Source: Alphaproteobacteria bacterium
GTDB taxonomy: Bacteria > Pseudomonadota > Alphaproteobacteria > CAAHEQ01 > UBA3637
Direction: 5' to 3'
NCBI GenBank assembly: GCA_017466695.1
Contig: JAFTTR010000002.1
Location: forward strand, 166,832 to 230,831
Length of the DNA: 64,000 bases
Part shown: positions 1 through 64,000 of the stretch, piece after piece
Layout: every line of letters begins with the position of its first letter
Position numbering within the stretch: position 1 is the first letter of the stretch
The notes under the pieces: generated by a model
What the model was told of the DNA's origin: nothing
The model's database searches: none
Seen by the model: only the letters and a program-made list of their open reading frames with translations
Translations under genes and position numbers: made by a program

Positions 1-28
1 TTATAACCCAGCAATTAAAGAAAAAACT

Positions 29-1132
29 CTAATCATTTATCAAATCTTTTATTCTTTTTTCAAAAGAACTTAAGGATTTTTCATCCACTAATAGTCTATT
101 GGAAAAAGAAACGACCTCTTGCGCCCAAGAAGGCATATCTAAATAATGAATTGTCTTTGTCCATTCCACAAGCGAGGTATTGGCATGTGCTGTTCTGATA
201 AAATTAAATGTTTCATTTTCAATAACCTTAGCTCTAAATTGATGCCCCATATGGCGTGCTAAAGACATAAAAAAGATAATATCTTCAGCTAAACTCACCG
301 GTAAGACCCCACCAAATGCTTCAACTCCCTCTCGCCAAGTGGACATTTTAAAAACATGAATAGCTCCATCATATGAAATAGGAGGTAAAGCCATTGTGAT
401 TAATTTTGAATATCTATCTTTAATCAGGTTTGTTATCCCATCAATTTGCCTTGAATTATAAAGCTCTTGGGCTTTTGTTAAATCAGGCACCCAAAATCCA
501 TTTGCTTTTTGATAAAAGCCCATATCATTTATACCTAGAAGGGGCTCCTTTTTCTCCTCAAAACAACAAGTGAGCCATTTTGCAATTCGAACAAAGCTAT
601 TTTCTTGCAACAACGAGGCCATTTCATCAAAATAATTTTCTTTTCTAAAATCATCATCATCTGCATAACAAAGTACGTCCCCTGCTCCAAAAACTTCTTC
701 TAATGCAGCGATAGCCATGTTTCGTTTCATCCCAATACTAGGTCGCTCATCCAAAAAATGGTCTAATAAAGTTGCTTTTCGAGGATACCAATCATCCCAT
801 GGAATAAAATAAGACCAACTTTCAACCAATTCTTTTGTTTTTTGGAAATTTTTATGCTCTGGCGTGATTAAAAAATCCATCATTTTTGGCAAAAGCCTGG
901 CATATTTTTGAACAGCTTTTTCCTTTGTCGGCACGTGCAAATAAAGAATATTTTGATATTGAATTTTATCTTGCCCAAAAACAGAAAGCGCCTCTTTTGA
1001 TGAATCAATAATGCATAATCTTAAATTTTCACGCCCTAAAACATTTTGAATCAATTGATATGTTGCAATAAGACGCATTCTCGCCCCAGCGCCTTCTCGG
1101 TACGTTGGGCAAATAATATTTATTTTTTGCAT
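29..1132 (-). CDS. Glycosyltransferase (GT-A fold, DxD-type; GT2-like N-terminus)
   Basis: 367-aa ORF. N-terminal 'NIICPTYRE' resembles the GT2 'IIPTYN' signature. There is an acidic 'YADDDDF' DxD-like motif. It lies in a locus with two other glycosyltransferases. Confidence 0.45.
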   Translation of the reverse strand: MQKINIICPTYREGAGARMRLIATYQLIQNVLGRENLRLCIIDSSKEALSVFGQDKIQYQNILYLHVPTKEKAVQKYARLLPKMMDFLITPEHKNFQKTKELVESWSYFIPWDDWYPRKATLLDHFLDERPSIGMKRNMAIAALEEVFGAGDVLCYADDDDFRKENYFDEMASLLQENSFVRIAKWLTCCFEEKKEPLLGINDMGFYQKANGFWVPDLTKAQELYNSRQIDGITNLIKDRYSKLITMALPPISYDGAIHVFKMSTWREGVEAFGGVLPVSLAEDIIFFMSLARHMGHQFRAKVIENETFNFIRTAHANTSLVEWTKTIHYLDMPSWAQEVVSFSNRLLVDEKSLSSFEKRIKDLIND

Positions 1133-1262
1133 CTAAACCCTCCTAAAGATACAAATAACTTTGACTTCACTATACATCAAAAAAGGCAAAAAAGCAACAA
1201 AGAACTTGACTTTTAAATTGTCCTTTCATACTCTTCTTTTTATAAGATAAAAGGAGAAAACC

Positions 1263-3011
1263 ATGACATATATTGAAAAAATTTCATCCCCCGAGGATAT
1301 TAAAAATCTTTCTATTGAAGAACTTACCTCTCTTGCATCTGAAATAAGAGAAGCTGTTTTAAATAGAGATAGTTTAATCGGTGGCCATGTGGGGCCCAAC
1401 CTTGGCATTGTGGAAGTGGCGATTGCTTTGCACAAAGTTTTCAATTCCCCAACGGACAAGATTGTGTGGGATGTATCACATCAATGCTATCCACATAAGA
1501 TTTTAACCGGCAGAAAAGAAGGCTTTTTAACTGAGGCTGGCATGCAAGAAATTTCAGGTTATACTAACCCAGATGAAAGTAAGCATGATCACTTTAAAAT
1601 TGGGCATACGTCAACGGCTGTTTCTTTAGCTACAGGTCTTGCAAAAGCAAGAGATTTGAAAAATGAAACACATAATATTATTGCTGTTCTAGGAGATGGC
1701 TCTCTTTCAGGGGGTGAAGCTCTTGAAGGCCTTAGTAATGCTGCCGTATTAGGTTCAAACATCCTTATTATTTTAAATGATAATGAAATGTCTATTGCTG
1801 AAAATCATGGGGGGCTTTATCATAATTTAAGAACCTTACGCTCAACTAAAGGCACAGCTTCTGATAACTTATTTAAAGCACTGGGATTTAACTATCATTA
1901 TGTAGAAGAAGGGAACGATTTAGCCACACTTTTGAATGTGTTTAAAAAAGTCAAAGACTGCACCAGCCCTACTCTTTTGCATATCAGAACACTTAAAGGC
2001 AAAGGCTATCCATTTGCTGAAGAAAATAAAGAACGCTGGCATTGGAGCGTGCCTTTTAATCTTCAAGATGGGACCCCTAAAATATCATTTGAAGGCGAAA
2101 ATTTCAATGACATTACTTACAATTTTTTAAATCAAAAAATCAAAAAAGACCCATCTGTTGTAATTGTAAATGCCGGCACCCCAGGAGTCTTTGGTCTTAC
2201 TGAAGAGAGGCGCACTGCCCTTGGAAAAAACTACGTTGATGTTGGAATTGCTGAAGAACATGGCGTTGCTTTTACTTCTGCTCTTGCAAAAGGTGGCTGT
2301 AAGCCTGTTTTTATGGTGATGAGTTCTTTTGTTCAACGCACTTATGATCAACTGTCCCAAGATTTGGCATTAAACAAAAATCCTGCTGTGATTTTGGTGG
2401 CATGGGGTGGTATTTCTGGAGCTGATATGACTCATCTTTGTACATTTGATATCCCTCTTATTAGCAATATTCCAAATCTTGTTTATTTAGCTCCTCAAAC
2501 AGTGGAAGAATATTTGGATATGCTCAATTGGGGCTTAGAACAACAAGAACACCCTGTTGTAATTAGAATGCCAAAATCTGTTATTCATAACCCAAATTTC
2601 AAATCTTTTGATTATGAAAAATTAAACACCTATGATGTTCAACAAAGTGGGCAAAAAGTGGCCATTATTTCTGCTGGAAGCTTTTATTCTTTAGGGAAAG
2701 AAGTTGCCTCTTTATTAGAAGAAAAAGGCATTCATCCAACACTTATTAACCCCAGATATTTAACTGGTTTAGATGTTGATTTACTTGAAAAATTAAAAGA
2801 AAACCATTCTCTTGTTCTCACATTAGAAGATGGCGAATTAGACGGTGGCTTTGGTGAAAAAATCTCTAGATTTTACGCCTCAACCCCTATCAAAACACTT
2901 TGCTTTGGCGCATTTAAAGAATTCACTGATAGAGTTCCTTTGGAAGAATTATATAAGAAATATCACCTAACTCCTGAACAAATTGTTCAAGATGCATTAA
3001 ACATTCTTTAA
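1263..3011 (+). CDS. dxs: 1-deoxy-D-xylulose-5-phosphate synthase
   Basis: 'GGHVGPNLGIVEVAIALHKVFNSPTDKIVWDVSHQCYPHKILTGR' matches the DXS N-terminal/TPP signature. A 'GDGSLSGG' TPP-binding region and a transketolase-like C-terminus are present. A GGAG RBS precedes the ATG. Confidence 0.9.
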   Translation: MTYIEKISSPEDIKNLSIEELTSLASEIREAVLNRDSLIGGHVGPNLGIVEVAIALHKVFNSPTDKIVWDVSHQCYPHKILTGRKEGFLTEAGMQEISGYTNPDESKHDHFKIGHTSTAVSLATGLAKARDLKNETHNIIAVLGDGSLSGGEALEGLSNAAVLGSNILIILNDNEMSIAENHGGLYHNLRTLRSTKGTASDNLFKALGFNYHYVEEGNDLATLLNVFKKVKDCTSPTLLHIRTLKGKGYPFAEENKERWHWSVPFNLQDGTPKISFEGENFNDITYNFLNQKIKKDPSVVIVNAGTPGVFGLTEERRTALGKNYVDVGIAEEHGVAFTSALAKGGCKPVFMVMSSFVQRTYDQLSQDLALNKNPAVILVAWGGISGADMTHLCTFDIPLISNIPNLVYLAPQTVEEYLDMLNWGLEQQEHPVVIRMPKSVIHNPNFKSFDYEKLNTYDVQQSGQKVAIISAGSFYSLGKEVASLLEEKGIHPTLINPRYLTGLDVDLLEKLKENHSLVLTLEDGELDGGFGEKISRFYASTPIKTLCFGAFKEFTDRVPLEELYKKYHLTPEQIVQDALNIL

Positions 3012-3018
3012 AAAGCTT

Positions 3019-3060
3019 AAACAACGCTTCTTAGAAAAAGAAGCGTTGTTTTTTTATTTT
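3019..3060. terminator. Rho-independent terminator (bidirectional hairpin) downstream of dxs
   Basis: Perfect inverted repeat aaacaacgcttctt/aagaagcgttgtt followed by a T-run. Confidence 0.65.
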
Positions 3061-3062
3061 AA

Positions 3063-3242
3063 TTACCAAGCTGATTTATTGTTCCATTTAACCCCATCAG
3101 GAGCCGTTCTTGTATGAGGGGCAACATAGGTTCCATTTTGTTTATAATACCCTCTCACGCGAACAGGACCTGCATCAGCCGTTGCTGAAATAAATAGAGT
3201 TGAAACAAAAATAGCTATTAAAAATAAAAATACGTTTTTCAT
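3063..3242 (-). CDS. Small secreted protein (signal peptide + conserved 'GYYKQNGTYVAPHTRTAPDG' motif)
   Basis: The start was reassigned to the internal ATG at 3242, which has an AAGGAG RBS 8 nt upstream. The 'MKNVFLFLIAIFVSTLFISATA' signal peptide is followed by a Gly/Tyr-rich motif recalled from small secreted proteins of other bacteria. Confidence 0.45.
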   Translation of the reverse strand: MKNVFLFLIAIFVSTLFISATADAGPVRVRGYYKQNGTYVAPHTRTAPDGVKWNNKSAW

Positions 3243-3284
3243 TGTACACTCTCCTTTGTTTTGTTTAAACAAAACCCACCTTTA

Positions 3285-3450
3285 AAAGGCGGGCGGATGT
3301 TAGAAAACCGTGTACAAGTAGACGGCTCGGCTTATTTGGCCAAAACCTTATTCACCGACATCCGTCCTTTAGACGAAGGTCGGCATACTTATTTTAGTCG
3401 CTATGCTTAAACGACTACTTGTACTTAGGGTTTCTACGCCCTAGTATCCA
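3285..3450. ncRNA. GC-rich structured RNA candidate (6S-RNA-like long closing helix with internal hairpins); strand undetermined
   Basis: About 165 nt at ~50% GC in a ~25% GC intergenic region. Long-range inverted repeats pair: gtacaagtag (3312-3321) with ctacttgtac (3415-3424), tagaaaacc with ggtttcta, and gggcg with cgccc. Internal hairpins include ccgac..gtcgg and agtcg..cgact. No ORF is present. Confidence 0.4.
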
Positions 3451-3635
3451 TAAAATGGATAACAAAATTATTATAACACGATCTAGCAAAAATCGTCAAT
3501 AAAAATATGGGGCCATTCAAAAAAAACAACATCCCAACAAACCTTATTGAAATTATAATCCCCACAAAAAACAAAAACTTTTTTCACTCGCCCTTCTCCA
3601 AGCAGAAAAAATGAAATCAAATTTTTATTTCCCAT

Positions 3636-3675
3636 AAAAAAAATCCACCAGCCTTTCGCAAGTGGATTTTTTTCA
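3636..3675. terminator. Rho-independent terminator downstream of the GT-C gene (minus strand)
   Basis: Hairpin atccac..(14 nt)..gtggat flanked by A- and T-runs, immediately 3' of the stop at 3686. Confidence 0.55.
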
Positions 3676-3685
3676 TCACGAGAAC

Positions 3686-5635
3686 TTATTTATTTTTCTT
3701 TTTATTCTCCTTATTTTCATCTTCGTCTTTTGTTTTTCGATCGCGTTGACGATATTGTTTTTCATGAGGTTCTTTTTCAAACTCTTCGATACCATATTTA
3801 TCCCATTTCAAAATCAGTTCTCTCTCATCAAACTTCACAATGGAAGCGTAATCAGTGAACTTACCTTCAACATCACGGAAAACACGATATTTTGAAACCT
3901 GTGTCAACACATCTTCCCAGTAACGATGTTTAACTGAAATTTTAACCTCTTTGAACTCTTCACGCTCTTTCATCAATGCTTCATCATATTCTAAAATCAA
4001 ATATCCATCTAAATTTTTAATCCGATCTTTTAACAATGCGACATCAGGATTATTTTTAGCTGAAGATTCAATTGTTTTCATAAATGGAGGATCAATCAAA
4101 TAGAAATAGCTTTTATCACTTACATAGCCGGACAAAATCTCTTCTTTCACTTTATCAATCAACTTGTGCGTTTTCTTCGAAGGGCGATTTAAGAAGCCAT
4201 AGTTAACATTTTTACGATGTTTAATTGCCCAACGCCACATGTGACGATAGTTTTCATTATGTGCAAAAATAAACACATTTGGATATTGTTTATCCAATCT
4301 TTCCCACTCTTTAGAAACCATTGGTAATGGTTCTTTTGGAGAAATATAAATAAAATCATGTTTTGACTTATATGTTGGATACAAATCCCAAATTTGAACA
4401 CACAACAAAAGTGGTAAGAAAACCAATGCTCCTTTTGGATATTTTTGAACAAACGTCTTGATAATAAAGAAAGCAAGCAAATACCAAACAGGCCAGAAAA
4501 AACGACCTGAATAACGGAACACATTCCCTAACCAATTAATAACCTCCCCTGGTTTATAATCAAGAATAACAGCCGTGCCTAACTTTACTTGTGAGGATAA
4601 AGCAAATAAAGTTAAACCTAACAATAAAATAGCAAGTGGATAATGGCGTTTTAAATTTTCCCCAGCGAACAAACGCTTCACAGAGGGGAAGCAAATGCAA
4701 AGCAATATTAATAAACCAAATCCAAAATAGTTGTCTGCATCAAAATCAGCTTTTGGTGTAATACTTGAAAAGACACGAGATTGACTCCAGATAGGGTTGA
4801 AAAGAGCTGTTAAATTTAAACTCAAACTTCTCCACCCACCACTAGCTAAATTTTGCTCTGTTGAAACCATTCCAAGCAAATAGAACCAAAACAAAAAGAC
4901 ACCAGCCAAAAAGAGTAACCCTTTTATAACTGTTAGCAATGAAATTTGCTTTTCAATCCAATACTTTTGGAAGATTAAAATCGCAAAGAAGCCAGCAATA
5001 ATTGGTAAAAAGTATGGGCATGTTAAAATCGCAAATGAGAACAAAACACCCATCCAAATCCATTCTTTTTTTGTTAAGCGATTATTCAAATATAACAATA
5101 ACGTGAATAACACAATAAAGTGGCACATTAAGTTAATATGTACAAAAACACGCATCATCATAATTGGAGCTGAAACGAAGAATAATGCGCCTAAAACAAT
5201 AAAAAATTTGTTCTTAAATGCATGACGGAAAATAAGGACTGAAGCAATTGCTTGCAAAATGTAGCAAAAGAACATCCAAACACCCACAAATTGCACTTCA
5301 GGAGACAAACCAAAGACTTTATGCAAAAATTTAAAGATAAGCGCTAATAATGGTGATCCATCCGTTCCATGAACAGAAATACCATAAGGATAGGCCAAAT
5401 TCATATGTGTAAAAATAGGCCAACGCCACTCATCTAGGCGATAAAAAACGCTCCCTAAATATGAAACAGTGAAGTCCCCTCCTTTTACAACAAAATCAGT
5501 GTTATAAATATTTAGTGACAGCAATCCAAACATTAACAAATAGGCTGCAATAGTCAATCCGATTGTCACCGACATATCCCAGTTGCGCCAGATGATATTA
5601 TCCTTTGCAAAAAGCTTTTTTATTATTCTCAACAT
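3686..5635 (-). CDS. Polytopic membrane glycosyltransferase, GT-C-like (GtrC/ArnT-type acceptor transferase), with a charged C-terminal tail
   Basis: 649 aa with ~12 predicted TM helices in the N-terminal ~400 aa. A soluble C-terminal domain ends in a Lys/Glu/Asp-rich tail. It lies immediately downstream of, and nearly abutting, a GtrB/ArnC-like polyprenol-phosphate GT2. Confidence 0.5.
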   Translation of the reverse strand: MLRIIKKLFAKDNIIWRNWDMSVTIGLTIAAYLLMFGLLSLNIYNTDFVVKGGDFTVSYLGSVFYRLDEWRWPIFTHMNLAYPYGISVHGTDGSPLLALIFKFLHKVFGLSPEVQFVGVWMFFCYILQAIASVLIFRHAFKNKFFIVLGALFFVSAPIMMMRVFVHINLMCHFIVLFTLLLYLNNRLTKKEWIWMGVLFSFAILTCPYFLPIIAGFFAILIFQKYWIEKQISLLTVIKGLLFLAGVFLFWFYLLGMVSTEQNLASGGWRSLSLNLTALFNPIWSQSRVFSSITPKADFDADNYFGFGLLILLCICFPSVKRLFAGENLKRHYPLAILLLGLTLFALSSQVKLGTAVILDYKPGEVINWLGNVFRYSGRFFWPVWYLLAFFIIKTFVQKYPKGALVFLPLLLCVQIWDLYPTYKSKHDFIYISPKEPLPMVSKEWERLDKQYPNVFIFAHNENYRHMWRWAIKHRKNVNYGFLNRPSKKTHKLIDKVKEEILSGYVSDKSYFYLIDPPFMKTIESSAKNNPDVALLKDRIKNLDGYLILEYDEALMKEREEFKEVKISVKHRYWEDVLTQVSKYRVFRDVEGKFTDYASIVKFDERELILKWDKYGIEEFEKEPHEKQYRQRDRKTKDEDENKENKKKNK

Positions 5636-5643
5636 AAACCCCT

Positions 5644-6582
5644 CTACTGTTTCAATATAGTTGTTTTTTGAACAATATATTTAGGACGACGTTTCGTTTC
5701 CATAAAAATCATCCCAATATATTCACCAATAATGCCCATCATAAACAATTGTACCCCGCCCAAAACAAGCACAACACTCATCAATGATGCCCATCCAGTG
5801 ATAACAGACCCACCAAAGAGTTTTTGATACAACACATAGGCCGTAAATAATCCCCCAAAAAGAGCAATCAGCAAGCCTAAATAAATAGCCACTCTTAATG
5901 GTTTAATACTAAATGAAGTTGCGCCTAAAATGGCAAGTGCAACCATTTTACTCAACGTATAAGAACTTGTTCCTTTGAACCGTTTTTCAGCTTTGTATAA
6001 AATAGCTTTTTGTTTAAAGCCCATCCAAAAAACCATTCCTCTTAAGAAGAGGTTCCCCTCTTGCATAGAGGCAAGCACATTAGCAGCCTTTCTATCCAAC
6101 AAACGAAAATCAGCCGTACCTTGTGGTAATTTTAAACCTGAAAAAAATGAAAATATTTTATAAAACAAATAAGAGGTTGTTTTTTTAAGTATCCCAGCAT
6201 CTTGAGTATCTTGACGAATGGTATAGACAACATCATACCCTTCTTGCCATTGGTTAATCATATCCGTTAATAATTCAGGAGGATGCTGCAAATCAGCATC
6301 CATGGAAATCACACAATCACCTGAGGCATACTCAATCCCTGCCCTTAAAGCATATTGGTGGCCAAAATTGCGTGAAAATGAGACATAGTGAATTTTATCA
6401 TTTTCTTGATGGCATCTTTCCAACACGTCCAGTGAATTATCTTGGCTTCCATCATCTACAAAAATAACTTCATAATCATTATAAGGTTGCAGAACAGGCA
6501 AAAGCCGCTCCAACAACGGATTTATATTTTCAGCTTCATTATAAGCTGGTATCACAACTGAAACTTTAAATTTTTTCATCAT
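5644..6582 (-). CDS. Polyprenol-phosphate glycosyltransferase (GT2, GtrB/ArnC/DPM1-like)
   Basis: 'VSVVIPAYNEAENI..YEVIFVDDGSQD..' GT2 signature with two C-terminal TM helices. The start was moved to the MMKKFK ATG because the upstream ATG at 6633 lies inside the ferredoxin terminator hairpin. Confidence 0.8.
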   Translation of the reverse strand: MMKKFKVSVVIPAYNEAENINPLLERLLPVLQPYNDYEVIFVDDGSQDNSLDVLERCHQENDKIHYVSFSRNFGHQYALRAGIEYASGDCVISMDADLQHPPELLTDMINQWQEGYDVVYTIRQDTQDAGILKKTTSYLFYKIFSFFSGLKLPQGTADFRLLDRKAANVLASMQEGNLFLRGMVFWMGFKQKAILYKAEKRFKGTSSYTLSKMVALAILGATSFSIKPLRVAIYLGLLIALFGGLFTAYVLYQKLFGGSVITGWASLMSVVLVLGGVQLFMMGIIGEYIGMIFMETKRRPKYIVQKTTILKQ

Positions 6583-6632
6583 TTTATATCTTCTTTTGGA
6601 CACCCTAACCCATTTTAAATCAAATGTAAACA

Positions 6633-6672
6633 AAAAAAACGACGCCCTTAAAAAAAAGCGTCGTTTTTATTT
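6633..6672. terminator. Rho-independent terminator downstream of the ferredoxin gene
   Basis: aaaacgacgc / gcgtcgtttt inverted repeat with a T-run on the minus strand. Confidence 0.6.
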
Positions 6673-6682
6673 TCATCTCCAA

Positions 6683-6916
6683 TTAAGCCTTTGGACATTC
6701 TGCAGATTTTTCTGCATTAAACTTAATCCATTTTTCATCAGCTTCATCTGATGAACTAATAGCGCCTTGTGGACATTCTGAAATACAAACACCACAATCG
6801 ATACAATCATCAGGATTAACAACTACTTGTGTCCCTGCATCATGAAAAGCACCAACTGGACAAACATCAACACATGTTCTACATAAGACACATGAATCAT
6901 TTACAACTGAAGGCAT
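6683..6916 (-). CDS. fdxA: 2x[4Fe-4S] ferredoxin
   Basis: Two CxxCxxCxxxCP motifs ('CVLCRTCVDVCP', 'CIDCGVCISECP'). Confidence 0.85.
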   Translation of the reverse strand: MPSVVNDSCVLCRTCVDVCPVGAFHDAGTQVVVNPDDCIDCGVCISECPQGAISSSDEADEKWIKFNAEKSAECPKA

Positions 6917-7060
6917 TTTATTCTCCTTAAAAAAAAATTAAATCCTTGCTCATAATACTCCTAAAAAAAAATTGTGCAAGTGTTTTTTCATAAACTTTCA
7001 TATTATTCCCTTGACGATAACTCAAATAAGACATAAAATACGAAAAAAAAGGAGAAACAA

Positions 7061-7423
7061 ATGGCTACAAATTATAAAATTGGGGATAAAGATACACGCC
7101 CTTGGGGTAAATGGGAAACCATTGATGTAACTGAAAATTATGTTGTAAAAAAAATAACTGTTTTGCCAAAAGGTAAACTATCGCTTCAAAAACACAATTA
7201 TCGTTCAGAACACTGGATAATCACAACAGGTGAAGGCATTGTTACCTTAGGTCAAACAACAAAAAAATGTATAACAAATGACCATATCTTCATCCCAGTT
7301 GGACAGGTACATCGCATTGAAAACCAATCCACTTCCCCTCTTGTTTTTATTGAGGTTCAAACAGGTGAAATTTTAGATGAAAATGACATCATCCGGTTAG
7401 AGGATATTTATAATCGCATTTAA
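7061..7423 (+). CDS. Cupin-domain protein, mannose-6-phosphate isomerase type II C-terminal-domain-like
   Basis: 'RPWGKWETI..KKITVLPKGKLSLQKHNYRSEHWII' matches the PMI type II cupin signature. AAGGAG RBS. Confidence 0.6.
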   Translation: MATNYKIGDKDTRPWGKWETIDVTENYVVKKITVLPKGKLSLQKHNYRSEHWIITTGEGIVTLGQTTKKCITNDHIFIPVGQVHRIENQSTSPLVFIEVQTGEILDENDIIRLEDIYNRI

Positions 7424-7443
7424 GTTTTAAAAAAAATAGTTCA

Positions 7444-7477
7444 AAAGCCCTTATATAAAAGGGCTTTTATTTTTAAT
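7444..7477. terminator. Bidirectional rho-independent terminator
   Basis: aaaagccctt atataa aagggctttt followed by T-runs, between convergent genes. Confidence 0.6.
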
Positions 7478-7487
7478 CAACATTATG

Positions 7488-8327
7488 TTAAAAATCAGGT
7501 TTTAAATCGTTAGGAATACGCCAAAACTGTTCTTTATCATCTATTGGGACATAAAGCATATTATAAGATTCAACCACAAAACCCAACGGATTCAAAACTG
7601 TTTTAACCCCATTATAGGAAGTACGAATAAAAACACGATATCTTAGCTGTCTTGAGGAATTTTCCACCTTACATGTGATACATTTTTTTGAATTATCCGA
7701 ACAATCACAAACAGGATTGTAAGCATCAGGAATAGGCATATCAAACGTTTCAATAACAGCTTCCCACAAATTTTGCTTAATCAGATTTAACTCATAAATA
7801 TGCACATCTCTAACAAAGCCTTTTTTACGAGATTCTTCAAATAAATTATCAGCACTCATACGAAAAGGCATATACACCCTTTTGTAATGTGAATATCCAG
7901 CCACTGGGCCTCCAACATCCCAGCGTTGTGTCATTGTTTTATTTTCCCACACAACCGTATGACGGTTATAAATATAATCTCTCAACAATGATTCAGCAAA
8001 CAATTCCAGAGCATTGACGTTTCTTGTTGAATATTCTGCTGGGATAAGAACCTGTCTTGAAGAATCAATGGAATATAAATTGACCACACGCCTATTTGCA
8101 ATTGAAATATCAATTCGATCAGCATTATATGTAAAAAAACCTGCAACAGCAATCATAACTGCCATATTCAAAAAGATAAACAAAGCTAAAAGTCTAGACG
8201 TTTTTAAATATCTTCTCTCAGGTAAAGCTCTTACCTGCATATATTCAGGATAACGCCCCAATACATCGGGTGAATCCTCTTTTGACCGTCCAAAAAGAGC
8301 TCTTATTAGTCCCATCTTTCTCCCCAA
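7488..8327 (-). CDS. VirB8-like (NTF2-fold) bitopic membrane protein, orphan
   Basis: Cytoplasmic N-terminus, a single TM ('LLALFIFLNMAVMIAVAGFF'), and a periplasmic domain ending in the 'NPLGFVVESY' motif, comparable to the VirB8 C-terminal 'NPLGFNVTSY'. 'SLLRDYIYNRHTVVW' resembles VirB8 'KYWLSQYVIARETYDW'. An unusual Cys cluster (CDCSDNSKKCITC) is also present. Confidence 0.4.
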   Translation of the reverse strand: MGRKMGLIRALFGRSKEDSPDVLGRYPEYMQVRALPERRYLKTSRLLALFIFLNMAVMIAVAGFFTYNADRIDISIANRRVVNLYSIDSSRQVLIPAEYSTRNVNALELFAESLLRDYIYNRHTVVWENKTMTQRWDVGGPVAGYSHYKRVYMPFRMSADNLFEESRKKGFVRDVHIYELNLIKQNLWEAVIETFDMPIPDAYNPVCDCSDNSKKCITCKVENSSRQLRYRVFIRTSYNGVKTVLNPLGFVVESYNMLYVPIDDKEQFWRIPNDLKPDF

Positions 8328-8588
8328 TTTTTTTTAATCTTTTTTTAGAATAAAGAAGTTATAAAAATAAATCAAGTTCTTTTATTCTTACCCATAAAAA
8401 AAAGAAAAAAAAAGAAAAATTTACCTTTGTCGCATAAAATTCACGAGTTGTCATACCACGCATAGCACAAAAATCATCTCTCACACGTTGGTCTAAATTA
8501 TAATCGTTTTTTTACACATTTCAAAATACAAATAAGTACATGAATTTTATATAAAATTCATAAAAATCTTAGATTAAAATTTCTTATT

Positions 8589-8930
8589 TTATTTTTTCAA
8601 CTCAAAAGGATTAAATACCCCTGCCGATAAGGCAATCAAGGCTTTTCGTGAATCATTAGGAGAAACTTTATTTTTCCTCTCAAATCCACATTTTTGACAT
8701 TTATGTAAAATAAATTCTGATCCATTTTTAATTTCATATCCAATGGCAAACATCACACCCTTACAAGTTGATGCTCTATCCCCTGGATTAATATCTACAT
8801 GCAGTGACGACAAACACTTCGGACAATGATTTGTGTATCCATTCCCCTTAATTAAATGACCACAAACAATACAAGTAAAGTCTTCTATTTTCTTTTCAAA
8901 AAGTTTTGACATTTTAATTCTCTTGCTCAA
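8589..8930 (-). CDS. RNHCP-domain zinc-ribbon protein
   Basis: 'CIVCGH..GYTNHCPKC...CQKCGF' fits the RNHCP domain pattern. It overlaps the 3' end of hflX by 17 nt, suggesting translational coupling. Confidence 0.5.
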   Translation of the reverse strand: MSKRIKMSKLFEKKIEDFTCIVCGHLIKGNGYTNHCPKCLSSLHVDINPGDRASTCKGVMFAIGYEIKNGSEFILHKCQKCGFERKNKVSPNDSRKALIALSAGVFNPFELKK

Positions 8931-10194
8931 TTTTTTTTATAAAAGGAGTGAAATAAAAAAGTTCGCTTTCTTTAATCTTCACTTCCAACTTAATCACTTT
9001 TTGCGTATCTTTTCTATTCAAGACTTGCGCTTTTTGATAAATTTGAGCCAACGCCTTACCTTCTGTCACAGGAATATGAAGAAGAACTGTTTTTGCATCC
9101 CTATTCAACGCTTTTTCAATACAGTTTAACAATTTTTCAAACCCCTCACCTGTATAAGCACAAATAGGACATTCTTTTTCACGCCTTGTCTTTTGCTCCA
9201 AAATCATACGTCTATCATCTTCCTCAAATAAATCTATCTTATTCAAGGCTTCAATTAGCCCATCATCCACCATTTCCTTGAGTCCTAAATCAGACAAAAC
9301 ATTTTCCACATCAATTCGTTGGGCTCTTGAATCTTCATGATAGTAATCTCTAACATGAACAACAACATCAGCGTCTAAAACTTCTTCAAGTGTCGCCCTA
9401 AAGGCCATAACTAATTCTGTTGGTAAATCTGAAATAAAACCCACCGTATCAGACAAGATAACTTCTTGCCCTGAAGGCAATTTAATTCGGCGCATAGTTG
9501 GATCTAAAGTGGCAAACAACATATCTTTTGCCATGACATCAGCATGTGTTAATTTGTTAAAAAGAGTTGATTTACCAGCGTTTGTGTATCCAACCAATGC
9601 TACAACTGGGAATGGAATTTTCTTTCTTGCTGCTCGGTGAAGATGTCTTGTTTTTTTCACATCCTCTAATTCTTTTTTAATTTTGATAATATCTTCATCA
9701 ATCAAACGCCTGTCCAGTTCAATCTGCGTTTCACCAGGACCACCTAAAAAGCCAGATCCCCCTCTTTGTCTTTCCAAGTGGGTCCACGACCTCACAAGTC
9801 TTGATCTGGCATATGTTAAATGCGCCAATTCAACTTGTAAAACACCTTCACGTGTCCGAGCTCTTTTACCAAAAATTTCTAAAATAAGAGCTGTTTTATC
9901 AATAACCTTTGTATTCCACGCTTTTTCTAAATTGCGCTGTTGTAACGGCGACAACGGACACGCCATAATCACAACTTCAATATCATTTTCTTTAATTAAA
10001 GGGGCATAATTTTCAATCGTGCCTTTTCCTATAAAAGCATTTGCTTTAATAGCACTTAAAGGAACCAATGCACTTTTAATCACATTCAAATCAATTGCCT
10101 TTGTTAAAGAAGTTACCTCCTCCAAACGTGACAAAGGCGTTCTCATATCACTTTCATTTTTTAAATACGGCAACAAAACCAAGGTATTTGTCAA
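8914..10194 (-). CDS. hflX: GTPase HflX
   Basis: HflX N-domain ('ILEIFGKRARTREGVLQVELAHLTY') and G-domain ('GYTNAGKSTLFNKLT', 'DTVGF'). Confidence 0.9.
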   Translation of the reverse strand: MTNTLVLLPYLKNESDMRTPLSRLEEVTSLTKAIDLNVIKSALVPLSAIKANAFIGKGTIENYAPLIKENDIEVVIMACPLSPLQQRNLEKAWNTKVIDKTALILEIFGKRARTREGVLQVELAHLTYARSRLVRSWTHLERQRGGSGFLGGPGETQIELDRRLIDEDIIKIKKELEDVKKTRHLHRAARKKIPFPVVALVGYTNAGKSTLFNKLTHADVMAKDMLFATLDPTMRRIKLPSGQEVILSDTVGFISDLPTELVMAFRATLEEVLDADVVVHVRDYYHEDSRAQRIDVENVLSDLGLKEMVDDGLIEALNKIDLFEEDDRRMILEQKTRREKECPICAYTGEGFEKLLNCIEKALNRDAKTVLLHIPVTEGKALAQIYQKAQVLNRKDTQKVIKLEVKIKESELFYFTPFIKKIEQEN

Positions 10195-10206
10195 AAAAAC
10201 TTACTC

Positions 10207-10938
10207 CTATACAATTTTCCAACAAGCCTCAACAAGAGCAAATTCAACCTCTTTTGTTGGGCTTGAAATTAAATGATAGGTCGAAGTATCCTCTATTTTT
10301 GAAAAAATTGCAACCTCATTTTCTAAAAGAGCCCCTGTTTTAAACTGAATTTTTAATTCTTTTAACTGATGGGTATTTAAAAAATCATCATCCAATCCAT
10401 CTAAAATCCAAGCAGGATAAACAGCATTATTTACATGCTGATTGATATCAATATCATCTTTTCGAACCTGTAACAAAACAGCGTTATCCAACTCTTGAGG
10501 CAAAACAACTTTTTTAAATTCAGCATCAATCGCCTTTTTTTTAATCAATGTTTCATCTGACAAATACTTTTGCACAATAACAGGGCGTTTTTTATTCAAA
10601 TCAATAAGAGCCCAATTGCTGTAGGCAGCAACCAAGACATTCCCTTCTAAATCTTTAAGTTCAAAATCACGTCTTGCTGTCATCAGTTGAGAACCAGCAT
10701 GCCATGTTTCAAGAACAAACTCTTCATCTCTTTGAGGTAATCTGTTTATAACTAAATGATAACCTGTTCCAACCCATGTCATTTGATTTTGAAGACAAAA
10801 ACTATATCCAAAACCAAATTTTTCAGCATGCAAATCAGCCATATCTTGAAACAAATTAAATAATGAACGCAATCGCATTTGATTAAATTTATCACATTCA
10901 GCACTGCGCAGACGATACTTATTTTCAAATTTATACAT
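10207..10938 (-). CDS. Acyl-ACP thioesterase family protein
   Basis: 243 aa. The double hot-dog pattern is typical of the FatA/B-like acyl-ACP thioesterase family. Confidence 0.5.
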   Translation of the reverse strand: MYKFENKYRLRSAECDKFNQMRLRSLFNLFQDMADLHAEKFGFGYSFCLQNQMTWVGTGYHLVINRLPQRDEEFVLETWHAGSQLMTARRDFELKDLEGNVLVAAYSNWALIDLNKKRPVIVQKYLSDETLIKKKAIDAEFKKVVLPQELDNAVLLQVRKDDIDINQHVNNAVYPAWILDGLDDDFLNTHQLKELKIQFKTGALLENEVAIFSKIEDTSTYHLISSPTKEVEFALVEACWKIV

Positions 10939-10940
10939 CT

Positions 10941-13142
10941 TTAACTTTCAATTCTTTCTTCTTTTAAAATATCCTTAATTTCAAGCAATCGTTTATCTTT
11001 GAGCATATTTTCAACACTCACAGGTAATTTATAGCGCCAATTGGGATATTCCATATATGTCCCAGGCAAATTAAATTGCTGCTCCATTTCAAAAACATCT
11101 TCTGGACGAACCAATAAAATTTTGCTTTTTGTTTTTGCCAAATATTTATAAATATATGGGATAAACCAAACAGGCACTTCTTTTAATTTTAAATATGCCT
11201 CATTGGATAAAGAAACACTATATCCCTGCCTTTTAAATGCTTCAATAAAAGCAAGTTTTTCTTTCTTTCGATTTTGTTTATGCTCTTGATACTGCTCTAA
11301 AGAAATGGTCTTTTTTTCAAGTCCTAAATCCAAATCTAATTCTTTAAAAAAACCAGTATAAGAAGGTAAGTCATGTGTTCCTGTTGCAATCAATGAACAA
11401 GGGGCATACATCTGAGGCACCAACAATCCCTGCCAATCTTGTTGATAATGCATAATCTTAAATGAAAAAGCATTCAACTTAATCATCTCATCTGAAAAAC
11501 CATCTGGTGCTGTTCCTAAATCCTCATCAATCACAACCGTTTTATTTAAATGACTTTCTAAAGCCATAATCCCCGTTAATTCTTTAAAGGGATATTTCAA
11601 ATAAGCACCTGTGGCTCCTTGCACTCTCAAATAAAGACGCATCAATCCAAAAGCATGGTCAATGCGAACAGCCCCTGCCCCTTTCATTGCACTTCTTATA
11701 ACATCAATGAAGGCTTTAAACCCTGTTTTTTTAAGAACTCTTGGATTAAAAGGCGCCAAAGACCAATCTTGTCCATTTAAATTAAACGTATCTGGGGGCG
11801 CACCAGTTGTTACCCCTTGCATAAAGACTTCTTGATTAGACCAAACTTCAGCACTATTGTCACTCACCCCAACGGGCATATCCGTATATAGACCCAAAGG
11901 TAGTTTTTCAATTTTTTTCAACACACTTTGAAATTGCTCAAAGGCAACAAATTGTTGATAACAGATACGTAAAATTGACATTTCATTGTTTTTAACAAAC
12001 TCTCTTAATTCTTGAGACTTAGGGTGTTGATGAGATTTTTGCCATTCTCGCCACATCATGGATTTTTTTGTTTTTGAAGCAACATTTCTGAGCGTTTGGA
12101 AAAGAGCAAAATTTTCAAGTGCTTTTCCTTTTTCTTTGATAAAAGCTTCAAAATCTCTCCCTCTTTTTGTTTTGGCAACACCTTCATCATCAAAGTGCAT
12201 TTCTCTAAATTTTTTAAACAAAATTTTAAAAGCTTGTTTTTTAATTGCAGAAACCTTCTTGTAATCCACCAAGTCCCCTTCTCTTGCTTTAAAAAGATGC
12301 TCCTTAAAAATAGGACATTCTTTAAGTTCTTGAAACTCAACATTGTCCTTTGCTTCGCTCACAGCTTCCATATCCACATACAAAGGATTCAAGAATAATC
12401 TAGAACAAGGAAAATAAGGACTGGCATCATCTGGGTTATCTTGAAACAACGCCGTCAACGGATTAACACCTATAAATGAAGCCCCTGTTTTTGAAGCCAC
12501 ATCAACCATTTTTTTTAAATCTGTATAATCTCCAATTCCCCAATTTGTTGTTGATTTCAAGGAATAAAGTTGAATAGGATACCCAAATACCTTTTTTTCT
12601 CCTGCTAAAACATCAGGCATATAGCACTTATCTGGTACAATTATTAATGAAGCCGTTTCTTCCCTATTTTTACCTTTTAAAGAAACTTTTAACTCATGAT
12701 AACCCATTTCCATTTCAAGAGCTAAACATAATTGTCTGACTTGATAAACCTTATTTCCAACAACTTCTTCAGTTATAACTTCCAGCAAATTTAAGGAAAC
12801 CTCATCTTCAAACTCTTCCCCCTCTTGGGTTTTAATTTGCCAAATTAAAGAGGTATCGGCCTCTTCTTTTAACAAACGAACATCGATCTCCAAATGCGCT
12901 TGTTCGCTTTGTCTAATCAAAATTGTTTTATCAATCAGCGTTTCATACTGTTCTTTTTTCAACTTTAAAAATGAAGCCTCAATCTCTTGATCCCTATCAG
13001 CATTAAAACCCAAACTTTTTAAAATCGCTTGCTTTGATTTATCATCTGCCTTATAAGTAATGTTTGTTGTTCTATCAACAAATGAGGGTAAAATCCCAAT
13101 TTTTTGAGCAAGTTCATCTAACCTATCTGGATTATATGTCAT
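10941..13142 (-). CDS. malQ: 4-alpha-glucanotransferase (amylomaltase)
   Basis: 'NWGIGDYTDLKKMVD' GH77 signature in a 733-aa protein. Clustered with glgX and glgB. Confidence 0.85.
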   Translation of the reverse strand: MTYNPDRLDELAQKIGILPSFVDRTTNITYKADDKSKQAILKSLGFNADRDQEIEASFLKLKKEQYETLIDKTILIRQSEQAHLEIDVRLLKEEADTSLIWQIKTQEGEEFEDEVSLNLLEVITEEVVGNKVYQVRQLCLALEMEMGYHELKVSLKGKNREETASLIIVPDKCYMPDVLAGEKKVFGYPIQLYSLKSTTNWGIGDYTDLKKMVDVASKTGASFIGVNPLTALFQDNPDDASPYFPCSRLFLNPLYVDMEAVSEAKDNVEFQELKECPIFKEHLFKAREGDLVDYKKVSAIKKQAFKILFKKFREMHFDDEGVAKTKRGRDFEAFIKEKGKALENFALFQTLRNVASKTKKSMMWREWQKSHQHPKSQELREFVKNNEMSILRICYQQFVAFEQFQSVLKKIEKLPLGLYTDMPVGVSDNSAEVWSNQEVFMQGVTTGAPPDTFNLNGQDWSLAPFNPRVLKKTGFKAFIDVIRSAMKGAGAVRIDHAFGLMRLYLRVQGATGAYLKYPFKELTGIMALESHLNKTVVIDEDLGTAPDGFSDEMIKLNAFSFKIMHYQQDWQGLLVPQMYAPCSLIATGTHDLPSYTGFFKELDLDLGLEKKTISLEQYQEHKQNRKKEKLAFIEAFKRQGYSVSLSNEAYLKLKEVPVWFIPYIYKYLAKTKSKILLVRPEDVFEMEQQFNLPGTYMEYPNWRYKLPVSVENMLKDKRLLEIKDILKEERIES

Positions 13143-13144
13143 TT

Positions 13145-15190
13145 TTAACCCCTTTCCCTTTCAAAAACAACAACACTAAATGGTGGCACTTTAAGCGTTT
13201 TCATTTTTTGTTTTTTCAAAGACTTCACTGTTGAAAAAACAAGTCTCCATTCAAAATCTCGCGCAGGCAATGTCCATTTTATCGCTTCATTATGTGCATT
13301 AAAAACAAAAAATAACCTATTGGAATTTTTTGTGTTTTTAATTAAGCAAGAAAGTGCTTTAACATAAAAATGCCAATCATTTTTTGCCATAGGTTTGCCA
13401 TCAGGTTTATACCAAGTACACACCTCTTCTGTGAAAAAATTACTATGTTCCATAATAGGCCTTGAAGCTCGAAAAGCCATTAATTCTTTGACCATTTGGA
13501 GCATTTCTTTGCCTTGAGGTTTAATATGCGCCCAATCTATCCAAGAATACTCATTGTCTTGTGAATACGTATTGTTATTACCCTTTTGCGTTGCCATAAT
13601 CTCATCACCGGAACGGATCATTGGCGTTCCAAAAGAAAGGAGTAATGTTGCCATTAAGGATTTAGCACGATCCATTCGATTTTTTAAAATAGCTTCATCC
13701 GTTGTTTCCCCTTCCACACCTCCATTGTAAGAGAGGTTATGGTCCGTTCCATCCTTATTATTTTCACCATTGGCTTCGTTATGCTTGTGATTATATGAAA
13801 CCAAATCATTGAGTGTAAATCCATCATGCGCCGTAATAAAATTCACAGACTCCCAAGGACGCCGGCCACGGTATTGATAAACATCAGAAGAGGCCATTAA
13901 ACGGGAAGCAAAATCCCCTGCTTGACCTTCATCCCCTCGCCAAAAACGGCGCATTGTATCTCTGAATTTATCATTCCACTCAGCCCATCCAGGTCTAAAA
14001 AAGCCCACTTGATAGCCCCCATAACCCAAATCCCAAGGTTCAGCAATTAACTTCAAACGTTGTAATGTGGGGTCTTGTTGAACAGTTGATAAAAAGGCAC
14101 TTTTAATACCATACTGATTATTTTCATCTCGTGCCAACGTGGTGGCTAAATCAAATCTAAATCCGTCAATTTGAATTTGATTTGCCCAGTACCTTAAAGA
14201 ATCCATCACCAATTGCAACACACGAGGGTGCCCTAAATTAAATGAAGCTCCACACCCTGTTGTATCATCATAATAACGTTTATTTTCTTTATTCAACCGA
14301 TAATAAACGCCATTATCTATCCCACGATAACAAAGCGTTTGCCCCATTTGGTTGCCTTCGCCTGTGTGATTATAAACAACATCTAAAATCACCTCAACAC
14401 CTGCTTCATGGAACACACGAACCATATGCTTTAATTCATCCAAATTTGTTTTTGATGATAAATATGAAGCTTGTGGAGCCATAAAGGCAATTGGATCATA
14501 GCCCCAATAATTGGTTAACCCAAGGTCTTTCAAAAACCCACTGTTCATAAACGAAGCAACTGGCAATAATTCAACAGCACGAACACCTAAAGACTTTATA
14601 TATTCCACCACTTTTTTGCTAGCCATACCCTTAAAAGTGCCTCGTAATTTTGCGTCAACTTCAGGATTTAAAGCCGTAAAACTCTTCACATGCGTTTCAT
14701 AAATAATTTCTTCTGTCCAAGGAACTTTGGGTTTTTGAACTCCTTTCCAATCAAAAGCATGCTCATCTGTGATAATTGCTTTTGGAACGTAAGGAGCCGA
14801 ATCTGTTTGAGAAAATGATAAATCTTCCTTTTTTGAAAAAGCTTGATACCCAAGCATCGCATTATGAGCTGAAATAGTCCCAGTTAAAAGCTTAGCATAA
14901 GGATCAATCAATAATTTATGTGGATTAAAACGAAGACCTTTTTCCGGCTCATAAGGACCATAAACACGATAGCCATATAATTGTCCAGGTTTTAAATTTT
15001 CAACATATCCGTGAAAAACCTCATCCGTATATTCTGGAAGAACAATTCTTTCTTCATTTTTCCCATTTATATCGAAAAGACATAATTCAACTTTTGTTGC
15101 TGTTGATGAAAACAAAGCAAAATTAACCCCTCGTCCATCATATGTAGCCCCTAGTGGATAAGGTTCTCCTTTTAAGACAATACGGCTCAT
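13145..15190 (-). CDS. glgX: Glycogen debranching enzyme
   Basis: GH13 motifs ('GFRFDLA', 'VVYNHTGEGN', 'EPWDLG') and an isoamylase-type N-terminus. Confidence 0.85.
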   Translation of the reverse strand: MSRIVLKGEPYPLGATYDGRGVNFALFSSTATKVELCLFDINGKNEERIVLPEYTDEVFHGYVENLKPGQLYGYRVYGPYEPEKGLRFNPHKLLIDPYAKLLTGTISAHNAMLGYQAFSKKEDLSFSQTDSAPYVPKAIITDEHAFDWKGVQKPKVPWTEEIIYETHVKSFTALNPEVDAKLRGTFKGMASKKVVEYIKSLGVRAVELLPVASFMNSGFLKDLGLTNYWGYDPIAFMAPQASYLSSKTNLDELKHMVRVFHEAGVEVILDVVYNHTGEGNQMGQTLCYRGIDNGVYYRLNKENKRYYDDTTGCGASFNLGHPRVLQLVMDSLRYWANQIQIDGFRFDLATTLARDENNQYGIKSAFLSTVQQDPTLQRLKLIAEPWDLGYGGYQVGFFRPGWAEWNDKFRDTMRRFWRGDEGQAGDFASRLMASSDVYQYRGRRPWESVNFITAHDGFTLNDLVSYNHKHNEANGENNKDGTDHNLSYNGGVEGETTDEAILKNRMDRAKSLMATLLLSFGTPMIRSGDEIMATQKGNNNTYSQDNEYSWIDWAHIKPQGKEMLQMVKELMAFRASRPIMEHSNFFTEEVCTWYKPDGKPMAKNDWHFYVKALSCLIKNTKNSNRLFFVFNAHNEAIKWTLPARDFEWRLVFSTVKSLKKQKMKTLKVPPFSVVVFERERG

Positions 15191-15206
15191 AACTTATCCT
15201 TTCAAT

Positions 15207-17423
15207 TTATTTTTTCTTTTTTAATTGATAGACAACTGTAGCCAATGGTGGTAAATGAATTTTCAATGCATAAGGTTTAAAGTTCCATCCCTCACCTGTT
15301 TCAATTTCCCCTTTATTTTCAATTCCTGACCCAAAAAATTCACGAGAATCAGAATTTAAAACTTCCTCATAAACACCAGCTTCATTCACACCAATTTTAT
15401 AATTTTCCCTTGGGACAGGAGTGAAGTTGCAAGCAACAATTAAACTATTTCCCTTTTTATCCTTTCTCATAAATGAAAAACAAGAGTTATTTGCATCTGA
15501 ACCATCAATCCACTCAAAGCCTGCGCTCTCAAAATCATAATCAGATAATTCTTTATGAGAAATATAAAAATTATTCAATGTCTTAACAAAGCGTTGCAAA
15601 GCTTTATGACTTTCATTCATCGTCAAACCCCAGTCCAAACTATCAGCATAATTCCACTCTCTTTGAACACCTAACTCATTCCCCATGAATAAGAGCTTTT
15701 TCCCAGGATGCATGAACATATAAGCATAATAAAGCCTTAAATTTGCCATTTTTTGCCAATGATCACCAGGAACTTTATCATACATAGGACCTTTTCCATG
15801 AACAACTTCATCATGTGAAATAGGAAGCGTGAAATTTTCATTAAAGGCATAAAGCATTGAGAATGTTAATTCATTATGGTGGTATTGTCTATAAATTGAA
15901 TCATACCCAATGTATCTCAGTGTATCATGCATCCAACCCATATTCCATTTATAACCAAACCCTAACCCTCCGATATATGTTGGTTTTGAAACCATTGGCC
16001 ACGCTGTTGATTCTTCTGCAAATGTTGTATACCCAGCATTTTCACCATAAACAAGCTCATTGAGTTTTCGAAGGAAGTTAATCGCATCAATATTTTCTCT
16101 TCCCCCATAACGGTTTGGAATCCACTCCCCTTCTTTTCTTGAGTAATCAAGATAGAGCATACTGGCAACAGCATCCACTCTCAAGGCATCAATATGATAC
16201 TCCCTAAGCCAAAATAATGCGTTCGCATGCAAAAAGTTAGAGACCTCATTTCTTGAATAATTATAGATCTTTGTCCCCCAATCTTTATGTTCTCCTTGAC
16301 GAGGGTCAGCATGTTCATAAAGCGCCGTTCCATCAAATTCGCACAATCCAAATGCATCTTTAGGAAAATGCGCAGGCACCCAATCCATAATCACCCCTAT
16401 TCCAGCCTGATGTAACTTGTCAATCATATACTTAAAATCATCAGGAGAGCCATACCTACTCGTTGGCGCATACATACCTGTTACTTGATATCCCCAAGAA
16501 CCATCAAATGGATATTCTGAAAGAGGCAAAAGTTCCACATGCGTAAAGCCCATTTCTTTGACATAAGCTGGCAATTCTTCTGCCATTTCACGATATGTTA
16601 ACCAGCGATTTTCTTCCATAGAATTACGTCGCCAAGACCCTAAATGGACCTCATAAATTGAAATAGGTGCATCCAAGGCATTTGCGCTATATCTTTTTGT
16701 AGCACACCACTCTTTATCATTCCATTCATATTTTTTAGAATTAAACACAAGAGTCCCTGTTTTAGGACGCATTTCAAAAGCTTTTCCATAAGGGTCAATT
16801 TTCAACGGCAATAAATCCCCATTAGCACCAATAATTTCATATTTATAAATTGTCCATTCTGGCAAGTGTGGAATGAAAATTTCCCACACACCCGAAGAAC
16901 CACGAGGACGCATCATATGTCTGCGACCATCCCAATCATTAAAATTACCGACAACACTTACCCGTTTTGCATTTGGCGCCCAAACTGCAAAACTTACACC
17001 CGAAACACCTTGATGTGTTATAAGCTGAGAGCCTAATTTTTCATAAATATCCTTGTGGTTCCCTTCATTAAACAAATATAAATCCATATCCCCTAACACA
17101 GGCCAGAAACGATAGGCATCTTCCGTTTCATAAGTTTCACCACTATAAAGTGTAATTTTAAAATAATAAGCAAAAAATTATGTTTCATCAGGAAATGCCA
17201 TTTCAAACAAACCATTTTGATGAATTTTTTTCATCTCAACAACTTCTTTTGTCTCAACACGAACAAGTTCCACTTTCTTTGCTTGTGGTTGGAATGTGCG
17301 AACATATAAAAATGGTGTTAAAATGTTTTTTGAACAAAGGTGCATACCAAGAATGGAAAAAGGATCACCTTGAAAATGTCCAGAACATAACGCATTCATT
17401 TCATCTGATGTCATAAAATTCAT
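15207..17423 (-). pseudogene. glgB: 1,4-alpha-glucan branching enzyme GlgB interrupted by a single in-frame TAA (at 17178-17180)
   Basis: The 81-aa ORF at 17178-17423 matches the GlgB N-terminus ('MNALCSGHFQGDPFSILGMH' vs E. coli 'INALIAGHFADPFSVLGMH'). The 630-aa ORF at 15207-17099 is the remainder. Both are in the same frame (end coordinates mod 3 = 2). The 78 nt between them translate without stops into '[26 protein letters not shown]', matching GlgB 'DPYRFGP'. Confidence 0.8.
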
Positions 17424-17687
17424 TTTAGTCCCCTATTTTTGTTATAAATTACTTTTATATAACATTGTTTTTTCAAAAAAGAAAAGCAAAAAGATGTGTT
17501 TTTTTTATTTTATTATAACTCTTTTAATAAGTCATTCACAAATATATACTTTTTCAAACATAAAAAAATCTCTTGCATTCCCTTAAAAAAAGTGTTAAAC
17601 ATTTGGCGAATAAAAATCAGAATGGGTTCCATAACTTAAATATTTAAGATATGGTTTTTAATTAACTAACAAGCAAAGGAAAAACTA

Positions 17688-20354
17688 ATGACAAAATGGG
17701 TTTATACTTTTGGTGATGGCGTTGCAGAAGGCGATGCTTCAATGAAAAACTTGTTGGGTGGTAAAGGTGCTAACTTGGCTGAAATGAGCCGTGTTGGTGT
17801 TCCTGTTCCTCCAGGTTTTACAATCACAACAGAAGTTTGTACATATTATTACGCAAACAATCATTCTTATCCAACAGAATTAAAAGATCAAGTTTTAGCA
17901 GCACTTGCTGGCATTGAATCAAAAATGGGCAGCAAATTTGGTGATCCTAAAAACCCACTTTTATTCTCCGTTCGTTCAGGTGCTCGTGTTTCTATGCCTG
18001 GTATGATGGATACAGTTTTAAACCTTGGTTTAAATGATGAAACAGTTGTTGGTTTAGCTGAACGTTCAGGCAATGCAAAATTTGCTTATGACAGCTATCG
18101 CCGTTTCATTCAAATGTACGCTGACGTTGTTATGGGTGTTCACAGCTCAAAATTTGAAGCTGTTTTAGACCGTGTTCGTGAAGAAAACGGCTATCAATTT
18201 GACAACCAAATGACAGTTGAACAATTAAAAGAAGTTATTAAAGAATACAAAGAAATCTGTGTCAATGATGGTCACCCTCTTCCACAAGATCCATTTGAAC
18301 AACTTTGGGGTGGTATCGGCGCTGTGTTCTCTTCTTGGATGGTTGACCGTGCTATCTACTACCGTAAACTGAACAACATCCCAGGTGATTGGGGTACAGC
18401 TGTTAACGTTCAAACAATGGTTTTCGGTAACTATGGTGATACATCAGCTACAGGTGTTTGCTTCTCACGTGACCCAGCAACTGGTGAAAACTATTTCTAT
18501 GGTGAATATCTTAAAAATGCTCAAGGTGAAGACGTTGTTGCTGGTATTCGTACACCACAACCAATGACAAAACTTGTTAAAGAACGTTCTGGCACTGATT
18601 TACCATGTATGGAAGAAGAATTCCCTGTTGTTTACAAAGAATTATCTGACATTCGTGCAAAATTAGAAGCTCACTACAAAGATATGCAAGATATGGAATT
18701 TACAATCCAAGATGGTAAACTTTGGATGCTTCAAACACGTAATGGTAAAAGAACAGGTACAGCTGCTCTTCGTATCGCTGTTGAAATGGTTAACGAAGGC
18801 TTAATTGACAAGAAAACAGCTGTTATGCGTGTTGAAGCTGCTCAATTAGACCAACTTTTGCACCCAATGTTTGATAAATCAGAAAAACGCACTGTTTTAA
18901 CAAGTGGTTTACCTGCATCTCCTGGTGCTGCTGTTGGTGAAGCTGTTTTCTCAGCTGAAGATGCTGAAAAAGCTGCTGCAGAAGGTCGCAAAGTTATTTT
19001 AGTTCGTATTGAAACATCTCCTGAAGATATTGCAGGTATGCACGTTTCTCAAGGTATTTTAACAGCTCGTGGTGGTATGACAAGTCACGCTGCTGTGGTT
19101 GCTCGTGGTATGGGTAAACCTTGTGTTTCTGGTGTTTCAGCTCTTCGCATTGATTATGATGCAAAAACTCTCACTGTTGGTAACACTGTTATTAAAGAAG
19201 GTGAAATGCTTTCAATTGACGGTACAACAGGTGAAGTTATGGCTGGTGCATTGAAACTCGTTCTCCCAGAAATGACTGGTAACTTTGGTGAATTTATGTC
19301 TTGGGTTGATGAAATCCGTACACTTGGCGTTCGTACAAATGCTGAAACACCATTAGATGCTAAAACAGCTCGTGATTTTGGTGCAGAAGGTATTGGTCTT
19401 TGCCGTACAGAACACATGTTCTTTGACCCAGCTCGTATTAACCACATGCGTCAAATGATCTTGTCTGACACAGTTGATGCAAGAAGAGCAGCTCTTGCAA
19501 AACTCTTGCCTTACCAACGTCAAGACTTCACAGATCTTTTCACAATTATGGAAGGTCTTCCAGTAACAATTCGTTTCTTAGACCCACCATTGCATGAGTT
19601 CTTACCAAACAAAAAAGAAGAACAAGCTGAAATTGCTCGTGAATTAGGTGTCAGCGTTGAAGAAATCGCAGCACGTACAGCTAAATTACACGAAGCTAAC
19701 CCAATGCTTGGTCACCGTGGTTGCCGTTTAGGTGTTACATACCCTGAAATCAACGAAATGCAAGCACGTGCTGTTTTCGAAGCTGCAGTTGAAGTTATGA
19801 ACAAAACAGGTCGCACAATCGTTCCTGAAATCATGATTCCTCTTGTCGGTACGAAAAAAGAATTAGATCTTGCTAAAGCAGTTGTTGTTGCTGTTGCTGA
19901 TGCAGTTATGGCTGAAAAAGGCGTTAAATTTGAATACCATGTTGGTACAATGATTGAATTGCCTCGTGCAGCTATCACAGCTGACAAAATTGCAGAATCT
20001 GCAGAATTCTTCAGCTTTGGTACAAACGACTTAACTCAAACAACATTGGGTATGAGCCGTGATGACGCTGGTTCATTCTTACCAGAATACGTACAAAAAG
20101 GCATCTACGCTCGTGATCCATTTGCATCACTTGACCAAGAAGGTGTTGGCGCTTTGGTTGACATTGCTGTTACAAAAGGTAAAGCAACTCGTCCAAACAT
20201 CAAACTTGGTATCTGTGGTGAACATGGTGGTGATCCAGAAACAATTGATTTCTGTCACAGAGTTGGCTTGACATATGTGTCTTGCTCACCATACCGTGTG
20301 CCAATCGCACGTTTGGCAGCTGCTCAAGCAGCCGTTCGTAACGAAAAGAAATAA
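17688..20354 (+). CDS. ppdK: Pyruvate, phosphate dikinase
   Basis: 888 aa. '[10 protein letters not shown]' ATP-grasp N-terminus, a His-domain '[15 protein letters not shown]', and a PEP-utilising C-terminus 'CGEHGGDP'. Confidence 0.95.
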
Positions 20355-20372
20355 GATTAACTTAATTCTTTT

Positions 20373-20405
20373 AATCCCCTGCCCTTTGGTGGGGGATTTT
20401 TTTAT
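20373..20405. terminator. Rho-independent terminator of ppdK
   Basis: aatcccc..ggggatt hairpin plus a T7 run. Confidence 0.6.
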
Positions 20406-21561
20406 ATTCATAAAAATCTCATATCAAAAATTTCAACACTTAAAAAATTAAAAATTATTTTATAGTTCTCATTTTTTTAATAAAGAGAAAAATATGCCTA
20501 TTTGCACAAAAACGATTGATCCATTTTATCGATAAAAAAATCTTTTTAGAAGAAACCAAAAAAAATAAAATTTAAATAAAATACAACTGATATTTTATTT
20601 ATTTTTTTGGTTATTTATTAAATAATAATAAAGAGAAATTTATGTAATGCTTAAAGTTATTTTTTTAGACCTAAACATATATTTTAAACAACAAAAAAAT
20701 TAAAATCGGTCAAATAAAAATAAAGATTTTTACAAGACTTTTGAGTATCAAAAAATACACTTTTTTATATCAAAACAAATTTTAAAATATTTTTCACCTT
20801 CTTTCATTTACCTTTTATTGATAAATGAATCAAGTCTTATCCAGAATGATTTGAATCTTTTTTTATAAAATTAAAAATTCAACAACTTAAAATCCACAAT
20901 TAATGCATAACATTAAGATTAAAATAATTATATATCATAAGCTAAAATCTATTTTTATTAAAATACATCACTCCTCCTTTCCTCTTAAAAAAAATAATAA
21001 TTTATTTTTCTAAAAAAACTTAAAATTCCTAATTGATAAAATTAACACATCTAAATTTATTGATAAACATCAAAATTACAATAACAATAAAATGTAATTT
21101 GACATATTTAAAGTTTTACATAAATATTTTTCTGCGCTTAAAATAATTAAAAGTCCCCTTCTCCCCCTTGCCCAATATTCAATTTTATTTTTAAAGGAAA
21201 AATTTCTTTTCAAAAAACTCTATCTTCTTATCAAAATAAATACATACACCTCAAATTTAAGCTCCACGTTTCAATTTAGCTTATTTACCCCTTTTCAAAA
21301 TTTTCAAAAAACAAAACTTAACTCTATGATTTTAAAAATATTTTTATAATTTTTATCGCAGGCAAAAGCCGTTTTACACAAAAATTAAATCAATCATTCA
21401 ACCAACTTATCAAAATCATCCCTTATATTTTGCCTTTAAAACTTTTATAAAAGGCCTTCAAGTGTAAAAAATTTTTTTATTGAAAAAATAACCATTTAGA
21501 TATAAAATGATTTTAATTATTTTGTATCAACGAATCCAATATGAATATCAAAGGAGAAAAA

Positions 21562-21969
21562 ATGATCGAAATTTCAATGGCTGTTGTTGTTCATGATGAT
21601 AAAATACTTATTGCTCAACGTAAAAAGGGTAAATTTCCAGAACTTATGTGGGAATTTCCAGGAGGTAAACTTGAACAAGGAGAAACATTAGAAGAATGTG
21701 TCGCTCGAGAATTTAAAGAAGAACTAGAAAAAGAAATCACCGTGAAAAATCTTTTCATGTCTCATGTTCACACCTATGAAAACAAGGGCGATTTTCGGTT
21801 GAATGCCTTTTGGGCAACCTGCCAAACTGATGCCCTCCCTGCTCTTCATGAACACAATGCTGCAAAATGGGTCTCTCTAACAGAGTTAAACAATTTTGAC
21901 TTTTGCCCAGCTGACATTCCTTTTATAACAGCGTTGAAAGAATTAAAAAGTTTGCCAGTTTTAGATTAA
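21562..21969 (+). CDS. NUDIX hydrolase (MutT-like)
   Basis: Nudix box 'GGKLEQGETLEECVAREFKEELEKEI'. The start was set at the ATG with the AAGGAG RBS. Confidence 0.75.
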   Translation: MIEISMAVVVHDDKILIAQRKKGKFPELMWEFPGGKLEQGETLEECVAREFKEELEKEITVKNLFMSHVHTYENKGDFRLNAFWATCQTDALPALHEHNAAKWVSLTELNNFDFCPADIPFITALKELKSLPVLD

Positions 21970-21997
21970 GAGTCAAAAACTTTTAAATTCATTTTTT

Positions 21998-22225
21998 ATG
22001 AAGAAGATTCCCTTGTTTTTTTTGCAAGGGTATCTTTTTTTTGTTGGTCCAAGGCTTCATTTAGGAAATCCATTTTTTCATCCCCATCTGACGGAGAAAC
22101 ATTTGGCTGACACTCCCCTTGACCAGAACAATCAAGACTCCACTCTATTTCCTCTTCTTTTGGGAATTCTTTTTTTAGCGTCAATCGTTTTAATTTACTT
22201 TCTGCGATTTGCAAAAAAGGCTTAA
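21998..22225 (+). CDS. Hypothetical small membrane protein (uncertain; an overlapping antisense ORF at 21996-22274 is an alternative)
   Basis: 75-aa ORF with a C-terminal TM helix, co-directional with the flanking genes. No homology recognised. The 92-aa charged ORF on the opposite strand is equally possible. Confidence 0.2.
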   Translation: MKKIPLFFLQGYLFFVGPRLHLGNPFFHPHLTEKHLADTPLDQNNQDSTLFPLLLGILFLASIVLIYFLRFAKKA

Positions 22226-22445
22226 ATGTTAATAAAATATATCTCTTTTTGGTTTCTTTTTTTTCACTTGTCATGTAACACTCCTTTTATTCAAATAGCA
22301 TTTATTTGAATAAAAACAATCTATACTTTTTTCCTTTTTTCAAAAAAAATCGTATTAATTTCTTTTTTTTCCTAAAAAAATATTTACGTGTTTGAAAATT
22401 CCTGTTATAATAAATTATAGGGATTGTTTTTTAAGGGGGTCATAA

Positions 22446-23951
22446 ATGGTATTTTGGGCAACCATGCTTAGCTTTATCGTCAGCGTACTTCTAGCACTTA
22501 TTTATCCTAGAAGCGATAAGCATATGGTTGAAAATGTGCCCATTGCTGAATCATATATTGCCTCTTTTGTAACACAGCACCAATCAGCTATTGACTATGC
22601 TAATTCTATTTCTCTTGCTATGCCCTATCTTTTAACCTCCTTGGGAAATGATGTAGCAGCTGCTGCAGATGATGGAACAAACGCTGCAACTGAGCGGCTT
22701 ATCCATGTGTTTAAAGATGATTTTAATGACAACTTTATCCCAACTATAGCCCCCACTGAAGGGCATATGGCCCCTTCCTTTAATTTACTCCCTGGCCCTG
22801 ACGGAGGATACACCTCAGCCCTTGTGTGTCTAAATAGAGTTGACGACAAAGAAAATAGCATTGATGAAGAAGGCAATAGTATTTGGGGAACAACTTCAAC
22901 TTATGGAGATATTGTTTCTTGCAGAACAAATGACACCACTTTTAAATATGTTTTAACCTATGGAACACTCTATCCTAACGCAGAAGAGTCTCGTGTTATT
23001 TTTAGGAACAAACGTCTTTTATGGGAAAAAGCCCTTGTCAAACGCACAAAAAACACCTATGACTGTGGTTTTATTGAGGAAGGTGGTATGACATCTGATG
23101 GAAAAGCTCACGTGATGAGTTTGAACGCTCAAGGGCGCAAAATCCCTGAAAGAATATTTGAATTTTATAAACCATATGTTCAAGAATACAACCTCACGAA
23201 CGGTATTCTTTTTTGCATTACCCCTATTAACACTCCCTATATCACAAGTGGGTTACTCTACCACTTTGACGCCATTGTTAATTCAATTAATTCCGGGACA
23301 ACCATTGATCATAGAGAAGAAATGTCTGGTTGGACAAATATTGTTACAACCTTGGACGTTGGAATAGAAGGTGAAGCCAACGCTATGTGGCATCCACAAG
23401 AAGCTATTCCTTTAGGTCTTAGAGGAAACCATCAGATGTCCCTTGATGTTTGGGATGCAATAAATGATACCAGCTCTTTGGGGACTTCTTTCACCCTTTC
23501 TTTTGTGATTAATTTTATTAGACCTGATGAAGGCACTATTACAGAAAAAATGCCTGTGTTTGGATCAACACAAAACACTGTTTATCCTAGAATGCTTAGC
23601 TCTTATGAAAATGGCAAATTTCAAGTCACATTGATGAAAGATGAATGGTTTAAATTAGGGGAAATTGAAACAAGAATCCCTCAAACAGCGACCACATCCA
23701 TCACCTATGTTGTTACCCCTTCAACTCATCAACTGTACATCAATGGCCAACTCATCAAAACAGAACGTTATCAAAGAGATGATTGGTTTACCTCTTTAAA
23801 AACGTCCAGTTTAGTTATCGGCGCTGACGCATCTTTTGGACCAACAAGATTACAAGCTGACATTTATAATATCAAAGTGTATAACAGAGCATTGACTGAA
23901 AAAGAAATACAACACAACCTTAAAACAGATAGGAAACGCTTTAACTTTTAA
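22446..23951 (+). CDS. Membrane-anchored surface protein with C-terminal LamG/concanavalin-A-like lectin domain
   Basis: N-terminal hydrophobic anchor 'MVFWATMLSFIVSVLLALIYP'. C-terminal '...SSLVIGADASFGPTRLQADIYNIKVYNRALTEKEIQHN' is typical of LamG_3/pentraxin-like folds. Strong AAGGGGG RBS, with a TAA immediately upstream in frame. Confidence 0.6.
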   Translation: MVFWATMLSFIVSVLLALIYPRSDKHMVENVPIAESYIASFVTQHQSAIDYANSISLAMPYLLTSLGNDVAAAADDGTNAATERLIHVFKDDFNDNFIPTIAPTEGHMAPSFNLLPGPDGGYTSALVCLNRVDDKENSIDEEGNSIWGTTSTYGDIVSCRTNDTTFKYVLTYGTLYPNAEESRVIFRNKRLLWEKALVKRTKNTYDCGFIEEGGMTSDGKAHVMSLNAQGRKIPERIFEFYKPYVQEYNLTNGILFCITPINTPYITSGLLYHFDAIVNSINSGTTIDHREEMSGWTNIVTTLDVGIEGEANAMWHPQEAIPLGLRGNHQMSLDVWDAINDTSSLGTSFTLSFVINFIRPDEGTITEKMPVFGSTQNTVYPRMLSSYENGKFQVTLMKDEWFKLGEIETRIPQTATTSITYVVTPSTHQLYINGQLIKTERYQRDDWFTSLKTSSLVIGADASFGPTRLQADIYNIKVYNRALTEKEIQHNLKTDRKRFNF

Positions 23952-23966
23952 AGCAAGGAGGCAAAA

Positions 23967-25709
23967 ATGAAGAGACAAACAAAAAAACAAGAACAAGGCG
24001 CCATTATCATCGAGATTATTGCCGTCATTGCGCTTTTAGGTGTTATGGGCCCTTTGCTTTTTAGACAAATTTCTAATCGTAATGAAGAAGTTGAAAATAT
24101 TAATATTGCAACAGAAGTTCGCATTATCAAAGAAGCTTTATCTTCTTATATCCTTTCTCACCATGCTGAAATTGCAGCGACTGCTCGTCAAAATAGAGAA
24201 ACACTCAGTACAGATGTTGGTGTTGGTCAACTTAGCGACTTTTTACCAACAGGCTATGAAGATATCGCCACCGGTTATAGGATGAGCGTCTTGCTTGATG
24301 AAAACAAAGCTGGAGGTGATCGGTTGCAAGGATATATCGTCCCAGATTTAGAAGCACTTGGATTGCCTGAAATGAACATTCGCCGTGTTGCTCGAATTTC
24401 AAACCTTATTGGAGCTGATGGTGGAATTTATATTAATGGCGATCAATTCATCCATGGAACAGGTGGTGCTTGGCAATTAGAATCTGCAGAACTCGCAGCT
24501 AACTTACCAGCAGATGAACATACATTTGTCGCTACAACAGGTATGGATACATTTGTCCCAACTGTTAATTTCGAAGATTTTGATCCAAGTAATATTAATC
24601 TTCCTAATGATTTAGCCCTTGGCAGATTACATGCATGGAACTATTTTTCAGTTGGACAAATCCAAAATGGTATTGGCAGTTGTTTTACACTCAATCACCA
24701 TAATCCTGCAACTGGAACAACAGGGAATCCTGACGTGATTTTTGAAGCTGGGCAAAACGATTGTTCTCCTCTTTTTTGGGTTGGTAGCAGTACGGATGGG
24801 ACCATTTCAGGGGATGCCGTTGTTAAACAAAAATTACATTTAAGAAGTTCTCCAAATAATACTTCTTCCATTATTTTATCCAGTGGACATGATAAAGTGG
24901 ATTCAACACCTGAAGAAAGAAACCAAGCAAGAAGCATTAAAGTTTTTGATGTTACTGGAAAGGAAATTATTTCAATTGATGCAACAGGCTCCATTTCTGT
25001 CGTTGGGAGTACTGTTCTTAATACAGCGGACAGACTGACTGGAACTGGTGATAATGAAAAATTAACCATCAAAAATGGACGCATTGATTCTAACGTCCTT
25101 GCTCCTGCTACAAAAGAGGATATCAGATTATTCGAAAATCCAACAATTGGAGATATCACCTACTCTCTCGATCCAAGATACACTTCTGTTATGAATGACA
25201 TTAGACTTGAATCACGGGGTGGCGCAAGATTAAGCGATTTACTCCCAACCTATTCGTTAAAAGAAATCAAAACAATCTCGTCACCAGGCACAGCTGGGAC
25301 AACTGAAACAATTTATGTTCCCGCTTGCCCAAAATTACACTATCCTGCCATTATGGTCACACCAGTGAGTTGGCATCAAAACAGTGAACAAGAAATTATC
25401 GACACTGTTAAAGGAAACCTTACAGCTCAAGCAGATGGCACATTAAAGCAGTCAACAATTGTTAATCCTAACGCTGCTCATCCAGTGCAACCTCGTGTTA
25501 CAATTACATATAGTGACGCTGTCGATAATGATTATGTTCAAGAACTTCCAAGATCGGGAGGCACTTGGCACGTTTCATTAACTTATGTCAGAAATGAGCA
25601 ATTGGTTAACACCCCCATTCCAACCCAAATCAAGGCTATTGTACACACTTATTGCGTCTTTGATACTGCAAGCCGAGTAAACGCTGATAGGCCTGATTCA
25701 GAGAAATAA
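23967..25709 (+). CDS. Large (580 aa) type-IV-pilin-like protein with class III (prepilin) signal peptide
   Basis: N-terminus 'MKRQTKKQEQG|AIIIEIIAVIALLGVMGPLLF' has a charged leader, Gly at -1, Glu at +5 and a hydrophobic helix, matching the prepilin cleavage/methylation motif. AGGAGG RBS lies 8 nt upstream, 15 nt after the preceding gene. Confidence 0.6.
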   Translation: MKRQTKKQEQGAIIIEIIAVIALLGVMGPLLFRQISNRNEEVENINIATEVRIIKEALSSYILSHHAEIAATARQNRETLSTDVGVGQLSDFLPTGYEDIATGYRMSVLLDENKAGGDRLQGYIVPDLEALGLPEMNIRRVARISNLIGADGGIYINGDQFIHGTGGAWQLESAELAANLPADEHTFVATTGMDTFVPTVNFEDFDPSNINLPNDLALGRLHAWNYFSVGQIQNGIGSCFTLNHHNPATGTTGNPDVIFEAGQNDCSPLFWVGSSTDGTISGDAVVKQKLHLRSSPNNTSSIILSSGHDKVDSTPEERNQARSIKVFDVTGKEIISIDATGSISVVGSTVLNTADRLTGTGDNEKLTIKNGRIDSNVLAPATKEDIRLFENPTIGDITYSLDPRYTSVMNDIRLESRGGARLSDLLPTYSLKEIKTISSPGTAGTTETIYVPACPKLHYPAIMVTPVSWHQNSEQEIIDTVKGNLTAQADGTLKQSTIVNPNAAHPVQPRVTITYSDAVDNDYVQELPRSGGTWHVSLTYVRNEQLVNTPIPTQIKAIVHTYCVFDTASRVNADRPDSEK

Positions 25710-25735
25710 GGTTTGTGGAATAGCTTAATAACTTA

Positions 25736-25782
25736 CAACCCCATTGGTTCCTCCTTCCAATGGGGTTTGTTTTCATTTTCTT
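25736..25782. terminator. Rho-independent terminator of the pilin-like operon
   Basis: aaccccattgg..ccaatggggtt 11-bp stem followed by a T-rich tract. Confidence 0.6.
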
Positions 25783-25813
25783 CAATAATATACTTCTCGT
25801 AGCCCCTCTTCAT

Positions 25814-26305
25814 TTTTAACGAGATTTAATCCAATTAGATAAAGCAAAATACCTTCTTGTCAAGGTACATAGACGTACATAAAAGAAGGCGTTTTGCTTA
25901 AGCTTGGAGATATAAAACTTTTAACGAGATATATCAAGAAAAAATCCCACTTAGGCGAAAAAAGTAGGCTTTCGTTTTAACGAGATTTAATCTAGTTAGA
26001 TAATGAAAAACGCCCACTCGCCGTGTGCATAGACGCACATAAGACAGCGTTTTGAATATACCACGCCCTAAAGATTTTAACGAGATATATATCAAGAAAA
26101 AATCCCACTTAGGCGAAAAAAGTAGGCTTTCGTTTTAACGAGATTTAATCTGGTTAGATAATGAAAAACGCCCACTCGCCGTGTGCATAGACGCACATAA
26201 GACAGCGTTTTGAATATACCACGCTCTAAAGCTTTTAACGAGATATATCAAGAAAAAATCCCACTCGCCGTGTACATAGACGTACATAAGAGTGGGATTT
26301 TTGAA
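25814..26305. repeat. Mosaic tandem repeat array (~57-bp A units alternating with ~110-bp B units), each B unit carrying an A-run/hairpin/T-run
   Basis: The 12-mer 'ttttaacgagat' recurs at ~25814, 25917, 25974, 26085, 26144 and 26232. Units 25917-26084 and 26085-26231 are near-identical. The core 'cccactcgccgtgt[g/a]catagacg[c/t]acataag' recurs. The final unit is an A/B fusion that forms a perfect aaaaaatcccactc...gagtgggattttt hairpin. Confidence 0.8.
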
Positions 26306-26332
26306 TTGAGATACTCGCTAAAAGCTTTAGGA

Positions 26333-26947
26333 TTAGCGTGAGTAGAACTCGATGACCAAATTTGGTTCCATTTGAGTTGCATATGGAATATCAGCTAATT
26401 GAGGAACACGGATGAATTTACCTGTACCTGCTTTTGCATCAACTTCCATATATTCTGGAACTTCACGATCTGTAGCTGCTAATGCATCAATGACAAGAGC
26501 CATTTCTTTTGCTTTAGAGCGAATTGAAATTTCATCACCTGGACGAACAAGGTATGAAGGGATGTTAACTTTTTTACCATTAACAAGAACGTGACCATGG
26601 TTAACAAACTGACGAGCAGCGAAAACAGATGGCACAAATTTCATACGATAAACAACTGAATCCAAGCGTGTTTCTAAAATACCAACGAGGTTTTCAGAGC
26701 TATCCCCTTTACGACGAATAGCTTCAGCGTAGTATTTACGTAATTGTTTTTCGGATACGTTCCCATACACACCTTTTAATTTTTGTTTAGCGTGTAATTG
26801 AACACCGTAGTCTGTCAATTTTTTACGGTTGGCACCGTGTTGACCAGGACCATAATTTCTTTTTTCAACTGGAGATTTTGCTTTACCCCATAAGTTAACG
26901 CCTAAACGGCGGTCAATTTTAAATTTAGAACTTAATCTTTTTGACAT
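26333..26947 (-). CDS. rpsD: 30S ribosomal protein S4
   Basis: '[22 protein letters not shown]...' is a canonical S4 N-terminus with an S4 RNA-binding domain. Confidence 0.95.
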
Positions 26948-26949
26948 AA

Positions 26950-27130
26950 TATACCTTTCTTAAATAGCCAGCGCATCTGTAAAAGAAGAAAACAAACACG
27001 CCTTGTTGTCCCCGATAGTCTTTGACCGAATTGCCAAAGCGTGGCCTTAACCTATTGTTAACACCCGCATTCTCAGGGAATGGATGTATTTTATAGAAAA
27101 AGCTTTTAAAAGTCAAGTATTTTTTTAAGA
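26950..27130 (-). promoter_or_regulatory. GC-rich structured 5' leader of rpsD (candidate S4 autoregulatory element)
   Basis: About 50% GC in ~25% GC surroundings. Complementary segments (cacgc/gcgtg, ctttg/caaag, ggtg/cacc) lie upstream of the AAGAAAGG RBS. The 63-aa ORF here is probably spurious. Confidence 0.3.
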
Positions 27131-27165
27131 TAGAAGCAAATTAAAATACCCAAAAAAATGTTTTT

Positions 27166-28449
27166 TTATCTATTCCTACTTTGAGGTTGATAAGCTGCTA
27201 AAGGCTCTTCTTGCACATAAGTTCCAGCCTGTTGCAATGTGTTTTGAGCCACACCAAGCTGTCTTGCCAAATTTGGATTAGCCTCTCTCAACCCTGCAAG
27301 AACCATTGCTTTAATTCTTGGATCGCCTTTATCTAACTCTTTGATACTCTTTAACTTATCTTGAATAGGAACCTTAGGATTTGTTAAATAAACAAGCTTT
27401 GTAACAGAATATAACCTCCTATATTCAGAGGGATTTTCATTTAAAAGATTATTAAACCAGCGTTGTCTATCAGCAGCAGACATTTTACTTGTATCCAGCA
27501 CATAATAAATTGGATCCTCTTTCAAACTTCTAAACCTAACTTTTCTTTTAACTTCATCTGTTTGACTGATAAAATCAGTATATCTATTTTTTTTCATATC
27601 ATTTAAAAAATCTTCAACATAATCAGATTGTTTCTTAGATTTAGAGTCCATTTTATTATAATCTTTACGCGTTTGCTTGTGAACTTTCTCAATATTGTTA
27701 AATTCTCGATACAATTCTTCTGTTTGATTGTTTAAATTAACCCACTCTTTAGCCGTTTTATAAACATCATCCGTTTTAAATTTTGGATCAAGCTGTGGAA
27801 ACGCAGATGGCGTTTGTTGACAATATCCGATATTGTCTTCTAATGTTTTTGCATAGCTCGGATCTTGTTTTTGAATATCTTTTAAGATTTTTTCTCTCTC
27901 AGCTGCTGGCAAAGAGGCCAAATAAACAGCTGACATTAGCATCTTTTTACGACAAATAGCTTTGGATTTGTTGAGCTTGTCGAATTTTTCTTCAAACCTT
28001 TTGGTCTGTTCATAGGTTTCACCCACAACTGTGCGCTCTTTTCCATCCTCACCAATCACTTTAGAATCCCACTTTATAATACCTCTTTTCAACAAATCAA
28101 CAACCCTGTCTGTATTACTCCAAAAAGCTCTTGAACTTGATAAAAGTTGTTGTGCTTCAAGACGAAGCTGTTCCATTTTGATTCTTTGTTCAGAAACAAA
28201 AGCTGTCGCTGCATCTTGTTTTTCATCCAATCGAAACTCTTTGATAGCGATATTAATTTGTTCCTTAATCCCTGCTGAAATCTGGGGATCTGAAGAGAGT
28301 TGATCCAAGCCTCGTGCATCTTTGTATTGATGAATATAGGTCATAAAAACAAGCTTTTCAGCCGAACTCATTGAGGAAATATTTTTACCCACAAATGAAT
28401 TTAAACCCCGAACATAGCTTGGTTCTTTTTTACTTTGACTTGTAACCAT
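27166..28449 (-). CDS. Hypothetical coiled-coil protein (effector-like, no recognised domain)
   Basis: 427 aa, Lys/Glu/Gln-rich with predicted long helices. No signal peptide or TM. GGGGGAG RBS. Adjacent to the ankyrin genes. Confidence 0.55.
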   Translation of the reverse strand: MVTSQSKKEPSYVRGLNSFVGKNISSMSSAEKLVFMTYIHQYKDARGLDQLSSDPQISAGIKEQINIAIKEFRLDEKQDAATAFVSEQRIKMEQLRLEAQQLLSSSRAFWSNTDRVVDLLKRGIIKWDSKVIGEDGKERTVVGETYEQTKRFEEKFDKLNKSKAICRKKMLMSAVYLASLPAAEREKILKDIQKQDPSYAKTLEDNIGYCQQTPSAFPQLDPKFKTDDVYKTAKEWVNLNNQTEELYREFNNIEKVHKQTRKDYNKMDSKSKKQSDYVEDFLNDMKKNRYTDFISQTDEVKRKVRFRSLKEDPIYYVLDTSKMSAADRQRWFNNLLNENPSEYRRLYSVTKLVYLTNPKVPIQDKLKSIKELDKGDPRIKAMVLAGLREANPNLARQLGVAQNTLQQAGTYVQEEPLAAYQPQSRNR

Positions 28450-28721
28450 TTTCTCCCCCCATTTTGTAAAAAAAGGACGTTTTTTTTACAAATATTTTGC
28501 CCTTACCTTTTTATTATACCATAATTTAGGTTTCTTGTATACTAATTTTTGAAAAAAAAGGCTTTTTTTTGAAAATTTTCCTTTAAAGAGAAATTCTATA
28601 CAAATGTGTAAAAAAAACGGTCCTTTTTTTTACACAAACCAACTTCTTTCTAACCTACTCATTTTAAACAGGTTTTAAGGTACAAAAAATCATTTTTTTT
28701 GCAAATCAGAAAAAACAGGCT

Positions 28722-29978
28722 CTAACCATTTGTGCGTTCATTTAATGAACGCCCTAAATTTGGCAAGACTTGGTTTTGCGCAATATTTTGTGGCTTAATT
28801 TGATGCCTTCTTATCACATCAAGAATATATTCATTCTCTCGCATCATAACCCAATATAAAGCGCTTTTGCCATATTTATCTTTTATATTTATATCAGCTC
28901 CTGCTTGGAGTAACAAATCTAATATCTCATCATCATATCTGTCAACAGCAACTCTTGCAAGTGTTTGACCATCTTCAAAAGTAACATTCACATCAGCGCC
29001 TTTTTCAATCAAAAAACGAATCACTTCTTTTTTTTGATAAATAAATGCCCATTGCAAAGGCGTTTTATTCTCAAAACCAATCTCATTTATATCTGCACCT
29101 TTTTCAAGTAGTTTACCCGCCAATTCAATATCCCCACTTGAAGCAGCAATATTCAAAGGTGAAATCTCATTTTCATCTCTTAAATTCACATCAGCACCCT
29201 GTTCAATCAAAAACAGAGCCACCTCTTTATCCCCTTTTCGCATAAAACGAATTAAAGGCGTTTCTTTAAAAATATTTTGCGCATTCAGATTTGCCCCAGC
29301 TTCCACAAGCGTTTTAACAATATGATAGCAATTTTGAGCATGATAATATGTTTTTAAATCATTAGACAAATCAGGTGTATCTAAAGCAACAATAGAACCC
29401 CTATCATTACCACTTGCATAATGCAACGCTGTTTCTAATCGGCCATCTCTTCGATTAACATCTGCTCCCACCTCTAAAAGATTTTTAACCATATACAGTG
29501 AAGAAATCTTGGCTGCTTGCATTAAAATTGTCTGACCATCTTCACCCCCTTGCGCATTGATATCATGCCAATAATTAGCAAAAAGGCGATTACTTAAACT
29601 GCTCCAATCTCCTGTTCTTAAAGCACTCACACAACTTCTATATTGGTTTTGATATCTAAATGCAAATGTGTTTAACAAGTCTTCTGCTTGAAATTGGCGA
29701 TGTACTTGAGCCACTTTTTCAGCTGTTAAGCCTTGACCCCAATATTCCTCATTTATTTTCCCAGAACGCTGATACAAACTCGCCCCTTTTGAAACAAGCA
29801 ATTTTATAATCTCTTGATAGCCATGTTTTGCAGCCACCATAAGAGGGGTTAAATTTTCTTCATTATAAGAATGAAGGGGAACATTCTTTTTTAAAAGTTC
29901 TTCAACAGCTTTTATATCATTTGCTTTAATCGCTTCAAAAAGATTTGCTTCAATAGATGAAATTTGACTTGTTTGCAT
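28722..29978 (-). CDS. Ankyrin-repeat protein
   Basis: At least 8 ANK repeats ('NLTPLMVAAKHGYQEIIKLLVSKGASL', 'GQTILMQAAKISSLYMVKNLLEVGADVN', 'ETALHYASGND', 'ISPLNIAASSGDIELAGKLLEKGADIN', 'KTPLQWAFIYQKKEVIRFLIEKGADVN', ...). Confidence 0.85.
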   Translation of the reverse strand: MQTSQISSIEANLFEAIKANDIKAVEELLKKNVPLHSYNEENLTPLMVAAKHGYQEIIKLLVSKGASLYQRSGKINEEYWGQGLTAEKVAQVHRQFQAEDLLNTFAFRYQNQYRSCVSALRTGDWSSLSNRLFANYWHDINAQGGEDGQTILMQAAKISSLYMVKNLLEVGADVNRRDGRLETALHYASGNDRGSIVALDTPDLSNDLKTYYHAQNCYHIVKTLVEAGANLNAQNIFKETPLIRFMRKGDKEVALFLIEQGADVNLRDENEISPLNIAASSGDIELAGKLLEKGADINEIGFENKTPLQWAFIYQKKEVIRFLIEKGADVNVTFEDGQTLARVAVDRYDDEILDLLLQAGADINIKDKYGKSALYWVMMRENEYILDVIRRHQIKPQNIAQNQVLPNLGRSLNERTNG

Positions 29979-30007
29979 TTAACACCTCAATTGATTTTTA
30001 ACAATTA

Positions 30008-39804: not shown

Positions 39805-41706
39805 ATGATTACATTTTTTAACAAATTAGCCAATTCTTGGGTTGCTAAAGTTATTTTAGGTATTTTAGCTTTGAGTATGATGGCGTTTTGGGGTTTGGGT
39901 GGATTGACAAATCTAAGCAGTTATAACAATGAAGCTATTTCAATTGGAAAAACTTCCGTTTCAACAGCTGAGCTAAATCAAGCTTTTGATGAGGAAAGAA
40001 AAAATCTTTCTCGTGCGTTAGGTGGAAGATACATCTCTCCAGCTGAAGCTCTTAATTTTGGTCTTCTTCAAAAAGTTATTCAAGATGAAATTGTCAAGCA
40101 TGTTAAATATCAAATCAAAGAAGATTTAGGCCTAACAGCCTCAAACGAAGCTGTTCAAAAATATGTTGAAACAAACCCTTTGTTTAAAGATGCAACCGGC
40201 AATTTTGATAAAAATCTTTTTTATGCCTTCCTCACTCAAAAAGGTATGAGTGAAACAAGTCTTGCCTATCAGTTAAAAGACGAGTTAGCTTATAATCATT
40301 TGAAAGACACCCTTCAAGCGTTGACTTATTCTTCTAAAGAATTAACAAAATTAGCACATGTTTTTTCAAATGAAAAAAGAGATATCAAAGCTCTTTTTAT
40401 GAAGCCAAGTGATATTCAAATTACTGAAACAGCTTCTCAGGAAGATTTAAAAAATTATTATGAAGGTTATAGCGAAAATTTTGCAAAACCAGAGTATAGA
40501 AGTATCAAATTATTAACCCTTACTCCTGATATGATGAGTGATTTCATCAAAATAGATGAAGCTGAAATAAATACTCTTTTTGAAGAACAAAAAGATAAAT
40601 ACAACAAACCTGAAGAAAGAGAATTACTCCAAATTTTCTTTAAAAATGAAGACGAGGCAACCAAATCTTTTTCTGAATTAACAGCTCAAAACTTTGAAGA
40701 AAAGGCTCTTACTTTAGGACAAACAAAAGAAGCAACCTATTTTGGATACACACCTAAAAACCAATTAATGGAAGCTTTACAAGAACCTGTTTTCAGCGCA
40801 AAAAAAGGAGATATAACAAAACCAATTGCCTCTGAAACAGGGTATCATATTTTTTACATCAAAGATATTAAGGAAGCTGAAATAGCTGACGCTAATACAG
40901 TTAAAGAAGAAATTAAAAAATCACTTATTGCAAATTTAGCCTATGACAAATTGACTGATATTTCTCGTCAAGTTGAAGATTCATTGGGTGCTGGCACTTC
41001 ATTAACTGAGACAGCAAAAACACTTAACTTAAAAGTGGTTGATGTTGAACCTCTCGACATGAGTGGACTTAATCAAAAAGGTGAAAAAAATACACTTGTT
41101 TCATCTGACTTATTACAAGAAATTTTCATTTTAAAAACAGGAGAAACAACAGCTCTTATTCAACATAACAATGGCTATCTTATTGCTGAATTAACAAAGA
41201 TTGATCCTGTTGGGGTTAAACCTTTTGAAGAAGTTAAAGATGATGTTGATGCTTTATTTAAATCAGAAAAACAAAAAGAAAAATTTGAAGAATTTGCAAA
41301 CAACATTCATCAAAAAATTCAAAAAGGCTCTTCTTTAGAACAAATAGCACAAGAAACAAACACAAAACTTGTTGATGAAAAAGCACTTTCACGTTCAACA
41401 GAAAACCCTCTTTTAAAACCTCATGTGAACACTCTTTTCGCATTAGATACAGGGATTGAAAATGCTAACCTCGTTATTGCTCCTAATCAAGAAGGCGCTG
41501 TGATTTTAGTTGTTCAGGCTGTTCACAAACCAACAACCGTTGATAGCAAAGATGCATCTCTTTTTGCAACACAAGTTAGAGAAGAACAAGCAACGGCTGA
41601 AATACTGAACAATGCTGTTTTCAATGATTATATGCAAAAGCTCGATGTAAAGGTTAATCAAAAAGCCGTTGGACAAATTATGTCCCTTTATCAAGGGCAG
41701 GAATAA
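39805..41706 (+). CDS. ppiD: Periplasmic chaperone/peptidyl-prolyl isomerase PpiD-like (SurA-family)
   Basis: N-terminal membrane anchor, SurA-N-like chaperone region and a parvulin rotamase segment ('TGYHIFYIKD'). 633 aa. Confidence 0.65.
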   Translation: MITFFNKLANSWVAKVILGILALSMMAFWGLGGLTNLSSYNNEAISIGKTSVSTAELNQAFDEERKNLSRALGGRYISPAEALNFGLLQKVIQDEIVKHVKYQIKEDLGLTASNEAVQKYVETNPLFKDATGNFDKNLFYAFLTQKGMSETSLAYQLKDELAYNHLKDTLQALTYSSKELTKLAHVFSNEKRDIKALFMKPSDIQITETASQEDLKNYYEGYSENFAKPEYRSIKLLTLTPDMMSDFIKIDEAEINTLFEEQKDKYNKPEERELLQIFFKNEDEATKSFSELTAQNFEEKALTLGQTKEATYFGYTPKNQLMEALQEPVFSAKKGDITKPIASETGYHIFYIKDIKEAEIADANTVKEEIKKSLIANLAYDKLTDISRQVEDSLGAGTSLTETAKTLNLKVVDVEPLDMSGLNQKGEKNTLVSSDLLQEIFILKTGETTALIQHNNGYLIAELTKIDPVGVKPFEEVKDDVDALFKSEKQKEKFEEFANNIHQKIQKGSSLEQIAQETNTKLVDEKALSRSTENPLLKPHVNTLFALDTGIENANLVIAPNQEGAVILVVQAVHKPTTVDSKDASLFATQVREEQATAEILNNAVFNDYMQKLDVKVNQKAVGQIMSLYQGQE

Positions 41707-41719
41707 GTCCTTTCACAAA

Positions 41720-41758
41720 AAAAATCTCCCCCTACTTAATGTATGGGGGATTTTTTTA
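41720..41758. terminator. Bidirectional rho-independent terminator
   Basis: tccccc..(12 nt)..ggggga with A- and T-runs on either side, between convergent ppiD-like and ABC genes. Confidence 0.6.
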
Positions 41759-41767
41759 AGAAAAGAG

Positions 41768-43909
41768 TTAGATTTGTTGTCCCTCTTGGTTTCTGGTCAT
41801 TCTTTGCATCATGTGATGATTTTTATCTTGTTTTGTTTTGTCTTTCTTTTCTTTTTCTTCAACATATCCTTGATAAACCATATTTAAAGCTGAAAAACTC
41901 ATCAATAACGCTTCTGTAGATGTATTTGTAGTTGAACAATCAGCCTCTTTATTCTCTTTTGTTGGCACTCTTTGACCACTTTTAACTGTATAACGATACA
42001 TTGCATCTTCTTTTAAAACTGAATTTTGAATTCTTTCTTGTACCTGTTCAATAAAAGGGTGAGAAGCTTCCATCAATGCCAAAGGTGAGCCTTTTCCTGT
42101 AATACGACCTTCTTCTAAAATGGTTAAATCATCTGCATTTGCAATTTCAAAAGCGTCATGAGAAACAATAATAATTGTTTTTTCATCTTTTAAACTTTCA
42201 ATTGTATCCCAAACAGCTTTTTTTGATGAAGCATCTAAACTAGAGGTTGGCTCATCCATCAATAAAACAGGGCTCTCTCTTAATAAAGCTCTTGCAATTG
42301 CAAGCCGTTGGAGCTGACCACCTGAAAGTGTTCTAGAGCCTTCTTCAAACACATTCCTATCCAATGATAGGTCCCCTAATCCAACTTTTTCAAGTACAGA
42401 TTGCATCTTTTCATCTGTTGCATCTTTGTTAAATAACTTCAATTCTTCCCGAATACTTTCTTTTAAAAAAACCGGTTCTTGCGAAATAACAGAAATTTGA
42501 TCTAAAACTGTTTTTGCTGTTAATTCAGTTAAAGGAATACCATCTAAAGAAATTTCACCAGACTGAGGATCCATTTTGTGTTGCAATAAATCCATGATGG
42601 TGGATTTTCCAGAACCACTTTCTCCTGCAATAACGTGAATATTCCCTTTTTCAAAATTAAGAGAAATATTTTCCACTCCCTTTCCACTAGGATAATGGTA
42701 ATCCATGTCTAAAACTTGCAAGTGTCCATTTGAAGTATCAAGTGTTTTCTCTCCTGTTCTGATATTTTGCTTTTCGTATTCCAATCCTCTCATATTTTCC
42801 TTATACGTTCTATACAAATCTATTTTCTCTGATTGATGTTGCAAAAGAGAGAATGCAGACATTAAAACTCTTTCAGATGCCATCATAGCGGCAGCAAACA
42901 CAGCTGCAGCTTCAAATCCAGAGCCAGCTGATGCTCCAGCGATTAAAGAGGCCGACCACATGGTTGCTGAAACCAATGCATTGAAAGGGACATTCTTCAT
43001 ATTTAGTTTTAAATTATTTTGAGAAAAATCTTTTGCTTTTTCAAGCGCTTTTGCTTGTGATTCAGCTATTTTTTTATCAGCATAAAATGTATTATGTGTT
43101 TCTCTTAAAACAGGAGAAGCATCAATCATTCTATCTACTGTCATACCATATTGATTGTGCGCAGCAATTGTATCTGCTTGAGGCTTTTTTCGTTTTCTTA
43201 AATTGTACAAATTGCTAGCCCAATTGTATAAAGAAATTCCTCCCACTAATAAACCTGAAATTGGATTAAGAGCTGTCAAAAAAGCTGCATTAACCCAGAG
43301 TGATGTATTTGCTCGTTTCATATCCACATTTTTATCAACACTTGTCGAAACAGCAGCAGCAACCTTAGGTGATTGCTCTTTAACTTTATTTGCATTAGTA
43401 CTTTGCGATTGTATATAAGCTTTTGTGAGGTTGCTTTTCACCTCAAAATCAACAGTACTTTTAATATCTTGCCTTTGTTTGGATGCGATTGTTTGATACG
43501 ATCTTGTTAAAAATTGTGCCCCATAAATCAATGCACCAGCTGCTAAAATTGGTAATTGAGGGACCACAGACATAATCACTGGTAACGAAACATCACTCAG
43601 ACCTAAGGTCCTTCCTATCCATGAGGCATCACCAACTGATTTGCCATGGTCTTTTTTGAGTTTTTCATCCAACTGTTTAAGATGTCTTGATTCAGCTCTA
43701 TGCCGTTTATAATTTGAACGTGCTGTTCTAATAACATCAAAGGAGTGTTTGGCTGTTTCAACTATTTCTTTTTTGCTAGGTCGATTCGTAACAACAGTGT
43801 TGTACAAATAACGGCATAAATCCACACCACTTGAAAAATATCTATTTGCTGCAGATAAACATGCATTGTATGTATCTTTAAATAAAGCCATACACTTACC
43901 TCCTAACAT
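41768..43909 (-). CDS. Atypical ABC transporter (fused membrane domain + ATPase) with long N- and C-terminal extensions
   Basis: Walker A 'GESGSGKST', signature 'LSGGQLQRLAIARAL', Walker B 'VLLMDEPTSSLD' and H-loop 'VSHD'. The N-terminal ~400 aa have only 3-4 hydrophobic helices in a largely hydrophilic sequence. The C-terminus carries a ~130-aa charged extension. Confidence 0.7.
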   Translation of the reverse strand: MLGGKCMALFKDTYNACLSAANRYFSSGVDLCRYLYNTVVTNRPSKKEIVETAKHSFDVIRTARSNYKRHRAESRHLKQLDEKLKKDHGKSVGDASWIGRTLGLSDVSLPVIMSVVPQLPILAAGALIYGAQFLTRSYQTIASKQRQDIKSTVDFEVKSNLTKAYIQSQSTNANKVKEQSPKVAAAVSTSVDKNVDMKRANTSLWVNAAFLTALNPISGLLVGGISLYNWASNLYNLRKRKKPQADTIAAHNQYGMTVDRMIDASPVLRETHNTFYADKKIAESQAKALEKAKDFSQNNLKLNMKNVPFNALVSATMWSASLIAGASAGSGFEAAAVFAAAMMASERVLMSAFSLLQHQSEKIDLYRTYKENMRGLEYEKQNIRTGEKTLDTSNGHLQVLDMDYHYPSGKGVENISLNFEKGNIHVIAGESGSGKSTIMDLLQHKMDPQSGEISLDGIPLTELTAKTVLDQISVISQEPVFLKESIREELKLFNKDATDEKMQSVLEKVGLGDLSLDRNVFEEGSRTLSGGQLQRLAIARALLRESPVLLMDEPTSSLDASSKKAVWDTIESLKDEKTIIIVSHDAFEIANADDLTILEEGRITGKGSPLALMEASHPFIEQVQERIQNSVLKEDAMYRYTVKSGQRVPTKENKEADCSTTNTSTEALLMSFSALNMVYQGYVEEKEKKDKTKQDKNHHMMQRMTRNQEGQQI

Positions 43910-44040
43910 TATATATTATTATAGCATAAAAATCTATTTTAATATATTTTTCGAGATAACCATTTGAAAAGACATAAAAAAAAGACATTGAAAACAATGC
44001 CTCTTCTTTATAAAAACCTTTAACTAAGATAGTTATAAGA

Positions 44041-44262
44041 TTATGATGCTTTAAAACCAGCAAATTTCTTGTTAAATTTAGCCAATTGACCACCAGAATC
44101 AATCAAACGATAGACACCAGTCCACGCTGGATGTGATAACGGATCAATGTCTAAACGAACGACAGCGCCTTCTTTGCCCATTGTTGAGCGTGTTTTAAAC
44201 TCTGTACCGTCCGTCATAACAACAGTAATTTCATGGTAATCTGGATGAATATCTTTTTTCAT
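44041..44262 (-). CDS. rpmE: 50S ribosomal protein L31
   Basis: '[27 protein letters not shown]' L31 signature. The start was set at the internal ATG, which has a GGAG RBS. Confidence 0.85.
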
Positions 44263-44354
44263 TTTTAACTCCATAGATTCATTGAGGTCTATTTTATACA
44301 CGATAAAAAAATAAAAATCAATACTTTTTTTAATTTTTATTCTTTTTTTTATAC

Positions 44355-44852
44355 CTATTGCTGATTTTTAATTTCCTCAGTATGTTCTTTTTCTTCTTCA
44401 CTCAACGCTGGGTTATCATCTTCTGCAATCAAATTCAAATCATGTTCTTGTGAAATTTTTTCAGGTAAAACAAGTAAAGAAGAGGCTTCTTCGTTAATAC
44501 AATGAAGTAACCAAATGTCATATCTGGGATGTTCCATCGCTGATAAAGCAGGGTTGGAAGAAAACATCCATCCATTAAAAACAATCGATTTCTTTTCCTC
44601 ATAATCTTTTTCAAAAACTCTAAAAAAAGCTGCATTTTCAGGCATTTCTTCTTGAGGTTTTGTTAAACACTTTTCAGGAAAAATCGTCAATGTACCAAAT
44701 TCAAGAGATTGCCCCACTGTTGCCTCAACGGTAGAAACGTGACCTGTGATTTTGTCAACTCCACGAATCATCATCTTTTTCGTTGATATGTCAGCTGAAA
44801 AAGCAGAAAACGAAAACAAGGCAACACTTAAAAACAAAATCTTTTTCATCAA
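44355..44852 (-). CDS. Secreted protein, DUF2155-like (recalled family; low confidence)
   Basis: Signal peptide '[22 protein letters not shown]' with an acidic C-terminus. It sits between rpmE and the mlaD-like genes. Confidence 0.35.
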
Positions 44853-44858
44853 AACTCC

Positions 44859-45302
44859 TTAATTTGTGGAAAGGAAGATAAATTCAGAAACACTCTCTTC
44901 TAATGACTTATAATTTTTTGTATTTTGAATTTTTGAATTATGTGTCAAAAGAATTTTGCTTTTTCCTGGAGTTAATGCAACATATTTCCCTCCCATCATA
45001 CCTACATCAGAAATAGCAGCAACCGAATCAATTGGCAACTTCACAGCATTATCAATACTTAAAACAACATCAGCTGTGTAATCATCTGTTTTTAAATTCG
45101 TTTCCAACACCGAGCCAACCTTAATCCCTGCAATTCGAACATCAGCGCCAACTTCAAGCCCCCCTATTTTCAAAAAATTTGCTGTAACCTCATATCCACT
45201 AATTGATTTTCTATCCACACGAGAGGCTGCAAAAAACAAGAAAACGCCTGTAAAAATCAACACACAAAAGCCTAAAATCGTTTCAACAGGATTTTTTTTC
45301 AT
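44859..45302 (-). CDS. mlaD: MlaD-like MCE-domain protein
   Basis: N-terminal TM, then an MCE fold ('GYEVTANFLKIGGLEVGADVRIAGIKVGSV'). Confidence 0.7.
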   Translation of the reverse strand: MKKNPVETILGFCVLIFTGVFLFFAASRVDRKSISGYEVTANFLKIGGLEVGADVRIAGIKVGSVLETNLKTDDYTADVVLSIDNAVKLPIDSVAAISDVGMMGGKYVALTPGKSKILLTHNSKIQNTKNYKSLEESVSEFIFLSTN

Positions 45303-45305
45303 TTT

Positions 45306-45914
45306 TTATTCCTCGCTTTCTATTATTTGCTGTTCTTGTTGCATATTTTCAACTTGCTCTGATTTTGTTTCTTCAACTTGAGTATTTTTAGCAAGCTCTT
45401 TTTCTTTTCTCTTCTTCTCACGCATATGCGCATTCACTTTATCCATCAATTGAGTTAAAACAAGTGCATCTTGCGTGTATTCCAACTCATCTCCTGAAGA
45501 ACACACCTCTTCTTCTCCTCCAGGAAGAATTTCCAAATACTTTGACCCCAATAATCCATCCGTTTCAATAACAACAGATGAATCAATTGATATCTCCATT
45601 GGTTTGAAAAATTCCATTTTAACTTGAACTTGATAATTATTGTTTAAAACTTGATCAACAACCTTACCAACCTTAATCCCTGCAATACGCACATCAGCTC
45701 CATTCATTAACCCATCAGATTGATTAAATGGGGCAAAAAGAACAAATGCTGACTCTTTTTTGTTATGGACGGCTTTGGCATGTGCAAACAACAAACAAAC
45801 CCCTAGCAACAAAACCAAAACAACACCAGCTAAGATTTCTTTATTTTCTGATTTCATTTTCATCTCACTTGTTAAAACTTTTCTTATTTGACACAAATAA
45901 ATATCTTTTGTCAA
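45306..45914 (-). CDS. MCE/MlaD-family paralog with acidic coiled-coil C-terminal tail
   Basis: TM anchor followed by an MCE core ('GLMNGADVRIAGIKVGKV', paralogous to the preceding gene), and a Glu/Gln-rich tail. Confidence 0.6.
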   Translation of the reverse strand: MTKDIYLCQIRKVLTSEMKMKSENKEILAGVVLVLLLGVCLLFAHAKAVHNKKESAFVLFAPFNQSDGLMNGADVRIAGIKVGKVVDQVLNNNYQVQVKMEFFKPMEISIDSSVVIETDGLLGSKYLEILPGGEEEVCSSGDELEYTQDALVLTQLMDKVNAHMREKKRKEKELAKNTQVEETKSEQVENMQQEQQIIESEE

Positions 45915-45988
45915 GCAAATTTGAACAAAATTCTATTGACGCTTACAGTTTTTTAACCTAAAATAAGAGAAAGATTTCAAGGAGTTTT

Positions 45989-47302
45989 ATGAAAAAAATT
46001 TTCAAATTATTTATTTTATTTTTTTTAATCATCCCTCAAATTTGTTTTGCACAAAGTGTTTCGCTCATTCGTGATACTGAAATTGAAAACGTCTTGAATT
46101 CTTATGCGCAAAAAATTTTTAAATCAGCTCATTTAGACCCTAAAAATGCACGTGTCTTAATTATTAATGATGATTCATTTAATGCTTTTGTTGCTGGAGG
46201 ACAAACCATATTCGTTCATTCTGGCTTAATTACTCAATCAACACATGTTGACGATTTAATCTTTGTCTTATCACATGAAACAGGACACATTGTGGGCGGT
46301 CATGTTACAAGAGGAATCGGCGCTTTAGAGCAAGCTAACGCAACAGCCCTCATTTCAACTATTCTCGGTGGTCTTGTTGCTGTAGCAGGGCGACCTGATG
46401 CTGGCGTGGCTGTCATGATGGGTGGGAACTCTTCGGCTGCCGGATTATATACGTCTTATCGGCAAACGGAAGAAAGTGCAGCTGACAGAATCGCTGCCGA
46501 CATTATGCAAAAAACAGGTTATTCGATGCAAGGGTTTCAAAACACGATGAAACTGATTAAAAGACAAGATAGACTTACACCTTACGGCGACTTAGATTAT
46601 CTAAGAACCCACCCTTTAACACAAAATCGTGTGAGTGCTTTATCTCGTTTTTTAAAAAATAAAAAGCCATTAACACAAGATATCAGATTTGACTTAATTA
46701 AGGCGAAACTGATTGGTTTTTTATACCCCCCTCAACAAACTTTTGATGTTTTTAAAAATCAAAATACGCTCCCTGCTTTTTATGCACGCGCCATTGCCCA
46801 CTATCGCAATAGAAATTTGTCACAAAGTTTAACGCTCATTGATCAACTCATTAAGGCAAAACCTGATTATCCTTATTTTCACGAATTAAAAGCTCAATTT
46901 TTATTCGAAACAGGACAAATTGAACCTGCCATTCACTCTTATAAGAAAGCGCTTCAATTTATATCAAACGCTCCCTTAATTCGGTTATCCCTTGCCCAAG
47001 CGCTCCTTGAAACAGGGTCTCAAAAAAATGCGTTTAAAGCTATCACTGAACTCAAAAACATCTTATCACGTGAAGAACAAATCCCCTTTGCTTGGCAATT
47101 ACTTGCAACAGCTTACGATCGGACAAATCAACCTCATCTTATCCCTTATGCCATGGCTGAACTTTATTTAGCTCAAAAAAATATTAAAAATGCACAAAAA
47201 ATGGCTCAAAAAGCCTTAACAACTTTGTCAAAAGAAAGCCCTGAATATATCAGAGCTCAGGATATTCTTTCTTTAAGTATTCCAAAGAAAAAACAATTCT
47301 AA
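45989..47302 (+). CDS. bepA: M48 family metalloprotease with TPR repeats (BepA/YfgC-like)
   Basis: Signal peptide, 'HETGHIVGGH' HExxH motif and a C-terminal TPR region. Confidence 0.8.
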   Translation: MKKIFKLFILFFLIIPQICFAQSVSLIRDTEIENVLNSYAQKIFKSAHLDPKNARVLIINDDSFNAFVAGGQTIFVHSGLITQSTHVDDLIFVLSHETGHIVGGHVTRGIGALEQANATALISTILGGLVAVAGRPDAGVAVMMGGNSSAAGLYTSYRQTEESAADRIAADIMQKTGYSMQGFQNTMKLIKRQDRLTPYGDLDYLRTHPLTQNRVSALSRFLKNKKPLTQDIRFDLIKAKLIGFLYPPQQTFDVFKNQNTLPAFYARAIAHYRNRNLSQSLTLIDQLIKAKPDYPYFHELKAQFLFETGQIEPAIHSYKKALQFISNAPLIRLSLAQALLETGSQKNAFKAITELKNILSREEQIPFAWQLLATAYDRTNQPHLIPYAMAELYLAQKNIKNAQKMAQKALTTLSKESPEYIRAQDILSLSIPKKKQF

Positions 47303-47925
47303 ATCAATTCAATCACGGAATACTGACGTGCTGGGTTACTTGGATCTCTTCGAAAACTATAATACGTTTCATCAGGGAATGTATCATCCAAAAGTGTATC
47401 AATTTTTTGAATCCCTGCCCGTCTTAAACGATGAAGAACATACCCATCAAAATCAAATAAGTATCCATTTTCAGTTGGTTCAAAAAAATGATGTTCTGTA
47501 ACAGGAAAAAGAGTTTTCATTTTTTCATCAGCTTGAAAACTCTTCTTTTGAATATGAGGGCCAACGGCTGCAACCAGATTTTCAAGTAAAGCACCCTTCT
47601 CCATCATCTTCAAAACTGTTGCTTCAATAATTCCTTGAAAAGCCCCTTTCCAACCAGCATGAATTGCTGCAATAATTTGGCTTTTTGTATCAGCAATCAA
47701 TACTGGAGCACAATCAGCTGTTTTAACCGTTAAAACAAGACCTTTTGTTTTTGTCACCAATGCATCAACTTGAGGCAATTCATCCCAAGAATTTTGAACA
47801 AATAAAACATCAGCAGAATGCACCTGATTCATTAATAAAGGATGTTTCACCGTTTGAGAATCAATTGCATTATAAAAACCATGACGTACCCATTTAATTT
47901 TTGATAATTGGCTTGATTGTTTCAT
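47299..47925 (-). CDS. pgeF: Purine nucleoside phosphorylase/polyphenol-oxidase-like YfiH (PgeF)
   Basis: 'HGFYNAIDSQ', 'DALVT', 'TADCAPVL', 'HAGWKG' are YfiH/DUF152 signatures. Confidence 0.75.
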   Translation of the reverse strand: MKQSSQLSKIKWVRHGFYNAIDSQTVKHPLLMNQVHSADVLFVQNSWDELPQVDALVTKTKGLVLTVKTADCAPVLIADTKSQIIAAIHAGWKGAFQGIIEATVLKMMEKGALLENLVAAVGPHIQKKSFQADEKMKTLFPVTEHHFFEPTENGYLFDFDGYVLHRLRRAGIQKIDTLLDDTFPDETYYSFRRDPSNPARQYSVIELI

Positions 47926-47927
47926 TT

Positions 47928-48446
47928 TTAACCTTTCACCTTCTTTTGATTTCTTTTTTCTTCAAACCGAAGAGTTAAACGATACCCTAAAAACACACTT
48001 ACAATAACCCAAGGAACACAACCAAGGAACATGGAAATACCCCAATCAATAAAAAACAAATTAAAAAATGCTTTTAACTGTTCTAAAAAAGGAATATCAG
48101 AAATAAACACTTCTGTAATCAAATTTTTAAGGGATTGATATCCTGTTATATCATTAAAATTAAAGCGCATTATTTGGCCTGTGATATAAAAGACATAATA
48201 AACAGGCGCCAATGTTACAACGTTTGTAACCCATGTCCATGCCAAAGCTAAGGGGAGTGAAAAATGATATTTAAATTTCTTCAATATCATCCAGGTTAAA
48301 GCAACCAAAGGCATTTGAACCCCAACCAAAGGTGTCATTGCCCAGCCAAGTCCAACAGCAACCCCTCTTGCTTTATAATCAGCTGAATGCTTAGAGTGAA
48401 TAATCGGTTCAATTAACTTTTGATAAATTAATTTTTTTAAATTCAT
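47928..48446 (-). CDS. DUF2062-family membrane protein
   Basis: 172 aa, 3-4 TM. 'SADYKARGVAVGLGWAMTPLVGVQMPLVAL' resembles DUF2062. Part of the lgt-DUF2062-pgeF cluster. Confidence 0.45.
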   Translation of the reverse strand: MNLKKLIYQKLIEPIIHSKHSADYKARGVAVGLGWAMTPLVGVQMPLVALTWMILKKFKYHFSLPLALAWTWVTNVVTLAPVYYVFYITGQIMRFNFNDITGYQSLKNLITEVFISDIPFLEQLKAFFNLFFIDWGISMFLGCVPWVIVSVFLGYRLTLRFEEKRNQKKVKG

Positions 48447-48455
48447 ACCTCACCA

Positions 48456-49280
48456 CTAATCAATTGAAATTTTACGCAACTTGTTTTTATATGAACTTTT
48501 TTGTATCAAAAACAAGCCAAACAAAAACATAGGTATACTTAAAACTTGCCCCATAGAAAGATTGTAGAAAATAAACCCTAAATGCCCATCTGGCTCACGT
48601 GTATACTCCAATAAAAATCTAAAAATAGCATAAAGAACAAAAAATAGACCTGTTAAAAAACCACTTCTTTTTTGAAATCTTGGAGAAAACCAATAAATCG
48701 CATTCAAAATAAGGAATAAAGTCACCCCTTCCAAACCAGCTTCGTACAATTGACTTGGATGACGAGGTTCTGGTCCTCCTTCTGGGAAAATAATTGCCCA
48801 AGGGACTGAATGCGTTATCCGTCCAAACAGCTCCCCATTTGAAAAATTTGCAAGTCGTCCAAAAAACAAGCCAAGGGGGGCCACACACACCAAAATATCA
48901 GACATTTCAAAAACGGGGATTTTGCGTTGTTTTGCAAATAAAATGGTTGCGATTATAACACCAATTAGGCCACCATGAAAGGACATACCACCTTGCCACA
49001 ACGCCAATATTTTCAAAGGAAATTCAGTATAGTAAGCAGCGTTATAAAAGAGAACATACCCTAATCTTCCCCCTAAAATAATGCCTAATGTAGCCCAAAC
49101 CAAAAAATCATCTATTTTTAGAACAGTAAAAACACTTCCCTTAGCTGTTGACATTTTGCGTGCCAAAAACCAAGCGCCTATTATACCTAAAATATACGCT
49201 AAAGAATACCACCTGAGCGAAAAAAATCCAATTTGGAAAATAACAGGATCAATCTGAGGAAAAGGGATTCCAGTGTACAT
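48456..49280 (-). CDS. lgt: Prolipoprotein diacylglyceryl transferase
   Basis: 'IDPVIFQIGFFSLRWYSLAYILGI' N-terminus and Lgt signature 'GRLANFSNGELFG'. Confidence 0.9.
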   Translation of the reverse strand: MYTGIPFPQIDPVIFQIGFFSLRWYSLAYILGIIGAWFLARKMSTAKGSVFTVLKIDDFLVWATLGIILGGRLGYVLFYNAAYYTEFPLKILALWQGGMSFHGGLIGVIIATILFAKQRKIPVFEMSDILVCVAPLGLFFGRLANFSNGELFGRITHSVPWAIIFPEGGPEPRHPSQLYEAGLEGVTLFLILNAIYWFSPRFQKRSGFLTGLFFVLYAIFRFLLEYTREPDGHLGFIFYNLSMGQVLSIPMFLFGLFLIQKSSYKNKLRKISID

Positions 49281-49347
49281 TTTTACTCCTTATATATCAT
49301 AAACTTTTTTTTATGATGCCCTTTTCCTCTAAAAAGGTCAAGAACTT

Positions 49348-50340
49348 TTATTTTGTTCTCTCTTTTTTGACTTTTCCAACAAGCCAACGCCACAAGGAAC
49401 TTTTTGATTTTAAAGTATTAATTTTAACCTTCTCATGTTTCTTTTTCAAACTAGGAACATTTGTTGTCGCCCCTTGAATGGCATATTTCCATCCAACCAA
49501 AGATCTACCTTGTGGTGTTTTTAACTCATTAAAAGATGTTGGATTTGTAATATCTTGCTTTAAAAAATACTTATAATCTGACCGAACTGGCAACATACCG
49601 TTGTTAATTCTTGTTACATGAGTTAATATTGGCCAAGCTGTCCGACTGGTACAAACAACTGAAACAGTCGCAGGATTAACCACTGTAACAATATTTGGAT
49701 TTGTTGCATCAATAATTTCAGAAGGTTTTCTTTCCAATGTTCTTTTTAAAATCTTATTATAATGCGTTCTAAAGGCTTCATTTTCTTTTAAAAACCAGTT
49801 AACAACTTTTGTTAATTTTTCACCTTTATCATTCAAGCTATACACAGGAGATAAAAATTTCATATCTGAATCTTTATCTTTGTATAAAAATGAAAAACGC
49901 TTATTTTCACCATCAAGGTATTTTACTTTTAAAATAGAACCCAGTTCAATCCCATTTTCAATATATTTTGGTGGGTTTTCTGATTTTTTTGCAGCTTCTT
50001 CAAAAGCTTCTTCATAGGCATCTAACAAATAAAAAGGAACATCTGATCCTTTTTCAAATTGATAAGTTGGATAAGAAACATCTTTTAGTGGAACTTTAAA
50101 AACAAGACGCAACCATTTTCTATGTTCATAAGTTACCTTCTCTGCAGCATCAATCAACGATCCTCTATATGATGGGAACAAAGGCAGTGAACGCAATTCC
50201 TCATCATGAATAGGACGATTATTCAATAAATTAATTGCATTTTCTTTAATCTTTTTAGCTGTTTCTTTCGAATCCTCAGCAATTAAATAAAGTGTTACTT
50301 TTTTATTTTCATTTTCTGTTTGAGAGGTCATAATATCCAA
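49348..50340 (-). CDS. Hypothetical protein (no recognised domain)
   Basis: 330-aa ORF with coding-like composition and a Lys-rich C-terminus. No signal peptide. Immediately downstream of dnaE. Confidence 0.45.
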   Translation of the reverse strand: MDIMTSQTENENKKVTLYLIAEDSKETAKKIKENAINLLNNRPIHDEELRSLPLFPSYRGSLIDAAEKVTYEHRKWLRLVFKVPLKDVSYPTYQFEKGSDVPFYLLDAYEEAFEEAAKKSENPPKYIENGIELGSILKVKYLDGENKRFSFLYKDKDSDMKFLSPVYSLNDKGEKLTKVVNWFLKENEAFRTHYNKILKRTLERKPSEIIDATNPNIVTVVNPATVSVVCTSRTAWPILTHVTRINNGMLPVRSDYKYFLKQDITNPTSFNELKTPQGRSLVGWKYAIQGATTNVPSLKKKHEKVKINTLKSKSSLWRWLVGKVKKERTK

Positions 50341-50346
50341 TCCTTT

Positions 50347-53300
50347 TTATACTTGTTTAATCTCACCTATACCACTTAGGTGTTGTAATGCCTCCAACGT
50401 TTTTTGTGATAATGCATACTTTTCAGCCAACTCAACTTCTAACTCATAATCTTTCACCTGCATGCGTAAAAAGATTTTACACCTGCCAGGTTCGTCTTGA
50501 GAAAGAATTTTTTTAAGCTCCTGAACAGTTTCTAAACCCCCTTCTAAATCCAGAATCAAACAAGAGGCAGTTCTTGCCATAACCTCTGAAAGATAATCAA
50601 CTGACAACAAGTTCATTCGAATTTGTTCATCATCTGGTTTTTTATCAGCATTCATTGTGAGCAACAAAGGTTGGCCGGATTTCAGTTTTTCCCTCGCACT
50701 CATCAGTAAATCTGAAAAACAAATGGCATCATATGAGCCATATTTATCCGTTGCCGTCACAAAAGCAAATTTATTGCCTTTTTGACTAATTCGTTCTCGA
50801 ACTGAGGAAACAATCCCAGCTAATTGAACACGTACAGAGCCGGCTACTGAAACTTGTTGCTTCACTTCTGTACTTGGAATAACACGTAATCTTTCGAACA
50901 CACTATCAAATGTGTCTAATGGGTGGGCTGAAAGATAAAAACCAATTGCCTCAGATTCTTTTTCTAATTTTTCTAAATGGGGCCAATCTGGGAAATCTCG
51001 CATCTTTAGTCCATTAGCTGCTGTATCCGTTGCCCCAAAAAGATTAATTTGAGCACTCTTTCTACTTTGTGTTGCATTTGAAGCAAAAGCTAAGAAATTT
51101 TCTATATTTTCAAATAGTTTTGCTCTATTCTTATCTAAACAGTCGAAGGCGCCAGATTTAATTAAATTTTCAATATATCGCTTATTTAATGCTGAAGCAT
51201 CCACTCTTGAAAAGAAATCTTGAACAGATTTAAATGGTCCATTTTTTTCTCGTTCTGCAACAACCAATTGCATCCCTGCTTCACCCACATTCCGAACAGC
51301 TGAAAGCGCATATCTAACGGCTCCATTTTCAACACTAAAGTTAACAACCGATTTATTAATATCCGGTGGTAAAACTTCAATATGCATTTGGGTTAAATCA
51401 TTTTTGAAAAAGGCCAACTTATCCGTATTTGTTTTATCAAGCGTCATCGTTGCAGCCATAAACTCAACAGGATAATGCGCTTTTAAAAAGGCTGTTTGAT
51501 AAGCAATATATGCATAAGCGGCTGCATGAGACTTGTTAAAACCATATTCAGCAAATTTTGCCATCTTGTCAAAAACAAGTTCAGCTGTTTCACGCTTTAC
51601 ATTATTATTCACAGCCCCATCAATAAAGATAGAACGTTGTCTATCCATTTCCGATTTAATCTTCTTACCCATTGCTCGGCGTAACAAGTCAGCTCCACCC
51701 AGAGTATATCCAGCCATTACTTGGGAAATTTGCATCACCTGTTCTTGGTAAATCATAATTCCATAAGTTTCTTTTAAAATATCCTCAATCAAAGGGTGCA
51801 TATAATCAGGGGTTTCTTCCCCTTTTTTTCTCGCAATATAACTTGGAATACTATCCATTGGTCCTGGACGATACAGTGATACAAGCGCCACAATATCTTC
51901 AATCTTGTCCGGTTGCATATCAAAAAGAATTTTGCGCATCCCTGTACTTTCAAGCTGGAACACGCCTGTTGTATTCCCCGTCTTTAAAAGTTCATAAGTT
52001 TTCTCATCTTCTAATGGCAAATTATTAATATCAAAAGTAACATCTTCTTTTTGCCGAATGAGATCTAAGGTCTTTTCAATCGTGGTGAGTGTCTTTAACC
52101 CTAAAAAGTCAAATTTAATTAAACTCGCATCTTCAACAAAGTGCTTATCATATTGGGTAATTGGCATATCAGAAGATGGATCTTTATATAAAGGGACTAT
52201 TTGATCCAAAGGCTTATTTCCAATCACAACACCAGCCGCATGCATTGAAATATTACGATACATACCTTCCAATTTCAAAGCAATTTCAATTAACCTTGCA
52301 ATTGTTTCATCCCCAGCAGCTTCTTTTTGAAACTCAGGCTCTTGATCCAACGCTTCTTGAAGCGTGATTCCAAGGGTTGGTGGAACTAATTTTGAAAGTC
52401 TATCAACAACAGGATAAGGTAATTGCAAAACACGTCCAACATCCCTAATCACAGCTTTAGCTTGTAACTGGCCTAATGCTAAAATTTGCGCAACGTGATC
52501 AAACCCATATTTATGCTGAACATATTCAATCGTTTTGGCTCTATTTTCCTGACAAAAGTCCACGTCAAAATCAGGCATTGAAACACGTTCAGGATTTAAA
52601 AATCTCTCAAAAAGAAGATTAAACCGCAATGGATCAATATTTGTAATTGTTAAACACCAAGCAACGACAGAACCAGCCCCTGATCCACGACCAGGACCAA
52701 CAGGAACACCGTTTGCTTTTGACCATTGAATAAAGTCTGCCACAATCAAAAAGTAACCAGGGAAACCCATTGTTTTGATGATTGAAAGTTCATACATCAA
52801 TCTGTCATGATAGCGTTTTCTTTCTTCCTCAGATCGGCCTTGCATACGCATTTCAAAACCAGCTTCAGCCATTTCAGCCAGTTTTTCATCTTCAGTCTTA
52901 CCACCACAGTCATAATTTGGGAAAGCAGGCTTCTTCTTCCCTGCTAAAAAGAAGCAACGTTTAGCAATTTCAACCGTATTCAAAGTTGCTTCAGGCAAAT
53001 CTTTGAACAACTCAAGCATTTCTTCTTCAGATTTTAAATAATGCTCTGGTGTTACACGCCTGCGTTCAATTTCATCAACAAAAGTTTTATCTGCAATACA
53101 AAGCAATGCATCATGGGCTTCATACATATCTGGTGTGATAAAATAGGCCTCATTCGTTGCAACCAAAGGAATATTTAAATCATAAGCAATTTTTAAAAAA
53201 TCCTCCTCTGTTTGACGCTCTTTTTCCGTTCCATGACGTTGAATTTCAATATAAAGGCGATCTTTAAAAGCCTCTTTTAGTTTTTGTGCCAACTCTGTTG

Positions 53301-53778
53301 CAAATTCTGGATGCCCTTCTAAAATGGGACGCGCTAAAATACCTTCTGACCCACCCGTTAAAAGAAGTAACCCATCAGAATGCGCTAATAATTCATCAAA
53401 TGTGATATGGGGTGTCCCCACCTTTTCTTCAGCAGTATAAAAAAGTTTAAAATACTGTAACAAAGAAAGATAGCCTGTTTCATTTTGCACCAAAACAACA
53501 ACTTTATCAAAGTTATCCTTTTCATCTGCAAAAGCGTTTTTTTCCTTCACAGGAGCTTTAACAAGCAACTGACAACCCAGAATAGGTTGAACCCCAGCCT
53601 TCACACAAACATCTGCCAAATCCATTGCGCCAAATATGTTATTCGTATCTGTCATTGCAATGGCTGGAGCCCCATTATTGGCGGCCCACTTTGCAAGGTC
53701 TTTCATCTTAATAGCGCCTTCTAAAATAGAATACGCAGTGTGAAGTCGTAAATGAATAAACTTTGGCGATGCAGTCAT
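50347..53778 (-). CDS. dnaE: DNA polymerase III alpha subunit
   Basis: 1143 aa with PHP N-domain, polymerase core ('GRGSGAGSVVAWCLTITNIDP') and OB fold. Confidence 0.95.
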   Translation of the reverse strand: MTASPKFIHLRLHTAYSILEGAIKMKDLAKWAANNGAPAIAMTDTNNIFGAMDLADVCVKAGVQPILGCQLLVKAPVKEKNAFADEKDNFDKVVVLVQNETGYLSLLQYFKLFYTAEEKVGTPHITFDELLAHSDGLLLLTGGSEGILARPILEGHPEFATELAQKLKEAFKDRLYIEIQRHGTEKERQTEEDFLKIAYDLNIPLVATNEAYFITPDMYEAHDALLCIADKTFVDEIERRRVTPEHYLKSEEEMLELFKDLPEATLNTVEIAKRCFFLAGKKKPAFPNYDCGGKTEDEKLAEMAEAGFEMRMQGRSEEERKRYHDRLMYELSIIKTMGFPGYFLIVADFIQWSKANGVPVGPGRGSGAGSVVAWCLTITNIDPLRFNLLFERFLNPERVSMPDFDVDFCQENRAKTIEYVQHKYGFDHVAQILALGQLQAKAVIRDVGRVLQLPYPVVDRLSKLVPPTLGITLQEALDQEPEFQKEAAGDETIARLIEIALKLEGMYRNISMHAAGVVIGNKPLDQIVPLYKDPSSDMPITQYDKHFVEDASLIKFDFLGLKTLTTIEKTLDLIRQKEDVTFDINNLPLEDEKTYELLKTGNTTGVFQLESTGMRKILFDMQPDKIEDIVALVSLYRPGPMDSIPSYIARKKGEETPDYMHPLIEDILKETYGIMIYQEQVMQISQVMAGYTLGGADLLRRAMGKKIKSEMDRQRSIFIDGAVNNNVKRETAELVFDKMAKFAEYGFNKSHAAAYAYIAYQTAFLKAHYPVEFMAATMTLDKTNTDKLAFFKNDLTQMHIEVLPPDINKSVVNFSVENGAVRYALSAVRNVGEAGMQLVVAEREKNGPFKSVQDFFSRVDASALNKRYIENLIKSGAFDCLDKNRAKLFENIENFLAFASNATQSRKSAQINLFGATDTAANGLKMRDFPDWPHLEKLEKESEAIGFYLSAHPLDTFDSVFERLRVIPSTEVKQQVSVAGSVRVQLAGIVSSVRERISQKGNKFAFVTATDKYGSYDAICFSDLLMSAREKLKSGQPLLLTMNADKKPDDEQIRMNLLSVDYLSEVMARTASCLILDLEGGLETVQELKKILSQDEPGRCKIFLRMQVKDYELEVELAEKYALSQKTLEALQHLSGIGEIKQV

Positions 53779-53857
53779 ATCAAAAGCCTAACCGATTATT
53801 TTTCGCAAAATGACGGGTCATTATATCTTATTTTTTATTAAATTGCAAGCGCTTTCA

Positions 53858-53892
53858 TTTAAAAGGCCTCTTCATAAAAAAGAGGCCTTTTG
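53858..53892. terminator. Rho-independent terminator downstream of hisS
   Basis: aaaaggcctctt cataaaa aagaggcctttt, a perfect 11-bp stem with T-runs. Confidence 0.65.
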
Positions 53893-55257
53893 TTATTTTT
53901 CATCAATAAGACTTTTCTTTTCTTTTTCTAATACTGCTAGATGCTCTTTTAAAACAGAAGCTAATGCTTCACTTGGGCATTTTTCTTGCATCCCTGATTG
54001 CATATTTTTAAGCGTAACAGTTTGCGAAGAAACTTCATCTTCCCCAATAACAATTACAAAAGGAACCCCTATTTTATTGGCATAGACCATTTTATTTTTA
54101 AACTTACCATCTGCAGCATATGTTTGAACATTGATATCATTTGTTCTTAATAAATGTGCTAATTTCAACGCATAATCCGTTGCACTTTCATCCATAGGTA
54201 AAACAAGCACATCAGCTGCCGTTGATTTTTGTGAATTAATCATATTTTGATCTTTTAACAAGTCAAAAAACCTTGTTAATCCAATACTCATACCAACCCC
54301 AGGCAACTTCCTATCTGTATAATAACCGGCTAAATTTTCATATCGGCCACCAGAACAAATTGAACCCCAATCTTGATGAGAGTCAACAAATGTTTCATAA
54401 ACCGTTCCTGTATAGTAATCCAACCCTCTTGTGATTTTTAAATCAATTTCATAATTATTGTCAGGCACACCCAAATTTTTCATTGCTTGCGCAACAACTT
54501 TTAATTCATTTAACCCGGTTTCAAACAACTCATTTTGAATGTTAAATGAACTTATTTTTTCAATAACAGATTCAGATTTTCCATAAATTTCAGTAAAAGA
54601 AATAATTTTTTCAATCAATCCATCCGATAAATCTAAATCCTTCAAACAAGCCTTAACATTTTCAACTCCAATCTTATCCATTTTATCAATAATTCTTGAT
54701 ATTTCAGGTGATTGTTCGGTTAAACCTAAGCTTTCATAAAAACCATTCATCAACTTTCTATTATTCATTTTGATGCAAAATTTATTCAGTCCCAACCGTT
54801 TAAAAACATGATACATTACAGCTGGCATTTCAGCATCATACAAAACAGATAATTTTTCGCTACCAATAATATCGATATCTGCTTGATAAAATTCTCTAAA
54901 GCGCCCCTTTTGAGGACGTTCCCCTCGATAAACTTTTGAAATTTGGTATCTTTTAAAAGGAAATGTTAAATCATTTTGATGTTGCGCCACATACCTTGCC
55001 AATGGAACTGTTAAATCAAAACGCATACAAAGATCATTATTCCCTTTACTAAAGCGATAAATTTGTTTTTCAGTCTCACCACCTGCTTTTGCAAGCAATA
55101 CGTCTGACAATTCTAAAACAGGTGTATCCAGTGAAACAAATCCAAATGATTTGTAGGTTTTTTCAATCAATTCTTTCATTTCATCAAAAACCAGTTGTTC
55201 TGCTGGTAATAATTCCATAAAACCAGATAAAATCTTAGGCGTTACCTTTTGAGCCAT
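53893..55257 (-). CDS. hisS: Histidine--tRNA ligase
   Basis: Class II aaRS motifs ('RYPEF'-like 'LCMRFDLTVPLARY', 'YRGERPQKGRFREFYQ') and an anticodon-binding C-terminus. Confidence 0.9.
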   Translation of the reverse strand: MAQKVTPKILSGFMELLPAEQLVFDEMKELIEKTYKSFGFVSLDTPVLELSDVLLAKAGGETEKQIYRFSKGNNDLCMRFDLTVPLARYVAQHQNDLTFPFKRYQISKVYRGERPQKGRFREFYQADIDIIGSEKLSVLYDAEMPAVMYHVFKRLGLNKFCIKMNNRKLMNGFYESLGLTEQSPEISRIIDKMDKIGVENVKACLKDLDLSDGLIEKIISFTEIYGKSESVIEKISSFNIQNELFETGLNELKVVAQAMKNLGVPDNNYEIDLKITRGLDYYTGTVYETFVDSHQDWGSICSGGRYENLAGYYTDRKLPGVGMSIGLTRFFDLLKDQNMINSQKSTAADVLVLPMDESATDYALKLAHLLRTNDINVQTYAADGKFKNKMVYANKIGVPFVIVIGEDEVSSQTVTLKNMQSGMQEKCPSEALASVLKEHLAVLEKEKKSLIDEK

Positions 55258-55579
55258 TTGTATTCTCCTTTATTTCATTCAAAGCAATCGAGGATGGACA
55301 CTCTCCCCGTTCCTCTGCAAAACAAACCTTTTCACTTTCATCAAAAAACACCAGTGTAACACATTGATCTTTTCGATATGTCCACACTTTATGAGGGGCT
55401 TCTGTTAAAACTGTTCTAGGGCTACCCAACTCTTTAACCACCTCACCTGCAGATCTACCAATCAATTCATTTTTTTCAACAACAGGCGTTTGATTAGGCG
55501 AAAGAAAAAAGGCATTTTCAGGTACCTGACATCCACATAAAAGTAAAAAAGAAGTTAAAATTAAACCTTGTTTTTTCAT
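55235..55579 (-). CDS. Small lipoprotein (hypothetical)
   Basis: Lipobox 'LLLCGC'. 114 aa. Overlaps the hisS start. Confidence 0.45.
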   Translation of the reverse strand: MKKQGLILTSFLLLCGCQVPENAFFLSPNQTPVVEKNELIGRSAGEVVKELGSPRTVLTEAPHKVWTYRKDQCVTLVFFDESEKVCFAEERGECPSSIALNEIKENTNGSKGNA

Positions 55580-55649
55580 TTTGTATCCTTTTTTTTTGAG
55601 TATATTATATAATTTACAACAAAATTACAACCTTAAAATATATCCTTTT

Positions 55650-57773
55650 TTAATTTTTAGAGCCCCAAGGGCGATTTTTATTTTCATCTGATAAATCATT
55701 CACTCTTATTCCATTTTTATCTACAAATAAATATACTGTCCCCATTTGTGAAAGCATTTCTTTAGAATAGAAGTTTAAGCAATTTAAATTATTTGATTTT
55801 TTCAAAGAAAATGTTATTGAAGCTCCCTTACAATTTTGAACATCAAAAGATATCTTTTGACCTCTTATTTCAACTTGGGTAGGCTTATATTTTTGACTAT
55901 TCATATAATTTTCTGGTAAAATTCCTTCTTGCAATAACATCATATCAGATACAAACCTATGGCGATAAGTTTCATTTAATTTCAAAGTGTTATTTTCGTC
56001 TCTTATAGCAATTAATCGACCTTCTTTTGCAACAATAACGTCTGGTTTTTGAACTGTTAAGAAAGAAAATGGCGCAACACAAATTAAAAGAATCCCTACA
56101 AATCGTGCCTTCTTTTTTAAAGTACATAAAATCATAAATCCAAAAGCAAAACAAATAAGACCCCATGAATCAAACAAGGGAACTGGTATCATATAAAATG
56201 GAAGGGTCGTCAAATTTTCCCCCACTGAATGAATATGCTTTAGTATCCAATCAATTAAAACAAGTCCACCCCTTTCAAGTCCAAAAGGCATCAAGAAAAC
56301 TGATAAAATCAAAAGAGGCATAATAAAAATTGAAAAGAAAAAGCTTAAAAATAAATTCCCTAAAATACCATATACAGCTATTTTATGAAAATGATATCCC
56401 ACAAAAGGAATTGTTGTTAGCGTCACAACAAAATTTAAAATCAACAAACCCAAGAAAAAAGCTAAAAATTTATGCGTCATTATCAATGGTTTTAATTTTT
56501 CTGAAAACTCTTTAACCAACACACATAAAGACAACACGGCAATAAATGAAAGCTGAAAACTCACACTCAACAATAGGACAGGCTTATAACACAACAATAA
56601 AAATGCTGTCACAAAAATAACTCGAATAGAAATTGTACTTCGATAAAAGAAAAAGCACATAAACAAAAACAAAACCATTACAAACGAACGAACTGCCGGT
56701 GGTTCTGCTCCAGAAAGAAGTACATAACAAAACGAAACACTCAAACCTGCAAGCGCACTGATTTGCCGAATAAAAATAGGAGAAATCCTTGTTTTTAAGA
56801 AAAGAAGTGTCAATAAAAAGCGAATAAATTTATATACAAGAAAAGTAATAAGCCCAATATGAAAGCCTGAAACAGATAAAATATGTGTCAATCCTAAAAT
56901 GCGATATAAGAATTCAATTGGTTTTGAAATAAGACTTTGATCCCCTAATATCAAAGCATTAAGCACCCCTTTTGCATCCTCATTTAAAAAAGATATCTTT
57001 TCTTGGATAGATTTTTTTATTCTATATAAAATATCTTGTTTTTCTGCTTGCGTCTTTTTTATATAAAGTTCAGAAAAAGAGGCAATCCCACCTATATTAT
57101 CAAAAAACAATGTTCTTTGCTGGTTATACCCATTTAAAACCTGTGGGGCCGACGGTGTTGACAACATATAAGCAACCCCTGAAACAATATCCCCCTTTTT
57201 AATCTCAGTAGATGATGGTTTTTTGTATAAACATGTATCTGTTGAAATTCTTTTTTTATTATCTTTGTCCCCTCTTTTATTCGAAATTTCATCTAATTCT
57301 TTTGGATTTTTACAAAGGGGTAATGGATCTTCAAGGGCATAATCTTTTATCCCTTTAAACGGAACCCATATCTTAATTTTAGCAGGCGTTTCTTTTTGAG
57401 AGAGCCCTTGAACAATGGTTTTTTTTAAAACCACTTCAGCTGTTGTAATTTTATTTTTAACAAATTCCACTTCTCCTTGTATGGAAATATTTGTCATATT
57501 CTTGGGCACAAAGATCGTATTTGTAAAAAAAGTATGAAGCGTTGAAACAAAAAAGCCCAATATTCCCATGAATAAAAACAAAGAAATAAATACTTTCTTT
57601 TGTTTTATATAAGCAAATACAAACAACAAAAATGAAAGAAAAAATAAAAGCCCTGTCAACAGCAAACCCGGCTCTTTTCCCATTGAAAAATAGGTTAGAA
57701 TTCCCAACATAAATGCCACAATAAACAGGACACCTCGTTGCTCCTCCTCATTAAAAAAGAACCGTATACCCAT
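55650..57773 (-). CDS. comEC: ComEC/Rec2 competence channel protein (apparently lacking the C-terminal metallo-beta-lactamase domain)
   Basis: DUF4131-like N-domain and a competence domain with many TM helices ('ILGLTHILSVSGFHIGLI'). The last ~150 aa lack HxHxDH. Confidence 0.8.
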   Translation of the reverse strand: MGIRFFFNEEEQRGVLFIVAFMLGILTYFSMGKEPGLLLTGLLFFLSFLLFVFAYIKQKKVFISLFLFMGILGFFVSTLHTFFTNTIFVPKNMTNISIQGEVEFVKNKITTAEVVLKKTIVQGLSQKETPAKIKIWVPFKGIKDYALEDPLPLCKNPKELDEISNKRGDKDNKKRISTDTCLYKKPSSTEIKKGDIVSGVAYMLSTPSAPQVLNGYNQQRTLFFDNIGGIASFSELYIKKTQAEKQDILYRIKKSIQEKISFLNEDAKGVLNALILGDQSLISKPIEFLYRILGLTHILSVSGFHIGLITFLVYKFIRFLLTLLFLKTRISPIFIRQISALAGLSVSFCYVLLSGAEPPAVRSFVMVLFLFMCFFFYRSTISIRVIFVTAFLLLCYKPVLLLSVSFQLSFIAVLSLCVLVKEFSEKLKPLIMTHKFLAFFLGLLILNFVVTLTTIPFVGYHFHKIAVYGILGNLFLSFFFSIFIMPLLILSVFLMPFGLERGGLVLIDWILKHIHSVGENLTTLPFYMIPVPLFDSWGLICFAFGFMILCTLKKKARFVGILLICVAPFSFLTVQKPDVIVAKEGRLIAIRDENNTLKLNETYRHRFVSDMMLLQEGILPENYMNSQKYKPTQVEIRGQKISFDVQNCKGASITFSLKKSNNLNCLNFYSKEMLSQMGTVYLFVDKNGIRVNDLSDENKNRPWGSKN

Positions 57774-57783
57774 AAGCTTTTAT

Positions 57784-58344
57784 CTATAACCCCTTTGACC
57801 GAACAACATTTGGCATTTGTATTAAAATTTTATCATTAACCTTTTGAACCATATGATTCATCATTTTTTCAAATACTTCTTCTTTGTCTGAAAGAGAACT
57901 TCTTTTGGGTAATGAAGAACTTTCAAAGCCCCCCACATCTTGTGTATAAACGACATTTCCATCTGAAATATAATTCACCTGAACATAATATGTAAGCTTA
58001 TAAGCCTCATTATCAAACGTATACCAATTTGTTGCTTTTTCATCTGTTTTTGTCATATATGCTTTTTCAATTTCAATATGCATCCTATCTATTTTTTTTG
58101 ACCCAGTTGCATAAAAACGATTATTTGCCCATGTTTTTAAAACAACTTCTGGAGAAATTGGCATTTCCCTTTCAATATGAGGAAGTCTATCAAACTGTTC
58201 AACCTTGCTTGTTACAACAATTTCTTCAACATTCACAGCTATCGGAACTTCATTTTGAAGCGTATTTACTTGAAACTCCCTTAAAGAAGGTGCTGCACAC
58301 CCCATTAAAAAAAGAAAAAACAAATAAGGGAGCTTTTTTTTCAT
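57784..58344 (-). CDS. Lipoprotein (hypothetical)
   Basis: Lipobox 'FLMGCAAP'. 186 aa. Confidence 0.45.
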   Translation of the reverse strand: MKKKLPYLFFLFLMGCAAPSLREFQVNTLQNEVPIAVNVEEIVVTSKVEQFDRLPHIEREMPISPEVVLKTWANNRFYATGSKKIDRMHIEIEKAYMTKTDEKATNWYTFDNEAYKLTYYVQVNYISDGNVVYTQDVGGFESSSLPKRSSLSDKEEVFEKMMNHMVQKVNDKILIQMPNVVRSKGL

Positions 58345-59192
58345 TATTCAAAATCCTCATGTTTAAAAACATATTGACGTTGACAAAATTGGCACTCTGA
58401 AACAATTTTTCCTTCTTGATACAAATCTTCACGTTCCTTTGGATCTAATTTTGCTAAAAATCGTTTCATTTTGTCTTTATGACAAGGGCAAGAAAAAACA
58501 GGCGTTGCAGGTTCATACACTGTTAAATCGTTTGCATGGAACAAACGATAAAGCAACTTTTCAGGCGCTAAATTTTCATAAAACAATTCTGTATCCTTAA
58601 CGCTGTGCATCAAAACGGTGACTGTTTCATAAATATCTTCAACTTCATCTTTATCATCCCCTGCTCTCAGAGGCATTTGTTGAACCATTAAGCACCTTGT
58701 TTGATTGCCTTTTTGACGAATAATAATATCCGTTTTGATTTGTTCCGATAATTTAAAATAATCCAAAACTGTATCTAACAGTGTTTTACCTGTTAAAAGA
58801 ACAATCCCTTGATATGGCTGTTGACCAATTTGTGTTACTGAAAACAATAACTCACCATTTCCAAACAATGTTTCGTTATTCATATCCTCGACACTTGGCA
58901 ATTTTTCAGCTTCAAAATTAGCATAAGCACGCACTTGCTTATCATTTGTTACATTCACATATAAAGAGCTAATAGGGCCACTAGAGCGCACTTGAAGAGA
59001 AAAAACACCTGTATATTTAATACTTTGTGCCAATGCAATTGCCAAAACAATAGCCTCTGACAACACCTTTTGAACCACTTCAGGGTAAGAGTGACAATCT
59101 AAAATCTCTTGAATTGTTTTATCTGCGCCAATATAAACACCTTTGAATCTTAAATTTTCCAGCACAAACGGCATTACTATATCCATTATCAA
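58344..59192 (-). CDS. hslO: Redox-regulated chaperone Hsp33
   Basis: C-terminal zinc centre 'CPCHKDK...CQFCQRQY' plus the N-terminal Hsp33 fold. Confidence 0.9.
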   Translation of the reverse strand: MIMDIVMPFVLENLRFKGVYIGADKTIQEILDCHSYPEVVQKVLSEAIVLAIALAQSIKYTGVFSLQVRSSGPISSLYVNVTNDKQVRAYANFEAEKLPSVEDMNNETLFGNGELLFSVTQIGQQPYQGIVLLTGKTLLDTVLDYFKLSEQIKTDIIIRQKGNQTRCLMVQQMPLRAGDDKDEVEDIYETVTVLMHSVKDTELFYENLAPEKLLYRLFHANDLTVYEPATPVFSCPCHKDKMKRFLAKLDPKEREDLYQEGKIVSECQFCQRQYVFKHEDFE

Positions 59193-59289
59193 ACTCCTTT
59201 AATAAATTTTTTTCTATTATGATAAAAACGTTTTTCCTTGTCAATGTTAAAAAAGTATTTTAAAGTTCTTTTTATATAATGAGGACAAA

Positions 59290-59823
59290 ATGACAAAACC
59301 AATCACCGAACAACGTTTATATAATATTACTCTTTTTTATTTAGAACGATTTGATTCTTCTAAATTAAAAGTTAAACAAATGCTCGAAAGGCGCATTCAA
59401 AAAGAAAAATTAAAAGGGGCAATTATTCCTGACGATACCCCTACACTTATTCAAAATGTTATTAAGAGAATGGAAGATTTAGGATATCTCAACGATGAGC
59501 GCTTTGCCAAAATACAGATTAAAAACCTCTCGCAAGCAGGAAAATCAAAATCTTTTATTTTAAACAAACTTAAAACAAGTGGCATTTCAAATAATATCAG
59601 CCAAGAACTGTTAAATGCTTATGATGAAGAAAATGAAAGTTCTGATTTAACAAGAGCTGAAAAGTGGTTGAAAAAACATAAAAAAGGTCAGTTCAGAACA
59701 AAAGATGCTAATGCTTTTTATCAAAAGGATTTAGCTGCTTTAGCAAGAGCCGGATTTAGCTATGACGTAGCACAAAAAGCATTAAAAACAAATCCCACTA
59801 GTGAAGATTACTTTATCGATTAA
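59290..59823 (+). CDS. recX: Regulatory protein RecX
   Basis: Three-helical repeat architecture. 'LGYLNDERFAKIQIKN' resembles the RecX 'GYLDDARFA' motif. Confidence 0.6.
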   Translation: MTKPITEQRLYNITLFYLERFDSSKLKVKQMLERRIQKEKLKGAIIPDDTPTLIQNVIKRMEDLGYLNDERFAKIQIKNLSQAGKSKSFILNKLKTSGISNNISQELLNAYDEENESSDLTRAEKWLKKHKKGQFRTKDANAFYQKDLAALARAGFSYDVAQKALKTNPTSEDYFID

Positions 59824-59861
59824 ACCGTTTTTTTTCTTTATCGTTTCTTTTTCTTTTCACA

Positions 59862-59900
59862 CAAAAAAACACCCCAACAATTTGTTAGGGTGTTTTTCTT
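59862..59900. terminator. Bidirectional rho-independent terminator (recX / eno)
   Basis: acacccc..(13 nt)..gggtgt hairpin flanked by A7 and T-runs. Confidence 0.6.
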
Positions 59901-59911
59901 TTAGGCATCAA

Positions 59912-61222
<1,311 letters not shown>

Positions 61223-61241
61223 TTAAAATTAATAAAACTTT

Positions 61242-62066
61242 TTACTTACTTTTCGCAACTCTGTCAAATGCTTTTAATTTCGTTAATACATCTTGCATTT
61301 GATGAAGTGGAATCATATTAGGCCCATCACTTGGCGCTGTATCAGGTGTTTCATGCGTTTCAATAAACACCCCAGCAATCCCTGTTGAAACAGCAGCGTT
61401 TGCCAAGATTGGAGCAAACTCTCTTTGCCCACCACTCGAAGATCCTTGACCCCCTGGTTGTTGGACTGAATGTGTTGCATCAAAAATAACTGGATACCCT
61501 GTTTGTTTCATAATAGGTAAAGACCTCATATCAACAACCAACGTATTATATCCAAAAGAAACACCTCTTTCCGTTAACAATAAACGGCTGTTTCCAGTGC
61601 TTTCTAATTTAGCAACAACGTTTTTCATATCCCATGGCGCCAAAAATTGACCTTTTTTAATATTGATAGCCGCCCCTGTCTTTCCAGCAGCGATTAACAA
61701 ATCTGTCTGACGGCACAAAAATGCTGGAATTTGCAACACATCCACCACTTTGGCAGCTTCAGCACATTGAAATGGTTCATGAATATCTGTAATCACTGGG
61801 CAATTAAATTTCGCTTTAATATCTTGAAAAGCAATCATTGCTTTTTCAAGACCCATACCCCGAATCCCATTAATACTTGTTCGATTAGCCTTATCAAACG
61901 AGGCTTTAAAAATAAATGGAATATCTAACTTCTTTGTCAAAGAAGCAAGCGCTTCTGCCATTTCTAATCCATGCATAGCACTTTCCATCTGACAAGGACC
62001 AGCAATTAAAACAAAGGGTAAATCATTTGAAAATTGAATACCTGCGACATCAACTTGTTTTTGCAT
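61242..62066 (-). CDS. kdsA: 3-deoxy-8-phosphooctulonate synthase
   Basis: DAHP-synthetase-I fold ('[11 protein letters not shown]', 'CPVITDIHE', 'FLCRQTDLL'). Confidence 0.9.
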
Positions 62067-62078
62067 ATATTGCCTCTT

Positions 62079-62375
62079 TTATTTTGTTCCTTCTTGTTCT
62101 GTTTGCGCAGAAGTTGGTATAATGTTAACTTTTTCAACTTCTCCCATATTTTTTGCCATTATGACAAGTGTTAAACTTGTAACAATAAATCCAGCAAAAA
62201 AATAAGCTGTCATACGAGATAAAAAGTTACCTGCTTGACGACCGGTGAATAAACCTGATCCACCAGATCCACCACCAAGAGCACCCAATGCGCCCCCTTC
62301 TGAACGTTGAAGCAAAACAAAAATTGTAATGCAAATTGCAAGAATAATATGTATAGTTAAAATAAATGTTTGCAT
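62079..62375 (-). CDS. secG: Preprotein translocase subunit SecG
   Basis: Two TM helices with 'VLLQRSEGGALGALGGG' Gly-rich SecG loop. Confidence 0.8.
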   Translation of the reverse strand: MQTFILTIHIILAICITIFVLLQRSEGGALGALGGGSGGSGLFTGRQAGNFLSRMTAYFFAGFIVTSLTLVIMAKNMGEVEKVNIIPTSAQTEQEGTK

Positions 62376-62573
62376 ATTCTTTCCTTAAAATAAAACAAAA
62401 ATGATCATTTAAGTTTAAACGGGTGCATTCTAGAACAATTTTATTTTTTTTGCAAGTCCAAAAAGCATTTTTGTAAAAATCAAAAAAAATATCTATTTTT
62501 TTACTTTTTTGTTAAGAATTTACTTACTTTTATTTGATAAAATGTGTATACTAGCTACGGAGGGTTATTCTAA

Positions 62574-63668
<1,095 letters not shown>

Positions 63669-63691
63669 AAAAAGAAAGGAAATATAAAAAA

Positions 63692-64000
63692 ATGAAAATA
63701 AAAAAATTAGTCTTATCCATGACACTTGTAGGATTTTTAAGTGCTTGCGCTACAAACCCATATACAGGAGAAAGTCAAGTTTCCAAAACAGCTTGGGGAA
63801 CGGGGATTGGAACAGCTGCTGGAGCTGGTATCGGGGCGTTGATTGGTGGTAAAAAAGGCGCTCTTATTGGCGCTGGAGCTGGTGCTTTGGTTGGTGTTGG
63901 AACAGGCGCTTATATGGATGCTCAAGCGAAAAAATTACGTCAAGAGTTAGTTGGTACTGGTGTTCAAGTTATTTCACAAAACGGACAAGTCCAACTCATC
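63692..64000 (+). CDS. OmpA-family lipoprotein, YiaD-like (5' partial, runs off window end)
   Basis: 'MKIKKLVLSMTLVGFLSAC|ATNPYTGESQVSKTAWGTGIGTAAGAGIGALIGG..GAYMDAQAKKLRQELVGTGVQV' closely parallels E. coli YiaD (lipobox, 'TNPYTGE', glycine zipper, 'YMD.QE.KLR...GTGV.V'). It was missed by the ORF track because there is no stop codon within the window. Confidence 0.7.
   Translation, partial: MKIKKLVLSMTLVGFLSACATNPYTGESQVSKTAWGTGIGTAAGAGIGALIGGKKGALIGAGAGALVGVGTGAYMDAQAKKLRQELVGTGVQVISQNGQVQLI

What the first reader, a model, noticed from the sequence alone, without database searches (positions are those of the whole stretch)
22446..25709. Orphan two-gene operon: LamG-lectin-domain membrane protein plus giant (580 aa) prepilin-signal protein, with no pilus machinery nearby
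The second gene begins with a textbook class III signal: a charged leader, Gly at -1, 'AIIIE' with Glu at +5, and a 20-residue hydrophobic helix. That means processing by a prepilin peptidase and possible pilus or pseudopilus incorporation. The body is 560 aa, far larger than major or minor pilins. The upstream, translationally coupled gene (15-nt gap, strong RBSs on both) encodes an N-terminally anchored protein with a C-terminal LamG/ConA-like lectin fold. No PilB/PilC/PilD/GspE-type genes flank the pair. The neighbours are a NUDIX gene and rpsD. This architecture could be a pilus-tip adhesin module, an uncharacterised surface display system, or part of a DNA-uptake pseudopilus, since comEC and dprA lie in the same window. 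It is not a described operon type that I recognise.
Basis: partly seen in the sequence, partly recalled or inferred. Interest (0 to 1): 0.75.

Follow-up and report, generated by a model that had tools for sequence, protein, structure and literature searches.

The report
Type IVb pilus tip adhesin pair
Two adjacent genes in an uncultured gut alphaproteobacterium most likely encode the sticky tip of a type IVb pilus (a large PilV/TcpB-like minor pilin plus a lectin-carrying partner); this is a new variant of a known kind of adhesin, encoded away from the pilus-building genes.

Summary
Two co-oriented ORFs (22446-23951, 501 aa; 23967-25709, 580 aa) are separated by 15 nt, both have strong RBSs, and there is no pilus machinery in the 64 kb.

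Gene 2 has a class III signal (leader-G|AIIIE plus a hydrophobic helix) that is kept in every full-length homolog. "Orphan" and "not a described type" are overstated:
- Gene 2's first ~190 residues are homologous to the constant region of plasmid PilV thin-pilus tip adhesins.
- Its model resembles the type IVb pilins and minor pilins TcpB and CofB.
- Known proteins of this kind are already 390-512 aa.

The pair is a conserved cassette in uncultured gut and rumen Alphaproteobacteria. These bacteria carry an R64/PAPI-1-type type IVb machinery operon, usually unlinked to the cassette but adjacent in two loci and on the same contig in a third.

Gene 1 belongs to a small clade-restricted family. 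It has a leaderless hydrophobic helix and lacks Glu5. LamG is a lineage-specific addition, and its fold resembles the lectin-bearing pilin PilC.

Most likely the pair forms the pilus tip and initiator adhesin module. Not shown: the machinery or a peptidase in this genome, the major pilin, or the role of a universal 31-residue motif. It is a new variant of a known kind, of moderate interest.

The parts
22383..22411 (+). Promoter-like site for the two-gene operon (TTTACG, 17-nt spacer, TATAAT, with a TG extension)
   Evidence: It is the best + strand match in the 21900-26400 scan, at 10 of 12 positions. The overall number of sites in the region is not above the shuffle expectation. Sequence read. 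It is a consensus match only.
22433..22439 (+). Shine-Dalgarno sequence of gene 1 (AAGGGGG), 6 nt before the ATG
   Evidence: Sequence read directly.
22446..23951 (+). Gene 1, the 'partner' (501 aa). It has a leaderless N-terminal hydrophobic helix, a conserved N-module and a C-terminal LamG lectin domain.
   Evidence: ORF. 14 homolog clusters. N-terminus 'MvFWATvLSFI...YPRxDK' conserved. AlphaFold model with mean pLDDT 81.3 and pTM 0.77.
22446..23240 (+). Gene 1 N-module (aa 1-265). Model: helix 2-19, a break at Pro21-Arg-x-Asp, helix 25-55, then an alpha/beta domain. Four invariant Cys (C128, C159, C207, C257).
   Evidence: Model secondary structure. Invariant columns. This is the only part shared with the short (223-290 aa) partners in other genomes. 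Only 47 representatives among 1.84 billion proteins, nearly all aligned from residue 1. No Pfam family.
23253..23948 (+). Gene 1 LamG/ConA-like lectin domain plus a terminal helix (aa ~270-501)
23955..23961 (+). Shine-Dalgarno sequence of gene 2 (AAGGAGG) inside the 15-nt intergenic gap
   Evidence: Sequence read directly.
23967..25709 (+). Gene 2 (580 aa), a large modular type IVb-class minor pilin (PilV/TcpB/CofB-like)
   Evidence: ORF. 110 homolog clusters, all unnamed and without Pfam domains. 279 relatives in GTDB species representatives. AlphaFold model with mean pLDDT 74.6.
23967..24062 (+). Class III (prepilin-type) signal. Leader aa 1-11 (MKRQTKKQEQG), predicted cleavage G11|A12, Glu16 at +5, hydrophobic alpha1-N to about aa 32.
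   Evidence: Motif kept in all 109 full-length clusters. E16 invariant and G11 at least 90% conserved. Weak matches to the GspG N-terminus (E = 0.003) and to Geobacter PilA-N (E = 0.0095).
23967..24536 (+). Pilin domain (aa 1-190): a ~60-residue alpha1 helix plus an alpha/beta head. Homologous to the PilV N-terminal constant region.
24537..25160 (+). Variable beta-rich middle region (aa ~191-398), with invariant C239 and C266
   Evidence: 23% mean pairwise identity across the family. Its length varies so that family members span 441-1433 aa. Lower pLDDT in the model.
25161..25253 (+). Family signature segment (aa 399-429, YSLDPRYTSVMNDIRLESRGGARLSDLLPTY)
   Evidence: Present in every family member and absent from plasmid PilV. 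74% mean pairwise identity, the highest of any region. pLDDT below 50 for aa 407-426. Function unknown.
25254..25661 (+). Variable C-terminal beta domain (aa ~430-565), with invariant C454 and C563. Possibly H-type-lectin-like or TcpB C-domain-like.

Best explanation
The two genes form a chromosomal 'tip module' of a type IVb (R64/PAPI-1-like) pilus in an uncultured gut alphaproteobacterium.

**Gene 2.** It encodes a modular minor pilin.
- Its short basic leader would be removed by a prepilin peptidase at Gly11|Ala12.
- Its ~60-residue alpha1 helix and PilV-like head would seat it in the filament.
- As with TcpB, CofB and PilV, it would prime assembly and sit at the distal end.
- There it would present its variable beta-rich and C-terminal domains as the adhesin.

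**Gene 1.** It is translationally coupled to gene 2 and encodes a protein anchored by a leaderless, Glu5-less alpha1-like helix.
- In this lineage it carries a LamG lectin.
- It most likely associates with the gene 2 product as a co-adhesin, or as the very first (capping) subunit, adding glycan binding.

The assembly machinery (PilL/TcpQ, secretin PilN, PilO, PilP-like, ATPase PilQ, platform PilR) is encoded elsewhere in the genome.

**Shown:** the signal motif and its conservation, homology of the N-domain to PilV, fold resemblance, cassette conservation, and co-occurrence with the machinery in relatives.

**Inferred:** cleavage, tip location, the gene 1-gene 2 complex, glycan binding, and the presence of machinery and peptidase in this particular genome.
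For: **Class III motif**
- The motif is kept in all 109 full-length clusters, and Glu+5 is invariant.

**Homology and fold of gene 2**
- The AlphaFold model has a 60-residue helix plus an alpha/beta head.

**Cassette and machinery**
- The partner + pilin cassette is conserved in roughly 65 of 78 species-representative genomes, with gaps of -50 to +68 nt.
- The cassette lies beside secretin-PilO-PilP-ATPase-platform genes in L007 and L059.
- It lies about 17 kb from that operon on one contig in L047/L089.
- The same operon is in L009. R64 PilL matches its TcpQ-domain gene.
- The ATPase is 63-88% identical across the best 120 of 3541 hits, all uncultured Alphaproteobacteria where named.

**Variability pattern**
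- The pattern is adhesin-like: constant N-domain (33-49% identity) and variable distal parts (21-23%). Family lengths run from 441 to 1433 aa.

**Extracytoplasmic location**
- Both proteins have four invariant Cys positions, as expected of disulfide-bonded extracytoplasmic proteins.

**Gene 1**
- LamG is confirmed.
- The leaderless helix with a Pro at position 21 mimics a mature pilin alpha1.

**Precedents**
- Tip subunits need no Glu5, and GspK has a hydrophobic residue at position 5 (PMC5207764).
- CofB is a trimeric initiator with an H-type lectin domain (PMC6048534).
- The PilV C-terminus binds LPS, and pilV2 is adjacent to pilM2 (PMC5297154).
Against: - No machinery or prepilin peptidase was found in this window, or in the ~10 kb of contig to its right. 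The ATPase of this MAG could not be identified.
- No prepilin peptidase, major pilin or PilT homolog appears anywhere in the 1.51 Mb of window plus related loci. What the pilus shaft is made of is therefore unknown.
- Neither Pfam nor NCBIfam recognises gene 2 or 54 relatives as Shufflon_N, N_methyl or any pilin. R64 PilV itself is not significantly matched.
- About a dozen loci lack an adjacent partner.
Confidence: 0.62

Rival explanations
1. Gene 2 is the tip minor pilin as above. Gene 1 is not part of the filament. It is an inner-membrane accessory or chaperone (functionally like R64 PilM or the PilO class) that stays anchored by its N-terminal helix. It would dock or prime the bulky pilin at the platform. 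Its LamG domain would bind a periplasmic glycan, or the pilin itself.
For: - The partner has no Gly(-1) and no Glu5, and no sequence similarity to pilins.
- R64 PilM is likewise a small protein that starts with an essentially leaderless hydrophobic helix.
- pilM2 is adjacent to pilV2 in PAPI-1 (PMC5297154).
- In pRMAN01 a 160-aa protein with the same kind of N-terminus sits directly upstream of pilV.
- The clade's machinery operon lacks a PilM gene.
- Short partners of 223-290 aa have no adhesin-like domain.
Against: - The partner's C-terminal region is variable and lineage-specific: LamG is detectable in about a quarter of the loci, and partner lengths run from 223 to 616 aa. That is more typical of surface-exposed adhesins than of housekeeping assembly factors.
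- There is no detectable homology to PilM or PF07419.
- The fold resembles the lectin-bearing minor pilin PilC.
Confidence: 0.25
2. The pair is a surface-display or secretion module that is independent of a pilus fibre. The class III signal would serve only for peptidase-dependent membrane insertion or release, or for short pseudopilus-type export of a large adhesin or lectin complex, as in a T2SS-like piston.
For: - No major pilin was found near any cassette or machinery operon.
- The cassette is usually unlinked to the machinery.
- There is a weak GspG-like N-terminal match.
- Type IVb systems can also secrete proteins (PMC5207764; abstracts).
Against: - The invariant Glu5 and the long alpha1 helix argue for incorporation into a filament.
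- The homology is to PilV tip adhesins and the fold to TcpB/CofB.
- The machinery has the R64 thin-pilus gene set and order, including a secretin.
Confidence: 0.08
3. This is the first reader's alternative: the pair belongs to a DNA-uptake (competence) pseudopilus that works with the ComEC and DprA genes encoded in the same window.
For: - ComEC (55650-57773) and DprA (36063-37199) are in the window.
- Type IV filaments mediate DNA uptake in many bacteria (review PMC6370729, listed).
Against: - ComEC and DprA lie about 30 and 10 kb away, in unrelated housekeeping operons, and ComEC is on the opposite strand.
- Cassettes in other genomes (L003, L004, L005, L007) have no com genes nearby.
- The homology is to conjugative or adhesive type IVb PilV, not to ComGC, ComP or ComZ-type pilins.
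- The lectin-type domains point to glycan ligands.
Confidence: 0.04

Closest known systems
PilV, the minor pilin and tip adhesin of IncI/PAPI-1-type conjugative type IVb 'thin' pili (Pfam Shufflon_N, PF04917)
   Same: - It has a class III signal with Glu+5, and is a large protein (474-512 aa).
- It has a constant N-terminal pilin domain that is detectably homologous to gene 2 aa ~20-190, including the IGA[DE]GG...G-x-x-GAW motif.
- Its variable C-terminal part determines ligand specificity (PMC5297154).
- It is served by the same class of machinery: PilL, PilN, PilO, PilP, PilQ and PilR.
   Different: - Gene 2 is below the Pfam threshold for Shufflon_N.
- Its +1 residue is Ala or Ser rather than Trp.
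- There is no shufflon or recombinase, and it is not inside a pil operon or a conjugative element.
- It carries a universal 31-residue signature motif that is absent from PilV.
- Its C-terminal regions are unrelated.
- It is chromosomal and clade-wide in Alphaproteobacteria.
TcpB (Vibrio cholerae TCP) and CofB (ETEC CFA/III), the type IVb minor pilins that initiate assembly and sit at the tip
   Same: - The architecture is a pilin domain followed by beta-rich domains and a C-terminal lectin-like domain.
- They have Glu5.
- Each is the single large minor pilin of its system (PMC5207764, PMC6048534).
   Different: - There is no detectable sequence similarity, and the fold scores are modest or non-significant.
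- TcpB and CofB are encoded inside the pilus operon, next to the major pilin.
- They have no leaderless partner gene.
- Trimerisation and initiator function are untested here.
PilC of Streptococcus sanguinis, a modular minor pilin with a concanavalin A-like lectin module
   Same: - Gene 1 combines an N-terminal helix-anchored alpha/beta module with a LamG/ConA-like lectin.
- This fits the concept of a functional module grafted onto a pilin carrier (PMC8179133).
   Different: - Gene 1 has no class III leader, no Gly(-1) and no Glu5.
- It has no IPR012902/N_methyl signature.
- It comes from a diderm type IVb context rather than a monoderm one.
- Whether its N-module really has a pilin fold is not established.
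PilM of R64-type thin pili (PF07419), and the unnamed 160-aa protein upstream of pilV in pRMAN01
   Same: - These are small proteins that begin directly with a hydrophobic helix (R64 PilM: MGWLVMAVGL...; pRMAN01: MSFAWVPMALMIFF...).
- They are encoded next to pilV in pRMAN01 and PAPI-1.
   Different: - There is no sequence or profile similarity to the partner.
- The partner is larger, has four invariant Cys, and here carries LamG.
- PilM's function is itself poorly defined.
GspK-type tip pseudopilins of type II secretion
   Same: They are bulky tip subunits with a hydrophobic residue instead of Glu at position 5, and are restricted to the filament tip (PMC5207764). This is analogous to the Glu5-less partner.
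   Different: GspK has a normal class III leader and belongs to a GspHIJK set. No homology was tested or seen.

Membership tests
Type IV pilin / pseudopilin superfamily (class III signal) - gene 2 | Short, positively charged leader ending in Gly at -1 | tested here: met
   The leader is MKRQTKKQEQG|A. Gly11 is at least 90% conserved across 55 diverse members.
Type IV pilin / pseudopilin superfamily (class III signal) - gene 2 | Glu at +5, followed by ~20 hydrophobic residues (alpha1-N) | tested here: met
   Glu16 (+5) is invariant in A1 and A4. A hydrophobic stretch follows in all 109 full-length clusters.
Type IV pilin / pseudopilin superfamily (class III signal) - gene 2 | Match to curated prepilin N-terminal models (Pfam N_methyl PF07963, TIGR02532) | tested here: not met
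   There is no hit at E <= 1 for gene 2 or for 54 relatives. The only related hit is the GspG N-terminus at E = 0.003, below its cut-off. A bona fide PilV also fails N_methyl, so the models do not cover this pilin class.
Type IV pilin / pseudopilin superfamily (class III signal) - gene 2 | Pilin fold: a ~53-residue alpha1 helix packed on an antiparallel beta-sheet head | tested here: met
   [not shown]
Type IV pilin / pseudopilin superfamily (class III signal) - gene 2 | Cleavage by a prepilin peptidase encoded in the same genome | not testable with these tools
   Only 64 kb plus ~10 kb of the genome could be read. No Peptidase_A24 is there, nor in 1.51 Mb of window plus related loci.
PilV / Shufflon_N (PF04917) thin-pilus tip adhesins - gene 2 | Pfam Shufflon_N match above the gathering score | tested here: not met
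   There is no hit at E <= 1 in gene 2 or in 54 relatives.
PilV / Shufflon_N (PF04917) thin-pilus tip adhesins - gene 2 | Homology of the N-terminal constant region to a bona fide PilV | tested here: met
   [not shown]
PilV / Shufflon_N (PF04917) thin-pilus tip adhesins - gene 2 | C-terminal segment switching by a shufflon (rci recombinase plus inverted sfx repeats) | tested here: not met
   There is no recombinase gene within +/-10 kb. Gene 2 is one continuous ORF. Downstream there are only direct 158-bp tandem repeats and two short inverted pairs.
PilV / Shufflon_N (PF04917) thin-pilus tip adhesins - gene 2 | Encoded within a type IVb pil operon of a conjugative element | tested here: not met
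   The window neighbours are housekeeping genes. Only L007 and L059 have the machinery adjacent, and even there in a chromosomal context.
TcpB/CofB-type type IVb initiator minor pilins - gene 2 | Three-part architecture: pilin domain, beta-repeat region, C-terminal lectin-like domain | tested here: inconclusive
   [not shown]
TcpB/CofB-type type IVb initiator minor pilins - gene 2 | Trimeric tip complex that primes pilus assembly | not testable with these tools
   No multimer prediction or experiment was available.
Modular type IV pilins (pilin module plus grafted functional module) - gene 1 | N-terminal class III signal (IPR012902) | tested here: not met
   Gene 1 starts MVFWATMLSFIV... with no leader, no Gly(-1) and no Glu5. 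This is conserved in all homologs, which align from residue 1.
Modular type IV pilins (pilin module plus grafted functional module) - gene 1 | Pilin-fold module followed by a non-pilin functional module (here a ConA-like lectin, as in PilC) | tested here: inconclusive
   [not shown]
R64-type PilM (PF07419) - gene 1 | Sequence or profile match to PilM | tested here: not met
   There is no Pfam hit. The partner profile against R64 PilM shows no significant match.
R64/PAPI-1-type type IVb pilus system - the clade's machinery | Gene set and order PilL/TcpQ - PilN secretin - PilO (PAP_PilO) - PilP - PilQ ATPase - PilR platform | tested here: met
   This holds for relatives, not for this genome. L007, L009, L059 and L089 show this order with Pfam TcpQ, Secretin, PAP_PilO, T2SSE and T2SSF. 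It matches R64 and pRMAN01, and R64 PilL matches at E ~1e-7.
Competence (Com) pseudopilus | comG-like operon (ATPase, platform, several small pilins) or linkage to comEC/dprA | tested here: not met
   There is no such operon in the window. ComEC and DprA sit in separate operons and are not linked to the cassette in other genomes.

The most novel reading that the evidence does not exclude
The partner (gene 1) represents a previously unrecognised class of filament subunit: a 'ready-made' tip pilin.
- It is translated without a leader and without Glu5, so it needs no prepilin peptidase.
- It can only occupy the very first position of the fibre.
- It would cap a type IVb pilus, carrying interchangeable C-terminal modules (LamG here).
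- It would dock onto the large PilV-like pilin through the ultra-conserved 31-residue segment that AlphaFold leaves unstructured.

Together the two proteins would make a portable, rapidly diversifying two-protein adhesin cartridge for a chromosomal type IVb pilus. That pilus is nearly universal in a large clade of uncultured gut Alphaproteobacteria, and its major pilin is still unidentified.
Probability: 0.2. Interest if true: 0.65.

Novelty: new variant of a known kind. Interest (0 to 1): 0.42.

Why it matters
- **Annotation.** The work gives a function to two families that every database currently labels 'hypothetical'. The gene 2 family has no Pfam domain and is unnamed in all 110 clusters. 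The partner's N-module has only 47 representatives among 1.84 billion proteins.
- **Biology of an uncultured group.** A large group of uncultured gut and rumen Alphaproteobacteria appears to rely on a chromosomal R64/PAPI-1-type type IVb pilus, a system known mostly from conjugative plasmids and enteric pathogens. Its ATPase is strongly conserved, while its tip proteins range from 441 to 1433 aa and are only 21-23% identical in their distal parts. That is the signature of a host-, prey- or partner-recognition device, and it offers candidates for explaining how these organisms attach in the gut.
- **Pilus biology.** Two new features are directly testable: the leaderless, Glu5-less partner, and the universal conserved segment.
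- **Annotation pipelines.** Type IVb-class pilins escape the standard prepilin HMMs, and tip-adhesin genes can be unlinked from the machinery.

Tried and rejected
**Homology and family searches that gave nothing**
- Pfam N_methyl, Shufflon_N and other pilin models on gene 2 and 54 relatives gave no hits. NCBIfam gave only a sub-threshold GspG N-terminus.
- A profile comparison of the gene 1 family with the gene 2 family showed no relation: probability 0.5%.
- The partner N-module profile showed nothing against R64 PilM, PilS, PilV, PilJ or the pRMAN01 160-aa protein. R64 PilV against the gene 2 profile was not significant.
- The PDB sequence-profile search for gene 1 returned only a sialidase CBM40 match for the LamG part. 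The pRMAN01 160-aa protein gave nothing against the PDB or Pfam.
- Foldseek against the PDB for gene 2 returned nothing at E <= 0.001. The afdb50 library was unavailable.
- PHROGs and PADLOC gave only generic LamG-region hits, so a phage tail-fibre or defence origin was rejected.

**Attempts to find this genome's machinery, peptidase or major pilin**
- I searched with a relative's ATPase. The window MAG's copy was not among the 120 rows listed, and the NCBI accessions did not match.
- A contig-length match (18,847 bp) turned out to be a coincidence between two different assemblies.
- The ~10 kb beyond the right end of the window has no pilus genes. The left-edge look-up failed because that ORF is not on record with that start.
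- A hunt for a prepilin peptidase (R64 PilU, GxGDxK motif), a major pilin (R64 PilS, class III regex) and PilT found nothing in 1.51 Mb of window plus loci.
- The small ORFs at the head of the machinery operon are Sec-signal proteins, not pilins.

**Artefacts and other checks**
- Apparent 'KKGG' leaders on some partner ORF calls are in-frame Shine-Dalgarno sequences, not class III leaders.
- No Rfam family and no tRNA was found in the window.

Full report
**1. What is in the sequence**

The finding's description is accurate. Two + strand ORFs occupy 22446-23951 (501 aa, gene 1) and 23967-25709 (580 aa, gene 2). They are separated by 15 nt that contain AAGGAGG. Gene 1 is preceded by AAGGGGG and by the best promoter-like site of the region, TTTACG-17-TATAAT at 22383-22411.

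Upstream lies a NUDIX gene, and downstream a convergent rpsD. I scanned essentially all ORFs of at least 120 aa in the 64 kb against Pfam, or read their precomputed hits. They are housekeeping genes: glycogen metabolism, PPDK, RecJ, DprA, TopA, DnaE, HisRS, ComEC, enolase and others. None is a T2SSE ATPase, a T2SSF platform, a secretin or an A24 peptidase. Gene 2 is the only credible class III ORF in the window. The source is an uncultured Alphaproteobacteria MAG (locus tag IJY92_00955), on a 376-kb contig.

**2. Gene 2 is a type IVb-class minor pilin of the PilV/TcpB/CofB kind**

*The signal.* The N-terminus is MKRQTKKQEQG|AIIIE followed by a hydrophobic helix. The same design (polar/basic leader, Gly, [A/S]-x-x-x-Glu, ~20 hydrophobic residues, then 'RNEE..N...A.E.R') is present in all 109 full-length clusters of the 110 found. 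Glu16 is invariant and Gly11 at least 90% conserved in a 55-member alignment that reaches 21% identity.

*Curated models miss it.* N_methyl and TIGR02532 give no hit. Only a sub-threshold GspG N-terminus (E = 0.003) and Geobacter PilA-N (E = 0.0095) appear. This is not evidence against a pilin, because a bona fide plasmid PilV also fails N_methyl.

*The link to PilV.*
- The best tblastn hit of gene 2 in 72,556 plasmids, though weak, is an annotated pilV.
- The family profile aligns to that PilV with hhalign probability 89.6%, E = 2e-6.
- An HMM of the N-terminal 200 residues from 55 diverse members scores 36.6 bits, E = 2e-7 with Z set to one million. It aligns residues ~20-190 with PilV 13-175, including a shared IGA[DE]GG...G-x-x-GAW motif.
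- That PilV is a Pfam Shufflon_N protein, E = 5e-20.
- R64 PilV itself is too distant to score.

*Size.* R64 PilV is 474 aa, pRMAN01 PilV 512 aa, and the solved CofB and TcpB chains are 496 and 390 residues. A 580-aa protein with a prepilin signal is therefore large, but not outside the known range for this class.

**3. The pair is a conserved cassette, and gene 1 is its less understood half**

*Distribution.* A scan of 185,579 species-representative genomes found 279 relatives of gene 2. The 78 loci kept are all from uncultured Alphaproteobacteria MAGs of ruminant, rabbit, human and mouse guts, apart from a few differently labelled bins.

*The partner.* In roughly 65 of these loci, an ORF directly upstream (gap -50 to +68 nt) begins with the same design as gene 1. 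A hydrophobic helix starts at residue 1-2 (M-x-[FYL]-[WL]...), followed by [P/V]-R-x-D and a helix carrying 'QHQAA'.

*What varies.* Partner length ranges from 223 to 616 aa. The short partners in L005 and L007 share only the N-module. LamG is detectable in about a quarter of the loci. LamG is therefore a lineage-specific addition to a conserved N-module.

*The N-module family.* It is tiny: 47 representatives among 1.84 billion proteins, nearly all aligned from residue 1. The leaderless start is thus a conserved property, not a mis-called start. A few apparent 'KKGG' leaders are in-frame Shine-Dalgarno sequences.

*No sequence relation.* I could detect none between the partner and gene 2, PilM or other R64 Pil proteins.

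**4. The machinery exists in the clade but is usually unlinked**

*Adjacent cases.* In L007 and L059 the cassette lies convergent to secretin - PAP_PilO - PilP-like - T2SSE - T2SSF genes. This is the gene order of R64 pilN-O-P-Q-R and of pRMAN01.

*The full operon.* In L009 and L089 it starts with a Sec-signal protein and a TcpQ-domain gene that R64 PilL matches at E ~1e-7. It contains no pilin and no peptidase.

*Same contig.* Contig JAZLAQ010000026.1 carries both this operon and, about 17 kb away past housekeeping genes, a gene 2 homolog. Cassette and machinery can therefore coexist unlinked in one genome.

*Conservation.* The ATPase is 63-88% identical over the best 120 of 3541 hits, all from uncultured Alphaproteobacteria where a name is given.

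*What I could not show.* I could not identify the ATPase of the window's own MAG. The closest relative (73% identity) has the same NUDIX/rpsD synteny and is equally silent on the question. No prepilin peptidase, PilS-type major pilin or PilT homolog occurs in the 1.51 Mb of window plus loci. The PAPI-1 type IVb cluster likewise has no peptidase listed among its ten genes (PMC5297154).

**5. Conservation pattern and an unexplained motif**

Mean pairwise identity across 55 members, by region:

| Region | Identity |
|---|---|
| Leader + alpha1-N | 49% |
| Rest of the pilin domain | 33% |
| Middle region | 23% |
| C-terminal domain | 21% |
| Segment aa 399-429 | 74% |

The segment at aa 399-429 (YSLDPRYTSVMNDIRLESRGGARLSDLLPTY) is present in every member from 441 to 1433 aa and absent from plasmid PilV. 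AlphaFold gives it pLDDT below 50.

A constant filament-embedded domain with hypervariable distal domains is what one expects of a tip adhesin. The conserved unstructured segment probably contacts something equally conserved: the partner's N-module, a copy of itself, or the machinery or shaft. This is inference.

**6. Most likely mechanism**

After leader removal at Gly11|Ala12, the gene 2 product would enter the filament through its alpha1 helix. Like TcpB and CofB, it would prime assembly and end up at the tip, exposing its variable domains (PMC5207764; PMC6048534).

The partner has a mature-pilin-like helix but neither leader nor Glu5. Published reasoning holds that the first subunit of a filament does not need Glu5, and that GspK-type tip subunits have a hydrophobic residue there. 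This makes a capping or co-adhesin role plausible, with LamG contributing glycan binding. I give the overall reading 0.62.

The main rival (0.25) is that the partner is an inner-membrane accessory factor, functionally like PilM. PilM has a similar leaderless helix and is encoded next to pilV in related systems. A fibre-independent display or secretion role (0.08) and the DNA-uptake idea (0.04) are less likely, for the reasons given under rival explanations.

**7. Comparison and novelty**

*What it works like.* It works like the PilV/TcpB/CofB class of type IVb tip minor pilins, combined with the 'modular pilin' principle.

*Membership.* Gene 2 meets the motif and fold criteria of type IV pilins, and its N-domain is homologous to a bona fide PilV. 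It fails the curated Pfam thresholds, has no shufflon and is not in a pil operon. It is best described as a new, distant family within the PilV-like type IVb minor pilins. Gene 1 fails the defining class III signal of pilins and shows no match to PilM, so it cannot be filed under either.

*What is new.*
- The conserved two-gene cassette.
- The leaderless partner.
- The universal 31-residue segment.
- The chromosomal, clade-wide distribution, unlinked from the machinery.

I rate this a new variant of a known kind, with interest 0.42. It is useful for annotating and understanding uncultured gut Alphaproteobacteria, and it holds a testable curiosity for pilus biologists.

Noticed in passing
window 25814-26303: A tandem array of about 3.5 copies of a 158-bp unit fills the 620-bp convergent gap between the gene 2 stop and the rpsD stop (25926-26083 and 26084-26241 are 97% identical). 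Each unit carries an AAAACGC...GCGTTTT hairpin. The closest relative (L010) has only ~150 bp in this gap. There is no Rfam match. It could be a duplicated bidirectional terminator or a REP-like element.
   Followed up: partly
window 25161-25253 (gene 2 aa 399-429), and all family members in L003-L088: The 31-residue segment DPxYTSVMNDI[RK]LxSRGGARLS[DE]ILP is the most conserved part of an otherwise hypervariable family (74% against 21-49% identity). AlphaFold nevertheless predicts it with pLDDT below 50. Its function is unknown.
   Followed up: partly
L009 4068-13488; L089 4069-13411; L007 11876-18147; L059 14565-21187: A chromosomal R64/PAPI-1-type type IVb pilus operon (PilL/TcpQ-like, secretin, PAP_PilO, PilP-like, ATPase, platform) is highly conserved in uncultured gut Alphaproteobacteria: the ATPase is 63-88% identical over the best 120 hits. 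It contains no pilin and no prepilin peptidase, and the major pilin of the system was not found anywhere.
   Followed up: partly
L004, L028, L032, L034, L038-L040, L042, L046-L048 (gene 2 homologs of 680-760 aa): A subgroup of the family carries a Cys-rich insert (17-25 Cys per protein). It gives weak matches to DUF7107, Dickkopf_N and EB-module models, which are eukaryote-like cysteine-rich modules, located in the variable middle region.
   Followed up: no
L058 962-2548 and 2658-2888: A second, tandem copy of a gene 2 homolog starts right after the first and runs off the contig end. This suggests local duplication of the adhesin gene in some genomes.
   Followed up: no
L003 6449-8122 (also L020, L024): A 557-aa SLT-domain lytic transglycosylase gene lies directly upstream of the partner gene in one subclade. 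This recalls the R64 pilT (lytic transglycosylase) next to pilU and pilV.
   Followed up: no
window 28722-29978 (-) and 27166-28449 (-): An ankyrin-repeat protein (418 aa) and a 427-aa protein with no Pfam domain lie just beyond rpsD. Ankyrin repeats are eukaryote-like and could hint at interaction with a eukaryotic host or protist.
   Followed up: no
window 20354-21541: A 1.2-kb gap between the PPDK and NUDIX genes has no ORF of 120 aa or more. The 2-kb composition bin covering it has unusually low G+C (0.279, against ~0.35 for the window). There is no Rfam family and no tRNA.
   Followed up: no
[not shown]
   Followed up: partly
L030 (contig CAYPVK010000006.1): A GTDB representative labelled 'uncultured Lactobacillales bacterium' carries a typical cassette of this alphaproteobacterial family. 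The bin is probably mislabelled or contaminated.
   Followed up: no
window 62574-63668 (+): An N6_N4_Mtase + RAMA domain DNA methyltransferase (the CcrM-like architecture typical of Alphaproteobacteria) lies next to an OmpA-family gene.
   Followed up: no
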